DNA of 64,000 bases, taken from Gammaproteobacteria bacterium. Lineage in GTDB: Bacteria; Pseudomonadota; Gammaproteobacteria; CAJXQU01. Location of the stretch: the NCBI GenBank assembly GCA_965238175.1, contig CBDEGZ010000003.1:2624001-2688000 (forward strand), written 5' to 3'. The notes under the pieces are model-generated. The model made no database searches, had not been told where the DNA came from, and saw only the letters and a list, made by a program, of their open reading frames with translations. The position numbers and the translations under genes are program-made. This document shows positions 1 to 64,000 of the stretch, one piece after another (position 1 is the first letter of the stretch; each line of letters begins with the position of its first letter).

Positions 1-156
1 CGTGATCAGATTGCACATCTGGAACGCAGTGGTTTTAGTTTGATCGAGCTTTCTGGACATCGAGATATTAACGATGCTCTAAATGCATTTCCAGAATTTA
101 CAACCCCTTATCAAACCGCCGCTGATGGACAAAAAACTATTCTTCAATTACGTTAA
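1..156 (+). CDS. 3' end of probable DUF934-family protein (truncated by window edge)
   Basis: Frame 1 reads RDQIAHLERSGFSLIELSGHRDINDALNAFPEFTTPYQTAADGQKTILQLR*. This resembles the DUF934 C-terminus (RDQ..R.GF...D..DAL....F...YQ). Confidence 0.6.
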   Translation, partial: RDQIAHLERSGFSLIELSGHRDINDALNAFPEFTTPYQTAADGQKTILQLR

Positions 157-178
157 TTTATATAGTGAATATTATATT

Positions 179-2908
179 TTAAAGCTCAATTTTTGTTTCC
201 AACCCACCACGATTTAACTTCAAAAATAATTCCTCAGCGGCATCTCTACCATTAAACTTTTTCTGGCTTGCTAATGCGATCTCAAGTGATTTTCGAGCGG
301 AACCTGGTTCACCCGATCGCACAAGAGCTTCCGCCAAATGATAATGAAATTCCGGTTCGCCTGGAGACTTATCTATCGCAAGCTCAAGCAAGTTTTGTCC
401 TTGTTCTAGCTGACCCTCTAACACCGAAAACCATCCATATGAATCAATAACCTGAGGTATCTCAGGTGTCGCTAGATATGCCCTCTTAGCTAAAGATAAT
501 GCTTTTTTGAGATCGATTTCGTTATACACCCATGCAAGGTTATTCAAAACAAGTGCATTCTCCGGATATACCTTTAATAAGTTTTCATAAACACTGATTG
601 CCGTTTTTGTATCTCCAGATTTGTGCTTATTAGCTGCTAGCGTCATTCCTATCCTTAAATTGTCAGGCTGCTTTTGAGCCTCTTGTTCTAACATTGATTG
701 CGCTTCAATATTTAACCCTGATTTCAGGAAAGCGTTATAAAGTTTTAGAACTAACCCGGTCGTTTTATGTTTTGCAATGGCATCTTTATAGGCTGAAATT
801 GCCTCACTAAACTTGCTTTGCTTTATTAGCATATCACCGTGCAAAATATAGCCATCAGAACGATCAGAAAACCTTACCTTCAAATCATTTGAGATTATTT
901 CAACTTCAGAATAATTTTTTAATAGAAGCGCTTGTTTACCTAGTTCTATTAACGATTCAGGATTGCTACGGTTAGATAAAATTAATGCAGAATCCAACGC
1001 CTTCTGGCTTTCCTCTATTTGACCATTCATCCGTAATGCTGTGGCATATTTTGTTAATAGTTCGGGCGAATCTGGCTTGAGCATAATTAATTTAGAAAAA
1101 ATATTAACGGCTTCAGAAGATCTGTTTGTCGCCAACTTAACGTCACCAAAGTACATCTGTACATCAGGTCTGTTTGGGGAAAGGTGCTCTAATTCTTCCA
1201 AAATTCTTTGTGCTTTATTAATTTGTCCTAGACCTAAATAGTATGTACCTAATAAAAGACGTGGTGATAGCGCTTCTGAATTTCTATCTTTGGCCATTTT
1301 CAAGAGTTCTACTGCCTTGTCGTTATTTCCAAGTATTTGTTCTTGAATTGCCATCTCTGTCATAATCTCTGGATTGTATGGTGAGTCATATAGTGCTTCT
1401 TCAAAATGTTTTGATGCTAAATCATAATTACCTTTTTGCTGATGAATTTTAGCTAGCCTGACGGTGGCGAAAATAAACGGACGCTTTAAATCGAGTGTTT
1501 TAAGAAACGCTGTTATCGCTTGTTCTAAATCTCCCATACTTTGTGATGCAATCCCTGACAGATACCATAGCATAGGTGTATCAGGGGATTGTTTTATCAG
1601 TTTATCCGCTATAGTTTTTGCTTGTTCGTACTTACTTTCTTGTAATAAAGTTGTGATCAAACTTATGCCAGCATGATCATTTTCCGGTTCAATTTCTACA
1701 ACCTCTTCTAATAACTTTATCGCCTTTTCACGATCATTTTTTATGTCATTACTTCTTCCTAAGTAACCCATTGCGCTATACATTTTAACTAAAACAGAAT
1801 TCGGCGAAACTTGGCGTGCCTGCTCAAAATATTCTATAGCTGAATCATTCTCACCCTTGAACAAATAAGCATTTCCTAAAATAAGCAAAAACTCTGAATT
1901 TGTTCTTCCAACCTCATAATGATTTTCAAGAATTTCAAGTGTCGAATCTGGCTGTTGTTTTCTCAAGAATATTGAAGCAATGTACATTCTGACATCGAGA
2001 TCATTTGGATACACTTTCAAATATCGACTTAGGAATGTCTCACTTCTATCCAAATGCCTCAAATCCAAATGTAGTTTACCCATCAAAAACAAACTTTCTT
2101 TATGATTTGGCTCTACCTTTAACACCTTATTAAGAAATTTTTGCGTTTCTGAAATGTTATTTTCAAAATAATGAATAGTTGCAAAAAGATAATTCGCAAC
2201 TACATGCTCGGCTTCTATTTCTAATACTTTTTCTAAATGTTTTTTTGAATCATCTAAAACACTATTATCTTCAGAATATATTCGATGACTACTGGGTACT
2301 ATCCAATCGTTCTCAGTATCTTGCGTATTACGTTTTGCACTCACATTTGATTTGTTCTTTTCTGCTTGAATGATTCCTTCTTGAGCTAAACCTAAATGAG
2401 ATGAAATTAAATCAGGATCAATTAATAATGCCCTTTGATAATAGTTCTTTGCTTTTTCAACTTCATTTAATCCAGCAAAACAATGCCCAGATAAAGCAAG
2501 CCCTTGTGCTGTTTGAAATTGATCTTGATTATCATCTATTATCGAAAATGCATTTTGAAACTTGGCAGTATGGATCAGTGCATCTACTAAAGAATAAAGA
2601 ATAATTTGACTGGTTGAACCACCTTCAACCACTGTAGTGAGTAGCTCTATGACCTCTGAATACTGCTTTTTTTCAAGAAGTATTGCACTCAGCTCGACTA
2701 ATGCAGACTCATTGTCAGGATATTTTTGAAGGATATCTTTTAGTTCTAATAATGCAATCCCCACATGATTCTGAGAACGATGTAACTTAGCTTCTCGAAC
2801 TAACTCATTGGGACTTTTTAGATTACAACCCGTGATGAACAATAAACATAAAATAACTACTCTTATTTGTCTTACATAACCCATTATTATCATATCCTTT
2901 GATAACAC
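179..2908 (-). CDS. prsT: PEP-CTERM system TPR-repeat lipoprotein (PrsT-like)
   Basis: 909 aa with an N-terminal lipobox (LFITG-C) and many TPR repeats. C-terminal 'VLNNLAW..A..LA.RAY..P..P.V.DSYGW' is typical of PrsT. Directly downstream of the exosortase. True start may be a few codons internal. Confidence 0.8.
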   Translation of the reverse strand: MLSKDMIIMGYVRQIRVVILCLLFITGCNLKSPNELVREAKLHRSQNHVGIALLELKDILQKYPDNESALVELSAILLEKKQYSEVIELLTTVVEGGSTSQIILYSLVDALIHTAKFQNAFSIIDDNQDQFQTAQGLALSGHCFAGLNEVEKAKNYYQRALLIDPDLISSHLGLAQEGIIQAEKNKSNVSAKRNTQDTENDWIVPSSHRIYSEDNSVLDDSKKHLEKVLEIEAEHVVANYLFATIHYFENNISETQKFLNKVLKVEPNHKESLFLMGKLHLDLRHLDRSETFLSRYLKVYPNDLDVRMYIASIFLRKQQPDSTLEILENHYEVGRTNSEFLLILGNAYLFKGENDSAIEYFEQARQVSPNSVLVKMYSAMGYLGRSNDIKNDREKAIKLLEEVVEIEPENDHAGISLITTLLQESKYEQAKTIADKLIKQSPDTPMLWYLSGIASQSMGDLEQAITAFLKTLDLKRPFIFATVRLAKIHQQKGNYDLASKHFEEALYDSPYNPEIMTEMAIQEQILGNNDKAVELLKMAKDRNSEALSPRLLLGTYYLGLGQINKAQRILEELEHLSPNRPDVQMYFGDVKLATNRSSEAVNIFSKLIMLKPDSPELLTKYATALRMNGQIEESQKALDSALILSNRSNPESLIELGKQALLLKNYSEVEIISNDLKVRFSDRSDGYILHGDMLIKQSKFSEAISAYKDAIAKHKTTGLVLKLYNAFLKSGLNIEAQSMLEQEAQKQPDNLRIGMTLAANKHKSGDTKTAISVYENLLKVYPENALVLNNLAWVYNEIDLKKALSLAKRAYLATPEIPQVIDSYGWFSVLEGQLEQGQNLLELAIDKSPGEPEFHYHLAEALVRSGEPGSARKSLEIALASQKKFNGRDAAEELFLKLNRGGLETKIEL

Positions 2909-2948
2909 TTTTTGTTGCCCAGCAAGGCATAGTTAGATCACATTCGGT

Positions 2949-4499
2949 TTAATCAACCTTATCAAGGTTTTTGTTGATAGCCTTTATCATACTGCTATGA
3001 AAATCTCTCAGTTGATTACTCGCAACTACATATCCATCTGTAATATCGGCGGAAATCATGATGACTGAAGATACCTTGTTCCCCACGAACAAACCATATA
3101 AGTCCAGAAACTTACTGACAATTGGGCGCGTTGTTGTTTTCCCTGCCGTTCTATACCAATACCAAATCAGCTTTTCCTTACCTGCAGGACTCTTTAATTT
3201 CAACTCAAGAACTTTATTACCAGTATCATTCACTGTTTGGCCAACCGTATGGATCTGCCGTGTAACCTCTTGCCATATCTCTTCTGAGTATAGGTAATTA
3301 TTTACATTGATTAATTCTTTATCTTGTTTTTGAGTTTGATATGAAGCTATGTAAAGTCGTACCCTATTTTGTGCAACTTGATAATACTGATCAACAATAT
3401 TATCAGCCGCATTATAATTTGGTCGTAATGGTCTATAAGACTCAACATAATCAAATACTTCTTCCCAATCATCATTCCCGACTGGTGCGATTAACAGAGA
3501 CTCAGAATCCGTTATTAAGACATTATCATTTATATCATAGAGTCTTTGTTTGATTAGTGGACCTGATAATAGTGCTACAACAACAAATGGTAAAATAAAT
3601 CTATAGCTTACTTTAACATCATCGTTTTGTTTCTTGCTGATACGATTTACATAACTTGTATTTTTAGCTTTTACCTTTTGTTCTGCCTTACTAAGCATAT
3701 TACCTATGAAAAAGACTGGTAATAACATGCCAACAAAAATATACCAGCCCAATGTTAAGTGCTCATGTACCCAAGGATGCTGCATTTCGGTTAAATTACC
3801 TGCAATTACTACTGTGCTAATTCGTAAAGCATTGGATAACAAAGCTGCAAAAACAACTATCGCAAAGAAATAAAATGCTCTCCACTTTGTTAAACCTTCA
3901 AGATAAATATAGAATCCACCCAACGTCATTGCCGCCAGTAGATATCGCAATCCACTACAGCCTTCAGCAACAAAAAATTTCCCAGCGGGTATGTTCAAAT
4001 AAACACCCTCTCGAAGAATAGCTGTACCAGTCAGTTTCACCAAAAAATGAGAAACAACTGCTGCAAAAGTTTGAAGATAGGGTAAAAATAATTCCCACAC
4101 AGGAAAAGCAACTAACAGAAAAACAATTGGAAACCATAGTCGTGTCAGAAATTCTCTGCCTGCAAGGGCAAAAACTAATGTAGGTACAAGTAAGAAAAAG
4201 CTTATATTTTCTACAAAACGAATACCAAGATAAATACTGACCACCCAAAGTAATGATAATGGTATCAGCAGAATACTTGCTATCAAATTCGGGCTCAAAC
4301 AGATGTCTTTGATCTCTTCTCGCCATCCCCAAATCATATAGAAAGAGATAGTTAAAACCGCAAAACCGTGTGCATATGCACCGTGCTCCCACTGCACCCA
4401 GTCATTTAACAGATATTGAATCGTTTCTATATAAGCAATCAAAAATATTGAACTAATAATAAGAAAAATTGCTAAGGTTTTAAAATTTGTCTGTGCCAT
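2949..4499 (-). CDS. xrtA: Exosortase A fused to EpsI domain
   Basis: Multi-TM N-half with YAHG, catalytic VAEGCSGLRYL (Cys), NALR (Arg) and HLTLGW (His). Soluble C-terminal EpsI-like domain (Y.TQKQDKELIN, LIWYWY). Confidence 0.88.
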   Translation of the reverse strand: MAQTNFKTLAIFLIISSIFLIAYIETIQYLLNDWVQWEHGAYAHGFAVLTISFYMIWGWREEIKDICLSPNLIASILLIPLSLLWVVSIYLGIRFVENISFFLLVPTLVFALAGREFLTRLWFPIVFLLVAFPVWELFLPYLQTFAAVVSHFLVKLTGTAILREGVYLNIPAGKFFVAEGCSGLRYLLAAMTLGGFYIYLEGLTKWRAFYFFAIVVFAALLSNALRISTVVIAGNLTEMQHPWVHEHLTLGWYIFVGMLLPVFFIGNMLSKAEQKVKAKNTSYVNRISKKQNDDVKVSYRFILPFVVVALLSGPLIKQRLYDINDNVLITDSESLLIAPVGNDDWEEVFDYVESYRPLRPNYNAADNIVDQYYQVAQNRVRLYIASYQTQKQDKELINVNNYLYSEEIWQEVTRQIHTVGQTVNDTGNKVLELKLKSPAGKEKLIWYWYRTAGKTTTRPIVSKFLDLYGLFVGNKVSSVIMISADITDGYVVASNQLRDFHSSMIKAINKNLDKVD

Positions 4500-4727
4500 T
4501 AAATTTATATGTATGCTATTTATCCAAAATAAGTGATGCTTTAATTTCTTAATAGGGCTTTTATCGGTTCATTCACACTTTAACTTAACTTTATCCAATG
4601 TGTATTATTAAAAAATAAACGTTATTACTTTTATGTAACAATTAATACTAATGTTTTTTTTTAATACGCCGCTATTAATGTTAGATGTTTTTCTAAATCA
4701 AGGGTTGAAGAAGAAACTACAGGGCAT

Positions 4728-5387
4728 ATGGATATGAACTATAAAAAACTCAATATTTTATATTGGCAACCATACCAATTATTACTCGCAAACATCATTT
4801 TCTCTCTCATATTAACGTTACTCTCTTGTACAGTACGTGCTGGAATGGTTGATCTGACACTCTTTGGTGAAACAACTGACGCTTCAAATCAAAACAGTTT
4901 CGGTCTATCACCAGGGGAGCAAGTTAGTTTAAAAACCACTTTTGATTATTCAACCTTGACTGGAATAGGTGCTGAATCAATCAAATTCACTAAAAGTTCT
5001 GGAAATAGCCTTAATTTAATTATGGGTGATTTGAACTTCTCTACAGATAATTTCGCAAGTTTTTCTCTTGGCTATCCTACAATTAACTTCTTAGATGGTA
5101 TTTTTTCTGGTATAGATTACTTTGCTATTTCAGGTGCGAATGGTGCTCTGGAAAATCTTTTTTCTTATGAAAAAAAGTGGACAAGTATTGGTTCGATTAC
5201 TACAGGAACTAATTCATTATTGTCGGGGCAGGGTTCAACTCAATGGGTAACAGGTACATGGGATGAGCCCTCATTAAGTGTCAATGGTGTTCCATATGTT
5301 CCTGAGCCAGGTCCATTAACGCTTGCAGTAATTGGTGTTTTGGGTGCCTGGGCTTCATCTCACCGTCGCAAGACATTTAAAGAATAG
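4728..5387 (+). CDS. PEP-CTERM sorting-domain protein
   Basis: N-terminal signal-like hydrophobic stretch ending VRA and a Ser/Thr/Gly-rich body. C-terminal VPEPGPLTLAVIGVLGAWASSHRRK (PEP motif, TM helix, basic tail). Divergent from xrtA. Confidence 0.88.
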   Translation: MDMNYKKLNILYWQPYQLLLANIIFSLILTLLSCTVRAGMVDLTLFGETTDASNQNSFGLSPGEQVSLKTTFDYSTLTGIGAESIKFTKSSGNSLNLIMGDLNFSTDNFASFSLGYPTINFLDGIFSGIDYFAISGANGALENLFSYEKKWTSIGSITTGTNSLLSGQGSTQWVTGTWDEPSLSVNGVPYVPEPGPLTLAVIGVLGAWASSHRRKTFKE

Positions 5388-5407
5388 TTACTCACTCAAA
5401 CCGCACA

Positions 5408-6706
5408 CTACAACATTCTTGCATAGCGCTGACTGGTTTCGTCCAGTCGCTCTATGAGTATTTTTTGAATCGTCTTATTAATTCTCATTTGACAAGATAA
5501 AGATGCCCAATCGGACAAAGAATCTTCGAGTTTTAGCACCACTGTTTTACTGATAGCCGTAATAGTTGCAGATCGTTTTCCATCATGCAACCAGGACATT
5601 TCACCAAAACAATCACCATCACTTAACGTTGTAATTTCTTTATCCATTTTAGTCACAGAAACATTTCCAGAAGTAATGACGTAAAACGTTTTATCTTGTT
5701 TACCTTCGCTCATGATATGAGTACCAGCCAGGCAAACCTCCCATTCACCTTCTTCCAATATTTCTTCTATATCTTGTTCGGAAAAACCATCAAAGAACTT
5801 CAGTTTAGAGAGCAGTTCGAGTTTTTGTTCCCGGGTAAGTTGTTCTTCAGAAGTTTCAATTTCAAACTCAACTTTTATCAAGTCCTCAGCTAACTCAGCA
5901 CAATTTTCATACCGATCCTTTGGTTTTTTTTGTAATAATTTATCTATTATTTTTGATAATGATGGTGGTATTTCAGGACGATATTTTTGTATTGGTTTTG
6001 GTTCGCTGGTAACAATATTCTTAAAAAGTGCAGGCATAGTACTGGCCTGAAAAGGGTGAACCCCAGCTAATAATTCATACATAACAACACCGAGAGAAAA
6101 AATATCTGTTTGATGTGTTAACGACTTACCACTTGCTTGTTCAGGCGACATATAAAGAGGAGATCCAAGGCCTTTTTGAGTCGAGATTTTTTCATGTGCC
6201 TTTCTAACTGCAATACCAAAATCCGCAATCTTTAAATCACCCTCTTTTGTCAACAAAAGATTCGCTGGTTTAATGTCCCTATGAGTGATCCCTTTTCCAT
6301 GCGCATAGTCCAATGCTTCTGCACATTGGCGAATGTAATGTAAAATCTGAGTCACAGGAAGTAAATCTTTTCGCTTGCGAAATGAGCGCAATGTATCTGC
6401 GTCTTCGACGAATTCTATCGCAATATAATCCTGGCCATCGGCATCCCCCGCCTCATAAACTTTAATAATATTCGGGTGATCAAGTATTCCAGCCGCTTTA
6501 GCTTCGTTAAAAAATTGCCGATGATTATCTTCTGCCATTGTTTCATCAAGTGAGAACTCACCTGCAGTAGCACTCAGACTTACCTTTATAGCCACTTTTC
6601 TATCAACGAATGGATCATGCCCTATATAGACAACGCCCATAGCTCCTTTGCCGGCTACTCCAACAATTTCATACTTACCTATTTTTTCAGGTAATTTTTC
6701 AGACAT
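5408..6706 (-). CDS. Hanks-type Ser/Thr kinase with C-terminal cyclic-nucleotide-binding domain
   Basis: Kinase motifs [35 protein letters not shown]-terminal cNMP motif GDCFGEMS...RSATITA. Likely ATG at 6706 overlaps the upstream stop (TAATG); the ORF track starts at 6739. Confidence 0.88.
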
Positions 6707-9700
6707 TATGCAGATTCCACGGAAACTGAATTCAAACACTCGGCTTTTTCAGCTTCTGATTCAGTAATATAATCAATATTCATTTCGACTAGTAACTCCA
6801 AAGTATCCTCATCAATTTCATGAGATACGACAGTTTGTTTTTCCATCATATGCGCTATATCATTAAGTGATTTAATCAAACCATAACTTTGTGCACTTTC
6901 AACAACGTCACTCGTCAAGATCTCATCTATACAAATGTAGTCAATCGGTAATTTCAATGCCTCCTGACTCAACCCATTAACACCAAATTGACCCAATGAA
7001 AAACGACAACCAAACTCTCTCAATGTACGGATAAAACGAACAACACTTAGCTTTTCATCTTCAGAAAAAATTCCAGGGACATCGAAACAGATCTTACCAG
7101 GCGGAACCGAACACTCCGTTAGTTTTTTGATTACATAATCAAGCGCTCCTCTAGAATTGATCGTTTTAGCAGAAAGACTTATCAAGCATCTTGTTTTTGA
7201 TAAAGTCTTTTTCTTATTCTCAGACATCCATTCAAGACAATTATGAATATATCGCTTTTCGAAAGCACTAATAAGATCGTGATCAGAAGAAGCTTTTATA
7301 AACCGTTCCGGCTTTCTTAAAACACCCTCTTCATCTTCCATGGCTGGAAAAATATGTAACATCTTGATAGCTTGCTCTTCCTTATTCGCAACAATTCGTT
7401 GGCCATATAGTGGAATGCGTTCTTCAGACTGACTATAACCTTCTAACCAAAATTGCCAATCAATAACTTCATGTTCAGAATCAACTTTCTGTCCATCTTC
7501 AGAGGGGGAAACTTCTTCATGGATCCAAGCTTGGTTTTCTCCTAGCTCCTTAGCTTTCTCACAAGCATCAATCGCTAGCGAAACTACTTGATCAATATCC
7601 GTCGCTAATTCATTAATAACTGATATTCCAATAGAAATTGGGAAATGAACTCTTACATCTTTCAAGATAAAATCACTATCTTCTAACGATTTAAGCAACG
7701 TTTCTGCAAGAATAAATGCCCCTTCTCTAGACATAAATTCGGATGTAATACCTAATGCATGTTCACCATGCCTACCAATAAGGCTTTTTTGTCCAAAGAC
7801 TTCCAAAGCCAATTTAGCAACGTGCTTTAAGTAATTAATTATTTTTTCATTATCTTCACCATCTTCAGCTACTGATAATGATAAATAGAAGAATTCATGT
7901 TCAACATGATCTTGACGAGCATTTTCCAACAATAAGCCGAGTTGCGTACGATATTTCTCTTCATTAAGCAGTCCTGTTTCTTCATCAATGATGATCTGTT
8001 TATTCACATCATGATAAGCACCAAATAAACTCGAAAGTATTGCTCTGTCAAACAATGGTTTTTGATCTTTGTCAGATAATTCAGCAGTTCCCTTTAACAA
8101 TCTTATAACGAGTTCCTGCTGGGTCATACTTACAGCTTTATTACCCTCATTATCGACAAAAATAAACTGATTATAAGCTGGTCCTATCCAGGCAAGTGAT
8201 AGCAATTTTCTTTCACCTGCCACACCTTCAATAACAAGAGAATCACCTCTTCGCATTGACTTAGCATGACTTTGCCAAACTTTATACTCACCGGTAGGTT
8301 CTGGAATTTTTGATCGATTCCGATTCTCATCAGGATTGTCTTTCTTAAAACCCTGTAGCAGCGTTTGATCTTGGTTACACTGATCAATAACTTTCTGAAC
8401 ACGTAACTGGTAGAGGTTACTTTGTCGTTCTAATAATTCATTTAGACTATTAGTTATATTCTCCAAGCTATTTGCATCATAGCTTTCTAATGACAAAATC
8501 CTTTCCACAATGTCATCAATGGCTGGCCTGATCTCGATTTGTTGACTACCACCACGCATATCCAATTGCTCAAATAGGTTTATGATATTTCGCAGTGGGT
8601 TGGATCTATCTTGAAACAAACCTCCTTCGGAAATGGCTTGCTTGTAAAGAACTGCTTGCATACGCTGAAAATCTTGCCTTGCGTAACTACTTAAATATTG
8701 TTCTTCTTTAAGAAAATCTAAAACACCTTCAGCAAGACCAAACACATTTTGTACATCTGCCCCAAATTGTTGGCCCCCATTCTGAAATAACGGGTTTAAT
8801 CGGCCTTCGATATCTCCGATCATTTCACCTTTTTTCCATTTAAGGTTATCTTCCTGCTGGATCCGATTAAGAAGCGTAATGATCTGTTGCTGATTAGCAA
8901 CGCTTATTGTTTCATTTGCACCAGCTTGTTCCTGGAACATTTCATGTGAGCTCGTTGGAATACCGACACTATGTTTCAGCGCCATTAAAGTTTGTGTAAT
9001 TTGTTCACTACTTTGTGGCGCAAAAGAAGGTACTGCACCCGCCATTACAGGTACTCCAATGTTGTTTCCATTGTGACCTGTGGGATATCCCCTCCCTGGG
9101 TACATTTGTACTTGTTGAGGCACTTCTATTTTGTCACTCGTCCTTCTCAGTCGGGAACTTTCATGAACAGTTCCAGGCCGTTTACTAGCTCTATTCTGAG
9201 GAGAGCTTTCTATACCTTCAGAAAGTTCTTCATACAAAATGATTAGATCTGGGAGTAGAACTTCTTCCAGTTGATGATAGGCCAATCTTAGCGCCGTATA
9301 CCCAAGATCTTTACTTTGAAGATACGAGTCAATCGTTGTAAATAAACGAGAAAAACCAATAGGATTTAGAATTTCATCATAGTTAGAATCATATAACTCA
9401 GACAACTTTCTGGTGACTCTATATAACAATAACCGATGATCAGCTTCAGCATCTGATACTATCCCAGTGAGTACTAGGTAGGTTTCGAATTCTTTTTCAG
9501 CAACTAGTGATAAAGTACCACTTCTTGATAGATCTTGATTTTCAAAAGCCTTTTCCCAATTGAGTGCAGGTCGTTTATGAAATTGACCTTGTATAGCCTT
9601 GGTAATATTTGTTACTGCACTATCCACATAGTCTTCGAATACACCATGAGCATTGAAATATTCATACTTTTCATTTTCGTCAGTAGTTTCCTTAATTGAA

Positions 9701-10272
9701 AGTAGTAATCTGTTTGTTAACTTTTTGAAATAATATTTCAGAATTCTTTCGAGACTTTGTTCAAGACCCAATTTACCTTCCGGTAATTTGTTGTATTCTC
9801 CAGACTTGGTTTTGTTAGTTTCCCGATCTTTATGTTCCGCACTTTGTTTTTTCTTTTCAGTAACTTCTCCAATTTTAACCAAAATATCCAGTACTTTTTT
9901 ATCTGGTTCTTCAAAAGAAACCCCCATCCCACTTTGGAAGATGCGCACAATTTTGAAGTTTACAGAATAGTTTTTTTCACCCGCACCTTTATATTTAACA
10001 ACGAATTCGACAGAAAAACGTCTACCTTGGATCGAATCTTTGATTGCTTGAATTTCAGATCTACCTTGTTCATCTCTCCATGAAAGGAAAAAACCATCAG
10101 GACAAAAATCTCGAATAATGCAGGGTTTTGCTTCTAACTCGCCACCACGTAAAGTGGCACGCATAGCCATAGGCACACGTCTGTAGCGCCTTCTTTCAGC
10201 TCCAGTAGCTTCTTTTATTGATTCTTTTGACATAAATTTGTTTGGTCTCTTTTCTAGAAACTTAACATTCAA
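6706..10272 (-). CDS. PilZ + DUF1631-like + degenerate GGDEF/EAL protein
   Basis: N-terminal PilZ (RRRYRR...DFCPDG) and a helical DUF1631-like middle. GGDEF-fold region with GEHAL in place of GGDEF; EAL-fold region lacking the EAL and DDFG motifs (GQFG). Probable start ATG at 10233. Confidence 0.72.
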
Positions 10273-10354
10273 GACTCATGCCAGTTGAAGAATTCAAGTA
10301 GTAAACCACTTAAACCAAAACCGTTTGTGTAATTCTATTCCTAATAGGTATTAG

Positions 10355-11602
10355 TTAGGCTGGTAATGCTTGGATTACCAGGCGATGCTCTCTTGCTAAC
10401 AAAGTAATACTGCCTATCCACAAAACACAAACAAGCATCGTTACCCAGCTGAGACTAACGATCGAAATGCCTGTGGGCAACCATTGAGTCAATAATAAAA
10501 TCAGAACTGATCCTGCCACTTTGAATAGACGATAGCCAAACATATCTATCCAAGCTTTTGCCTGATAAATCTGCAAGGGATCAAGCGGCACATATAACAA
10601 TTCGCGAGAAGCTCGATTAATAGAATAGGCCAAACCACGATCACTTATTTTCATTATTTGTGCAGTCAACATCCCTGGGAATATATAAAAACTCCATGTG
10701 CTAAATAGCAAAAAAAACGGTTGTAGAGTTAAGCCGGCAATAGTTCCAAAATTTCTATGTACAAAAGGTGTAATAAATAAATTTATACCGATAGCGATCA
10801 AACCCAGGTTAGCAAAAAAACCTGAAAGAAAACTTGTTCGTTGATTAAGATCTGTGAAATGAGTCTCAACCATACTCATGAATTTGTATTCCACTAATGG
10901 GGATGCAATTTGTGACAACATTAAAATAGTTGTAATCAATATCAGGTATCGATTTTTGATCAACGTCTCCCAACCTTCTATGAAAGTGGTTGTTTTAATT
11001 TTTTCTGTCTTTTCGTCATAGATGCCAATCCGGGAAAAGACCAGATTCAACACAACCAAGATCACTAAAATAGCTACCGCAAATAAGAGAAGATATGAAG
11101 TCTCATAACCTTTCTCAATCCACATTTTGGCCATTTTGCCACCGAAAACACCTCCGAGCAGCCCACCTGTTCCAACAATGCCATACCATCTTTTTCCATC
11201 TGAAACACGGTAAATAGAATTAGCCAGGCTCCAAAATTGTTCAACCAAAACAACACTAAAAATATCTACAAATATATAAAAAACAATAGCAGTTATTGTA
11301 CTTTGTTGACTAAATAAAGCATAAAAAACAAGCAGTGCGACAATAAAAGTAGCTAACGTTCCAAGGACTAGGTTCAACCGACTACATTTCTCCAAAAGAC
11401 GATGGTAATAACTGATCAATAATCCTAAAATGACTGCAGTACCTATCCAAACGTAGGGTAAAGAATCAGCGCCCAGGTACTCAATAAAGAGTGAACGACT
11501 CGCAGGTTTAATGTGGTAGTAGGCTAAGATGATAAGGAAAAAATTGATAAACAGTATCAAAGCTCGCCAAGTCAAACTCTGTGTAATTCCTGTACTTTTC
11601 AT
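10355..11602 (-). CDS. Npt/TLC (ATP:ADP antiporter-like) membrane transporter
   Basis: About 11-12 TM segments. Motifs YYHIKPASRSLF, QFWSLAN, R.YG..G.GG.LG and YSINRASRELLYVPL..YQAKAWID are typical of TLC/Npt-like proteins. Confidence 0.72.
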   Translation of the reverse strand: MKSTGITQSLTWRALILFINFFLIILAYYHIKPASRSLFIEYLGADSLPYVWIGTAVILGLLISYYHRLLEKCSRLNLVLGTLATFIVALLVFYALFSQQSTITAIVFYIFVDIFSVVLVEQFWSLANSIYRVSDGKRWYGIVGTGGLLGGVFGGKMAKMWIEKGYETSYLLLFAVAILVILVVLNLVFSRIGIYDEKTEKIKTTTFIEGWETLIKNRYLILITTILMLSQIASPLVEYKFMSMVETHFTDLNQRTSFLSGFFANLGLIAIGINLFITPFVHRNFGTIAGLTLQPFFLLFSTWSFYIFPGMLTAQIMKISDRGLAYSINRASRELLYVPLDPLQIYQAKAWIDMFGYRLFKVAGSVLILLLTQWLPTGISIVSLSWVTMLVCVLWIGSITLLAREHRLVIQALPA

Positions 11603-11824
11603 CGTTTTACAGCCATTATTAAGTTGAACATCCCTTCTAACATCAGAGTAATGATACTATACTGATTCAATATTACAGCTAAATCACGGTGAATGTGACG
11701 CATAATTACAGTCACTGAACAGATCGGTACACAGTTCCACTTATGGGATATCAATAGTGTAAACACTAGCAATTTCATTTAAACAGTAGCGTGATTTTAG
11801 TAGTGCAACAAACGGATCAAATTT

Positions 11825-13267
11825 ATGTCAAATAGATCTAAAATACTTTTGATGTATAAAGTAAGCAAACTTGCTTCGCTAGGAGCGGTTTTAACTGTTT
11901 TGATTACAACTCCTATGAGAACTCTACAAGCCGAACCTGAAACTAAAAACAATACTAAGTCACGCTTAAATTCTTCGCTTAATAACCGAATGCAACATAT
12001 CACACTTGGCATAGGTACTCGCAGTAAAGTCTTTAAAGATCTCCCTTTTGAACCTGTTACAGATAACGCTGCTGTGACTACTAAAAAGCAAACTTCTGAT
12101 CTCAAAATACCAACAGGTGATCATTGGATAGAATTCACTATCGAAAAAGACGACACCTTATATAGCCTAGTGAGAAGAAGTGGATTAAGCATTAAAGATC
12201 TCTTTGTAATAATGCATGTTGGATTAGAAACAAGCGAACTTAAACACCTGAGGCCAGGACAAAAACTTAAAATTCATGCTTCTGATAGAAACATTCTTGA
12301 AATTGTTCATCATCAAACTAAAACAAGAAAACTACACGTAAAAAAAACCAATGATGTTTACTCAGGTTTAACAACCAATAATGGTATCAAAGTAAAGGTT
12401 ATTGAGCCGAAAAGAAGCCGTACCTTACTAGCAAGATCAAATAAACATTACCCTATACTTAGAGAACGCTCCGATACTAAATTACAACATAACCTTGAGA
12501 AAACCATCAGCCAATTAGGTCTTATGGAACAAGTCAATAGAAAAAAATTAGCCATTGCCCTTGTTGATATTAGCGATATCAATAGACCAAAACTTGCGAT
12601 GTTGAACGGTAATGAGATGATGTATGCAGCTAGCTTGCCGAAAATTGCAATCCTATTAGGTGCTTTTGTTGAAATCGAACAAGGTAATCTCTCATTAGAC
12701 CCTTCACTCCGTAGTGATCTCACCGAGATGATTAGATTTTCCTCCAATGAAAAAGCCACCAAAATGCTCAGCCGGGTTGGGAACCACCGTCTTCAGGAAA
12801 TCCTGATGTCTGATCGCTTTAAGCTTTATGATCCTCTTCAAAATGGCGGGCTCTGGGTAGGTAAATCCTATGGAAAGACACCAGCATTTGAACGTGATCC
12901 ACTACATAACCTTTCTCATGGAGCAACCGTGCTCCAAGCTGCACGTTTTTATTATCTGATGGAAACGGATCAATTAGTCTCCCATGATCTAACGGTAGAC
13001 ATGAAAGAGATTCTATCTGATCCAAAAATTAATCATAAGTTCGTTAAAGGTTTAGCTGATCGTCCAAGAGCGACAATTTACCGTAAATCCGGCTCTTGGC
13101 GACAGTGGCATGCAGATAGTGCATTAATCGAAGAAAATGGCTATAAATATATTGCGGTGGCACTTGCTGAAAGCCCTGATGGGGGGGAGTGGCTCTCTGA
13201 AATGATCGCCCCATTACATGATTTGATAGTAGTACCTCAAGCCTACGTCGAGCTCTCTAAAAACTAA
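11825..13267 (+). CDS. LysM/OapA-like domain fused to class A beta-lactamase-like serine hydrolase
   Basis: N-terminal 'FTIEKDDTLYSL...LRPGQKL' (MepM/OapA LysM-like). C-terminal SxxK (ASLPK), SSN and KSG motifs. Confidence 0.7.
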   Translation: MSNRSKILLMYKVSKLASLGAVLTVLITTPMRTLQAEPETKNNTKSRLNSSLNNRMQHITLGIGTRSKVFKDLPFEPVTDNAAVTTKKQTSDLKIPTGDHWIEFTIEKDDTLYSLVRRSGLSIKDLFVIMHVGLETSELKHLRPGQKLKIHASDRNILEIVHHQTKTRKLHVKKTNDVYSGLTTNNGIKVKVIEPKRSRTLLARSNKHYPILRERSDTKLQHNLEKTISQLGLMEQVNRKKLAIALVDISDINRPKLAMLNGNEMMYAASLPKIAILLGAFVEIEQGNLSLDPSLRSDLTEMIRFSSNEKATKMLSRVGNHRLQEILMSDRFKLYDPLQNGGLWVGKSYGKTPAFERDPLHNLSHGATVLQAARFYYLMETDQLVSHDLTVDMKEILSDPKINHKFVKGLADRPRATIYRKSGSWRQWHADSALIEENGYKYIAVALAESPDGGEWLSEMIAPLHDLIVVPQAYVELSKN

Positions 13268-13326
13268 TAACAAGCTTTTTTTATAACTAAATAAAAGTCC
13301 GAATAACGGATCCTCTTTCGTTGTTA

Positions 13327-14784
13327 TTATTTTAGTATTTTTACCGCCAAAAACATTGGATTTCCATCACGTTGGATCAGTACTGGAACCGATTTATTTG
13401 ATGGCAGTTTTGCAACCAAACCCTTGAGCATATTACTGCTCGTGATTTTTTTATTATCAATCAATAAAATGATATCTCCAACATTAATTCCAGCATCCTG
13501 TGCTGGCCCCTTATTAACCTCTTCTACCAACACACCTTTATTTTCCAAACTCATTTGATTGCGTTCTTCATTCGTCAGGTTCTTTACCCGAATATTCAGA
13601 CGATTATCGGCGAGTGGTTTATTGTCAAGAGTAAGTGCAGAAGCCACTTTTTTATCACTAGGTAGTTCCTTGATCAAAACTTTCAATGTGATCTGTTTCC
13701 CAGAACGTAGCACTTTTACAGGAACACGTTCTCCCATTCGAGTTGTTCCAACAATTGGGGGTAATTCTGAAGACATATCGATGGTATGACCATTAAACTC
13801 AGTGATGATATCCCCAGTTTTGATACCAGCTTTAGCTGCAGGGCTAGCATCTAAGACCTTAGCAATCAATGATCCACCAGGTTTACTCATTCCAAATGAT
13901 TCCGCTAATTCACGAGTCACATCTTGAATCATGACACCAAGCCATCCACGGGAAACTGATCCTTTCCCTCGTAGTTGCTGGTAAACATTCATAACGATAT
14001 CCATAGGGATAGCGAATGAAAGCCCCATAAAACCGCCAGTACGACTATATATCTGCGAATTCACACCAACCGCATCACCGTCCAGATTAAAAAGCGGTCC
14101 ACCGGAATTTCCTGGGTTGATTGCGACATCGGTCTGAATAAAAGGAATATAATTTTCGTTAGGTAGACTGCGGCCTTTTGCACTTACAATTCCTGCTGTA
14201 ACGGAGTAATCAAAACCAAAAGGTGAACCAATCGCTAAGACCCATTCACCAACCTCGAGATCTTTTGAACGTCCAATATTTACAACAGGTAAATCTTTTG
14301 CCTCAACCTTCAACACGGCGATATCTGTTTGTTTGTCTGATCCGATCAATTTTGCTACGAATTCACGACGATCATTTAACCTTACAATAATTTCATCTGC
14401 TCCATGAACGACATGATGATTTGTGATCACATAACCATCTTCTGCAATGATAAAACCTGAGCCTAGTGAGGATCTTGGTTGAGATCTACCTGATCCATTG
14501 CCCTCACCAAAAAAGTGCCGGAAGAAATCATTCAATGGGCTATCTTCAGGTATATCTGGCATTTGCGGGATTTTCAAATTCGGTATTTCAGCACGTTTTT
14601 GTGACGTCGAAATATTCACAACTGCAGGGCTGTTTTCCTTAGCAAGTTTTGTAAATTCAGGAAGTGACCGTGCCTCTATAATAGGCTGAATCATGAAGAA
14701 AATGGCTATTACTGTTAACAGGCCAGATTTCCACTTTATAATCGAATTTAAAAATAAAGATCTAATCAAATTTACGTGGCTCAT
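13327..14784 (-). CDS. mucD: DegP/MucD-family periplasmic serine endoprotease (2 PDZ)
   Basis: SLGSGF, TNHHVV, DIAVLK and GNSGGPL motifs plus two PDZ domains. Downstream of rpoE-rseA-rseB. Confidence 0.88.
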   Translation of the reverse strand: MSHVNLIRSLFLNSIIKWKSGLLTVIAIFFMIQPIIEARSLPEFTKLAKENSPAVVNISTSQKRAEIPNLKIPQMPDIPEDSPLNDFFRHFFGEGNGSGRSQPRSSLGSGFIIAEDGYVITNHHVVHGADEIIVRLNDRREFVAKLIGSDKQTDIAVLKVEAKDLPVVNIGRSKDLEVGEWVLAIGSPFGFDYSVTAGIVSAKGRSLPNENYIPFIQTDVAINPGNSGGPLFNLDGDAVGVNSQIYSRTGGFMGLSFAIPMDIVMNVYQQLRGKGSVSRGWLGVMIQDVTRELAESFGMSKPGGSLIAKVLDASPAAKAGIKTGDIITEFNGHTIDMSSELPPIVGTTRMGERVPVKVLRSGKQITLKVLIKELPSDKKVASALTLDNKPLADNRLNIRVKNLTNEERNQMSLENKGVLVEEVNKGPAQDAGINVGDIILLIDNKKITSSNMLKGLVAKLPSNKSVPVLIQRDGNPMFLAVKILK

Positions 14785-14827
14785 ACCTTTTTCCTATAGA
14801 CGTAGTTGTACAGTTGAGAATTTTATC

Positions 14828-15805
14828 TTATAGATTATGAACAACAGATGAAGCTATTTTATGGACGGTCTTGGCAGGTAACTCACCGACTACAGTGACC
14901 TGATAGTCTTCTTGAGAATGGGTATATGCATTAACCGCACCTAAAGAAACATAACCATTCATGACCTTATCCTTTGCATTGGTATCTACCTTCTCAATAT
15001 AAAGTGAAACAGTCGCTAAGCCGTCAGAATAGACAAGGTGCTCAACGGGCTTTTTGATACCAGAAAAAAGTTGTTTGTTAGTACTTTCCATCGAAAACCC
15101 AACCGGCATCCATTGCACTTTCCACTGAGAGGGTTCTTGCGTTGTTTGATCCAAATTTTGTTCATTCGTATGCCATTCGTAGTTTTCAGCATCCATCGGT
15201 GTCATCAGATCACTAGGGATCTCGTGCGGTATCTCAATATGTGTGAACAATACAGTTTCAAGCGGTTTTTCTTGCAGACTAACAATAGCAGATTTGAGCA
15301 TTAGTCCAGTTTCATCATCAACCCAAAAATGGTAGATATAACGGTGCTCATCCTTTGGCATCACCTCAATAATATTGGTTTCTCGACCGGCGATTCGATC
15401 CCTACCTAACACTTGAAAGTTATAGAAACTACGTATCTTAGCAATTGATTCAGGAAAATTTACTGAAAGAAACTTATTTGACCCACCTTTATCAACCATA
15501 ACGGTCTGGTTATCTGAGTAGAAACAAGCGACATCTTGACCATCTTTAATAACTTCCCTGTTGGCCCCTGTTAATGAGATAAGACGTTCCTTCTCGCCCT
15601 GCTCGTCAACTTTATGGATAATGCGCATGCTCTCCAGTTGATTACCACGGCTATAAACAAAAATGCCGTCATAATTCAAATTGTGAGTGGCATTAGACAT
15701 CCTCTCGAGCATCTCAAGTGCTTGTTTAGATGAACTATCTTCAATCGCTTGAACTACAAACTGAAAAGATAACAACGCTACAATCATGCATATCCTTACG
15801 CCCAT
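14828..15805 (-). CDS. rseB: Sigma-E regulatory protein RseB/MucB
   Basis: LNYDGIFVY, ERLISLTG..REV and YSDGLATVSLYIE motifs; operon position. Confidence 0.92.
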   Translation of the reverse strand: MGVRICMIVALLSFQFVVQAIEDSSSKQALEMLERMSNATHNLNYDGIFVYSRGNQLESMRIIHKVDEQGEKERLISLTGANREVIKDGQDVACFYSDNQTVMVDKGGSNKFLSVNFPESIAKIRSFYNFQVLGRDRIAGRETNIIEVMPKDEHRYIYHFWVDDETGLMLKSAIVSLQEKPLETVLFTHIEIPHEIPSDLMTPMDAENYEWHTNEQNLDQTTQEPSQWKVQWMPVGFSMESTNKQLFSGIKKPVEHLVYSDGLATVSLYIEKVDTNAKDKVMNGYVSLGAVNAYTHSQEDYQVTVVGELPAKTVHKIASSVVHNL

Positions 15806-15811
15806 ATTCGT

Positions 15812-16366
15812 TTACCGACTCGATCCGTGACCAACCAAACGAGCCTGTGGTGAAACACCTTGAACACCCATTCGAGAATTGAACTGATTATGATTAAGGA
15901 TATAAGGATTTAGCTGATTTGCTTCTATTGTGTTTTCGACAGATTCAAACTTAACAGTTCTAACTGTTTCAGGTATGGCGTTTGAGGCAAGAGGAGCACT
16001 TGCTTCTAATCCGGGCGCTTGCTGATTCCCACCTTGAAAACTGACAACAGCAACGGCAGTGACTGAAGCGGCTACAGCTAATCCTGCAAGTGGTTTAATA
16101 TAACTTGAGGGGTTGAATTTTTTCTTGCGTTTAGGAGCTAGTATCGTCGGCTCTTGTTCCAGCATTTCATTCAATCTACTTGCCAGATCTGGCTTAACCG
16201 ATGCAGGCAATGTATTTCTCATCGTGTCACCAATCATATGGTAACGTTGCCAACTACCTTTTGTATCAGGATCAATTTCGATATCTTTTATAGCAATTTC
16301 TCTATCTCTTCCTTCGAGCTCGCCATCCATCATGGCAGAAATTCTTTCTCGTTTTTCATCTTTCAT
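15812..16366 (-). CDS. rseA: Anti-sigma-E factor RseA/MucA
   Basis: ERISAMMDGEL...WQRYHMIGDTMR and a single TM (LAVAASV). Confidence 0.92.
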   Translation of the reverse strand: MKDEKRERISAMMDGELEGRDREIAIKDIEIDPDTKGSWQRYHMIGDTMRNTLPASVKPDLASRLNEMLEQEPTILAPKRKKKFNPSSYIKPLAGLAVAASVTAVAVVSFQGGNQQAPGLEASAPLASNAIPETVRTVKFESVENTIEANQLNPYILNHNQFNSRMGVQGVSPQARLVGHGSSR

Positions 16367-16372
16367 TTCATT

Positions 16373-16948
16373 TTACTCCAGCAGTGGTTTAAGGCGTACA
16401 TCAATCGCCTCCCGAGCTCGGAAAATACGTGACCTGACTGTCCCAATCGGGCATGTCATTGCATCCGCAATTTCGTCATAGCTCAATCCTTCAACTTCCC
16501 TCAATGTGATCGCAGTTCGTAAATCTTCGGGTAATTCTTCGATCGCATTGAAAATCGTCTCCTGTATTTCGCCGGTCAACAATAAGTTTTCCGGTGTATC
16601 TGTTTCCTTTAGAGCGTCATCCAGGTCATAGGTTTCATCATCTGAGCCAATTGGCTGAACTTCCTGTGGTCGACGCGCTCTTGAAGCCACATGATTCTTA
16701 GCTGTATTAATCGCAATGCGATACAACCAAGTATAAAAAGCACTATCCCCCCTAAAATTCGGCAACGCCCTGTACGCCTTTAAAAATGCTTCTTGAGCAA
16801 TATCCTGCGCATCAGTGATGTCACGTACATAACGAGACACCAAGTTAACCACCCTGTTCTGGTATTTTATTACCAGCAGATCAAAGGCTTTCTTGTCCCC
16901 ATTTTGTACTTTCTCAACTAATACGCTATCAGCGATTTCGTTGCCCAT
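16373..16948 (-). CDS. rpoE: RNA polymerase sigma-E factor
   Basis: LVEKVQNGDKKAFDLLVIKYQ, FRGDSAFYTWLYRIAINTAKN, CPIGTVRSRIFRAREAID. Confidence 0.97.
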   Translation of the reverse strand: MGNEIADSVLVEKVQNGDKKAFDLLVIKYQNRVVNLVSRYVRDITDAQDIAQEAFLKAYRALPNFRGDSAFYTWLYRIAINTAKNHVASRARRPQEVQPIGSDDETYDLDDALKETDTPENLLLTGEIQETIFNAIEELPEDLRTAITLREVEGLSYDEIADAMTCPIGTVRSRIFRAREAIDVRLKPLLE

Positions 16949-17002
16949 CAGGGCTTTCTCCTTGTGTTATTATTATGCAGCTTTTCATCCTGACCCCGCG
17001 AG

Positions 17003-17029
17003 ATAGACACGCTATATTGGGAATAGTTC
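17003..17029 (-). promoter_or_regulatory. Putative sigma-E-dependent (autoregulatory) promoter of rpoE
   Basis: Minus strand GAACTA-N16-TCTAT, close to the sigma-E/AlgU consensus GAACTT-N16-TCTRA, about 55 nt upstream of rpoE. Confidence 0.6.
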
Positions 17030-17082
17030 GATGAAATGTAAGTTACCTTCATTAAAAGAAACTAAAATTGTCATAAAGCGCT

Positions 17083-18690
17083 ATGGTACATCAACATGAT
17101 TTCGACGTCCTTATTATCGGCAGCGGTGCTTCCGGCCTTAGTCTTGCCTTACGTTTATCGGAGCAGACCAATGTCGCCGTGGTATCAAAAGGACAACTAA
17201 AAGAAGGCTCTACCTATTGGGCTCAGGGTGGCATAGCAGCTGTTCTTGATCCAGCAGATACTCTGAGATCACATGTGGAAGACACGCTCAATGCAGGGGC
17301 TGGACTTTGTGATCCTGACATTGTCGAGTTTGTCGCCTCAAAAGGGCGCGAGAGCATCGAATGGTTATTGGATTTGGGCGTGCCTTTTACGCCTGATAAC
17401 GAAAGTGAACTGCCCTACCATCTAACTCGAGAAGGTGGTCATAGCCATCGACGCATCATTCATGCTGCAGATGCGACTGGTAGAGCGGTTGAAACCACGC
17501 TTGAAACACAAGCACGCGCTAATCCGAACATCTCAATATTTGAACACCATATCGCCATTGATTTGATCACAGGATCTAAAATTGGCTTAGAAACTGATCG
17601 TTGCGTTGGTGCATATATCTTTGATAAAGAACAGGATAAGGTACTAACGTTTCGAGCAAAATTCGTTGTTCTTGCAACGGGTGGTGCCGGAAAAGTCTAT
17701 CTTTATACGAGTAATCCTGACGTCTCAACAGGTGATGGAATTGCCATGGCAGCACGAGCTGGATGTGATATTGCTAACATGGAATTCATGCAGTTTCACC
17801 CAACATGCCTTTATCACCCTGAAGCAAAATCTTTTCTCATTACTGAGGCTATCCGTGGCGAGGGAGGTATTCTACTATTACCCAACGGTGAGCGATTTAT
17901 GGATCGTTTTGATAAGAGGGCTGAACTCGCTCCTCGCGATATCGTTGCTCGTGCAATTGATCACGAAATGAAACGTACTGGCAGTGATAGTGTATTTCTA
18001 GATATTAGTCATCGTTCAGCTGAATTTATAAAAGAACATTTTCCGAATGTTTCCGAAAAATGTCTTGAGTTTGGTTTTGATATTACCAAAGAACCAATCC
18101 CGGTGGTCCCTGCTGCACATTACATTTGCGGAGGAGTAACCACAGATATTCGTGGGAAAACAACAATCCCGGGGCTTTATGCAATTGGTGAAACCTCCTG
18201 CACAGGCTTACATGGCGCCAACCGGATGGCCAGTAACTCATTACTTGAATGTCTGGTTTTTGCTCAGTCTTGTCACGATGACATCGCAGCTAATCTTTCA
18301 TCGGCAACAATGCCACAGAACTTACCTCTTTGGGATGAAACTCAAGTGACCGATTCAGATGAAGAAGTGGTTGTATCCCATAACTGGGATGAACTACGCC
18401 GTTTCATGTGGGATTATGTTGGAATTGTTCGAACCACTAAGCGTCTGCAACGTGCGAAACACCGAGTCGAATTATTAAAAGCCGAAATTAGCGAGTACTA
18501 TGGCAACTTTCGCGTTTCCAATGATTTGATTGAACTAAGAAACCTTGTTCAGGTGGCCGATCTTATCATCGAATCTGCATTGCACCGACAAGAAAGCCGA
18601 GGCCTTCACTACACACTTAATTATCCCGAAATGTCGGGTAATCAACCACAAGATACCATCTTGAAAATGCGACAACATGAATCTACCTGA
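17083..18690 (+). CDS. nadB: L-aspartate oxidase
   Basis: [46 protein letters not shown]. Divergent from rpoE, as is usual. Confidence 0.97.
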
Positions 18691-19423
18691 TTACACAGCA
18701 GAAAAAAATTTATTGAAAGGCAAAACGATTCTCGTAACAGGTGCTGCCGGTGGCATAGGCCAAGCAGCGGCTAGAAGCTTTGCTGAACATGGGGCTACAG
18801 TGATCATTCTTGATAAAAATGTTCCAGCTTTAGAATTACTTTATGATCAAATAAAGCAAGATCATCATCCAGAAGCTGCAATCTACCCAATGGATTTAGC
18901 CGGTGCTTCTGTCAAAGACTACGAAACACTTGAAGAAACACTGGCAAAAAACTTCGGGAAACTTGATGGTCTACTTCATAACGCAGCTATTCTCGGCAGC
19001 CTTACTAGCATTGCGAGTTATGATCTACAACAGTGGCATCAAGTCATGACGGTTAATTTTAATGCGCCATTACTATTAACTCGCGCTTGCCTATCACAAC
19101 TAAAAGCCTCAAATTCAGCCTCCGTAATCTTCACTTCTGACTCGGTAGGTCGTCAAGCAAAAGCCTATTGGGGTGCATATGGTATTTCAAAATTCGCAAC
19201 GGAAGGTCTAATGCAAACACTTGCCGAAGAACTTGAGACCAATACTTCAATTCGGGTCAACAGTATTGATCCAGGTCCGATCAAAACCCTTTTAAGATCC
19301 GCTGCCTACCCAGCTGAAGATCCTGATCAAAACCCACTTCCTGAAACAATTATGGATAAATATCTCTACTTAATGGGCAATGAAAGCCTATCTATAAATG
19401 GCCAAATGCTATCAGCCCAATAG
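18677..19423 (+). CDS. YciK-family short-chain dehydrogenase
   Basis: [33 protein letters not shown]. Confidence 0.85.
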
Positions 19424-19471
19424 CGAACTCTCGTTACAAATAATTATGTAACCCATGCCCAGTCAAACTTT

Positions 19472-19487
19472 TGGCATGGTTTTCGCA
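19472..19487 (+). promoter_or_regulatory. Putative sigma-54 (-24/-12) promoter of the diguanylate cyclase
   Basis: TGGCATGGTTTTCGCA = GG-N10-GC, near the consensus TGGCACG-N4-TTGC. Confidence 0.45.
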
Positions 19488-19494
19488 TTGACAA

Positions 19495-20490
19495 TTGTTA
19501 TTAATTAACAATGAGATGATCAATATGGCGACGTCAGTTCAAGAGATGAATCCACAATATGATGATTATGTAAACGAAGCTTCATCGGAGAGGATAAAGA
19601 ATTACTACGCTCCTATGAACGAGTTGCAAAAAATGCAACAAGAAACACTGCTCGTAGCTAGCGTATTACAGACATCGTTAGATCTTAATAAACTTATCGA
19701 AATTTTTGCCGAAAGATTAGCCGATTTTGTTGAGCATGACAGCCTACTCTACATTAATAGAGACGAAGAAAAAGAGTTTTTAATAGGTAAACCGTCCAAT
19801 CAAACATGTAGTTATCAGATCACTTTGCTTGAAAAACCGTTAGGTGAAATCACTATTTCAAGAGCAAAAGCATTTGATGAAAATGAAACCCATTGGTTTG
19901 AAGGCCTACTTTGTGCACTTGTTCATCCGCTCCACAATGCAATCCTTTATCACCAAGCGATTCAAACAGGTTATGAAGATCCCGTCACTGGCGTAAACAA
20001 TCGTACTGCAATGAATGCAACGCTTGAGCGCGAAGTCGAACTTGCGCATCGTAATGGCGCAGCACTGTCCGTCATTATGATTGACATCGATCATTTCAAA
20101 CAAATTAATGACAAATACGGCCACTTGGCGGGTGATGCTGTCCTCAAAGGCGTTGGCACTTGCCTTAAAGAATGTGTCCGTCGAAGTGATATTGTTTTTA
20201 GGTATGGTGGTGAAGAATTTGTTGCAATACTCAATACAACCGACTTAGCTGGTGCAAAACTGCTTGCAAATCGTATACGTGTAGCCATCGAAAAACACAA
20301 TTTTGAACACGATGGACTGAATGTCAAAATCACAGTAAGCGCCGGCGTATCAATCCTGGAGCATAACTTTGAGGCCAAAGATCTACTAAACGCTGCTGAT
20401 CAAGCACTTTATCAAGCCAAAGACGAAGGTCGAAATCGTGTTGTTGTTTATAATTCAGAAGGTAAAGATCAAACTGTTGGCAATATGTGA
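19495..20490 (+). CDS. Diguanylate cyclase
   Basis: DIDHFKQINDKYGHLAGD, I-site RRSD and an intact GGEEF. True start is probably an internal ATG (about 19525). Confidence 0.92.
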   Translation: MLLINNEMINMATSVQEMNPQYDDYVNEASSERIKNYYAPMNELQKMQQETLLVASVLQTSLDLNKLIEIFAERLADFVEHDSLLYINRDEEKEFLIGKPSNQTCSYQITLLEKPLGEITISRAKAFDENETHWFEGLLCALVHPLHNAILYHQAIQTGYEDPVTGVNNRTAMNATLEREVELAHRNGAALSVIMIDIDHFKQINDKYGHLAGDAVLKGVGTCLKECVRRSDIVFRYGGEEFVAILNTTDLAGAKLLANRIRVAIEKHNFEHDGLNVKITVSAGVSILEHNFEAKDLLNAADQALYQAKDEGRNRVVVYNSEGKDQTVGNM

Positions 20491-20497
20491 CTTTATT

Positions 20498-21723
20498 TGT
20501 AGAAATTCAGATTTGATCTGACAGTTACCCAATTATCAGTAACCGACTGTCAGGTTAAGTTTAATTCACAAACTTTTCCTTCCAGATAGCTTGTCCGTCG
20601 ATGAGTGTTTCCATCGGCGTCCTCCCGCAGCACATTTTGCCTTGGTGAGTTCGTTGAGTATTGTATTTGAGCAACCATTCGTCAAGGTCGAGTTGCAGTT
20701 CATCAATCGATTGGTAAATTTTCTTACGCAAAGCGACTTGATAAAACTCATTGAGGATCGTCTTATGGAATCGCTCACAAATACCATTCGTCTGAGGTGA
20801 TTTGACCTTGGTTTTGGTGTGTTCGATATTGTTCAACGCCATATAAAGCTGATAATCATGCTGGTCAGCTCGCCCACAATACTCCGTCCCTCTATCTGTC
20901 AAAATGCGCAACATAGGCAAACGTTGTTGTTCGTAGAATGGGAGGACGCGGTCATTGAGCATGTCAGCTGCCGTAATCGGTGTTTTAGTCGGGTACAGTT
21001 TCGCGTGAGCGACCTTGCTGTAAGTATCAACAAACGTTTGTTGATAAACCCGACCAATGCCTTTGAAAGTACCGACATAGTAAGTATCTTGCGAGCCAAG
21101 ATAACCAGGGTGTGCCGTCTCTATCTCGCCACAAGCCTCATCGTCGTCTTTCTTGCGTTCCATCGCCGCGACTTGAGACTCAGTGAGGATCAAGCCTTCA
21201 CCAGCTACCTTATCAGACAATGCCTTCAGGCGATCTTTAAAGCAAGCAAGACCATGACGAAGCCAGATACAACGAACGCCACTGGGTGAGACAAATGTTC
21301 CCCGTTTGCGCAGCTCGTTACTGGTGCGCGTTTGACCATGTGCGGGCTCTTCCAGTGCATACTCGAGCACAACGGTTTCAATAGCCGGGTCGATTCTGTT
21401 TTTAAGATTTGGGGTACGCCGATTACGATCAAACAAGGCTTCTACACCGCCTTCATCAGCCGCTTCTTTGTAGCGATAAAATGTATCTCTGGACAAACCC
21501 ATCATCTTGCAGGCTTTTGAGACATTGCCGAGTTCTTCAGCGAGATTGAGTAGACCAACTTTATGTTTTATAACTTTGTCATTAGTATGAATCATGAGAG
21601 TTACCTCTTTGTGTTTTGATGTTTACGTTGCAGTTACATCAAAGCGGGTAACTCTCACTAAATCAAGCGTCGCTACGCTCCGCTTGATTTAGTGATGTGT
21701 CAGATTGGGTCTAAACTTCTACA
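20498..21723 (-). mobile_element. IS481-family insertion sequence (1226 bp)
   Basis: Ends TGTAGAAATTCAGATTTGATCTGACA and (reverse complement) TGTAGAAGTTTAGACCCAATCTGACA, 20/26 identical, with TGT...ACA termini. Flanked by direct repeat CTTTATT (20491-20497 and 21724-21730). Contains a single transposase. Confidence 0.93.
20561..21595 (-). CDS. IS481-family DDE transposase
   Basis: HTH (LNLAEELGNVSKACK) and rve core (GSQDTYYVG, LTDRGTEYCG, PQTNGICERFHKT). Confidence 0.95.
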   Translation of the reverse strand: MIHTNDKVIKHKVGLLNLAEELGNVSKACKMMGLSRDTFYRYKEAADEGGVEALFDRNRRTPNLKNRIDPAIETVVLEYALEEPAHGQTRTSNELRKRGTFVSPSGVRCIWLRHGLACFKDRLKALSDKVAGEGLILTESQVAAMERKKDDDEACGEIETAHPGYLGSQDTYYVGTFKGIGRVYQQTFVDTYSKVAHAKLYPTKTPITAADMLNDRVLPFYEQQRLPMLRILTDRGTEYCGRADQHDYQLYMALNNIEHTKTKVKSPQTNGICERFHKTILNEFYQVALRKKIYQSIDELQLDLDEWLLKYNTQRTHQGKMCCGRTPMETLIDGQAIWKEKFVN

Positions 21724-21793
21724 CTTTATTGATCTGGGCTACACTTGATACATCAACTTGGATAGCTTGTTCTCGAGTCTTTTAGTTTGTCTT

Positions 21794-24728
<2,935 letters not shown>

Positions 24729-24751
24729 AAAGAACCTCTACCTTACCCTAC

Positions 24752-27700
24752 CTACCCTGTCGCAACCATATCCACTGCTTCATCCATATCAACAGATACA
24801 AGTCTCGAAACACCGGCCTCCTGCATAGTCACACCGACCAATTGTTTTGCTATTTCCATGGTTATCTTGTTATGTGTGATAAAAATAAACTGTACCTGAT
24901 TCGACATCTCTTGCAACATATCGCACAAACGCACCACATTCGCATCATCAAGTGGTGCATCAACTTCATCAAGCAGACAAAAAGGTGCTGGATTCAACTG
25001 AAAAATTGAAAATACCAACGAGACAGCCGTCAGCGCTTTCTCACCACCCGAGAGTAAATGAATAGAACTATTACGTTTACCCGGTGGTTGCGCAATAACA
25101 GCGATACCCGTTTCCAGCAGATCGTCACCGGTCAATTCCAAATAAGCCCTACCACCACCAAACAAACGTGGAAACATTGCCTGAAATCCTTCATTGACCT
25201 GATCATAAATTTCTTTAAATCGACCACGAGTTTCCTTATCGATCTTTCTGATCGCACTTTCTAATGTATCTAACGCTTCGATCAAATCTTCATCTTGTTT
25301 ATCAAGAAAGACTTTTCTTTCCGACAATTCCTGACACTCATCAATCGCCGCTAAATTGATCGGGCCAAGCCGTGTAATCTTACGTTCTAAGGATTCAACT
25401 CTCTCCTGCCAAGCAGAATTTACCGCATTTTCAGACATCGCTTCGAGTAATGGTTCCGGTTCAAAACCAGCGGCTTTAAGTTGCTCAACCAAACCTTGCA
25501 ATCGAACACTCACAGCCTGGGCTTCCATTCGATTTTGCTCTAGTTTTTCTCGTGCCACTTGCAAAGCCTGTTCATTTTGTTGGCGTTTTTGATCAGCTTG
25601 TTTGAGTTTTTGTTCTACGCTTTGTAATGTATCACGCGCAGAGGCCAACTCACCTTCAACCGTTAGTCGCTTCCCTAACGCCGTTTCTAAGGTTTGTTGA
25701 ATGTCGAGCACTGGCGCCTGACCTTTATCCAATTCTGCCGAAAGTTCTTCGAGACGTTTAGTCGATTGCTCTAATTGCATTTGATGTCGTTGCATTGATT
25801 GCTCAAGCGCGTTTTTGCGTGAACGTAACGATTCGCTACGCAAGGCTAATTCATGACTGGTATCACGGGTTTTTCGCCATTCTTCTCTTAATGCTGCAAC
25901 GCTACCAGTATGCTCTCGCCGTTGGCTACTGAGCAGTTCTTCCTGCTGCTTTAGTTCCTTCGCGACCAACTCCAACCCTGACACCTTTTGCCTTGTCAGT
26001 TCCAGATCCTGATTCTCGGTTTCACTTATCTTTTGTAATTCCGCCAGTTCTTTATCAATTTGAGTTAGCCTTGAGCGAGCTTGCTCAAAACGTGCTTGAC
26101 CAGCCGCCAGATCAGAACTAAAAGTTGATCTTTGACGTTGTACCTCACCCAGCTTTTGGATTTGATCAGTGATTTCTGTTTCAAGCGCAGAACGTCGTGT
26201 TGTGCTTTCTTCCAGAACCTCTTGCAATTGCTGTATTCCCTTTTCTATCGTTGTGGATTTTTGCTGCAATTCGCGGATTTCCCTTTCACGTTCAATAACA
26301 CCCGCCTCTTCTTTTTGCTGCCGTTTTAATCGTAACCAGGAAGGTCCAATTCGATCCCCTCCTTTGGTGACTATCGACTCATGTGTCGCAAGATTTGTTC
26401 GCAAGTCCATTGCTTCTGCTATAGAATCAGCTACATAAATGCTTGGCATCAGCGTCTCTAACGGTAAATTTGAAGACACCTTATCTAACAAACTACCAGC
26501 GATATTTGATGTTCCAACAATTTTCGCAGCGGTTGGTTTTTGTTCTATCCCACCAATAATTCCCTCAGATAAGCTATCGACTTGCAAACCAAATTGTCCA
26601 AGATCATCAACACATATTGCATCCAGATGTTCTGCAAGCACCACTTCGAGTGCAACCTCCCAACCTGATTCAACCGAAATCTCCTGGGCTAATTTAGAAT
26701 GCTTAGATAAACCCTGTTGTTGGAGCAGATCATTTACTTGTCGCTGATCCTGTCCCAGGGCTGACTGTTGTAAGGCTTCTAGTGAAGCCAAGCGTCCGTT
26801 TACAGATTGAGATTCATGCCGCAATCCATCCAACTTCGATGAAGAAGCCTGGACTTTTTCACGAGCTGCTTCGATCTGTTCTTGTAAATTCACTCTTCTT
26901 GATTCGAGGTTAGTACAAAGTGTATCGGACTTGTTAAGACTGGCTTCTAAACCTTCAAGATTCAACCCTAGTTTTTCCGGTACAATTCCATTTCGTTCCG
27001 AATTCAGCCGTTCAATCCACTGTTCGGTACTCGTAATCGTTCTCTGCAGATGATTTATCTTGCTGGTTTCGGTTTGTTCATTTCGAACATGCTCAGAATA
27101 GCGTTGTTGAAAAGCATCCCACTCTTTCTGACGATCTTGAGTCATCTTTTCAGACTCTTCCAACTTTTTACTGGCAATCTTTTCAAGTTCGATTAATTTA
27201 GCACGCTCTGATTCAATTTTAACCAATTCATTTTTAGTTTGTTCCAGTTGTTGCTGATCATTTACATTTTGATCCTGGATTTCCGTCAATTCAGTTTTTA
27301 CTCGTACTGAATCACGTTCGATATTTTGACGTCTCTCAGTCGCATGTTGAATGGCTTGTTCAAGACCCGTAATTTCTGCCCCCAAACCATAAAACTGTCC
27401 TTGAATTTCATTAAATTGATCATTCGCAGATACCCGAGACTGATTATCTTTTTCGATCTCTGCTTCAATGGTTCTAACGTCGGCAATTGCGGCTTCTACA
27501 TTTGTTTCCTGCTGAGCAATCATTTTATTATGCTCAACTTCCTGTTCATGCAGATCTCTCCATGACAAAGCTGTCAACTCTGCCTTCACTTGTCGCTCTT
27601 CTGCTTTTAAACCTTTATAGCGCTCCGCCGCTTTAGCCTGTTGCTCAAGTCGACTCAATTGTTTTCCCAACTCTTGACGAATATCTGTGAGACGTTCCAG

Positions 27701-28270
27701 GTTCTCTTTCGTATGACGAATACGGTTCTCTGTTTCACGCCGACGTTCTTTGTATTTTGAAATTCCAGCAGCTTCTTCGAGAAAGACACGTAATTCTTCA
27801 GGTTTCGATTCGATTACACGTGAGATCATCCCCTGTTCGATCACAGAATAACTTCGTGGCCCAATTCCAGTTCCAAGAAAAAGATTCGTTATATCTTTGC
27901 GGCGACATCGACTGCCATTCAGGAAATAAATAGAAACACCGTCACGACCTAATTGACGTTTGATCGAAATCTCATTGTAGCCCGCATATTCGCCTGCAAT
28001 CTTTCCGTCCGAATTATCGAAAATGATTTCAACTGTAGCTTGACCAACCGGTTTCCGTGCATTTGATCCACTAAAGATGACATCTGACATGGCATCGCCA
28101 CGCAGATGTTTTGCTGAACTTTCTCCCAAAACCCAAAGTACGGCATCAATGACATTTGACTTACCACAGCCATTTGGACCAACAACACCGGTCAGTTCGT
28201 GAGGTAAATTCAGAGTTGTAGGATCTACGAAAGATTTAAAACCAGCGAGCTTGATTTTGCTTATTCTCAT
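24752..28270 (-). CDS. smc: Chromosome segregation protein SMC
   Basis: GFKSF, GPNGCGKSN, long coiled coils, LSGGEKAL, LDEVDAPLD. Confidence 0.97.
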   Translation of the reverse strand: MRISKIKLAGFKSFVDPTTLNLPHELTGVVGPNGCGKSNVIDAVLWVLGESSAKHLRGDAMSDVIFSGSNARKPVGQATVEIIFDNSDGKIAGEYAGYNEISIKRQLGRDGVSIYFLNGSRCRRKDITNLFLGTGIGPRSYSVIEQGMISRVIESKPEELRVFLEEAAGISKYKERRRETENRIRHTKENLERLTDIRQELGKQLSRLEQQAKAAERYKGLKAEERQVKAELTALSWRDLHEQEVEHNKMIAQQETNVEAAIADVRTIEAEIEKDNQSRVSANDQFNEIQGQFYGLGAEITGLEQAIQHATERRQNIERDSVRVKTELTEIQDQNVNDQQQLEQTKNELVKIESERAKLIELEKIASKKLEESEKMTQDRQKEWDAFQQRYSEHVRNEQTETSKINHLQRTITSTEQWIERLNSERNGIVPEKLGLNLEGLEASLNKSDTLCTNLESRRVNLQEQIEAAREKVQASSSKLDGLRHESQSVNGRLASLEALQQSALGQDQRQVNDLLQQQGLSKHSKLAQEISVESGWEVALEVVLAEHLDAICVDDLGQFGLQVDSLSEGIIGGIEQKPTAAKIVGTSNIAGSLLDKVSSNLPLETLMPSIYVADSIAEAMDLRTNLATHESIVTKGGDRIGPSWLRLKRQQKEEAGVIEREREIRELQQKSTTIEKGIQQLQEVLEESTTRRSALETEITDQIQKLGEVQRQRSTFSSDLAAGQARFEQARSRLTQIDKELAELQKISETENQDLELTRQKVSGLELVAKELKQQEELLSSQRREHTGSVAALREEWRKTRDTSHELALRSESLRSRKNALEQSMQRHQMQLEQSTKRLEELSAELDKGQAPVLDIQQTLETALGKRLTVEGELASARDTLQSVEQKLKQADQKRQQNEQALQVAREKLEQNRMEAQAVSVRLQGLVEQLKAAGFEPEPLLEAMSENAVNSAWQERVESLERKITRLGPINLAAIDECQELSERKVFLDKQDEDLIEALDTLESAIRKIDKETRGRFKEIYDQVNEGFQAMFPRLFGGGRAYLELTGDDLLETGIAVIAQPPGKRNSSIHLLSGGEKALTAVSLVFSIFQLNPAPFCLLDEVDAPLDDANVVRLCDMLQEMSNQVQFIFITHNKITMEIAKQLVGVTMQEAGVSRLVSVDMDEAVDMVATG

Positions 28271-28470
28271 GCCCGCTAAGATACATGAAAAATCCGATTA
28301 TTCAAAACAATTTCCCAAATATTTTACCACTTGAAAAAACACACTATCTCATTGATTTTAATGTACTATTTTATGTGTCAAATTTGCGTCGCCACAGCCT
28401 TTAAACTATCTCTAGAGTCACGGATTGTGGTAGTATGTACAGCCTTTTTTCAAACTAATTTATAAAGAAT

Positions 28471-28857
28471 ATGACCCAACCTAGTGAAGATCTGGAACTT
28501 TTTGACAATCCAAATCCAGAGAAAGATTACACCATCCACATTCACATGCCTGAATTCACCTGTTTGTGTCCAAAAACGGGGCAGCCGGATTTTGCAACAT
28601 TGGACTTAGCCTATGTACCAGATCAACATTGTATTGAGCTAAAAGCACTAAAACTCTATATTGTTACCTTCCGCGACATGGGTGCATTTCACGAAGCAAT
28701 AACGAATAAGATCACCAATGATCTGGTCAATGCATGTCAACCTCGTTATTTGAGGCTGACAGCCGATTTCAATGTTCGTGGTGGTATTTATACGAAAGTA
28801 GTTTCCGACTACCGTCAACCAGGTTGGGTAGCACCCGAACTGGTTTCTTTACCATGA
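28471..28857 (+). CDS. queF: preQ0 reductase (QueF, short type)
   Basis: [34 protein letters not shown]. Confidence 0.93.
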
Positions 28858-28926
28858 ATGTTTGATCAAAAATAATCTGATCAATTACTTTATTGTTCGA
28901 TATAAACCTTCTTAAGACCAAATCAC

Positions 28927-29661
28927 ATGAGTAACTCTTTTTTTAGTGGCGCAAAATATGCCCTTTCAGGTTTCAAGCTAATATCCAAGCCTCGGATACG
29001 CAAATACGTTGCGATTCCATTTTTGATCAACCTTATTTTGTTCTCGATCGCATTATGGTTTGGCGCAAATTGGATAAACTCTCTGATTGAGAGTTGGCTA
29101 CCAGGCTGGTTAGTGTGGCTGGAATACTTGATCTGGCCGATCTTGGCTTTCCTAGCTCTTGCTGTTATTTTTTCGACTTTCACTCTCATTGCAAACCTTT
29201 TTGGCGCACCGTTTAACAGTATGCTTGCCCAAGCCGTAGAAACTCGTTTGTCAGGTGAGGAATTTATCAACAACCCAAAATTATCGAGTATTACGAAAAA
29301 TGTCTTTGTGTCGATAAAAGCAGAAATTGGAAAACTAATCTTTTTTGCTCTACGCGCTATCCCTCTGCTGATCATATCGATTATTCCTGGCATCAATATT
29401 GCTGCGCCTTTCCTATGGTTTTTGTTTGCAGCGTGGATGTTAGTTCACGAATATATGGATTATCCAATGGGAAATAACGGCTACTTATTCCAACAGCAAA
29501 GACCCATCTTACGACAAAAACGTTTTACTATATTAGGTTTTGGTGCAATGGTGACGTTTATGACGTTGATACCAATCGTTAACTTTTTTGCTATGCCTGT
29601 TGCTGTCGCTGGGGCAACAAACATGTGGTATCAAGAGTTTAAACAACTCTCTATGACTTAA
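28927..29661 (+). CDS. cysZ: Sulfate transporter CysZ / EI24 family
   Basis: FTLIANLFGAPFN.MLA..VE, EYMDYPM, IPIVNFFAMPVAVAGAT. Confidence 0.88.
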   Translation: MSNSFFSGAKYALSGFKLISKPRIRKYVAIPFLINLILFSIALWFGANWINSLIESWLPGWLVWLEYLIWPILAFLALAVIFSTFTLIANLFGAPFNSMLAQAVETRLSGEEFINNPKLSSITKNVFVSIKAEIGKLIFFALRAIPLLIISIIPGINIAAPFLWFLFAAWMLVHEYMDYPMGNNGYLFQQQRPILRQKRFTILGFGAMVTFMTLIPIVNFFAMPVAVAGATNMWYQEFKQLSMT

Positions 29662-29747
29662 ATATTATTTAACCCTGAGTTAATCTCATTGCACTAATGA
29701 GTATATTCTGGTAAAAATGCGCGCTTCATTCCGTTTAGGAGATTTTT

Positions 29748-30275
29748 TTGGTGGCCGTTTCGAAAAAAAAGGTTAGTAAGAAAAAAACCGCGAGTAAGAA
29801 AACTTTGACTAAAAAACAAGTAACTAGTAAACAAGAAACTACTGTAAAAAAAGCAAGAGATTTAACCAGTTTCGATAATTTCAAACCCTACAAAGCTAAA
29901 AAGGGTGAGGAATACATGAACACGTCACAATCAGAACATTTCAGGACTATCCTCCTTACGTGGCTAAAAGATCTGCAAGAAGAAGTTGATCGTACTGTCG
30001 ATCATATGCAATCAGATGCCTCCAATTTTTCTGACCCGAATGATCGTGCAACTCAAGAAGAAGAGTTTGCACTTGAGCTTCGAACGCGTGATCGAGAACG
30101 CAAGTTAACTAAAAAAATTCGTAACTCCCTCGCTGGTCTTGATAGTGGCGACTACGGATTTTGCGAAGTCTGCGGCATAGAAATCGGTATTCAAAGACTG
30201 GAAGCACGCCCAACAGCTGACTTATGTATCGATTGTAAGACTCTCGATGAAATCAAAGAAAAACAGATGAGCTAA
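29748..30275 (+). CDS. dksA: RNA polymerase-binding factor DksA
   Basis: DPNDRATQEEEFALELRTRDRERKL and a C4 Zn finger. Lys-rich N-terminal extension. Confidence 0.95.
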   Translation: MVAVSKKKVSKKKTASKKTLTKKQVTSKQETTVKKARDLTSFDNFKPYKAKKGEEYMNTSQSEHFRTILLTWLKDLQEEVDRTVDHMQSDASNFSDPNDRATQEEEFALELRTRDRERKLTKKIRNSLAGLDSGDYGFCEVCGIEIGIQRLEARPTADLCIDCKTLDEIKEKQMS

Positions 30276-30276
30276 T

Positions 30277-31158
30277 GTGGCTCGGATCAGAGGTCGTTTT
30301 GCCCCAACGCCTTCCGGTTCTTTACATTTTGGCTCATTAATTGCCGCTATTGCCAGCTACCTCAATACCAAATCTCGCGGTGGGCAATGGCTAATTAGAA
30401 TTGATGATCTTGATTCTGCTCGTAACGTTCGCGGCGCCAGTGAAAATATCCTGAAAACACTGGAAAACTTTGGTCTGTTTTGGGATGAAAAGATTCTTTA
30501 CCAAAGTGTTCAAATCGATGCTTATAATGATGCTATTGATCAATTATCCAGTAAAAATTTGATCTATCCATGCATATGTACTCGAAAGCAGATCGGTCAT
30601 AATGCCTACACAGGCACTTGTCGAAATAGAATTTATTCTAGAAAGTTAACCTCTTCACTCCGTATTGTTACTGAAAATAAAACTCTGGAATTTCAAGATA
30701 TTAAACAAGGTACTTTCAAACAAAATATCGAAAAAGAAGTAGGTGATTTCATTGTAAAACGTTCAGATGGATATATTGCATATCATTTAGCCAACGTCGT
30801 TGATGATCAAATTCAAGGAATAACGGAGGTGGTTCGCGGGGCAGATCTGCTTGACTCAACGCCGAGACAAATTTACCTACAAAAAAAGCTTGGTTATTCA
30901 CAACCTGAGTATTTACACCTACCGGTTGCGCTAGATCAAAAAGGTCAAAAACTGAGTAAATCTCATGGCTCTTTAACTATCAATAATACAAATGATCTGC
31001 AAAACTCTGGTAAATTGATTTGTGATGTACTCAGCTTCCTTGGCCAAACACCACCAGAATCTCTCAGTAAAGAAAACGCTCAGGCATGCCTTGAATGGGG
31101 AGTTTCTAACTGGAATATACTGGCGATCCCTGAACAGATTTCAAAGCCGTACAACTGA
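30277..31158 (+). CDS. gluQ: Glutamyl-Q tRNA(Asp) synthetase
   Basis: GRFAPTPSGSLHFGSL, VVRGADLL, KLSKS. Follows dksA. Confidence 0.92.
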   Translation: MARIRGRFAPTPSGSLHFGSLIAAIASYLNTKSRGGQWLIRIDDLDSARNVRGASENILKTLENFGLFWDEKILYQSVQIDAYNDAIDQLSSKNLIYPCICTRKQIGHNAYTGTCRNRIYSRKLTSSLRIVTENKTLEFQDIKQGTFKQNIEKEVGDFIVKRSDGYIAYHLANVVDDQIQGITEVVRGADLLDSTPRQIYLQKKLGYSQPEYLHLPVALDQKGQKLSKSHGSLTINNTNDLQNSGKLICDVLSFLGQTPPESLSKENAQACLEWGVSNWNILAIPEQISKPYN

Positions 31159-31174
31159 CGTTTTCTAGCCCATT

Positions 31175-31202
31175 AAAAAAGGGACTTAATAGCCCCTTTT
31201 TT
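31175..31202. terminator. Bidirectional intrinsic terminator between gluQ and pnp
   Basis: AAAAAAGGGAC-TTAATA-GCCCCTTTTTT between convergent genes. Confidence 0.7.
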
Positions 31203-31219
31203 ATGCTTTATAAGAAAGT

Positions 31220-33310
31220 CTACGACTCTGCATCAACCTCTTTCATGCTAAGTCTTATACGCCCTTGTTTATCAACTTCGAGAACCTTAACTCGAACCGT
31301 CTCACCTTCAGAAAGCTTATCACTTACCGTTTCTACACGTTCTTCGGAAATCTGAGAGATATGAACCAGGCCATCTTTACCTGGAAGAATATTGACGAAT
31401 GCACCAAAGTCCATAATCTTAGCAACTTTACCTTCATACACGGCCCCAACTTCAACTTCAGCTGTAATTCTTTCTACCCACTTCAATGCTTCCTGTCCGG
31501 CAGCATTATCAACAGAAGCAATTTTAACCGTACCGTCATCATCAAGGTCGATAGAGGCACCTGTTTCTTCAGTGATCTGGCGGATAGTTGCACCGCCCTT
31601 ACCAATGACATCGCGGATCTTGTCCGGATTAATCTTGATAGTCAGGATTCTTGGAGCATGCTCCGACATCTCAGTCCGCGTTTCATCAATCACTTTGGCC
31701 ATTTCACCCAAAATATGCAATCGACCCGCTTTAGCCTGCTCTAGGGCGGCTTCCATAATCTCTTTTGTGATGCCATCAATTTTGATATCCATTTGCAAAG
31801 CATTAATACCATTTTCAGTACCAGCTACTTTGAAATCCATATCACCTAAATGATCTTCATCACCTAAAATATCCGAAAGAACAACAAAATTGTCTCCTTC
31901 TTTAACCAAGCCCATTGCGATACCAGCTACCGGTGCTTTAATCGGTACACCTGCATCCATTAATGACAAGCTTGTTCCGCAGACTGATGCCATCGAGCTT
32001 GAACCGTTAGATTCAGTAATCTCTGATACAACTCGAACCACATAAGGGAATTCTTCAATCGTTGGCATAACACCAATAATGCCACGTTTAGCTAAACGGC
32101 CATGGCCAATTTCACGTCGTTTTGGTGTACCTACCCGGCCTGTTTCACCAACACAATAAGGAGGAAAGTTGTAGTGCAACATGAAGTTGTCTTTAAACGA
32201 TCCTTCAAGCGCGTCGATTATTTGGGCATCTCTTTGCGTTCCAAGCGAAACTGTCACGATGGCTTGCGTCTCACCACGTGTGAATAGAGCTGAGCCATGT
32301 GTTCTTGGTAATACACCAACGCGAACAGCAATATCACGGATATCATCTTTCTGACGTCCATCAATCCGTGTTTCACCGCCGATGATAGAACTACGCACCA
32401 CTTCGTGTTCTAAATGCTCTATTGCATTCCCAACTTCGCCTTCACTCCATTGATCGTCTTCTTCACCGATTAATGCTTCTCTAGCCTGGTTACGCACCTC
32501 TGAAAGCACACCATAACGATCCATTTTATCTTTGATGTTATAAGCATCTTTGATCTGACTCTGGAAGCCCGAAGCTAATTTGCTTGCGAGATCAGTATCT
32601 TCTTCAGGTGCTTCCCAATCCCAGGATTCTGTACCGACTTCTTTTGCTAATTCAGCAATATTGTCGATTACTGTCTGGAACTGCTCATGCCCGAACATGA
32701 CTGCACCTAACATCACGTCTTCAGAAAGTTGCTGTGCTTCAGACTCAACCATCAAGACTGATGTTGATGTACCGGCAACAACCAGATCCAATTCTGAATC
32801 ATCTAATTCTGAAAAAGATGGGTTGAGTATATATTCGCCCTCTTTATAACCGACACGTGCAGCACCAACTGGACCACTAAAGGGAACACCTGTGATTGCT
32901 AGCGCTGCTGATGCACCAATTAAAGCAACAATATCTGGATCAACTTCTGGATCTAATGACATTACTGAGGCAACTATTTGCACTTCATTAACAAAACCTT
33001 TTGGAAATAATGGACGTAATGGTCGATCAATTAAGCGGCAGGTCAGTGTTTCTTTTTCAGTTGGACGACCTTCACGTTTAAAGAATCCTCCTGGTATTTT
33101 GCCCGCTGCATAGGCTTTTTCTTGATAATCAACCGTCAAAGGAAAGAAGTCACGACCATGATCCGCATTCTTTTTGCCGACAACCGAAACAAAGACGACT
33201 GTATCGCCCAGGCTTGCCATGATTGATCCGGTTGCTTGTCTTGCGATCTCCCCGGTTTCCAGAGACATCGTTTTATTACCGTATTGAAATGTTTTTTTAA
33301 TTGCCGCCAT
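31220..33310 (-). CDS. pnp: Polyribonucleotide nucleotidyltransferase
   Basis: [34 protein letters not shown] and S1 domains. Confidence 0.98.
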
Positions 33311-33352
33311 ATGAGATCACTTTATATTGAATTATTTTGATAAGTCAGAACG

Positions 33353-33380
33353 ACACTACCCGGGCAAACCCGGGTAGTGT
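33353..33380 (-). terminator. Perfect 12-bp hairpin between rpsO and pnp (terminator or processing site)
   Basis: ACACTACCCGGG-CAAA-CCCGGGTAGTGT. Confidence 0.65.
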
Positions 33381-33403
33381 ATTTTTATTTGTTTTAGATA
33401 TTT

Positions 33404-33673
33404 TTACTTTCTCAGTCCAAGACTGGTGATCAGTGTCCGGTAGCGTTCAATATCAACACCCCGAAGATAATCTAACAACTTACGCCGTTGATTAACCATC
33501 CTTAGTAAGCCTTGTCGCGAGTGATTGTCTTTTTTATGTTCTTTGAAATGATCAGACAAATCTTTAATTCGTGTGGTTAACAAAGCAACCTGTACTTCAG
33601 GAGAACCAGTGTCGTTATCTGATTGTTGATATTCTTTTACTACTTCGCTTTTGTCAGCGGCTGTCAGTGCCAT
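33404..33673 (-). CDS. rpsO: 30S ribosomal protein S15
   Basis: [37 protein letters not shown]. Confidence 0.98.
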
Positions 33674-33940
33674 TAATGGACTCCATACTTATACATACTT
33701 TTGAGGTGGCGTATTGTAACCGTGAGCTATTGATTGGACAAGGAATTCTTTATATTAAAGTAGAAAAATCAGTTGGTTTTTATTCACAATCAAATCAGTA
33801 GCTCTAAAAGTGTTACATTTTACTCCTTTTAAAGCGGTTGTCGCGATAGAATTTGATCATTTTTACACGATCAAATTGCCTGAACGTTTCTCAAAAAAAA
33901 CGGCCCACTTAAGCCGTTCTTGTCTGATCAAATTATATGT

Positions 33941-34864
33941 CTAAGTTTTGCCTAAGCAGGTGGCAATTAAACGTTTGGGTACGATACGTCCTTCTGTCGT
34001 GATTTCAGCAATGCCGATAAATTGATCAGTACCACGATACACTCTGATTAAGCCGGATTTTTCTGGACAGGGCGTCATCACCGGCTGACCATTGAGAAAA
34101 CATAATGCGGTCTGTTCGGATAAATGACAAACCGGGAGATCGTTTAAACCTGCATCGACAGGAAGCAGTAATTGATCTAATTCTTCAGGTGCATCAGCCA
34201 GCGCTTCGATCGTGTCAACGGTATAGGCATTGTCCAGATCAAAACAACCGACTTTTGTTCTTCGTAAACTTAGAACATGTGCACCACAACCGAGTGCTTC
34301 TCCAATATCTTCGGCCAGGGTTCTAATGTAGGTTCCTTTTGAACAATCCACCTCGATAATGAAGCTGTCTGTTTTTAGATCACTCGCTTCAAGTCGATAT
34401 ATTTTTTGTTGCCTTTCCTTGCGTTTGACCTCTTTGCCCTGTTGAGCCAGTTTATAGAGGCGTTCTCCATCATGCTTTAGTGCAGAATACATCGGTGGGA
34501 TCTGAACGATATTTCCTCGAAACTGTTTAAAAATATCTTCCAATTGGGTTTCTGTAAATGCCGGTACAGGACGAGTTTTGAGGACTTCTCCCTCAGCATC
34601 TAAGGTTGTTGTATTGATACCTAACTTAACGTCTGCAATGTAGGACTTATCTGAATCCAGTAAGTAAGTCGTCATTTTGGTCGCTTCACCAAAACAGATC
34701 GGTAACAGACCTGTTGCAGGTCCATCAAGATTACCAGTGTGGCCAGCTTTTTGAGCTTGAAAAAGTCGTCTTACTTTTTGTAGTACTTGATTACTGCTGA
34801 TCCCGGCGGGTTTGTCCAACAAGAGTATGCCATCGACTTTTTTTCCTTTTCGTCGTCTAGCCAC
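33941..34864 (-). CDS. truB: tRNA pseudouridine(55) synthase
   Basis: LLDKP.G.SSN, KAGHTGNLD, PPMYSALK, CSKGTYIRTL. Confidence 0.95.
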   Translation of the reverse strand: MARRRKGKKVDGILLLDKPAGISSNQVLQKVRRLFQAQKAGHTGNLDGPATGLLPICFGEATKMTTYLLDSDKSYIADVKLGINTTTLDAEGEVLKTRPVPAFTETQLEDIFKQFRGNIVQIPPMYSALKHDGERLYKLAQQGKEVKRKERQQKIYRLEASDLKTDSFIIEVDCSKGTYIRTLAEDIGEALGCGAHVLSLRRTKVGCFDLDNAYTVDTIEALADAPEELDQLLLPVDAGLNDLPVCHLSEQTALCFLNGQPVMTPCPEKSGLIRVYRGTDQFIGIAEITTEGRIVPKRLIATCLGKT

Positions 34865-35231
34865 TATTGGATGAGTTTGAATCTTTTAATGCGACTTCAT
34901 CAAGTAATGCTTCCATTTTGTTTCCTCTTTCAATGGAAACATCATAATAAAACTTGAGACGAGGGACACTGCGCATCGTCATAATTTGTGAGAGACAATG
35001 GCGTAAGTGAGGGCTTGCATCATTTAGAACAGCTTCACCTTCTTTTTCAGTTAACTGTGAGCCGAGAAGGGTGAAATAAACTTTTGCTATTGATAAATCC
35101 GGTGCTGACTCGACCGCAGTAAAAGTCACCATGCCTAAACTTGGCTGATCAACTTCGTTTTTGATCAAGGAGGCAAGCTCTCTTTTGATCTGCTCCTCGA
35201 CTCGTCGAGCTCGGCTAAATTCTTTAGGCAT
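34857..35231 (-). CDS. rbfA: Ribosome-binding factor A
   Basis: MPKEFSRARRV, DLSIAKVY, VPRLKFYYD.SIERG. Confidence 0.95.
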   Translation of the reverse strand: MPKEFSRARRVEEQIKRELASLIKNEVDQPSLGMVTFTAVESAPDLSIAKVYFTLLGSQLTEKEGEAVLNDASPHLRHCLSQIMTMRSVPRLKFYYDVSIERGNKMEALLDEVALKDSNSSNSG

Positions 35232-35269
35232 GTAACTATCGGTGTTCTATATGTCAGGTCTAATCAAGT

Positions 35270-37789
35270 TTAAAGTGTTCTGGCGACTTCGGTTCGATCA
35301 AAAACCTCAATTTGATCGCCACTTCTGATGTCGTTGTAATTTTTCACGCCAATACCACATTCTGTACCAGATTTAACTTCATTCACATCATCTTTGAACC
35401 GACGTAAAGATTCCAGCTCGCCCTCATATACCACGACGTTGTCACGTAGAACGCGAATAGGACTACTTCGTTTAATCACACCAGTAGCAACGATACAACC
35501 CGCAATGGCTCCCAGCTGTGATGATCTAAATACATCTTTCACTTCTGCGACACCAATAATTTCTTCCCTGATTTCGGGTGATAACATTCCACTAAGAGCA
35601 GCTTTAACATCATCAATCACATCATAAATAACACTGTAATAACGAAGATCTAATTCCTCATCTTCGATTAATTTTCGTGCTGTACCGTCCGCGCGAACGT
35701 TGAAACCGATAATAACGGCTTGAGAAGCCATTCCAAGCGTGGCATCTGATTCGTTGATACCACCTACTCCACTTGCTACAACATTGACACGAACTTCTTC
35801 AGTGTTTAATTTGATCAACGATTCGCTCAACGCTTCGGCAGAACCATGAACATCCGCCTTGATCAAAACGTTGAGTGTGAAAACCTCACCCTCTTCCATT
35901 TTCGAAAACATCTGATCGAGTTTTGCAGCCTGCTGTCTGGCAAGTTTTACCTCACGAGTTTTATGCTCTCGATGCTCAGCAAGTTCTCTCGCCTGGCGTT
36001 CATCCTTTACAACCATGGCTTCATCACCTGCGACAGATGCACCCGACAAACCGAGAACTTCAACTGGAATCGAAGGTCCCGCATTTTGTAGCTGTGTACC
36101 ATGCTCATCAATCAAAGCACGCACTCGTCCATACTGTTCACCCGCAAGTAAAATGTCACCTTTTTTAAGTGTTCCAGCTTGAACCAGAATTGTCGCGACA
36201 GAACCACGCCCTTTATCAAGCCTGGACTCAATGACGATACCTCTGGCACTGCCTTCTACGGGTGCTTTGAGCTCAAGTAATTCTGCCTGAAGCAATACAG
36301 CATCTAATAATGCTTCGACACCCTCACCAGTATGAGCAGAAACAGGAATAAATTGTGTATCCCCTCCCCAATCTTCGGGGATCACTTCCTGAGCAGAAAG
36401 CTCATTCTTTGCTCTCTCAGGATCCGCGCCTTCCTTATCCATTTTATTCACTGCAACTATAATCGGCACGCCTGCTGCTTTTGAATGCTGAACCGCCTCA
36501 ATTGTTTGTGGCATAACTCCATCATCGGCGGCTACTACGAGGATCACAATATCGGTTGAGTTTGCCCCCCTGGAGCGCATTGCCGTAAATGCTGCATGGC
36601 CAGGTGTATCTAAAAAGGTAATTTCACCATGAGATGTTTTTACATGGTAGGCACCAATATGTTGAGTAATGCCACCCGCTTCACCATCCGCCACTTTTGC
36701 AGAACGAATATAGTCGAGCAGTGATGTCTTACCATGATCAACATGGCCCATTATAGTTACCACAGGGGATCGAGGAACTAATTCACCTTCAGGCTGAGTT
36801 TCGATCTGAATTTCTTCTTCAAGTGCATTTTCACTGATTAGTTTAGGATTATGTCCTAGTTCTTCAACAACCAAAATTGCAGTATCTTGATCCAAGACCT
36901 GATTAATTGTCGCCATCGTACCCAAATTCATCAATACCTTGAGTACTTCTCCGGATTTGATCGACATTTTTTTGGCTAGATCAGCCACTGATATATTTTC
37001 TGGAACTTCAACAGTATGGACAGCTGATTCTGTCGGCATTTCAAAACCATGTTTGGTATCACCTGTAGCGATAGGAGCTCTTCGTCTAGTCGGTTTATTT
37101 CGACGACGACCAGCTTTGTTACCTGCCACATGTAATTCAGAGCGACCACCGTAACGAGGTTTAGGTTTCTTCTCTTCTTTTCCTCGTTTTGCTTTAGCTT
37201 CAGTAGCAGTACGTGCTTTTTCTTCCGCTAACCGCTGCTCTTCAACAGCCTGTTTACTCGCGGCTAATACTTCTTCTTCAGCTTCTTTACTTGCTGTTTC
37301 TTCCGCCTTAGCCTTTGCCTCAGCTTCTTCTTTTGCTTTCACTTTTTCTTCTTGTGCAGCACGAATCGCTTCTTCTTCAGCGCGTTTTTCGGCCTCTATC
37401 AGATCACGTTTTTGCTGTTCTTCATCTGCTCGTTTCTGTTCTTCTTCCTCGATAACGCTGCGTTTGACATAGGTACGTTTTTTTCTGACTTCTATGCTGA
37501 CTGTTCGGCCACCAGTACGTGTACGTGTCGTTGCTCTCGCACCAGGAAGATTTAATTCGCTAACAGATTTACGCTTTAACGTGACTTGCTTAGGTTCGGA
37601 GGATGACTCCTTATCATCATCTTTCCCATGTTTTTGCCGTAAATGCGCAAGCAATTTCGTCTTTTCATCGTCACTTATTGATCCGTCTGCCTGTTTTGCG
37701 GGCACACCGGCTTCTTCCAGTTGGTTTAACAACTTGTCAACTGATATGCCGACAACACCAGCGAAATCTTTAACGCTTACTTCTGCCAT
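35270..37789 (-). CDS. infB: Translation initiation factor IF-2
   Basis: [35 protein letters not shown]. Confidence 0.98.
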
Positions 37790-37841
37790 TTTTTTATTCC
37801 AGAATTTTTCAAGAACCTACTGTTTAACCTGCAAAAAGGAT

Positions 37842-39371
37842 CTAGACGTCTTCACCCTCATTTTCAAACCATGGTTTTCGAGCAGTCATAATCAACTCAC
37901 CTGCACGTTTTTCATCAACACCTTCAATATCCAGGAGCTCATCCGTTGCTTGTTCTGCAAGATCTTCCATCGTTACAACTCCTCGACCAGCAAGAATAAA
38001 GGCCAGGCCCTCGTCCATCCCTTCCATCGTTAATAAGTCTTCCGCTGGTTTTGCATCACCGATTTCTTCTTCACTTGCTATTGCTCGGGTCAATAACAAA
38101 TCTTTTGCTCGACCTCTGATCTCTTGAACTAAGGTCTCATCAAACTCTTCGATACCCAACATTTCTTCTTCAGGTACATAGGCTACTTCCTCAATAGTAG
38201 TAAACCCTTCTTGAACAAGAATCATGGCAATTTCTTCGTCAACATCAAGAAATCCGGTAAACATTCCCAGGATCTTCTGCGCCTCGCCCTCACTTTTCTC
38301 AGCGGCCTCGTTCTCTGTCATGACATTAATTTGCCATCCAGTTAACTGGCTTGCCAGACGTACGTTTTGACCGCCCCGTCCAATAGCTTGTGATAATTGA
38401 TCTTCTACAACAGCGACATCCATACTGTGCGAATCTTCATCAACGATGATAGATACCACTTCGGCTGGAGCCATTGCGTTAATGACAAACTGGGCAGGGT
38501 TATCATTCCATAAAATGATATCTACCCGCTCACCGCCTAACTCATTCGAGACTGCCTGTACTCGTGAACCACGCATACCAACACACGCACCGACTGGATC
38601 TGTTCGTGGATCCTCTGATCTAACCGCTATTTTCGCACGTAGACCCGGATCTCGTGATGCTCCCAAAATTTCGATCAAATTCTCACCAATTTCCGGGACT
38701 TCAAGCTTAAACAATTCGATCAATAATTCATTTGCTGTACGACTAACAAAAAGTTGTGGACCTCGCTTTTCAAATCGCACTTCTTTTAAATAACCACGCA
38801 GTCGGTCACCGGATCGTACCGATTCTCTTGAAATAACCTCTTCGCGAGGAATAAAGGCTTCAGCATTGCCACCAAGATCAAGAATAATGTTCCCTCGATC
38901 CATTCTTTTTACTGTGCCCATGATCAATTCGCCGACACGATCCTTATAAGCTTCTACAACCTGTGCTCGTTCAGCTTCCCGAACTTTTTGCACGATAACC
39001 TGTTTTGCAGTCTGTGCAGCAATTCGACCAAATTCTGCAGCCTCAATCGATTCTTCTATATAGTCACCAATCTGTAGCTCAGGTTTTTCCTTAACAATAT
39101 CTTCAAAGAAAACTTCACGCTCAGGCGCAAATTCATCAACTTCACCTTCTACATTGATAACTGGCGCATCACCATCAATCACTTCCCAACGGCGAAAAGC
39201 CTCATACTCGCCAGTGGTCCTATCAATACTCACTCTAACGGCAATGTCTGTCTTGTGAAATTTTCGAGTCGCCGCCGCCAATGCCTCTTCCAACGCTCCG
39301 AAGATAACTTCTCTAGAGACACCTTTTTCATTCGAAACCACATCAACAACTGTCAGAATTTCTTTGCTCAT
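37842..39371 (-). CDS. nusA: Transcription termination/antitermination factor NusA
   Basis: [51 protein letters not shown]. Confidence 0.98.
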
Positions 39372-39412
39372 ATAATCACTCTTGTCGTCATATTTTCTTT
39401 AAATATATACTT

Positions 39413-39886
39413 TTATAACCCTTTCGCTACTAACCGTCCTTTATCAATCATATTGAACGGAATACTTAGTTCTTCTTCCTGTCCCGTAGAATTTTCTAGC
39501 GCAATAATAACATCTTGTTCATCAGTTCTACGTAACTCGCCTTTTATCCGGCGCCTACCATTTAATATCCTGGCCAGTCTAATTTTAACCATTGAGCCGC
39601 TATATTTTTCATAATGCTCTAATTTAAACAATGGTCTATCCAGACCCGGAGAGGATACTTCTAGAAAATATTGCCCTCTCACTAAATCTTCAACATCAAG
39701 CACACCGCTGATGTGACGACTGACAGTTTCGCAGTCTTTTATAACAATACCATTTTCATGATCAATATAGATCCTTAAAATAGCACCACCAGTGTCCTGA
39801 ACCTGTTCAAACCCCAACATTTCATAGCCTAATCCAGAAATGCTGGAGTCAAGTAATTTATACAATGGCGAACTATCGTTATACAT
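39413..39886 (-). CDS. rimP: Ribosome maturation factor RimP
   Basis: LRIYID, DCETVSR, Y.LEVSSPGLDRPL. Confidence 0.95.
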   Translation of the reverse strand: MYNDSSPLYKLLDSSISGLGYEMLGFEQVQDTGGAILRIYIDHENGIVIKDCETVSRHISGVLDVEDLVRGQYFLEVSSPGLDRPLFKLEHYEKYSGSMVKIRLARILNGRRRIKGELRRTDEQDVIIALENSTGQEEELSIPFNMIDKGRLVAKGL

Positions 39887-39902
39887 CCCTTAAATCCCAC
39901 AA

Positions 39903-39933
39903 AATAAAAAGCCCCGATAGCGGGGCCTTTATT
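39903..39933 (-). terminator. Intrinsic terminator/attenuator after tRNA-fMet
   Basis: Minus strand AAAGGCCCCG-CTAT-CGGGGCTTTTTATTT. Confidence 0.7.
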
Positions 39934-39935
39934 GT

Positions 39936-40012
<77 letters not shown>

Positions 40013-40231
40013 CTTGTATTAGTGCGCGGAATGTTACCTTCAACCGCTAATTTATTCAAGCTGAATGATCTAAAGAGTACTCAAATATATTATGCCTGGC
40101 CAATATCTTGACAATTCTTTAACTAAAGGTTCATGTTAGTAATGTCGATAACGCCTTTAAGGATCTAGAGATATAAGTATTTTTATCTTATCTCAAAATT
40201 ATTTAAGGATCAGTTTCACAATAATACGGAT

Positions 40232-41070
40232 ATGCTCGGAAATTACTCGATCCCAAATCATAAATTGATCAAAAAGATCTGTCATACCGGAATGTCATCA
40301 GTATATTTGGCGCAATCTTTGGTTGATCAAGATCTCGTGATCATAAAAATTCTCGATTTTGATCCGAATGACGAAACAGATTGTAAAGCAGTTAAACGCT
40401 TTGAGCAGGAATACGAACTTTTAAAATATTTAAACCATCCGAATATTGCTGTAATCAAAGACAGGATCGTTAGTAGCCATTACGCCTGCATTATTATGGA
40501 GTATTTCCCCAATGGTGATCTGTCACAAAAGATATCTGAAGGTATCGACACGAATCAAGCCATTAATTATTTCATTCCGATGGTTCAGGGACTAGACATA
40601 ATCCATGAACGAAATATCGTTCATAGAGATATAAAACCAAGAAACATTTTATTTCGTTCAGATAATTCGCTAGCAATTTCAGATTTTGGTATTGCCAGGG
40701 TAATGGAGCAATCGTATGGTTTGACTCTGAAGGGGGTCATTCTCGGCTCCCCTTATTACATGAGCCCGGAACAAATTGACGATGAAAAAACTGATCGACG
40801 CGCTGATTTATACAGTCTTGGTGCCGTTTTTATGAGATGTTAACTGGCAAAAAACCGTTTCGTGGTGGATCTTTGATGAAGATATTTTACGCCCACCTGA
40901 ATGATCCCATACCTACCTTGCCTGCCTTATTACAGGACTATCAGCCGATTATTGATCTGTTACTGGCTAAAAATCCAGATGACCGTTTCGACTGTGCTGC
41001 CGATCTACTATATGCACTCAAAATGATCAAAACCCCTGATAAAGAATCAGCAGATTTAATGCTGGCCTAA
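40232..41070 (+). pseudogene. Frameshifted Ser/Thr protein kinase
   Basis: Kinase motifs (HRDIKPRN, DFG, GSPYYMSPEQ, DLYSLG) are split over two ORFs. Adding one T to the T5 run at 40827-40831 restores ...GAVFYEMLTGKKPF... Confidence 0.8.
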
Positions 41071-41184
41071 TCCTATAAAACCCGTTTTCAGACCATTTAA
41101 ATTTTCTTCAGCAATGCTTACCTTATTAGCCATCAATTCCAAACTGAACTATTAGCCCCCTTTTATAGATAATTAATGAATAAA

Positions 41185-42669
41185 TTACGGCATCATTATT
41201 CCCTGCTGTAATGCCTCCCAAGGTATGGGTTGATCAACCATTTCTCCTAACATATCTAGAACCGGCATAGACTCACCATTGACTTCGACCTCGCCAGTAT
41301 CAAGGACAGCATCCAGCTCATAAGTTTCACCCTTGTCTACAGCAAAACCCATCGCCACGGGCATACCAATCGCTTCTTCGGCTGGAGTACCGGCGATCAT
41401 ACCTTTACTTAGACTAATTTTTAATTGACCTTGCAGTGCGATGATCAAATCTCGAACCGTCTTAAGCTCTAGCAAATTTTTAGTATCTGCATAATTCAAA
41501 TCGAAATTAATAGATGACTTGCCGTTCTCGTTACTCACCTCTACTAAATTGTTTGTTTCAACGCCTTGCCTGATTACTTCTGAAAGGACTGAAAAATAAG
41601 CTGCTGCTGATTTCACCATGGCTTCCTGTGATGCTTCCAAATTATCACTTCCCAGCATTTCAAACTGTGTCTTATTTATCTGTTGTCCAACATCAATTAG
41701 CTTAGTGACATCCTCTCGATTAAAACCTTTGATCCCCATGCTCATGTGAACCTTTGATGCAGGGAATTCAATTCCTGAATCCATTGATGGAATCGTTAAC
41801 TGGTCAATATCAAACGTTCCTACGCCAGAAAAACTACCATTTTCACCTTTAGCAATTGAGCTTAATGTCAACCCTTGGAGCTTTAAACCTTCAATTGATC
41901 CGTTAGAGAACGAAACTTCAGGAAGCCTCATGACAATATTCCCATCAATCATTGTGCCCTTATAGATCTCATTGATATCCATTGAGAACGAAGAAGGAAC
42001 CATCGACATTTTGAATGCTTTACCTTGTTCTTCACCCTCCATATCTATTGCACCGACATGCATGGTTCCCGCTAGACGCGTGCCTTCAATATTACCAGTG
42101 AAGTCGCCTTTGATACCTGCCACAGCTATTTTAAAGGGATATTCTTCATCAGAATCTTTACCACTTAACTCAGCTAAACCCTTTGCATCAACCGATATTG
42201 GTGCAACTTCGAGATCAAACTCAGCCAATTCGCCCAAGCCAGTATGGACACCCGATGTAAAGGGTTCTTTTTCAGAAAAAAACCAACTAACCATTTCTCG
42301 AACACCAACAGAAAGGGTTGATTGATCCAAAGTTGTTTGTATATAGCTAGTGCCAAATTTTATTCCTTTCGGCGTCATCATTACTGGACCATGATAAATT
42401 TTATGCTCCAAAACAATCTCAACAGGCTCTTCTTTTTCACCACCAATGTTCAGATCAATTATTGTTACAGATTTTGCCAGGCTCGTAGTAAACCCTTTTT
42501 CATAGGATTTTTTTTGTACTTTAATAAAAGGAAGGCTTTCTGTGTATTGCCGACTGGCTTCTGTCAATATTTCGTCAAAATTTTCTTCCGTTTGATTGGA
42601 GGCAAACCAGGTAATACCCGCCCAAAGCGCCGGCACGATCAAAACAATACTTAACAGTAATTTTTTCAT
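41185..42669 (-). CDS. YdgA/DUF945-family exported protein
   Basis: N-terminal signal anchor, Y.KGF.TS.A, L.H.IYHGP, C-terminal 'G.V.VNG..MP'. Confidence 0.7.
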   Translation of the reverse strand: MKKLLLSIVLIVPALWAGITWFASNQTEENFDEILTEASRQYTESLPFIKVQKKSYEKGFTTSLAKSVTIIDLNIGGEKEEPVEIVLEHKIYHGPVMMTPKGIKFGTSYIQTTLDQSTLSVGVREMVSWFFSEKEPFTSGVHTGLGELAEFDLEVAPISVDAKGLAELSGKDSDEEYPFKIAVAGIKGDFTGNIEGTRLAGTMHVGAIDMEGEEQGKAFKMSMVPSSFSMDINEIYKGTMIDGNIVMRLPEVSFSNGSIEGLKLQGLTLSSIAKGENGSFSGVGTFDIDQLTIPSMDSGIEFPASKVHMSMGIKGFNREDVTKLIDVGQQINKTQFEMLGSDNLEASQEAMVKSAAAYFSVLSEVIRQGVETNNLVEVSNENGKSSINFDLNYADTKNLLELKTVRDLIIALQGQLKISLSKGMIAGTPAEEAIGMPVAMGFAVDKGETYELDAVLDTGEVEVNGESMPVLDMLGEMVDQPIPWEALQQGIMMP

Positions 42670-42843
42670 ACAAATGAGTCCTTGAAAATATATTTAAAAT
42701 TTCGCTCCCTCTGCATAAATATACACAGGATCTTAAGCTCAATAATGTGTCGTCACATAACCCTAAAAACTTAAACTTCCAAAATAAATTGAAATTTCTA
42801 AATAATTTTATCCTCACTTTGATTAAAAACAACCATAATCCAG

Positions 42844-44622
42844 TTAAACACGGTAACTCTTCTCTATCGCCTCTCGATCAATAATACCCTGAATTGGAAC
42901 AGTTATTTGATCATTTAACAGTGCGCTAAGACGAATAACATAAAGTGCTTCAACTTGGGAGACTTCCATAATTTCTCTCGCTTCTTGCAAAGTCGCTCTT
43001 CGATGTACGGAAGCAAGTTGTTGTCTTTGTGAAGGGATCTCCATTAGATCAATCTCTTTTAGTTCATTCTCAAACTGATCTTCTGTCTGCAATTGCTCCG
43101 ATTCCTGCTTCTGCAGTTCTTCCAAAAAGCGTAAAAGATCTGCGGCAGGCATACGCAACTTATTTTCCGCCTTTTCAATTATCAACCAACGTGGTGAGTT
43201 TGTAAGAAGTTCTTGCGCTTTTTCTCGATCAATTACTTGCTCGGTTAGAACAAATTCCTGATCCATTACCGAAGTAATTGATAGACGCCGAAGCGACTGA
43301 GTGATCGGATCAGTCTTATAGTAAAGACCCAATGCCTGCATCTGAGACATAAAAATGGACTCTTTAGAGAATAGTTCTTTTGCTGTTAAATTAGCGCTAA
43401 TGATCACTAACATTCCGGGTAGAATAATATTTGGGTTCGCGGTTAATTCTAATAAGGTTACTAATGCGGCAAGCGGTGCTTGTAAACAAGCACTCATCAT
43501 CGCTGCCATGCCTAACATTGCATAGAACCCGGGATGTGAACCACCTTCCATAGGTATATATCCCGCCATCAATCCCAGCGCGCCGCCTGCCGTTGCTCCC
43601 ATGAATAACGTTGGACCAATCAAACCACCAGGCACACCCAACCCTATGCTAAGAGATGTCGCGATTACCTTAAATAAAACGATGATTAACAACCCACTAA
43701 GCGCTGCCGAACCATGCAGTGCATAGTCCACCGTATCATAGCCGATCCCCATGACCTCAGGTACAGCCATTGCGCAAAACCCACAACCAACCCCAGCAAG
43801 GATCATTCTGAAGAAGATTGGTCGATTCCGATTTTTCTCCGTTATCCATGACAAACTACTAATGAAGCCAGCTGCAAGTGCGCCTAAAACAACTCCCATG
43901 ACCAAAACAACCGGGATTTCATAAAATGAGTACATCTCAAAGGGTGGGACAGAAAAAGCGGGGGCAGAACCATAAACCCATTGCATCAATACCGTCGCAC
44001 TAAATGCGGCTAAAATCACCGGTGTAAAACCGGCAATGGTGTACTCCATCATCACAACTTCCATGGCAAATATGACGCCTGCAAGTGGTGTGTTAAATGA
44101 TGCAGCAATAGCTGCAGCTGTTCCACAAGCCACCAAAGTGCGAATACTATTATTTGGTAAAAGTAGGTAGTGCCCCATAAGACTGGAGCTTGCCGCTCCA
44201 AGATGAGCACTCGGCCCTTCTCGTCCAACAGACTGTCCAGAAACCAAAGCGACTACAACACCGAAGAATTGTAAGATCATATTTCGTATTGGCATATTAC
44301 CTTCAAAGTAGGCCAACCTTTCCAAAATATGCACCACACCAAAACGATAGCTAGGCTTAGAAAAAAAATGAAAAATTATTGCTAACACTAAACCTCCAGT
44401 GGCTGGAAATAAAAAACGCTCAAACGTTGTGAATGCTTCAAAATTTCCTGAGCTATCTCCAGGGAGTAATCCTGACTGGGTATTTTCAACTGTTTTTCGG
44501 AAGAGGATAATAATCCCACCTGAAATCAAGCCGCTTGTTAGTCCCAGTAAGGCAAGCAGTGGCTGGGCATTAAATCCAGCGAGGCGAAGTCGGAGTCGTT
44601 CGAGAAAATCAACCATAGTCAC
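42844..44622 (-). CDS. ClC-family chloride channel/antiporter with C-terminal CBS-like region
   Basis: SVGREGP, FNTPLAGVIFAMEV, GGLIGPTLFMG. Confidence 0.9.
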   Translation of the reverse strand: MTMVDFLERLRLRLAGFNAQPLLALLGLTSGLISGGIIILFRKTVENTQSGLLPGDSSGNFEAFTTFERFLFPATGGLVLAIIFHFFSKPSYRFGVVHILERLAYFEGNMPIRNMILQFFGVVVALVSGQSVGREGPSAHLGAASSSLMGHYLLLPNNSIRTLVACGTAAAIAASFNTPLAGVIFAMEVVMMEYTIAGFTPVILAAFSATVLMQWVYGSAPAFSVPPFEMYSFYEIPVVLVMGVVLGALAAGFISSLSWITEKNRNRPIFFRMILAGVGCGFCAMAVPEVMGIGYDTVDYALHGSAALSGLLIIVLFKVIATSLSIGLGVPGGLIGPTLFMGATAGGALGLMAGYIPMEGGSHPGFYAMLGMAAMMSACLQAPLAALVTLLELTANPNIILPGMLVIISANLTAKELFSKESIFMSQMQALGLYYKTDPITQSLRRLSITSVMDQEFVLTEQVIDREKAQELLTNSPRWLIIEKAENKLRMPAADLLRFLEELQKQESEQLQTEDQFENELKEIDLMEIPSQRQQLASVHRRATLQEAREIMEVSQVEALYVIRLSALLNDQITVPIQGIIDREAIEKSYRV

Positions 44623-44809
44623 AGTATTACTTTTTTAGAAATTAGAGATTTATTAGTTATCAGGCTAGAATACCATGCTCTTTCTGGAGGGTATGATACT
44701 TCCGGCAAACACTATTTAAACTAAATGTCCGCTATAAAATACTAATAATACGGACTTTTTTATCCATAAACTTAATTAGCCATAGCTCAAAGATGAGAGG
44801 AGCAATGAC

Positions 44810-46483
44810 ATGTCAGATATAGAAATCGCCCAAAAAGCAAAAATGAAGCCTATTATTGGCCTCGCTAAAGAAAAATTCGGGGTTGAAGCAGAACACCTCG
44901 ATCCATACGGTCACTACAAAGCCAAACTGTCACTCGATTATGTTGAAAGCTTGAAAGACAGGGAAAATGGAAAACTCGTCCTAGTAACCGCCGTCAGCCC
45001 AACACCTGCAGGTGAAGGTAAAACAACGACAACGGTAGGTCTTGGCGACGCACTAAACAGAATTGGTAAAAAAACAATCATGTGCTTGCGTGAACCTTCA
45101 CTCGGCCCATGTTTTGGTATGAAAGGTGGTGCTGCAGGCGGCGGTTATTCGCAAGTCGTACCAATGGAAGATATCAACCTTCATTTTACGGGTGATTTCC
45201 ATGCAATTGGTGTAGCACATGCGCTTTTAGCTGCCATGATTGATAACCATATCAATCATGGTAACGAATTAGGTATCGATCCTCGTCGTATCCAATGGAA
45301 ACGTGTCGTCGATATGAATGATCGAGCTTTGCGTAAAATCACTATTGGTCAGGGCGGACCAGCAAATGGTTATTTGAGAGAAGATGGTTTTGATATTGTT
45401 GTCGCCTCTGAAATCATGGCTATTCTTTGTCTCGCCACAAGCCGATCAGATCTGAAAGAAAGACTTGGACGTATTCTGGTTGGTTATAAACGTGATAACA
45501 AGACGCCTGTTTATGCGCGTGATCTCAATGCTCAAGGCTCTATGGCCGCACTGCTAAAAGATGCGATTAAACCAAACTTAGTACAAACATTAGAAAACAA
45601 TATCGCCATTATTCATGGTGGTCCATTTGCAAATATTGCTCATGGTTGTAATACCGTAACCGCAACTAAAACTGGTTTGAAACTAGCCGATTATGTGATC
45701 ACTGAAGGTGGTTTCGGTGCAGATTTGGGTGCTGAGAAATTTATTAATATAAAAACACGAATGGCGGGTTTAAACCCTTCAGCCGTTGTATTAGTAGCAA
45801 CAATACGCGCACTTAAATTCCACGGCGGCGTTGCTAAAGAAGATCTGAATACTGAAAATCTTGATGCGCTTGCTAAAGGCATGATCAATATGGAGCGTCA
45901 TGTTGAAAATATTCAAAACGTTTACGGGCTACCTTGCGTAGTTTGTTTAAATCACTTCACTTTAGACACAGATGCAGAAGTTGCCTTACTACAAAAACGT
46001 TGTGAAGAACTAGGAGTGAGATCAGTCGTCTCCAAACACTGGGCAGACGGTGGTGCAGGTGCAGAAGACCTCGCACACGCCGTAGTAGACGTTGTAGAAA
46101 ACAATCCTGGCAAGCACACTTTTGTCTATGACGACGATATGCCTTTATGGGATAAAATCGAAGCAATCGCCACAAGAGTCTATCGCGCAGCCAGCATTTC
46201 AGCCGATGCAAAAGTGAAGAAACAACTTGCTGACTGGAATGAAGATTATGGCTCCTATCCGATCTGTATGGCAAAAACTCAAATGTCATTCTCAACAGAT
46301 CCGACGGCTAAAGGTGCCCCAACAGGACATAATGTACACATTACTGAGGTTCGCTTAAATAATGGTGCAGGATTTGTTGTCGCCATTGCCGGTAGTATGA
46401 TGACAATGCCGGGACTACCTAAAGTGCCAGCAGCAGAGCGAATTGATATTGATGATGATGGAAACATCACTGGTTTATTCTAA
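44810..46483 (+). CDS. fhs: Formate--tetrahydrofolate ligase (FtfL)
   Basis: [53 protein letters not shown]. Confidence 0.97.
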
Positions 46484-46511
46484 AAAATCTGATCAAATAA
46501 TACTTCTGAAT

Positions 46512-46542
46512 AAAAAAGGCCGGTTAATGACTGGCCTTTTTT
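46512..46542. terminator. Bidirectional intrinsic terminator between fhs and the DGR
   Basis: AAAAAAGGCCGGTT-AAT-GACTGGCCTTTTTT. Confidence 0.75.
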
Positions 46543-46754
46543 AGTTGAACTGTAGATGTGTAATAGCTCAGATTAAAATGATAATTTGAAAATATGAGTT
46601 GTATTAGCCTTATAGTTTGTAAAATATTAGAAGTCTCAAACCGTCTAACTGCTACCATTCGATTAAAGCTTTTTATAACTTTCGACTGCTCATAGTGGCA
46701 TAACCGGTCAATAAACAATCTAACGATCTAATAGTAGTCGACCTCATCTAGTAG

Positions 46755-48230
46755 TTACTGTGAAATTAGCCTACATGTCGGCTCCCGTTGCATTACTTCC
46801 ATCGATACCGAGACTTGTTCTTCAATAAACAACACAGACCTTCCACATTCCAAAATCGTCTTAACTTTCTCTATCGCCAGTCTCACAGGAAACCCAAAAC
46901 GTGCGCCACGATGATTCCGTTTCATTCTGGTAAGATCAAGCTTTTTAGCAACAACCTCATCGGAATGATGATAAAACTCATAAAACTTCCCCACCCGAAA
47001 GAACAACACGTCCCCAGGAAAACGCCAGCGAAAATATCCATACTGTTGACTGACTCGCTGAAAGTTCTTTGGTACAGCATATTTTCTGATCAACTTCCAG
47101 CTAACACTATCAAACTCAAAATACTGCTGCAAATAATCAAATCTGTTCCAAATCGATTGCCACAGGTTCCAGCAACTGGCGAGTTTAAAATGTCCCAGAT
47201 ACGACGATAGCATTGCTGATAATTTATCCAGCAAAGTAATATCAAAGCGATAGCGCGTGACACCGCCCCTTTCTTCAACCAGCAAGGATTCATAGTCACA
47301 CAATTGTTCCTTAAGGTGATTCACCACCCGCCGCCTCACCAGCATATAATCCCGTCGCACGATATAACCGAGAAAATCCAGCCCATTCGAAACTGAGGCT
47401 AGCGGCTGTCGTGAGTTGAGTTGTAACTGGCGATGTTCATTCAGATTAACTTCTATCTGACTTTTCCATTCCAGTAGTTGCTCTCGCTCCTTTGCCAGCA
47501 GCACAAAATCATCACAATAACGTAAGTAATACCGGCACTTCAATTGATGCTTAATCAGATGATCCATACCGGTCAGATAGACATTGGCAAAAAACTGGCT
47601 ATTCAAATTACCGATGGGCAATCCTTTATTGTCACCACAACCAAACAGGGTTTTATGTGCGGGTATTCGTCCAGTTAAATCACGTCCCCGAAAAATATGG
47701 TTCTGTGTACAATCATGATAGACCAGTATTTTCGTCAACCATAATGCCGTGTCATCGTTAAGCTTTGCCGACAATAAGCCATAAAGAATATCCTTATCAA
47801 TGGTCATGAAATAATTACGGATATCCAGTTGCAAATAATACGCTGGTTGTATGCCGTTGCAGGTCACTTGTCGAATAAACCGCTGTAGACGTTTCACACC
47901 ACGATGCACTCCTTTGCCTTTTCGACAGGCATAGGAATCATGGATAAATATTGGTTCCCAGATTTTCTCCAGATAATCTACCAGTAAATGATGCACCACA
48001 CGGTCACGAAAATCGGCAGCAAAGATTTCGCGTAACTTAGGTCGAGTTGAAAAAAAGCAGACAGAACGGGTCGGCTGGTAAGTACGATTGATCAATGACT
48101 CTCGCAGGCTCAACAGTTGTTTCTCCTGCTCAGCTTCAAAACGCAATGCATTAATTGTGTTGCGCTTATTTCTGCGACAGGCGTAATACTGCCGATAGAG
48201 ATTTTCAAGCGACAGGTCGAGAGTGATCAT
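46755..48230 (-). CDS. DGR reverse transcriptase with C-terminal MutS domain-I-like fusion
   Basis: KLREIFAADFRDRVVHH, SYACRKGKG, LQLDIRNYF, DGR signature IGNLNSQ, catalytic YCDD (aa 238-241), DFLGY. From about aa 395: QQY..F...FPGDVLFFRVGKFYEF...A..L.L......GFP...GRSV..IEEQ. Confidence 0.93.
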   Translation of the reverse strand: MITLDLSLENLYRQYYACRRNKRNTINALRFEAEQEKQLLSLRESLINRTYQPTRSVCFFSTRPKLREIFAADFRDRVVHHLLVDYLEKIWEPIFIHDSYACRKGKGVHRGVKRLQRFIRQVTCNGIQPAYYLQLDIRNYFMTIDKDILYGLLSAKLNDDTALWLTKILVYHDCTQNHIFRGRDLTGRIPAHKTLFGCGDNKGLPIGNLNSQFFANVYLTGMDHLIKHQLKCRYYLRYCDDFVLLAKEREQLLEWKSQIEVNLNEHRQLQLNSRQPLASVSNGLDFLGYIVRRDYMLVRRRVVNHLKEQLCDYESLLVEERGGVTRYRFDITLLDKLSAMLSSYLGHFKLASCWNLWQSIWNRFDYLQQYFEFDSVSWKLIRKYAVPKNFQRVSQQYGYFRWRFPGDVLFFRVGKFYEFYHHSDEVVAKKLDLTRMKRNHRGARFGFPVRLAIEKVKTILECGRSVLFIEEQVSVSMEVMQREPTCRLISQ

Positions 48231-48233
48231 TCT

Positions 48234-48363
48234 CCGGGGCGAACGGCAAGGGCAAACAAATTATTAGTCTTATTGTTGTTGTTCTGGTTGCCGTTATTGA
48301 AGTTAAAGTTCAGCGCATTAGAGGAATTCAACTCCACGCCTGACCAGTAGTTATTCGACTGGA
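48234..48363 (-). repeat. DGR template repeat (TR)
   Basis: 115/130 identical to 49270-49399. Has 38 adenines on the coding strand, 30 of them in 15 AAY codons. The 3' 27 nt are adenine-free and GC-rich. Confidence 0.95.
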
Positions 48364-48583
48364 CAATTACCTGCCCTCTTTCCGATAGTATCCTGAGGAT
48401 AAACTCACAAAACGGATACCACCCCACCGGCAAGAAATCTTTGTAATAAAGTAGCCTTGCCTGAATTAACATGCCAGAGAAACTATTCTCAGGCGGGACA
48501 GGCGCACAATGATACACGTTGGTACGCTTACCTGAACTGTCCATACAAACAGGACAAATTAACAGATAATTCTGACTCTCTCA

Positions 48584-48955
48584 TCAAACTACACCTTTTT
48601 CATTTTTTCGTACTCGACTGCTCCTTATCCAGCCCTCGTTCTGTCTGCAAACTGACACCACCTGTTCGATGGCAAATTGAAATGATTTAAAACTTTTGAA
48701 GGCCTTTGCCTCTTTCGCTATACGCACGAGTATCAATAATTCATCGAGCTGTTCGCGCAAGACCAGAAGATGAGGGCGCTTATCCCTGGCGGCATTGGCT
48801 TTCATAATCAGGGAAACCACTACACGGCTTTTGTTGCGTAGTTCTGTGCCGAGCGTGTATTTGTGATAACGGGAGAAGCCCGAAACCACTTTTTCGAAAT
48901 AAACGGCCACATCCATCGCTTGTTTGTAAATCGGAAGATGTTCGTATCTTGCCAT
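48584..48955 (-). CDS. avd: DGR accessory variability determinant (Avd-like four-helix bundle)
   Basis: 123 aa, basic. LPIYK.A.D, F.R.HKYTLG.ELR and C-terminal RQNEGW. Lies between the target and TR. Confidence 0.88.
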   Translation of the reverse strand: MARYEHLPIYKQAMDVAVYFEKVVSGFSRYHKYTLGTELRNKSRVVVSLIMKANAARDKRPHLLVLREQLDELLILVRIAKEAKAFKSFKSFQFAIEQVVSVCRQNEGWIRSSRVRKNEKGVV

Positions 48956-48981
48956 GAGTAAAATTCCTTTTTCTGTAGCGC

Positions 48982-49103
48982 TTGTAGGTCGGATTACAAC
49001 TGCATATATGCCGGAGGTAAGTAGCGCAGGAGCAGTTACCGAGCGCAGCGTAATCCGACAAATAATAAATGCTGGATTATGCTATCGCTAATCCAACCTA
49101 CAA
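48982..49103. repeat. REP-like (GTAG-type) palindromic element
   Basis: Terminal inverted repeats TTGTAGGTCGGATTA / TAATCCAACCTACAA (14/15). Internal GTCGGATTAC/GTAATCCGAC and GGATTA..TAATCC palindromes. Confidence 0.65.
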
Positions 49104-49178
49104 ATTCAAAACCGCAGGGGGCGTCCCCTACCCCCCTAAAGGGTCAAATCATACAAATGACCGAATGACCAAATTACG

Positions 49179-49958
49179 TTACCGCCGTTTCCTTCTAAAC
49201 CCTGCCAACCCAAACAATGCGGAACCCATCAGCCATACAGCCGCTGGAACTGGGACGGCGGCAACATCGCCGGGGCGAACGGCATGGGCAAACAAATTAA
49301 AAGTCTTATTGCGGTTGCGCTGGTCGCCGTTAGTGAAGCTAAAGAGCAGCGCATTAGAGGAACCCAACTCCACGCCTGACCAGTAGTTATGCGACTGGAG
49401 GTTGGTGAATTGGCCTACGTTGTTGAGTCCAGCGCCTGTTTGTGCGACACAGCCGGTTGGGGCGCTGTTGTTGGGTGTGCAAAAGCCCAGGTTGCCCAGC
49501 GTTGCGTAGTATAAATGACCCATTTCTGAGACTGGGGTGTTACTACTGTTCTGCCAGCCGATGCCAGTGGCGCCTGTACCAATGTCGCTGGTGCCGTTGT
49601 TGGTGAAGCCGGTCTGGAAGCTTGTACCATTGATGGGACTTAGGCTTGGCAGGCGCCAGTCGTTGAAGCCGAGGTGGTTGGCGCTGTTCATGCCCGCTAT
49701 CCACAGGTTGGCGTTGTCCCAGGTCATGCGACCGGTGCTGCCAACAGTGTTGGCGGTGTCGTCAGCTTCATTGGTGCTGAGTGTCAGGCCAAACTGGTTG
49801 GTCAGTGCCAAGTTGGCATTGGAGAGCCAGGTGATGTCCAGTACATCATCATAGAGGGCATCGCCGCCCAATCTTGAGATTAAGGTGGCGTGGGCGGTGC
49901 TGCTTAAGCAAATGAGTAGTGTTATTACGCTGAAAGACTTAATACTGATGAGTTTCAT
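49179..49958 (-). CDS. DGR target: secreted DUF1566/C-type-lectin-fold-like protein with PEP-CTERM-type (VPxPAA) sorting tail
   Basis: Sec signal ending AHA. Motifs YDDVLDITWL, MTWDNA, GFNDWRLPS, SEMGHLYY and YWSG. VR encodes QSHNYWS...FAHAVRPG. C-terminal VPVPAAVWLMGSALFGLAGFRRKRR. Confidence 0.9.
   Translation of the reverse strand: MKLISIKSFSVITLLICLSSTAHATLISRLGGDALYDDVLDITWLSNANLALTNQFGLTLSTNEADDTANTVGSTGRMTWDNANLWIAGMNSANHLGFNDWRLPSLSPINGTSFQTGFTNNGTSDIGTGATGIGWQNSSNTPVSEMGHLYYATLGNLGFCTPNNSAPTGCVAQTGAGLNNVGQFTNLQSHNYWSGVELGSSNALLFSFTNGDQRNRNKTFNLFAHAVRPGDVAAVPVPAAVWLMGSALFGLAGFRRKRR
49270..49399 (-). repeat. DGR variable repeat (VR)
   Basis: Differs from TR at 15 positions, 14 opposite TR adenines. 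Nine TR Asn codons become H, G, L, S, T, D, R, R, F. Confidence 0.95.
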
Positions 49959-50017
49959 ATTGTTCCATCTCCTTTTTTATGTTTCGTTTTTGTCGTTGAT
50001 CCTTCTATACGGCAGAA

Positions 50018-50085
50018 AGCAAGTATTGCGCCCGAGTATTGCTTCCTTACTTTTCAATGGCTTAGCGCATATCGATAGTTTTACA
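50018..50085 (-). promoter_or_regulatory. Putative sigma-54 promoter with IHF-like site and TTTACA box upstream of the DGR target
   Basis: Minus strand GGGCGCAATACTTGCT (GG-N10-GC, 50018-50033). Plus strand TTTCAATGGCTTA (50052-50064, 1 mismatch to IHF WATCAANNNNTTR) and TATCGATAGTTTTACA (50070-50085). Confidence 0.6.
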
Positions 50086-50216
50086 AAGGCTCATTAAGTC
50101 AAATTGTGTTGCCTGTGGGCGACAAATAGGCGTAAGTTGCGCCTGGATAAAGTGAATCAATTTGGGAAATTTTAATTCGAAGAGTCGTGTTTTGCAATCA
50201 AGGGCAGACATTCAAG

Positions 50217-50732
50217 CTAGTAATGAATCAAAGAGTGGATCCGATAACCGGATAACTTTTCTCGCCCCTTAAGTTCGTCAAGCTCAACAATAAATGCGCA
50301 GGCCACCACTTCCGCACCTAACTTTTCGATCAATTTACAACTCGCAGCAGCCGTTCCTCCGGTTGCAATTAAATCATCAATAATTAATACGCGATCTTTC
50401 TCTGTTAATGCATCAATATGTACTTCTAGTGAGTTAGCTCCATACTCAAGATCATATGATGCAGTTACAACATCAAAGGGTAATTTTCCAGGTTTACGCA
50501 ATGGTACAAAACCAACACCTAGTTCCCATGCAACTAAGCTTCCAAAAATAAAACCTCGAGCCTCCATTCCTGCGACAGCTGTAATTTCCTCGCCTAAGAA
50601 AGGTTGTATCATCTGATAAACAGCTAATTTCATCGTTGCAGGATCTTTTACAAGTGGCATAACATCTTTAAATTGAATTCCTGACTCGGGAAAGTCAGAA
50701 ATATTTCTTATTTTATCTTTTAGCTGTTGCAC
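50217..50732 (-). CDS. apt: Adenine phosphoribosyltransferase
   Basis: DFP..GI.FKD, EARGFIFG, RKPGKLP, Y.LEYG, VLIIDDLIATGGT. Confidence 0.95.
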   Translation of the reverse strand: MQQLKDKIRNISDFPESGIQFKDVMPLVKDPATMKLAVYQMIQPFLGEEITAVAGMEARGFIFGSLVAWELGVGFVPLRKPGKLPFDVVTASYDLEYGANSLEVHIDALTEKDRVLIIDDLIATGGTAAASCKLIEKLGAEVVACAFIVELDELKGREKLSGYRIHSLIHY

Positions 50733-50843
50733 AACATTTCCTTTTTAATTCAGAAACTTACTCAATAATAACATACCAAACTATTGACAAACATCACAAT
50801 TTTATAGAAGGTTACACTAAAATTATTTCAGGGTGGGTAAAAC

Positions 50844-51407
50844 ATGTTTAAAGTATTAATTGCAGCTATTCTTGGTGGAGCTATATCCTTTGCATGGACA
50901 AGTGCTTCCTGGATGTTCTTACCATGGCACCAACAAACAATTAAACATTTTGATAACGAACAAGCTGTAGCAAAAACACTGAAAGCTCAAGTCGAAGAAG
51001 ATGGAATTTATCTTATACCTAAAATTGATCAAAATTCAGCAAAGCCAATGGAGGCAACAGCAAGTACGGATACATTTGCCTTTATTTCTCTTAGATCAAA
51101 TGGTACAGGCATGAGTATGCAAGAGTCTATGAAATTTTCTTTTTTCAATAGCATTTTTATCAGTATCCTCATCGTAATACTTCTATCATGCACTTCTGAT
51201 CTAGGTTATATGGCTAGAGTATTTTTTGTTATGATGGTTGGTTTAATAGGAGCTTTATCAGGCCATGTTCCCAACTGGATCTGGTGGGGGTTTGCTACCA
51301 ACTATACTATTGTAATGATGGTCGATATCGTTATCGGTTGGTTTCTTGCCGGCTTAGTTATCGCTGCATTTGTCGGACGTGAACCTGAGTTTGAACTTAA
51401 CGAGTAG
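50844..51407 (+). CDS. Hypothetical membrane protein (about 4 TM)
   Basis: 187-aa ORF with hydrophobic helices (W..ASWMFLPWH; PNWIWWGF). No function recognised. Confidence 0.7.
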   Translation: MFKVLIAAILGGAISFAWTSASWMFLPWHQQTIKHFDNEQAVAKTLKAQVEEDGIYLIPKIDQNSAKPMEATASTDTFAFISLRSNGTGMSMQESMKFSFFNSIFISILIVILLSCTSDLGYMARVFFVMMVGLIGALSGHVPNWIWWGFATNYTIVMMVDIVIGWFLAGLVIAAFVGREPEFELNE

Positions 51408-51417
51408 CCATTTAAGT

Positions 51418-52329
51418 TTATGCTGTCCACTCATCCCAATAAGGTATTGGCTGGAAACGTTGGATCAAAAATTCCACAAACATTCGAACCTTGGCAGAAA
51501 GGTGTCTACGGTGTAAATACATAACATGGATGGGTCGTTGTGCGGGTTCGTATTTTTCCAAAATAACTTTCAACCGACCTAGTTTTATATCCTGACCAAC
51601 CATGTAAGTTGGCTCCTGAATAACACCCAAACCTTTTATACCACCTACTCTGAGTGTGTCGCCGACATTTGATTTCATACAACCTGATACTTTAACCGAA
51701 AAATCTTCGCCATCTCGTCGAAACTGCCATTCATTCGAAGGAAACCTTGGTGTGAAAAGCAAACATTTATGCTCTGCTAATTCCTCCGGGGTTTTAGGAA
51801 TGCCGTGCTCAGCTAGATAGTCTGGAGATGCACAAACAACCATTCTTGCAGAAGCAATTTGACGCGCAATTAAGCTAGAATCGCTTAATTCACCAACTCT
51901 AATAGAAAGATCTAATCCTTCTTCTACAAGATCAGCTTCACGATCCGTTAATATTAATTCAACACTAATATCGGGAAATTCCTCCATAAAATCAGCAGCG
52001 GCTCTTGAGAGATGGAAAGCACCAAATGATGTAGGTGCCATCATTTTAAGCATCCCAGTTGGCTCGGTGTTAAGGTGAGAAACAGAGAGTTCAGTTTCTT
52101 CTATCTCCGCTAAAATAACACTAACCCTCTCCCGATAAGCTGAACCAACTTCTGTCAAACTAATTTTCCTGGTGGTGCGGTTGAAAAGACGGACTCCCAA
52201 TGTGTTTTCTAAAGCAGTGATATGTTTTGAAGCCATTGCCTTAGAGATACCAAGATCTGATGCTGCGGCCGAAAAACTTCCAAGTTTTGCAACGCGAGCG
52301 AACACTTTCATACTAACTAATTTATCCAT
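51418..52329 (-). CDS. LysR-family regulator (CrgA/DmlR-like)
   Basis: F.RVA..GSFSAAA..L, LE..LGVRLFNRTTR..SLTE.G, DLVEEGLDL.IR, LSAKVRMFVEFL. Confidence 0.92.
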   Translation of the reverse strand: MDKLVSMKVFARVAKLGSFSAAASDLGISKAMASKHITALENTLGVRLFNRTTRKISLTEVGSAYRERVSVILAEIEETELSVSHLNTEPTGMLKMMAPTSFGAFHLSRAAADFMEEFPDISVELILTDREADLVEEGLDLSIRVGELSDSSLIARQIASARMVVCASPDYLAEHGIPKTPEELAEHKCLLFTPRFPSNEWQFRRDGEDFSVKVSGCMKSNVGDTLRVGGIKGLGVIQEPTYMVGQDIKLGRLKVILEKYEPAQRPIHVMYLHRRHLSAKVRMFVEFLIQRFQPIPYWDEWTA

Positions 52330-52616
52330 AGCATCAATATTTTCTTATTTTGAAACAATATATTAACTAACTGCTGTATTGAAATGCAAATAGAATAACA
52401 ATATTATCTAAGTAAGTAGATAACTCCTGAATAATTTACTAGGTTTCTATTGAATCTATTGAAATAACTAATGAAAGAAATCGAAAACATCACTGTCATG
52501 ATGCTAAGTGAAGAAATTTATAAACAGGTTTTCCTAACCAGCAATTCAAATCATGGCCTCCCCTAGTGTAATTGCTGATTTTTGTACACAACGAAAGTTA
52601 TGTACTTTTTTATTCC

Positions 52617-52643
52617 AGCCTGCTGGTATTCTATCAGCAGGCT
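52617..52643 (-). terminator. Hairpin immediately after ppc
   Basis: AGCCTGCTGGTA-TTC-TATCAGCAGGCT. Confidence 0.55.
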
Positions 52644-52653
52644 TTCTTAATTA

Positions 52654-55398
52654 TTAACCTGTCCAACCTAAACCTGAAGCAATACAGTTGATTGATAGAA
52701 GTAGTGGAATTAATTCCTTTTCACGTTCACTACCTATTTTATCAGATCCTCTGAACTGCTTGATCAAACCAACTTGTTCCCTTCCTATCTGATTAATTGT
52801 TACGAGGCGCCTTTTCAACTTACGACGAAAACGAGGGAACCTCTCTGCGAGTGTTTCTCCTCCTGAAACTCGAAGAACTTGTTCTACCGTTTTATGAAAC
52901 TCAGTTTCAATCATTGAAAATATTCGCTCTCGAAGATCTGCATTTTGTACCAAATTAGCATATTCTCTGGCTATTTCCATATCAACCTGAATTAAGGTTT
53001 TTTCGGCTTCATCAATTATCAATCTAAAGAGACGAGAACTATCAAACATTTCTCGCAGCAACGTTACTCCTTCAGCTCCATTTTTAGACAAGTAGTTTTC
53101 AAGTGCACTCCCTAATCCATACCAACCGGGAACAAGGTGACGATTTTGACTCCATGCAAACACCCAAGGAATAGCCCTGAGATCTGACAACGAACTCGCA
53201 CCAAAACGTCTTGCGGGTCTCGATCCTATATTTAACAGTACAAGTTCTTCGACAGGGCTAGCTGCTTCGTAATAATCAACAAGTCCTGGTGTTTCAACTA
53301 ATTCCCTATAAGCAGAAAAAGAACCAGCAGATAAGGAACTCAGTGCAGTTTCAAATTCAGGTTGCGGTGATAATGCTTGTTCTTTTTTTGATAAAAGAGA
53401 ATGCGCAATAACACTTTCTGCTAGCAACTCCATGTTGTATTGTGCGGTTCCGCGGTTAGCAAACTTTGAAGACACAACCTCACCTTGCTCAGTTATGCGC
53501 AGTTGTCCATGAACAGAACCCGCTGGCTGTGCCGCTATTGCATGTCCGGTAGGTGCGCCACCCCGACTAACAGAGCCGCCTCTTCCATGAAAGAATGAAA
53601 TCGGTATTCCGGTTTCTTCACCAACAATCGTAAGTTGTTTTTGTCCAGATGTTAATTCCCAATTAGAGGTCAAATAGCCTCCATCTTTATTAGAATCTGA
53701 GTAACCGATCATTACTTCCTGTGATCCACCACACGCATTAATTGATCGCTTTACCAAAGGAATTACAAAAAGTTCACGCATGATATCTGGCGCGGCTCTT
53801 AAATCTCCTATCGTTTCAAATAAAGGCACAATCGCTATTGTGCAACATCTAACACCCTTAGCATCTTTGAATAAACCACCATATTTTGCCAGCAAATAAA
53901 TACCCAATATGTCAGTTGCACTTTGAGTCATACTTAAAATAAAACAGCCTATCGCCTCTCGATCCATTTTGTTTCTTGTTTCAGCAATCAACTGCATGAG
54001 CTCTATCGTCTCCTGCGCTTGATCTGGCAAATCGCGGAAACGAATATCATAATTAAGTGGTTTTTTAAGTTCTGACAAAATCCAATTCTTCCAACTTGGT
54101 GAGGTTTTATCTGGACATTTTGATATGTCCATGCCTGTTAAACAGGTCCAAATAGATTGTAAGGTAGAATTTGTTGTATCAGAATTTTGACGAAGATCTA
54201 AACTGACTGTTTTAAAACGAAAAGCCTCAACTTCTCTTCGAAGTGGCAGCAACATATTTTTAGTAAGTAATTCGCTACCAGAATCAGTTAGCGCTTTTTC
54301 CATGACATTAAGATCATTAATCAATTTATCTGCCGTCGAATAAGCATAATCTGCTTTTGCAGGAATATCATCCAGTTCAGCTTTATTAATAGTCTCTTCC
54401 AATTTCAAAAGCATACAAGCAGAATATTGGCGAAAAATCTCACCTGGATTCCTACTTGTAATTGACTTCCCTTTTCCAGAAGCTCTTAACTCCTTATTCA
54501 ACTTATTTTGGAATGACTTTGATATATTAAGAGAGTTTTTTGTCACACTTAATTTAGCTGAGAAGTCCATCAACTGTTTTCTATAACGATACAAAGTTGC
54601 TCGTCGATATCTAAATAAAGTTGTGCGTGTGACTTCGTTCGTTACAAAAGGATTCCCATCTCGATCTCCTCCTATCCATGATCCAAATTGGAAAAATGGT
54701 GGCATCGAAAAGCTGTCCTCAGAATATTCTGCTTTTAAAGCCAATTCAAATTTTTCTAATAATTCAGGAACACGATCAAATAGTGATTCTTTGAAAAAAT
54801 GTAGGCCCCACGCAACCTCTTGTTCAACACTGGGTTTTTCTAAACGTAATTCCCCGGTTAACCAAAGAAGATCTATTTCACTTTTAAGCTCATCAACAAA
54901 AGATTGTCGTTCTCTTGGGGTCCAACGTGCATTATCAATTTTAATAAGAAGGAGATATATACGGCGGTGTATTTCAAGTACGGTAACTCGTTTTGCCTCT
55001 GTAGGATGGGCCGTGATAACCGGACGAATACGCGCTGTATCAAGTAATGATTGAAATTCAGCGGCAGTAACACCCGCTTTTTTTGCAGTAGCGACAATGC
55101 TTGCGAAAGAACCGGCTAACTCAGAACCACTGCGTTCTGTTTCAATCAAACGACGGCGACGCATTCCTGCGCTTTCTTCAGCGATATTAAGAAGCTGAAA
55201 CCAAATACCTTGAGCTTGTAAGACAGGCACCAACAAACCGTCGTCAGCTGAAACTTCCTCTTCACCCTTAATAACGGCAACGATTTCAGGCTGCCGATTC
55301 TCTAGAGATTCAATTAAAGTTTCAAAAAGTAAAGTAGCGGTCTTATTTGCATAAGCCGCTACTCTTTCTGCTATTGTTTCATTAGAAGTCGTGGTCAT
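52654..55398 (-). CDS. ppc: Phosphoenolpyruvate carboxylase
   Basis: VITAHPTE, SWIGGDRDGNP, QEVMIGYSDSNKDGG, FHGRGGSVSRGG, LRAIPWVFAWSQ, C-terminal GLGWTG. Confidence 0.95.
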   Translation of the reverse strand: MTTTSNETIAERVAAYANKTATLLFETLIESLENRQPEIVAVIKGEEEVSADDGLLVPVLQAQGIWFQLLNIAEESAGMRRRRLIETERSGSELAGSFASIVATAKKAGVTAAEFQSLLDTARIRPVITAHPTEAKRVTVLEIHRRIYLLLIKIDNARWTPRERQSFVDELKSEIDLLWLTGELRLEKPSVEQEVAWGLHFFKESLFDRVPELLEKFELALKAEYSEDSFSMPPFFQFGSWIGGDRDGNPFVTNEVTRTTLFRYRRATLYRYRKQLMDFSAKLSVTKNSLNISKSFQNKLNKELRASGKGKSITSRNPGEIFRQYSACMLLKLEETINKAELDDIPAKADYAYSTADKLINDLNVMEKALTDSGSELLTKNMLLPLRREVEAFRFKTVSLDLRQNSDTTNSTLQSIWTCLTGMDISKCPDKTSPSWKNWILSELKKPLNYDIRFRDLPDQAQETIELMQLIAETRNKMDREAIGCFILSMTQSATDILGIYLLAKYGGLFKDAKGVRCCTIAIVPLFETIGDLRAAPDIMRELFVIPLVKRSINACGGSQEVMIGYSDSNKDGGYLTSNWELTSGQKQLTIVGEETGIPISFFHGRGGSVSRGGAPTGHAIAAQPAGSVHGQLRITEQGEVVSSKFANRGTAQYNMELLAESVIAHSLLSKKEQALSPQPEFETALSSLSAGSFSAYRELVETPGLVDYYEAASPVEELVLLNIGSRPARRFGASSLSDLRAIPWVFAWSQNRHLVPGWYGLGSALENYLSKNGAEGVTLLREMFDSSRLFRLIIDEAEKTLIQVDMEIAREYANLVQNADLRERIFSMIETEFHKTVEQVLRVSGGETLAERFPRFRRKLKRRLVTINQIGREQVGLIKQFRGSDKIGSEREKELIPLLLSINCIASGLGWTG

Positions 55399-55436
55399 GC
55401 CGTTACCTTTTATTTTTCCGGCATCTACTAAACACC

Positions 55437-56408
55437 TTAAACCACACGATCTCTAGGTGGCTCACCAGCAAAGAAAGCATTAAGATTTTCAACTACTCTC
55501 ATACCCATAGCAATACGTGTATCAAGCGTAGCGCTTCCTAAATGAGGTAATAAGACGACGTTATCCATAGTCAACAGTTCTTCAGTTACTTGTGGCTCTT
55601 TGGCAAAAACATCCAATCCTGCTGCAGCGATCGTGCCTTTCTTAAGTGCATCAACTAATGCGGGTTCATCCACAACATCACCCCTGGCAGTATTAATCAG
55701 AATCGCATCATCTCGCATCAGAGCAAATCGTTTAGCATTCATAAGATTCGTATTAGAACCACCTCCAGGGCAGTGTAATGTAACAAAATCAACTTGTGAT
55801 AATACTTCTTCAACAGTATCACATTGAATAGCACCAAACTTATTGATCACTTCTTGACTTGGTGGATATGGATCATAAAAATAGATCTTCATACCGAAAC
55901 CAAAATGTGCTTTATGGGCCATAGCCTGGGCGATACGGCCAAAACCGATCAAACCAAGTTTTTTACCAGTAACCTTCGTACCCATCATGTGAGTTGGGCG
56001 CCAACCAGTCCAGGCTTTCGTTCGAACATGTCGTTCACCCTCACCAGCACGTCTCGCTGTCATGAGCATTAATGTCATGGCAGTATCAGCCGTACAATCC
56101 GTCAATACTTCTGGTGTATTAGTGACGACTAAATCATTCAATTTTGCAGCTTCAAGATCAATATGGTTAAACCCAACGCCAAAGTTACCAATAACTCTAG
56201 CTTTCATATTGTCTACATTAATAACGTCCGCATTTATTTTGTCCGAAACAGTTGGGCAAACAGCATCTGCAGTCTGAAACGCATTAGCTAATTCATCTGC
56301 AGTCATTGGTACGTCATCTGTGTTTAATTGCACATCAAACAATTCTTGCATATGTTTTTCGACAGCTTCAGGCCACCGACGAGTTACAATAACTTTAGGT
56401 TTACTCAT
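55437..56408 (-). CDS. D-glycerate dehydrogenase / hydroxypyruvate reductase
   Basis: D-2-hydroxyacid dehydrogenase motifs (NTPEVLT..TAD, GLIGFGRI, INTARG, GLDVF..EP, LPHLGSAT). Inside the serine-cycle operon. Confidence 0.85.
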   Translation of the reverse strand: MSKPKVIVTRRWPEAVEKHMQELFDVQLNTDDVPMTADELANAFQTADAVCPTVSDKINADVINVDNMKARVIGNFGVGFNHIDLEAAKLNDLVVTNTPEVLTDCTADTAMTLMLMTARRAGEGERHVRTKAWTGWRPTHMMGTKVTGKKLGLIGFGRIAQAMAHKAHFGFGMKIYFYDPYPPSQEVINKFGAIQCDTVEEVLSQVDFVTLHCPGGGSNTNLMNAKRFALMRDDAILINTARGDVVDEPALVDALKKGTIAAAGLDVFAKEPQVTEELLTMDNVVLLPHLGSATLDTRIAMGMRVVENLNAFFAGEPPRDRVV

Positions 56409-56418
56409 GAGTTAACTC

Positions 56419-57309
56419 CTACGAAATTTTTTCCATGATCTTTGCAACAGTAGGTCCAAAGTCGGAAGGTGTTGGCACAATAGTGACGCCCATATCTTGG
56501 AGTAGATCAACTTTTTCTGCTGCACTTTCACCTACCGCAGAAATAATCGCGCCAGCATGTCCCATTCGGCGACCTTTAGGAGCGGTCAATCCAGCAATGT
56601 AGGCAACAACAGGTTTGCTCATATTTTCTTTCGCAAACATGCCAGCATCAACTTCTTGAGGTCCACCGATCTCACCGATCATTACAACTACTTTAGTTTC
56701 AGGATCTTCTTCAAAATACTCAAAATGATCTCTGAAGGCACTACCATTAATCGGATCACCACCAATACCTATACTGGTTGAGATCCCGATACCCAGTTCT
56801 TTCATCTGCGATGCGGCTTCATAGCCCAATGTACCGGATCGACCAACAACACCCACATTACCCGGCATGTATATATGGCCTGGCATAATGCCCATCATGC
56901 ATTTTCCTGGGCTTATTGAGCCTGCACAGTTAGGTCCAGTTAGAACCATTCGATCTTCTCGTTTATAACGTCGCATATAACGCTTAACACGGATCATGTC
57001 ATGTGAAGGAATACCATCAGTGATTGCTACACAAAACTTTATACCACCATCTGCGGCTTCCATAATGCCATCTGCAGCATACGGTGGTGGTACAAATACG
57101 ATACTCGCATCTGCTCCAGTCTCTCTAACAGCATCTTTCACTGTATCAAAAACTGGACGGCTTAAATGAGTTGTACCACCTTTACCAGGTGTTACACCAC
57201 CAACAACATTTGTACCATATTCGATCATTTCCTCAGCATGGAAAGTACCGATCTGGCCGGTGAATCCTTGAACGATCACCTTTGAATTTTCATCTAATAA
57301 AATTGCCAT
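56419..57309 (-). CDS. mtkB: Malate--CoA ligase (malate thiokinase) alpha subunit, SucD-like
   Basis: QGFTG, GGVTPGKGG, SGTLGYEA, GEIGG, MGHAGA. Context next to malyl-CoA lyase favours mtkB over sucD. Confidence 0.8.
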   Translation of the reverse strand: MAILLDENSKVIVQGFTGQIGTFHAEEMIEYGTNVVGGVTPGKGGTTHLSRPVFDTVKDAVRETGADASIVFVPPPYAADGIMEAADGGIKFCVAITDGIPSHDMIRVKRYMRRYKREDRMVLTGPNCAGSISPGKCMMGIMPGHIYMPGNVGVVGRSGTLGYEAASQMKELGIGISTSIGIGGDPINGSAFRDHFEYFEEDPETKVVVMIGEIGGPQEVDAGMFAKENMSKPVVAYIAGLTAPKGRRMGHAGAIISAVGESAAEKVDLLQDMGVTIVPTPSDFGPTVAKIMEKIS

Positions 57310-57327
57310 TTTCGAATTCCTCTTGTC

Positions 57328-58506
57328 TTATGACTTTCCAGTGTGACCTTTCCAAACTGCCACCGCTTTTTCTGCCGCTTCTTGGAGAGTATCCGCCATG
57401 ATGATATCGAGACCACTGTCTTTGATGATCTTACGACCAGCCTCGACATTAGTACCAGACAACCTTACAACTAAAGGAACACCTAGTTCTATTTTCTGAA
57501 CCGCCTGGACAACCCCTTCTGCAATCCAATCACAGCGATTGATACCGGCGAAAATATTAACAAGGATCGTTTCAACATTATCATCCGCCAGAACCAGCCG
57601 GAATGCTTTTGCAGTACGCTCTGCGGAAGCACCTCCACCGATATCCAGAAAATTGGCAGGTTCGCCACCAGAATGTTGGATCATATCCATAGTCGCCATA
57701 GCCAAACCAGCACCATTGATAATACAGCCAATATTCCCATCCAGACCAACATAACTTAAGCCACGATCAGCGGCTTGCATTTCACGGGGATCTTCTTGTG
57801 ACTTATCTCGAAGTTCAGCAATTTTCGCATGTCGGAACATTGCGTTATCATCAAAGGACATTTTGCCATCTAATGCTAATAATCGACCATCTCCGGTCAC
57901 AACAAGAGGATTGATCTCAACCATAGTGCCATCAAGATCGCGCATAGCGCGATAAGCCCCCTGGAACGTAGTTACCGCTTGACTAGTCATTGAAGCAGGT
58001 AAATCCAATGCAAATGCTAATTCTCGCGCTTGAAAGTCTTGCAGACCAACCGCAGGTTCCACATGAATTTTAATAATTGCTTCTGGCTTTTCGACGGCCA
58101 ACTGCTCAATGTCTATTCCGCCTTCTGCGGAAGCCACAACAGTGACTCGCTCAGCCGCGCGATCTAAAACAAATGCCAGATATATTTCACGCTTAATATC
58201 ACAACCTTGTTCTATATAAAGTCGGTGTACCACTTTGCCCTGCGGACCTGTTTGATGAGTAATTAAGCGTTTACCGAGTAATTCATCGGCCGCATCCCAA
58301 ATTTCGTCATCTGTTTTACAAATCTTGATACCACCCGCTTTACCGCGAGCGCCTGAATGGATCTGAGCCTTAACGGCCCAGACTTCGCCACCTATTTCCT
58401 TAGCTCGATATACAGCTTGTTCTGGACTATAGGCTAAACCACCTGGTCCTACGCCAACACCAAATTCAGCCAGGAGTTCTTTTGCTTGATATTCGTGGAT
58501 TTCCAC
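57328..58506 (-). CDS. mtkA: Malate--CoA ligase beta subunit, SucC-like
   Basis: [48 protein letters not shown]. Confidence 0.82.
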
Positions 58507-58529
58507 TACGATTCTCCTCTTTTAAATTA

Positions 58530-59477
58530 TTATTTCGCACCAATTTGATCGGCTTGTGCGATCACATTACGTGCCATCTTTTCAGACGCAATATCGATCA
58601 TTTTACCGTCTAATTGAGCAGCGCCTTTACCTGCTGCCGCAGCCTCCTCCAATGCTTCTAAAACACGACGTGCACGAGTTACTTCTGCTTCAGGCGGAGA
58701 CATAACTTCGTTCGCTAATGGGATCTGTTTAGGATGAATAGCCCACTTTCCTTCATAGCCAAGGGCTGCGACACGTCTTGCCGCTTCACGGAAAGCATCA
58801 TCATCGCTGAAATCACCAAATGGACCATCAATCGCACGTAAGCCAAAAGCACGACATGCCGTCAACATTTGTACTTGTGCTGCATGCCATTGATCAATCT
58901 CAACACCCTTACAAGCGTAATCCGGGTTTAAACCACCAATTACTGTAGTACGCGAACGTAGACTGGCAGCATAGTCAGCGACACCAAAATGCAGAGCTTC
59001 CAATCTAGGGCTTGCTTGTGCAATCGTCATCACATTCGCACCGCCTAATGCAGTCTCAATTAAACATTCAAGACCAATTTTTTCTTTGATACCCATCGCA
59101 TCTTCAACTTGCGTTAATAACATATCAACAGCGTAAACATCTTGTGCTGTTCCCACTTTCGGGATCAAAATCGTGTCGAGGTTGTTACCGGCTTGTTCAA
59201 CTATATCAACAACGTCGCGATACATGTAATGAGTATCGAGTCCATTAATTCGAACAGAAATGGTTTTGCCACTCCAATCAATATCATTTAAACCCTGGAT
59301 AATATTTTTGCGTGCCTGATCTTTATCATCAGGAACTACGGCATCTTCACAGTCAAGAAAGACGTAATCTGCCTCTGATGATGCTGCTTTTTCAAACATT
59401 CCTGGATTTGAGCCTGGTACTGCAAGTTCACTTCGTTGCAAGCGCGGTTGCGCTTGTTCATATTGTGTAAAACTCAT
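58530..59477 (-). CDS. mcl: Malyl-CoA lyase
   Basis: RLQRSELAVPGS, VFLDCEDAV, SVRINGLDTHYMYRDV, LHFGVADYAAS, EGKWAIHP. Confidence 0.9.
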   Translation of the reverse strand: MSFTQYEQAQPRLQRSELAVPGSNPGMFEKAASSEADYVFLDCEDAVVPDDKDQARKNIIQGLNDIDWSGKTISVRINGLDTHYMYRDVVDIVEQAGNNLDTILIPKVGTAQDVYAVDMLLTQVEDAMGIKEKIGLECLIETALGGANVMTIAQASPRLEALHFGVADYAASLRSRTTVIGGLNPDYACKGVEIDQWHAAQVQMLTACRAFGLRAIDGPFGDFSDDDAFREAARRVAALGYEGKWAIHPKQIPLANEVMSPPEAEVTRARRVLEALEEAAAAGKGAAQLDGKMIDIASEKMARNVIAQADQIGAK

Positions 59478-59523
59478 ATATAACCCTTCCTAAGTCTTAT
59501 AAACTTTTATTTTATTGTTATAA

Positions 59524-59548
59524 AAACATCCGCACTAGGCGGGTGTTT
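59524..59548 (-). terminator. Intergenic hairpin between sga and mcl
   Basis: Minus strand AAACACCCGC-CTAGT-GCGGATGTTT followed by further Ts. Confidence 0.5.
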
Positions 59549-59561
59549 AGGTTAATTACGA

Positions 59562-60737
59562 TCAAATTCGGTCTTTAGCTGTCGAGCACAAATATTCTTG
59601 GGCTGCAGCAACACCACTACCTAATTCAATTGGGTAGCCAAGATCTTTCATACTCATCTCTGCACCGCTTAACGGAATCATAAGCATCAACTCATTCATA
59701 TCGCCCATGTGGCCAATACGAAAACCTTGTCCCATCACTTGTCCAATAGTGATCGAAATTGCCAAGTTATATCGGCGATATGCATGACGAGCAACTTCGT
59801 TTCCATCAAAACCTTCTGGAGTACGTACTGCTGTTACTGTATCTGATTGCCAACCATCTTGAGCAATAGTAGACATTCCCCAAGCTTTAACAGCCGCTCG
59901 AGTTGCAGTTGCAAAACGAGTATGACGAGCAAAAACGTTGTCCAAACCTTCTTCGAACAACATGTTTAGAGATTCACGCAAACCCCGGAGTAGATTCATA
60001 GGTGGTGTATATGGGAAAAAGCCAAGATCATTTGTTGCAATTTGATCTTCCCAGGCGAAGAAACAACGCGGGCATTCCGCTGATTTATTTGCTTCAAGTG
60101 CTTTCTCACTTGCACAGACAATACCTAAACCCGTCGGTAGCATAAAACCTTTTTGTGAACCAGAGATTGCAAGATCAACACCCCATTCATCCATACGGAA
60201 ATCCAAACTGCCAACACCACTTACTGTGTCTACAAAATATAATGCAGGGTGATCACAAGAATCAATTGAGTCACGAACGGCTTTAATGTCAGACATAACG
60301 CCCGTTGCTGTTTCATTATGTGTTGCGAAAACTGCTTTAATCTCATGGTTTTTATCTTCTGCAAGAACTTCAGCAAATTTGTCAGCTGGCGTGCCAACCC
60401 CCCACTCACAATCGACTTCAATCACTTCCATACCAAGTCGTTGTGCACAGTCGATGAAAAGATGACTAAACTGACCGAAACGTGAAGCAAGTACTTTGCT
60501 ACCTGGCTTTAATGTATTTGTAATTGCAGATTCCCAGGCACCTGTTCCGGATGAAGGAAAGATGAAGACTCGACCGTTTTCGGTTTTGAAAACTTTCTTC
60601 ATGTCTGCATAAAGTGGTTTTGTGAATTCTGGAAGGTCAAGGGCACGCATGTCCTCTTGTTCTACGTTGATAGCATTCTGGATACGACGCGGTACGTTCG
60701 TTGGCCCAGGTATATATAGGAAATTACGTCCAGCCAT
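59562..60737 (-). CDS. sgaA: Serine--glyoxylate aminotransferase
   Basis: GRNFLYIPGPTN, SGTGAWE, HNETATGV, DFRMDEWGVD...GSQKGFM, FRIGHMG. Confidence 0.88.
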   Translation of the reverse strand: MAGRNFLYIPGPTNVPRRIQNAINVEQEDMRALDLPEFTKPLYADMKKVFKTENGRVFIFPSSGTGAWESAITNTLKPGSKVLASRFGQFSHLFIDCAQRLGMEVIEVDCEWGVGTPADKFAEVLAEDKNHEIKAVFATHNETATGVMSDIKAVRDSIDSCDHPALYFVDTVSGVGSLDFRMDEWGVDLAISGSQKGFMLPTGLGIVCASEKALEANKSAECPRCFFAWEDQIATNDLGFFPYTPPMNLLRGLRESLNMLFEEGLDNVFARHTRFATATRAAVKAWGMSTIAQDGWQSDTVTAVRTPEGFDGNEVARHAYRRYNLAISITIGQVMGQGFRIGHMGDMNELMLMIPLSGAEMSMKDLGYPIELGSGVAAAQEYLCSTAKDRI

Positions 60738-61059
60738 TATAATTAAATCCTCTCATTTTATTGTTGTAGAAGAACCATAAAAACTCTGTCTGCAAAATTC
60801 AGGAACAAAAAATTTAAACTCCTAAAAATTGGATCCAGATTTTTTACTTAAATTTATTAAGTTTATAATCGCTGCGAGACTATCGTTGCGATGCATCAGG
60901 AGATGCTATAGCTAAAGATATGATGGTGTCGTAATATAAGACACTCATTCAAGGTTCTTGACTCGCCTGAGCGAATGTTGATTTTACAAAATTATACTGA
61001 TTTTAACAAAAATGCAATGAATAAGATTGATTCTCAAAAGTAACCAATCATTTTTCTGT

Positions 61060-62229
61060 TCAAGAAAGATCTTTCTTCAGATCTTCAATATCTTCTAAAC
61101 CAATCGACAGCCGGATCAGACTATCAGTAATACCTACTTCCTTCCTCTCAGACTCTGTCAGTCGCCAATGCGTTGTTGTTCCAGGGTGAGTGATGGTACT
61201 TTTTGTATCGCCCAAATTAGCCGTAATTGAGAAAATCTTTGTATTGTCGATCAGCTTCCATGCGCCATTTTTCCCACCCTCAACTTCAAAAGAAACAACA
61301 CCACCATAACCAGACTGTTGATCGGTTGCTAATTTATGCTGTGGATGATTTTCTAGCCCAGGATAATGTACCTGTTTTACAAACGATTGTTGTTGTAACC
61401 ACTGCGCCATATTCAAAGCACTCTCACAATGTGCTCTCATTCTAATTGAAAGTGTTTCCAAGCCCTTAAGAAAAATCCAGGCATTAAACGGACTCATCGT
61501 TGTGCCACCAGTTCGTAATATTCCGAACACCGATTTTCCGATCAATTCTTCGCTACCCAGAATAGCTCCACCAACACAACGCCCTTGCCCATCCAGATAC
61601 TTTGTTGCTGAATGAATGACGATATCAGCCCCTAGATCGAATGGCTTTTGTAATGCAGGTGTGCAAAAACAATTATCAACAACCAATAGACAATCACGCG
61701 ATTTTGCCAAACGGGCAAGGGCAGCAAGATCGGCCACTTCCATCAATGGGTTTGAAGGTGTCTCAAGAAATAAAATGCGCGTCTCAGGGCGAATAGCCGC
61801 TTTCCATGCTGCGATATCAGTGAGTGGAACAAAGCTTGTTTCGATCCCAAACTTACTCAAAATACTATTAAATAGACCGACAGTAGTACCAAAAATACTA
61901 CGTGAGGAAACAATGTGATCGCTTTGTTTTAACAAGCCTAGACAAGTACTCAAAATTGCACTCATTCCTGATGAGGTCGCAATACAACGTTCAGCACCTT
62001 CAAGTGCAGCTAACCTTTGTTCAAAAATTCTGACCGTAGGATTTGTAAATCGGGAATAGATGTTACCTGGCTCTTGATCAGAAAAACGCGCCGCCGCCTG
62101 TGCCGCATTTTTAAAGACAAAACTGGAGGTAGGAAAAATTGGTTCGCTATGCTCCGACTCAGCCGTTCTATGATGTCCCGCTCTAATCGCCAGAGTTTGC
62201 AAGCTATAGTCGTTCTCTTTTTGAGTCAT
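61060..62229 (-). CDS. metZ: O-succinylhomoserine sulfhydrylase
   Basis: EHSEPIF.TSSF, YSRFTNPT, HSATKYLDGQGR, NLGDTKSTITHP. Follows purF. Confidence 0.92.
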   Translation of the reverse strand: MTQKENDYSLQTLAIRAGHHRTAESEHSEPIFPTSSFVFKNAAQAAARFSDQEPGNIYSRFTNPTVRIFEQRLAALEGAERCIATSSGMSAILSTCLGLLKQSDHIVSSRSIFGTTVGLFNSILSKFGIETSFVPLTDIAAWKAAIRPETRILFLETPSNPLMEVADLAALARLAKSRDCLLVVDNCFCTPALQKPFDLGADIVIHSATKYLDGQGRCVGGAILGSEELIGKSVFGILRTGGTTMSPFNAWIFLKGLETLSIRMRAHCESALNMAQWLQQQSFVKQVHYPGLENHPQHKLATDQQSGYGGVVSFEVEGGKNGAWKLIDNTKIFSITANLGDTKSTITHPGTTTHWRLTESERKEVGITDSLIRLSIGLEDIEDLKKDLS

Positions 62230-62302
62230 TTTGACACCCGAATAAATTCATCGGCCATAAATGAAAAAAACCCACATTTAGCAAAAGCCAAAGCAGGCCG
62301 AA

Positions 62303-62357
62303 CGCTTTAGCAATATTTATTACGCGCCTGCAAGCTGAAATTAATCAAATCGGCGCA
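62303..62357 (-). ncRNA. SAM-II-like riboswitch aptamer upstream of metZ
   Basis: Minus strand TGCGCCGATTTGATTAATTTCAGCTTGCAGGCGCGTAATAAATATTGCTAAAGCG matches the SAM-II pattern (GCGCCGATTT...TTGC.GGCGC...TAAAT..GCTAAA). Precedes a methionine-biosynthesis gene. Confidence 0.8.
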
Positions 62358-62478
62358 GAAATGAGACTAGAAGATAGAGAGTGTCCTGTCAATTAAAAAG
62401 CTTAAAGCAAGACGAAAATACTGATATTGTCTAAGGATATAGTCTGGGTTATATAAACTCTGAGTCATATATCTAATA

Positions 62479-63996
62479 TTAAGCTGTCATAGAAATTTCG
62501 TCTGAAGATTCATCTCCATCGTCATCATCTCGTTTTTGTTTTGCCTTATCAGAACGTGCTTTTTCCAGATTATGTAAATAATCAGTACTGATATCACCTG
62601 TTACATATGCACCAGTGAAACAAGATACATCAAACTCGGTCACTTCAGGGTTACCAGCATGAGCAGATTCAATTAAGTCACTAAGTTCCTGGTAAATTAA
62701 GCGATCAGCACCGATCAAATCACAAACATCCTGCTCTGTTTTGTTATGAGCAATCAATTCGTCAACTGATGGCATGTCGATTCCATAGACATTTTGATAT
62801 CGAACAGGGGGCGCAGCCGACGCAAAATACACCTTCTTTGCGCCAGCATCTCTAGCCATCTGGATAATTTGTCCTGAGGTTGTTCCACGTACAATTGAAT
62901 CGTCAACCAGCATGACATTCTTATCTTTAAATTCCAAATCAATAGCATTGAGCTTTTGTCGTACTGACTTTTTGCGTTTGCTTTGGCCAGGCATAATGAA
63001 TGTTCGAGGAATATAACGGTTCTTGATAAACCCTTCTCGATACTTCACATCCATCTCATGCGCCATTTCCATCGCCGCAGTCCGACTTGTATCGGGGATA
63101 GGTATTACCACGTCAATATCATGATCTGGCCAGTCTCGCTGGATCTTTCTGGCCAACAATTCTCCCATTCTCATACGCGATTTAACAACCGATATACCCT
63201 CAATAATCGAATCGGGTCTGGCAAAGTATACATATTCAAAAATACATGGGTTGTGTTTCGCCTCAGGAACACACTGGCAGGTTTTAATATTGCCTTTTTT
63301 GTCCACGAAAACCGCCTCGCCAGGTTTCACATCACGGATTGTTTCAAAACCTAAGGAATCTATTGCAACACTTTCAGAGGAAAAAATGTATTCAGTTCCT
63401 CTATCAGTTTCACGTTTTCCAAATACAATAGGCCGGATACCATTTGGATCTCTAAACCCAACAATCCCAACACCATTGATCATAGCAACCGACGCATAAC
63501 CGCCACGGCATCGTTGGAAGAGGCCTTTCATTGCTGTGAATATATCATCCGCATTTATTCTGAACTTACCCATTTTTTGCAATTCATCTGCAAAAACATT
63601 GAGCAAAACTTCTGAGTCAGAATCGGTATTGATATGACGTAAACCATCACTAAAAAGCTGTCGTTTTAGTTCTGTTACATTGGTTAAGTTACCATTGTGA
63701 GCGAGTGAAATACCATAGGGAGAATTAACGTAAAAAGGTTGAGCTTCTGCGGTTGAAGAACAACCAGCCGTGGGATATCTAACATGACCAATGCCCATCT
63801 TGCCTTGAAGATTAAGCATATGCCGCGTGTGAAAAACATTATCGACAAGCCCATTCGACTTCCGAAGTTTCAATTTACCTTTATTATAAGTTGCTATGCC
63901 TGCAGCATCTTGACCACGGTGTTGTAAAACGGTTAATCCATCATAAATCGTCTGGTTAACCGCACTATTCGCAACTATACCTATGATTCCGCACAC
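62479..63996 (-). CDS. purF: Amidophosphoribosyltransferase
   Basis: [36 protein letters not shown]. Confidence 0.97.
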
Positions 63997-64000
63997 AGAT

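Follow-up and report, generated by a model that had tools for sequence, protein, structure and literature searches.

A chromosomal diversity-generating retroelement with a VPLPA-CTERM-tailed, lectin-like target protein in a gammaproteobacterium

A 64,000-nucleotide stretch of a gammaproteobacterial contig (CBDEGZ010000003.1, positions 2,624,001 to 2,688,000; hereafter the window) contains what had been read from its sequence as a complete, chromosomal, non-phage diversity-generating retroelement (DGR), the target of which ends in an exosortase-type tail. This raises the question of whether targeted hypermutation is coupled here to an exosortase display pathway, and whether the element is still working. 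That first reading of the cassette is supported: the target gene, avd, the template repeat (TR) and the reverse transcriptase (RT) gene follow one another in this order, all on the minus strand, each of them intact and in frame (Table 1). We consider it probable that the DGR is intact, was recently active and is of the Legionella-like "CLec2/DUF1566" type; it would make a variable, exported, VPLPA-tailed lectin-like protein.

The insertion comprises only these four DGR parts. In five congeners (G001, G002, G004, G005 and G006) the corresponding site is empty, with fhs and apt adjacent and 28-315 nt apart. Homology to four of these empty sites (G001, G002, G005 and G006) stops at 46481-46546 and restarts on the right at 50214-50221 in three of the four, G005 giving no right-hand match. 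Neither an integrase nor a transposase was found in the inserted 3.67 kb, and a search of the cassette ends for terminal repeats found none. The cassette is a recent insertion that arrived self-contained, and its distance to any gene is therefore accidental. The avd product scored 48.2 bits with Pfam bAvd (cut-off 40) and 44.3 with NCBIfam DivGenRetAVD, which is under the cut-off of 80; relatives of avd adjoining two of the loci described below (L041 and L084) share 88-90% identity with it. Elsewhere in the same genome lies another avd fragment, which is an orphan. Promoter-like and terminator-like sites, one of each being tabulated, were no more numerous in the region than in shuffled sequence.

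Table 1. Features of the DGR cassette, its flanks and the exosortase genes of the window (positions within the window).
Feature	Position	Strand	Basis or remark
XrtA/PEP-CTERM system TPR protein PrsT	179..2908	-	TIGR02917 488.2 vs 312.2
XrtA-like exosortase with fused EpsI domain	2949..4499	-	EpsH subfamily 155 vs 105.55; EpsI 64 vs 42.8
fhs	44810-46483	+	left flank of cassette
DGR cassette, 3.67 kb	46545..50213	.	between fhs and apt
RT, 491 aa, intact	46755..48230	-	RVT_1 match, IGNLNSQ and YCDD motifs
MutS domain I, RT C-terminus, aa 393-483	46782..47054	-	PF01624
TR, 133 nt, abutting the RT start codon	48231..48363	-	repeat search and TR/VR alignment
avd accessory gene, 123 aa	48584..48955	-	Pfam bAvd
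Terminator-like hairpin, target-avd spacer	49114..49131	-	weak consensus match only
Target (variable protein), 259 aa	49179..49958	-	signal-like N-terminus, DUF1566/Lcl-type domain, VR, sorting tail
Exosortase sorting signal, VPLPA-CTERM/PEP-CTERM-type, aa 235-259	49182..49256	-	VPVPA motif, hydrophobic helix, RRKRR
VR, target residues 187-231	49267..49399	-	repeat search and TR/VR alignment
Promoter-like site, 5' of target, within inserted segment, weak	50169..50197	-	9/12 matches
apt	50217-50732	-	right flank of cassette

The TR and the variable region (VR), which is in frame within the target, form a single direct-repeat family (88% identical, gapless), and their differences are adenine-specific. 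Among 16 mismatches in 133 nt, 15 fall at TR adenines, so that 15 of 40 adenine positions but only one of 93 non-adenine positions differ (given the 40 adenines of the 133-nt TR, a hypergeometric test puts the chance of 15 or more out of 16 landing on A at 2.1e-8). With the slightly narrower boundaries 48234-48363 drawn in the sequence-only reading, its count of 15 mismatches, 14 at adenines, was reproduced exactly, as were its nine Asn codons that become H, G, L, S, T, D, R, R and F; these are the nine changed members of a set of 15 AAY codons in the TR, the adenines of which occupy codon positions 1 (17), 2 (20) and 3 (2). The lone non-adenine change, T to A (TR 48249/VR 49285), produces L225H at a scaffold position where relatives have W or L, and could represent decay after homing. 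Both repeats share the GC-rich end GCCGTTCGCCCCGG, past which the sequences diverge. No other significant copy of the TR was found in the 3.35-Mb genome (next best E 0.0086 over 29 nt), and a hairpin search downstream of the VR gave no significant structure (z = -0.15).

The protein being varied had been read as having an N-terminal signal and a DUF1566/CLec-like domain, and this view is supported by a signal-like N-terminus, which by sequence lacks a lipobox, together with a DUF1566/Lcl-type lectin-like domain. Profile searches with the target placed the sorting-signal models TIGR03370 and TIGR02595 above cut-off, but Lcl_C (PF07603) slightly below it (33.6 vs 34.9 bits). PF07603 is present in 120 of the 120 listed target homologues in a precomputed annotation table, and the family profile matches the C-terminal domain of Legionella Lcl (8q4e) at E 1.3e-4. 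In an AF2 model of the target (pLDDT 91.5), the VR lies on beta-strands 191-197, 202-207, 212-217 and 227-229, and the residues that differ (205/207/209 and 212/214/216) alternate along neighbouring strands. With this model as query, Foldseek found nothing in the PDB or among viral proteins at E <= 0.001.

The RTs of DGRs are defined by the motifs [I/L]GxxxSQ and YxDD. Here, IGNLNSQ (I206-Q212) and YCDD (Y238-D241) are invariant across 33 clade members, RVT_1 scored 58 bits (cut-off 29.6), and comparison with the copy of the congener G006 gave a dN/dS of 0.10 over 491 codons; the RT is under purifying selection. Its C-terminal MutS domain I, which the sequence-only reading had missed, scored 40.6 bits with PF01624 (cut-off 20.6) and contains the Phe-x-Glu mismatch-recognition motif (GKFYEF), RVGKFYEF aligning over QVGDFYEC of Thermus aquaticus MutS (1ewq). 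With this domain and motif the RT belongs to a large RT clade, in the alignment of which (A2) F411, V413, G414, E418 and Y420 are invariant, and PF01624 is carried by 72 of the 120 best RT homologues, as counted from the annotation table. In Bacteroides, according to a recent preprint, host MutS cuts retrohoming 5-10 fold, and Msl accessory proteins are similar to the MutS mismatch-recognition domain (bioRxiv 10.1101/2024.11.15.621889). The fused MutS_I probably binds the mismatch-rich heteroduplex of cDNA and VR and thereby helps the element to escape host mismatch repair.

The locus is no one-off. At least ten further DGR loci with exosortase-tailed targets were found, including one in the congener G006, which has indels in its VR, and nine others in which the mismatches at TR adenines number 24/31 (L041), 18/18 (L076), 14/17 (L084), 21/22 (L117), 19/23 (L120), 17/18 (L125), 15/16 (L126), 19/19 (L127) and 23/24 (L130). 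The family of tail-bearing targets is large, at over 1500 members. RT is absent from 77 of the 80 best genome loci of this family, eight of the 77 retaining only avd fragments, and an RT match was found in none of five genomes holding family members. These RT-less genes are hypervariable at exactly the AAY positions of the TR, a pattern which suggests that DGRs since lost produced them and left them frozen.

The target ends in the 25 residues VPVPAAVWLMGSALFGLAGFRRKRR, with the motif VPVPA, not PEP. An exosortase-type tail after the VR had already been recognised in the sequence-only reading, and it passes two curated NCBIfam cut-offs, namely VPLPA-CTERM TIGR03370 (cut-off 25.35; 29.1 bits when the protein was scanned and 32.8 when the genome was; residues 235-259 of 259) and PEP_CTERM TIGR02595 (19.1 and 22.1, cut-off 16); Pfam PEP-CTERM PF07589 gave 18.2, under its cut-off of 20.7. 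Tails of the same VP[VIL]P[AG] type (VPVPAAVWL...RRK) end 12 otherwise unrelated ORFs of the genome, five of the 12 above the HMM cut-off, and a second class, SEP/PEP (VSEPGTLALMGL...RRK), ends six ORFs. Two exosortases are encoded in the genome. XrtD, identified by a model named "VPLPA-CTERM-specific" (TIGR04152, 430.3 bits, cut-off 400), is located at G000:C3:1622370-1623917, about 1.05 Mb from the target, and the XrtA-like exosortase of the window scored 192.8 with the XrtA model, below the cut-off of 208. Because the target tail falls in the VPLPA class, XrtD, rather than the XrtA-like protein, is likely to be its sortase. XrtD was above cut-off in five of seven genomes with a VPxPA-tailed family member (this one included; the two others, both MAGs, gave no XrtD match) and in none of four with a PEP-type tail; the pairing is based on what the models are called and on joint occurrence across 11 non-independent genomes. 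For this or any other VPLPA-CTERM protein, no demonstration of exosortase cleavage or of final location was found in the literature searched.

The partner implied at the outset was another one, an exosortase A placed with PrsT about 45 kb away. Both genes are real, at a distance of about 42 kb from the end of the RT gene, and the presence of XrtD and the VPxPA class of the target tail speak against this partnership. That the XrtA-like exosortase processes the target is an idea favoured by its position with PrsT in the same window, by the passing of the generic PEP_CTERM model (19.1 > 16) and by the fact that exosortase sorting-signal specificities are inferred, not measured. We nevertheless regard it as distinctly improbable: VPLPA-CTERM outscores PEP_CTERM by about 10 bits on this tail, the six SEP/PEP proteins fit XrtA better, XrtD is above its curated cut-off in the genome and accompanies VPxPA but not PEP tails (5/7 against 0/4 genomes), and proximity to a recently inserted cassette is accidental. 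The gene 42 kb away is thus probably the wrong partner. Even less credence can be given to the tail being a mere C-terminal membrane anchor, which would leave a periplasm-facing protein in the inner membrane and no exosortase substrate. In favour of such an anchor are the make-up of the tail, in which a basic cluster comes after a hydrophobic helix (helix 239-258 in the AF2 model), and the sub-threshold Pfam PEP-CTERM score; set against them are the two curated sorting-signal models, the recurrence of the motif-helix-basic layout in 12 unrelated proteins of the genome and in most of the family (44 VPxPA and 18 PEP among the 80 best loci), and the co-occurrence of the tail with the matching exosortase.

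As to activity, the strongest competitor is a relic, in which a DGR formerly diversified the gene but is now inoperative, the present VR being a fixed allele. We judge this unlikely, though by no means negligible. Most relatives of the target lack a DGR (77 of the 80 best loci are RT-less, eight of these with only avd fragments, and 0/5 genomes with family members gave an RT match), the G006 VR has indels, an orphan avd fragment exists in this genome, and the one non-adenine VR change hits a conserved scaffold residue. Moreover, the only public runs holding the locus, contigs from one sample, show no variant. On the other side stand the four intact, in-frame parts, the disparity between 1/93 non-adenine and 15/40 adenine changes, the RT dN/dS of 0.10, the invariant RT motifs and the depth of those contigs (2-5x), which is too shallow to reveal minority variants. 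That the element is instead a prophage DGR with a phage receptor-binding protein as its target is extremely improbable: many DGRs are phage-borne, and the best viral Foldseek matches are phage DUF1566 proteins (weak, E >= 7.9e-3), but the whole insertion consists of four DGR parts in 3.67 kb between fhs and apt, and its target bears both a signal for secretion and a sorting tail of cellular type.

On the preferred reading, that of an intact and recently active DGR, and following established DGR behaviour, the RT, together with Avd, would reverse-transcribe the TR RNA and misincorporate opposite adenines; the mutated cDNA would take the place of the VR. As many as 15 Asn codons, all on a single beta-sheet face of the lectin-like domain, could be randomised in this way. 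The variable protein would then be exported via its signal-like N-terminus, and its VPLPA-CTERM tail, directly after the VR, would most likely be recognised and cut by XrtD. The result would be a variable binding protein displayed at the cell surface or held within the exopolysaccharide matrix. A more far-reaching proposal is that the locus exemplifies a widespread, hitherto undescribed DGR subclass, composed of a Sec-exported, exosortase-tailed DUF1566 lectin, avd, TR and an RT-MutS_I fusion, that writes binding diversity into proteins brought by exosortases to the cell surface or exopolysaccharide matrix. In this view the cassette would be a transient, mobile 3.7-kb "specificity generator": after insertion it would diversify the target it carries and subsequently disappear, and hundreds of DGR-less "frozen" lectin genes would remain behind in Gamma- and Betaproteobacteria with the DGR imprint at exactly the AAY positions. 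The RT-fused MutS_I would give the element its own protection from host mismatch repair. We offer this proposal tentatively, as one that is less likely than not to hold in all its parts.

DGR variable proteins are known on phage tail fibres, as lipoproteins (Legionella, Treponema) and on Bacteroides pili. An exosortase-tailed target, if sorted, would constitute a further display route; the sequence-only reading knew of no characterised example, and we likewise found no description of this pairing, nor any literature linking DGRs with PEP-CTERM or exosortases. With this locus, targeted hypermutation is brought into the PEP-CTERM/EPS context of flocs, biofilms and environmental Proteobacteria. 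To our knowledge, exosortase substrates are poorly understood, and programmed diversification of a binding face argues that they act as ligand-binding, adhesin-like proteins; the exosortase-tailed family may thus serve as natural variant libraries for probing what such substrates bind. Furthermore, the DGR imprint in DGR-less relatives makes it possible to recognise former activity and to tally gains and losses of DGRs, and the abundant RT-MutS_I clade allows a direct test of how DGRs handle mismatch repair, a question relevant to DGR use in directed evolution.

Compared with the reference mechanism, the Bordetella phage BPP-1 DGR (Mtd, bRT, Avd), the present element agrees in its order of parts (target-avd-TR-RT), in the adenine specificity of its TR-to-VR differences, in placing AAY codons on a lectin-like fold and in the GC-rich end of its VR; unlike BPP-1, it is cellular, its RT has a MutS_I extension, 29 further codons follow the VR and no downstream hairpin was detected. 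In PEP-CTERM/exosortase systems (XrtA with PrsT and EpsI; XrtD with VPLPA-CTERM; TIGR02595, TIGR03370, TIGR04152), tails have the same layout at the extreme C-terminus, and several same-tailed proteins occur with a matching exosortase, as in this genome; no literature description of a retroelement-hypermutated substrate of such systems was found. Lcl is a collagen-like adhesin, not a DGR target. Its C-terminal domain (8q4e) is the sole solved structure matched by the family profile and the top Foldseek match, with WRLP and YWS...AVR motifs in common with the target, over a match of only about 40-50 residues.

A close likeness is to the Legionella pneumophila DGR (LdtA; "category d"/CLec2), which is likewise chromosomal and non-phage, with a DUF1566-type lectin-like target, a VR near the C-terminus, avd, a MutS-related module accompanying the RT and a variable protein exported for display (PMC5758913). 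LdtA, however, is described there as a lipoprotein with an N-terminal anchor, whereas the present target has no lipobox and bears a C-terminal exosortase signal after the VR; the MutS-like module, a separate MSL gene in Legionella-type systems, is here fused to the RT, and that source (Wu et al. 2018, PMC5758913) mentions only three such fusions. The Bacteroides type V pilus tip DGRs similarly couple a DGR to a dedicated surface-display pathway with Avd and a MutS-like factor (bioRxiv 10.1101/2024.11.15.621889). Their display proceeds by pilus assembly and their Msl is a separate protein (bioRxiv 10.1101/2024.11.15.621889), whereas the present system has an exosortase tail and a fused MutS_I.

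The four parts of the diversity-generating retroelement (DGR), i.e., the target, avd, the template repeat (TR) and the reverse transcriptase (RT), were found together on the minus strand, and the TR and the variable repeat (VR) form the single direct-repeat family between 46000 and 51000, being 88% identical and aligning without gaps. Every element of this observation in the sequence-only reading was upheld. In minus-strand orientation, the repeats show 16 mismatches in 133 nt, 15 of them at TR adenines and one a T-to-A change; the earlier count of 15 mismatches, 14 at adenines, is exact for its slightly shorter repeat boundaries. With 40 adenines in the 133-nt TR, the probability that at least 15 of 16 mismatches fall at adenines is 2.1e-8, the differences affecting 15 of 40 adenine positions versus 1 of 93 non-adenine positions. 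The TR adenines occupy mainly the first and second codon positions (17 and 20, respectively, versus 2 at the third). In the target frame, 9 of the 15 AAY codons of the TR are altered in the VR, and codon comparison agrees with the claimed replacement of nine Asn by H, G, L, S, T, D, R, R and F. The sole non-adenine change (TR 48249, VR 49285) produces L225H at a scaffold position occupied by W or L in the listed homologues, which is a mild sign of drift.

Features of the DGR cassette (window positions)
Feature	Position	Strand	Basis
Inserted DGR cassette, 3.67 kb	about 46545-50213	four DGR parts on minus strand	empty sites in congeners
Target ORF, 259 aa	49179-49958	minus	ORF reading
avd ORF, 123 aa	48584-48955	minus	ORF reading
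RT ORF, 491 aa	46755-48230	minus	ORF reading
133-nt repeat	TR 48231-48363, VR 49267-49399	minus	repeat search
MutS domain I, RT residues 393-483	46782-47054	minus	PF01624, 40.6 > 20.6

The RT matched RVT_1 with 58 bits and contains the motifs IGNLNSQ and YCDD, both invariant in 33 members of its clade. The avd product exceeded the cut-off of Pfam bAvd (48.2 against 40) and fell below that of the stricter NCBIfam Avd model (44.3 against 80). In the 3.35-Mb genome, the TR had no further significant match, and no second RT, target paralogue or additional VR was found. A hairpin downstream of the VR was not detected, the DNA fold of 49130-49290 not surpassing that of shuffled sequence (z = -0.15). 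The Rfam scan gave a lone sub-threshold match, AbsR25 (34.1 against 47 bits), at the fhs/apt terminator, and the promoter and terminator scan returned site counts no higher than in shuffles. Within the target-avd spacer (48982-49104), a stretch of about 80-120 nt recurs at at least five places in the congener genome G006 and once in another congener, G002 (80-90% identical), with weaker copies in the genome under study (G000), consistent with a small dispersed repeat.

The genes that flank the cassette, fhs and apt, are adjacent in five congeners (G001, G002, G004, G005 and G006), where 28-315 nt separate them. Four of these sites (G001, G002, G005 and G006) were compared. On the left, homology to the empty sites stops just past the terminator common to them, the end point being 46481 for G001 and 46541-46546 for the other three; on the right, it picks up at 50214-50221 in three, G005 having no right-hand match there. 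The limits of the insertion were placed where this homology ends and resumes. Apart from the four DGR parts, the inserted DNA contains only about 255 nt upstream of the target; no recombinase was found within it, and a search for terminal repeats found none. The element is a small mobile cassette rather than a phage, and the earlier view of a chromosomal, non-phage DGR holds, since the insertion between fhs and apt carries DGR parts alone.

Of the six congeners, G006 alone possesses the RT (86% identical), in a cassette at a different site (locus L116, G006:C3:468000-484000, about 8075-9110), while its fhs-apt site is empty. The dN/dS between the two RT copies was 0.10, indicating that the RT has been under selection. 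In G006, the VR shows indels relative to its TR and the target is out of frame before the tail; these indels could reflect decay, or else they arose when a heterogeneous VR was assembled. An orphan avd fragment that lies outside the window (G000:C3:417764-417931; residues 42-97, 91% protein identity), with no RT, TR or target nearby, is probably a relic of another DGR copy.

The target begins with a signal-like N-terminus ending in AHA before T, as read by eye. It scored just below the cut-off of Pfam Lcl_C/DUF1566 (33.6 against 34.9), and PF07603 was present in all 120 target homologues listed in a precomputed domain table. A profile of 50 homologues matched one solved structure, the Legionella Lcl C-terminal domain 8q4e (E 1.3e-4), and AlphaFold2 returned a confident model from their alignment (pLDDT 91.5, pTM 0.83). 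With this model, the best Foldseek matches were 8q4e, C-type lectins and formylglycine-generating enzymes in the PDB, the lectin-like top matches having low TM-scores, and phage DUF1566 proteins in the viral library. Because these matches are lectin-like yet none reached E <= 0.001 in either library, a lectin-like fold is plausible, short of proof. The VR covers strands 191-197, 202-207, 212-217 and 227-229 of the model, on which the altered residues 205/207/209 and 212/214/216 alternate along two adjacent strands, as would be expected if they faced one side. Clustering of the variable residues on one surface may be inferred from this alternation. Of the 50 homologues in the alignment, 29 matched floc_PepA, the NCBIfam model of a flocculation-associated PEP-CTERM protein, below threshold (best E 3e-9). 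The target itself reached just 14.7 bits, the cut-off being 80; a kinship of the family to floc proteins is possible.

The proposed C-terminal sorting signal was supported by HMM scanning: target residues 235-259 (VPVPAAVWLMGSALFGLAGFRRKRR) exceeded the NCBIfam cut-offs for VPLPA-CTERM (29.1 against 25.35) and PEP_CTERM (19.1 against 16), and narrowly missed that of Pfam PEP-CTERM (18.2 against 20.7). The VPLPA model scored the tail about 10 bits above the PEP model. As its partner, the sequence-only reading had implied the exosortase that lies 42 kb upstream. This gene is genuine, with a fused EpsI domain and PrsT adjoining it, and scored 192.8 against the XrtA cut-off of 208. A second exosortase, at C3:1622370-1623917 of G000, exceeded the cut-off of the model named 'VPLPA-CTERM-specific exosortase XrtD' (430.3 against 400). 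Considering these model scores and the VPLPA class of the tail, XrtD, about 1.05 Mb away, is the likelier partner of the target than the XrtA-like enzyme; because the cassette is an insertion, its distance to any gene is accidental. Among family-bearing genomes chosen by tail type, XrtD was above cut-off in four of six with VPxPA tails (five of seven with G000; the two misses are MAGs) and in none of four with PEP tails, a co-occurrence that is supportive only, given a small sample of related genomes. The culturable relative Thiohalobacter thiocyanaticus (locus L015), for instance, has both XrtD and a VPxPA-tailed family member. Translated HMM matches in G000 fall into two tail classes, comprising 12 ORFs ending (A)VP[VIL]P[AG]..W/LxGS...RRK, the target among them, and six ending VSEPGTLALMGLGLLG...RRK or IPEPGT. 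These two classes (12 VPxPA and 6 SEP/PEP) and the two exosortases provide a natural pairing for testing sortase specificity within one genome. Two genes at 5408-10272 (minus strand), neighbours of the XrtA-like gene, encode a GGDEF/EAL-type protein of 1188 aa and a Ser/Thr kinase whose C-terminus is cyclic-nucleotide-binding-like.

The target family comprises 1523 proteins in a near-length search (E <= 0.001), and species-representative genomes contain at least 514 matching stretches; the hosts on record belong mainly to the Gamma- and Betaproteobacteria and in a few cases to the Planctomycetota. By regular expression, the C-termini of the 80 best genome loci were VPxPA in 44, PEP in 18 and other in 18, many of the last being near-variants such as IPVPA or VPEA. 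Among the 50 aligned homologues, 27 matched VPLPA-CTERM and 11 PEP_CTERM at E <= 0.001. Only three of the 80 loci, namely L041 (24/31 mismatches at TR adenines), L076 (18/18) and L084 (14/17), combine an RT with avd and a long A-biased TR; the downstream sequence reaches at least 3 kb past the target in 52 of the 80. Eight further loci (L013, L020, L023, L024, L026, L044, L073 and L085) have avd fragments alone, located 3' of the family member (26-98 residues matched, 52-86% identical); seven of them have at least 5 kb downstream without an RT, and all eight look like decayed DGRs. A remote RT was sought in five genomes with DGR-less family members, using the first 390 RT residues as the query, and none was found at E <= 1e-5, an empty result that counts weakly; the full-length RT query did match in other genomes.

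From the RT side, 80 metagenome loci were searched. The stretch preceding the RT was repeated in 50 of them (A-biased in 42), and a MutS_I part was present in 33. Seven loci (L117, L120, L121, L125, L126, L127 and L130), whose RTs are among those closest to the window RT, encode an exosortase-tailed target homologue; all seven have MutS_I and six have A-biased TR/VR pairs. Around more distant RTs, the VR lies at the extreme C-terminus or long extensions follow. Three loci called 'PEP' by regular expression (L134, L137 and L168) were rejected by eye and reclassified as having long C-terminal extensions. The genome-side and RT-side searches together therefore establish that the architecture recurs in at least ten other loci, with both tail flavours.

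The family also carries a DGR-like imprint where the RT is missing. In the 50-sequence alignment, mean entropy was 3.23 bits at the 15 AAY columns versus 1.14 in the remainder of the VR (one-sided Mann-Whitney p = 1e-7); in 70 RT-less genome loci, i.e., excluding the three DGR loci and seven with non-aligning C-termini, the values were 3.40 versus 1.51 bits (p = 8e-8), residues 40-187 giving 1.84, and both p-values overstate the significance because the sequences are related. As this column pattern suggests, many members of the family would be fixed products of earlier DGR activity, a reading that the avd relics support.

At its C-terminal end, the RT carries a MutS domain I, which the sequence-only reading had not mentioned. 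Alignment to Thermus aquaticus MutS places RVGKFYEF over QVGDFYEC, and the Phe-x-Glu motif is therefore present in the fused domain. In MutS, this motif touches the mismatch. F411, V413, G414, E418 and Y420 of the RT are invariant among the 33 relatives. A MutS domain I with this motif defines a large RT clade in metagenomes. Of 8000 proteins scored, 5493 matched at E <= 1e-10; the best 120 RT homologues are for the most part of similar length, and PF01624 was counted from the table in 72 of them. The fusion itself is already known, as Wu et al. 2018 (PMC5758913) describe three RTs with a weak MutS_I extension; in 16 DGRs, the Legionella element among them, they note a MutS-like (MSL) accessory that is a gene of its own. 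Because deletion of host mutS increased retrohoming 5-10 fold in a Bacteroides study (bioRxiv 10.1101/2024.11.15.621889), the fused domain may bind the mismatch-rich heteroduplex and aid its escape from repair.

The anatomy of the cassette, with intact parts and differences concentrated at adenines, favours recent activity. Public data comprised three runs (X1, X2 and X3) of one sample from one study, all in contig form, and no RNA data set was listed as containing the locus. Four contigs of X1 and one of X2 matched the locus at 99-100% (depth 2-5) with no variants, which is not informative on activity or expression, and X3 had no matching contig. The contigs branch at 48665-48697 because of the second avd fragment elsewhere in the genome (C3:417764-417931).

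The sequence-only reading knew of no characterised DGR with an exosortase-sorted target, and our search of full-text literature likewise found no paper tying DGRs to PEP-CTERM or exosortases; supplementary tables (e.g., of Wu et al. 2018) may list such targets. Overall, the element belongs to the DGR family and would work as the Legionella-type CLec2 DGRs do, with MutS_I fused to its RT. Known display routes of DGR targets include lipid anchoring at the N-terminus, pili and phage fibres, whereas the target described here would be displayed by means of a C-terminal exosortase signal after the VR.
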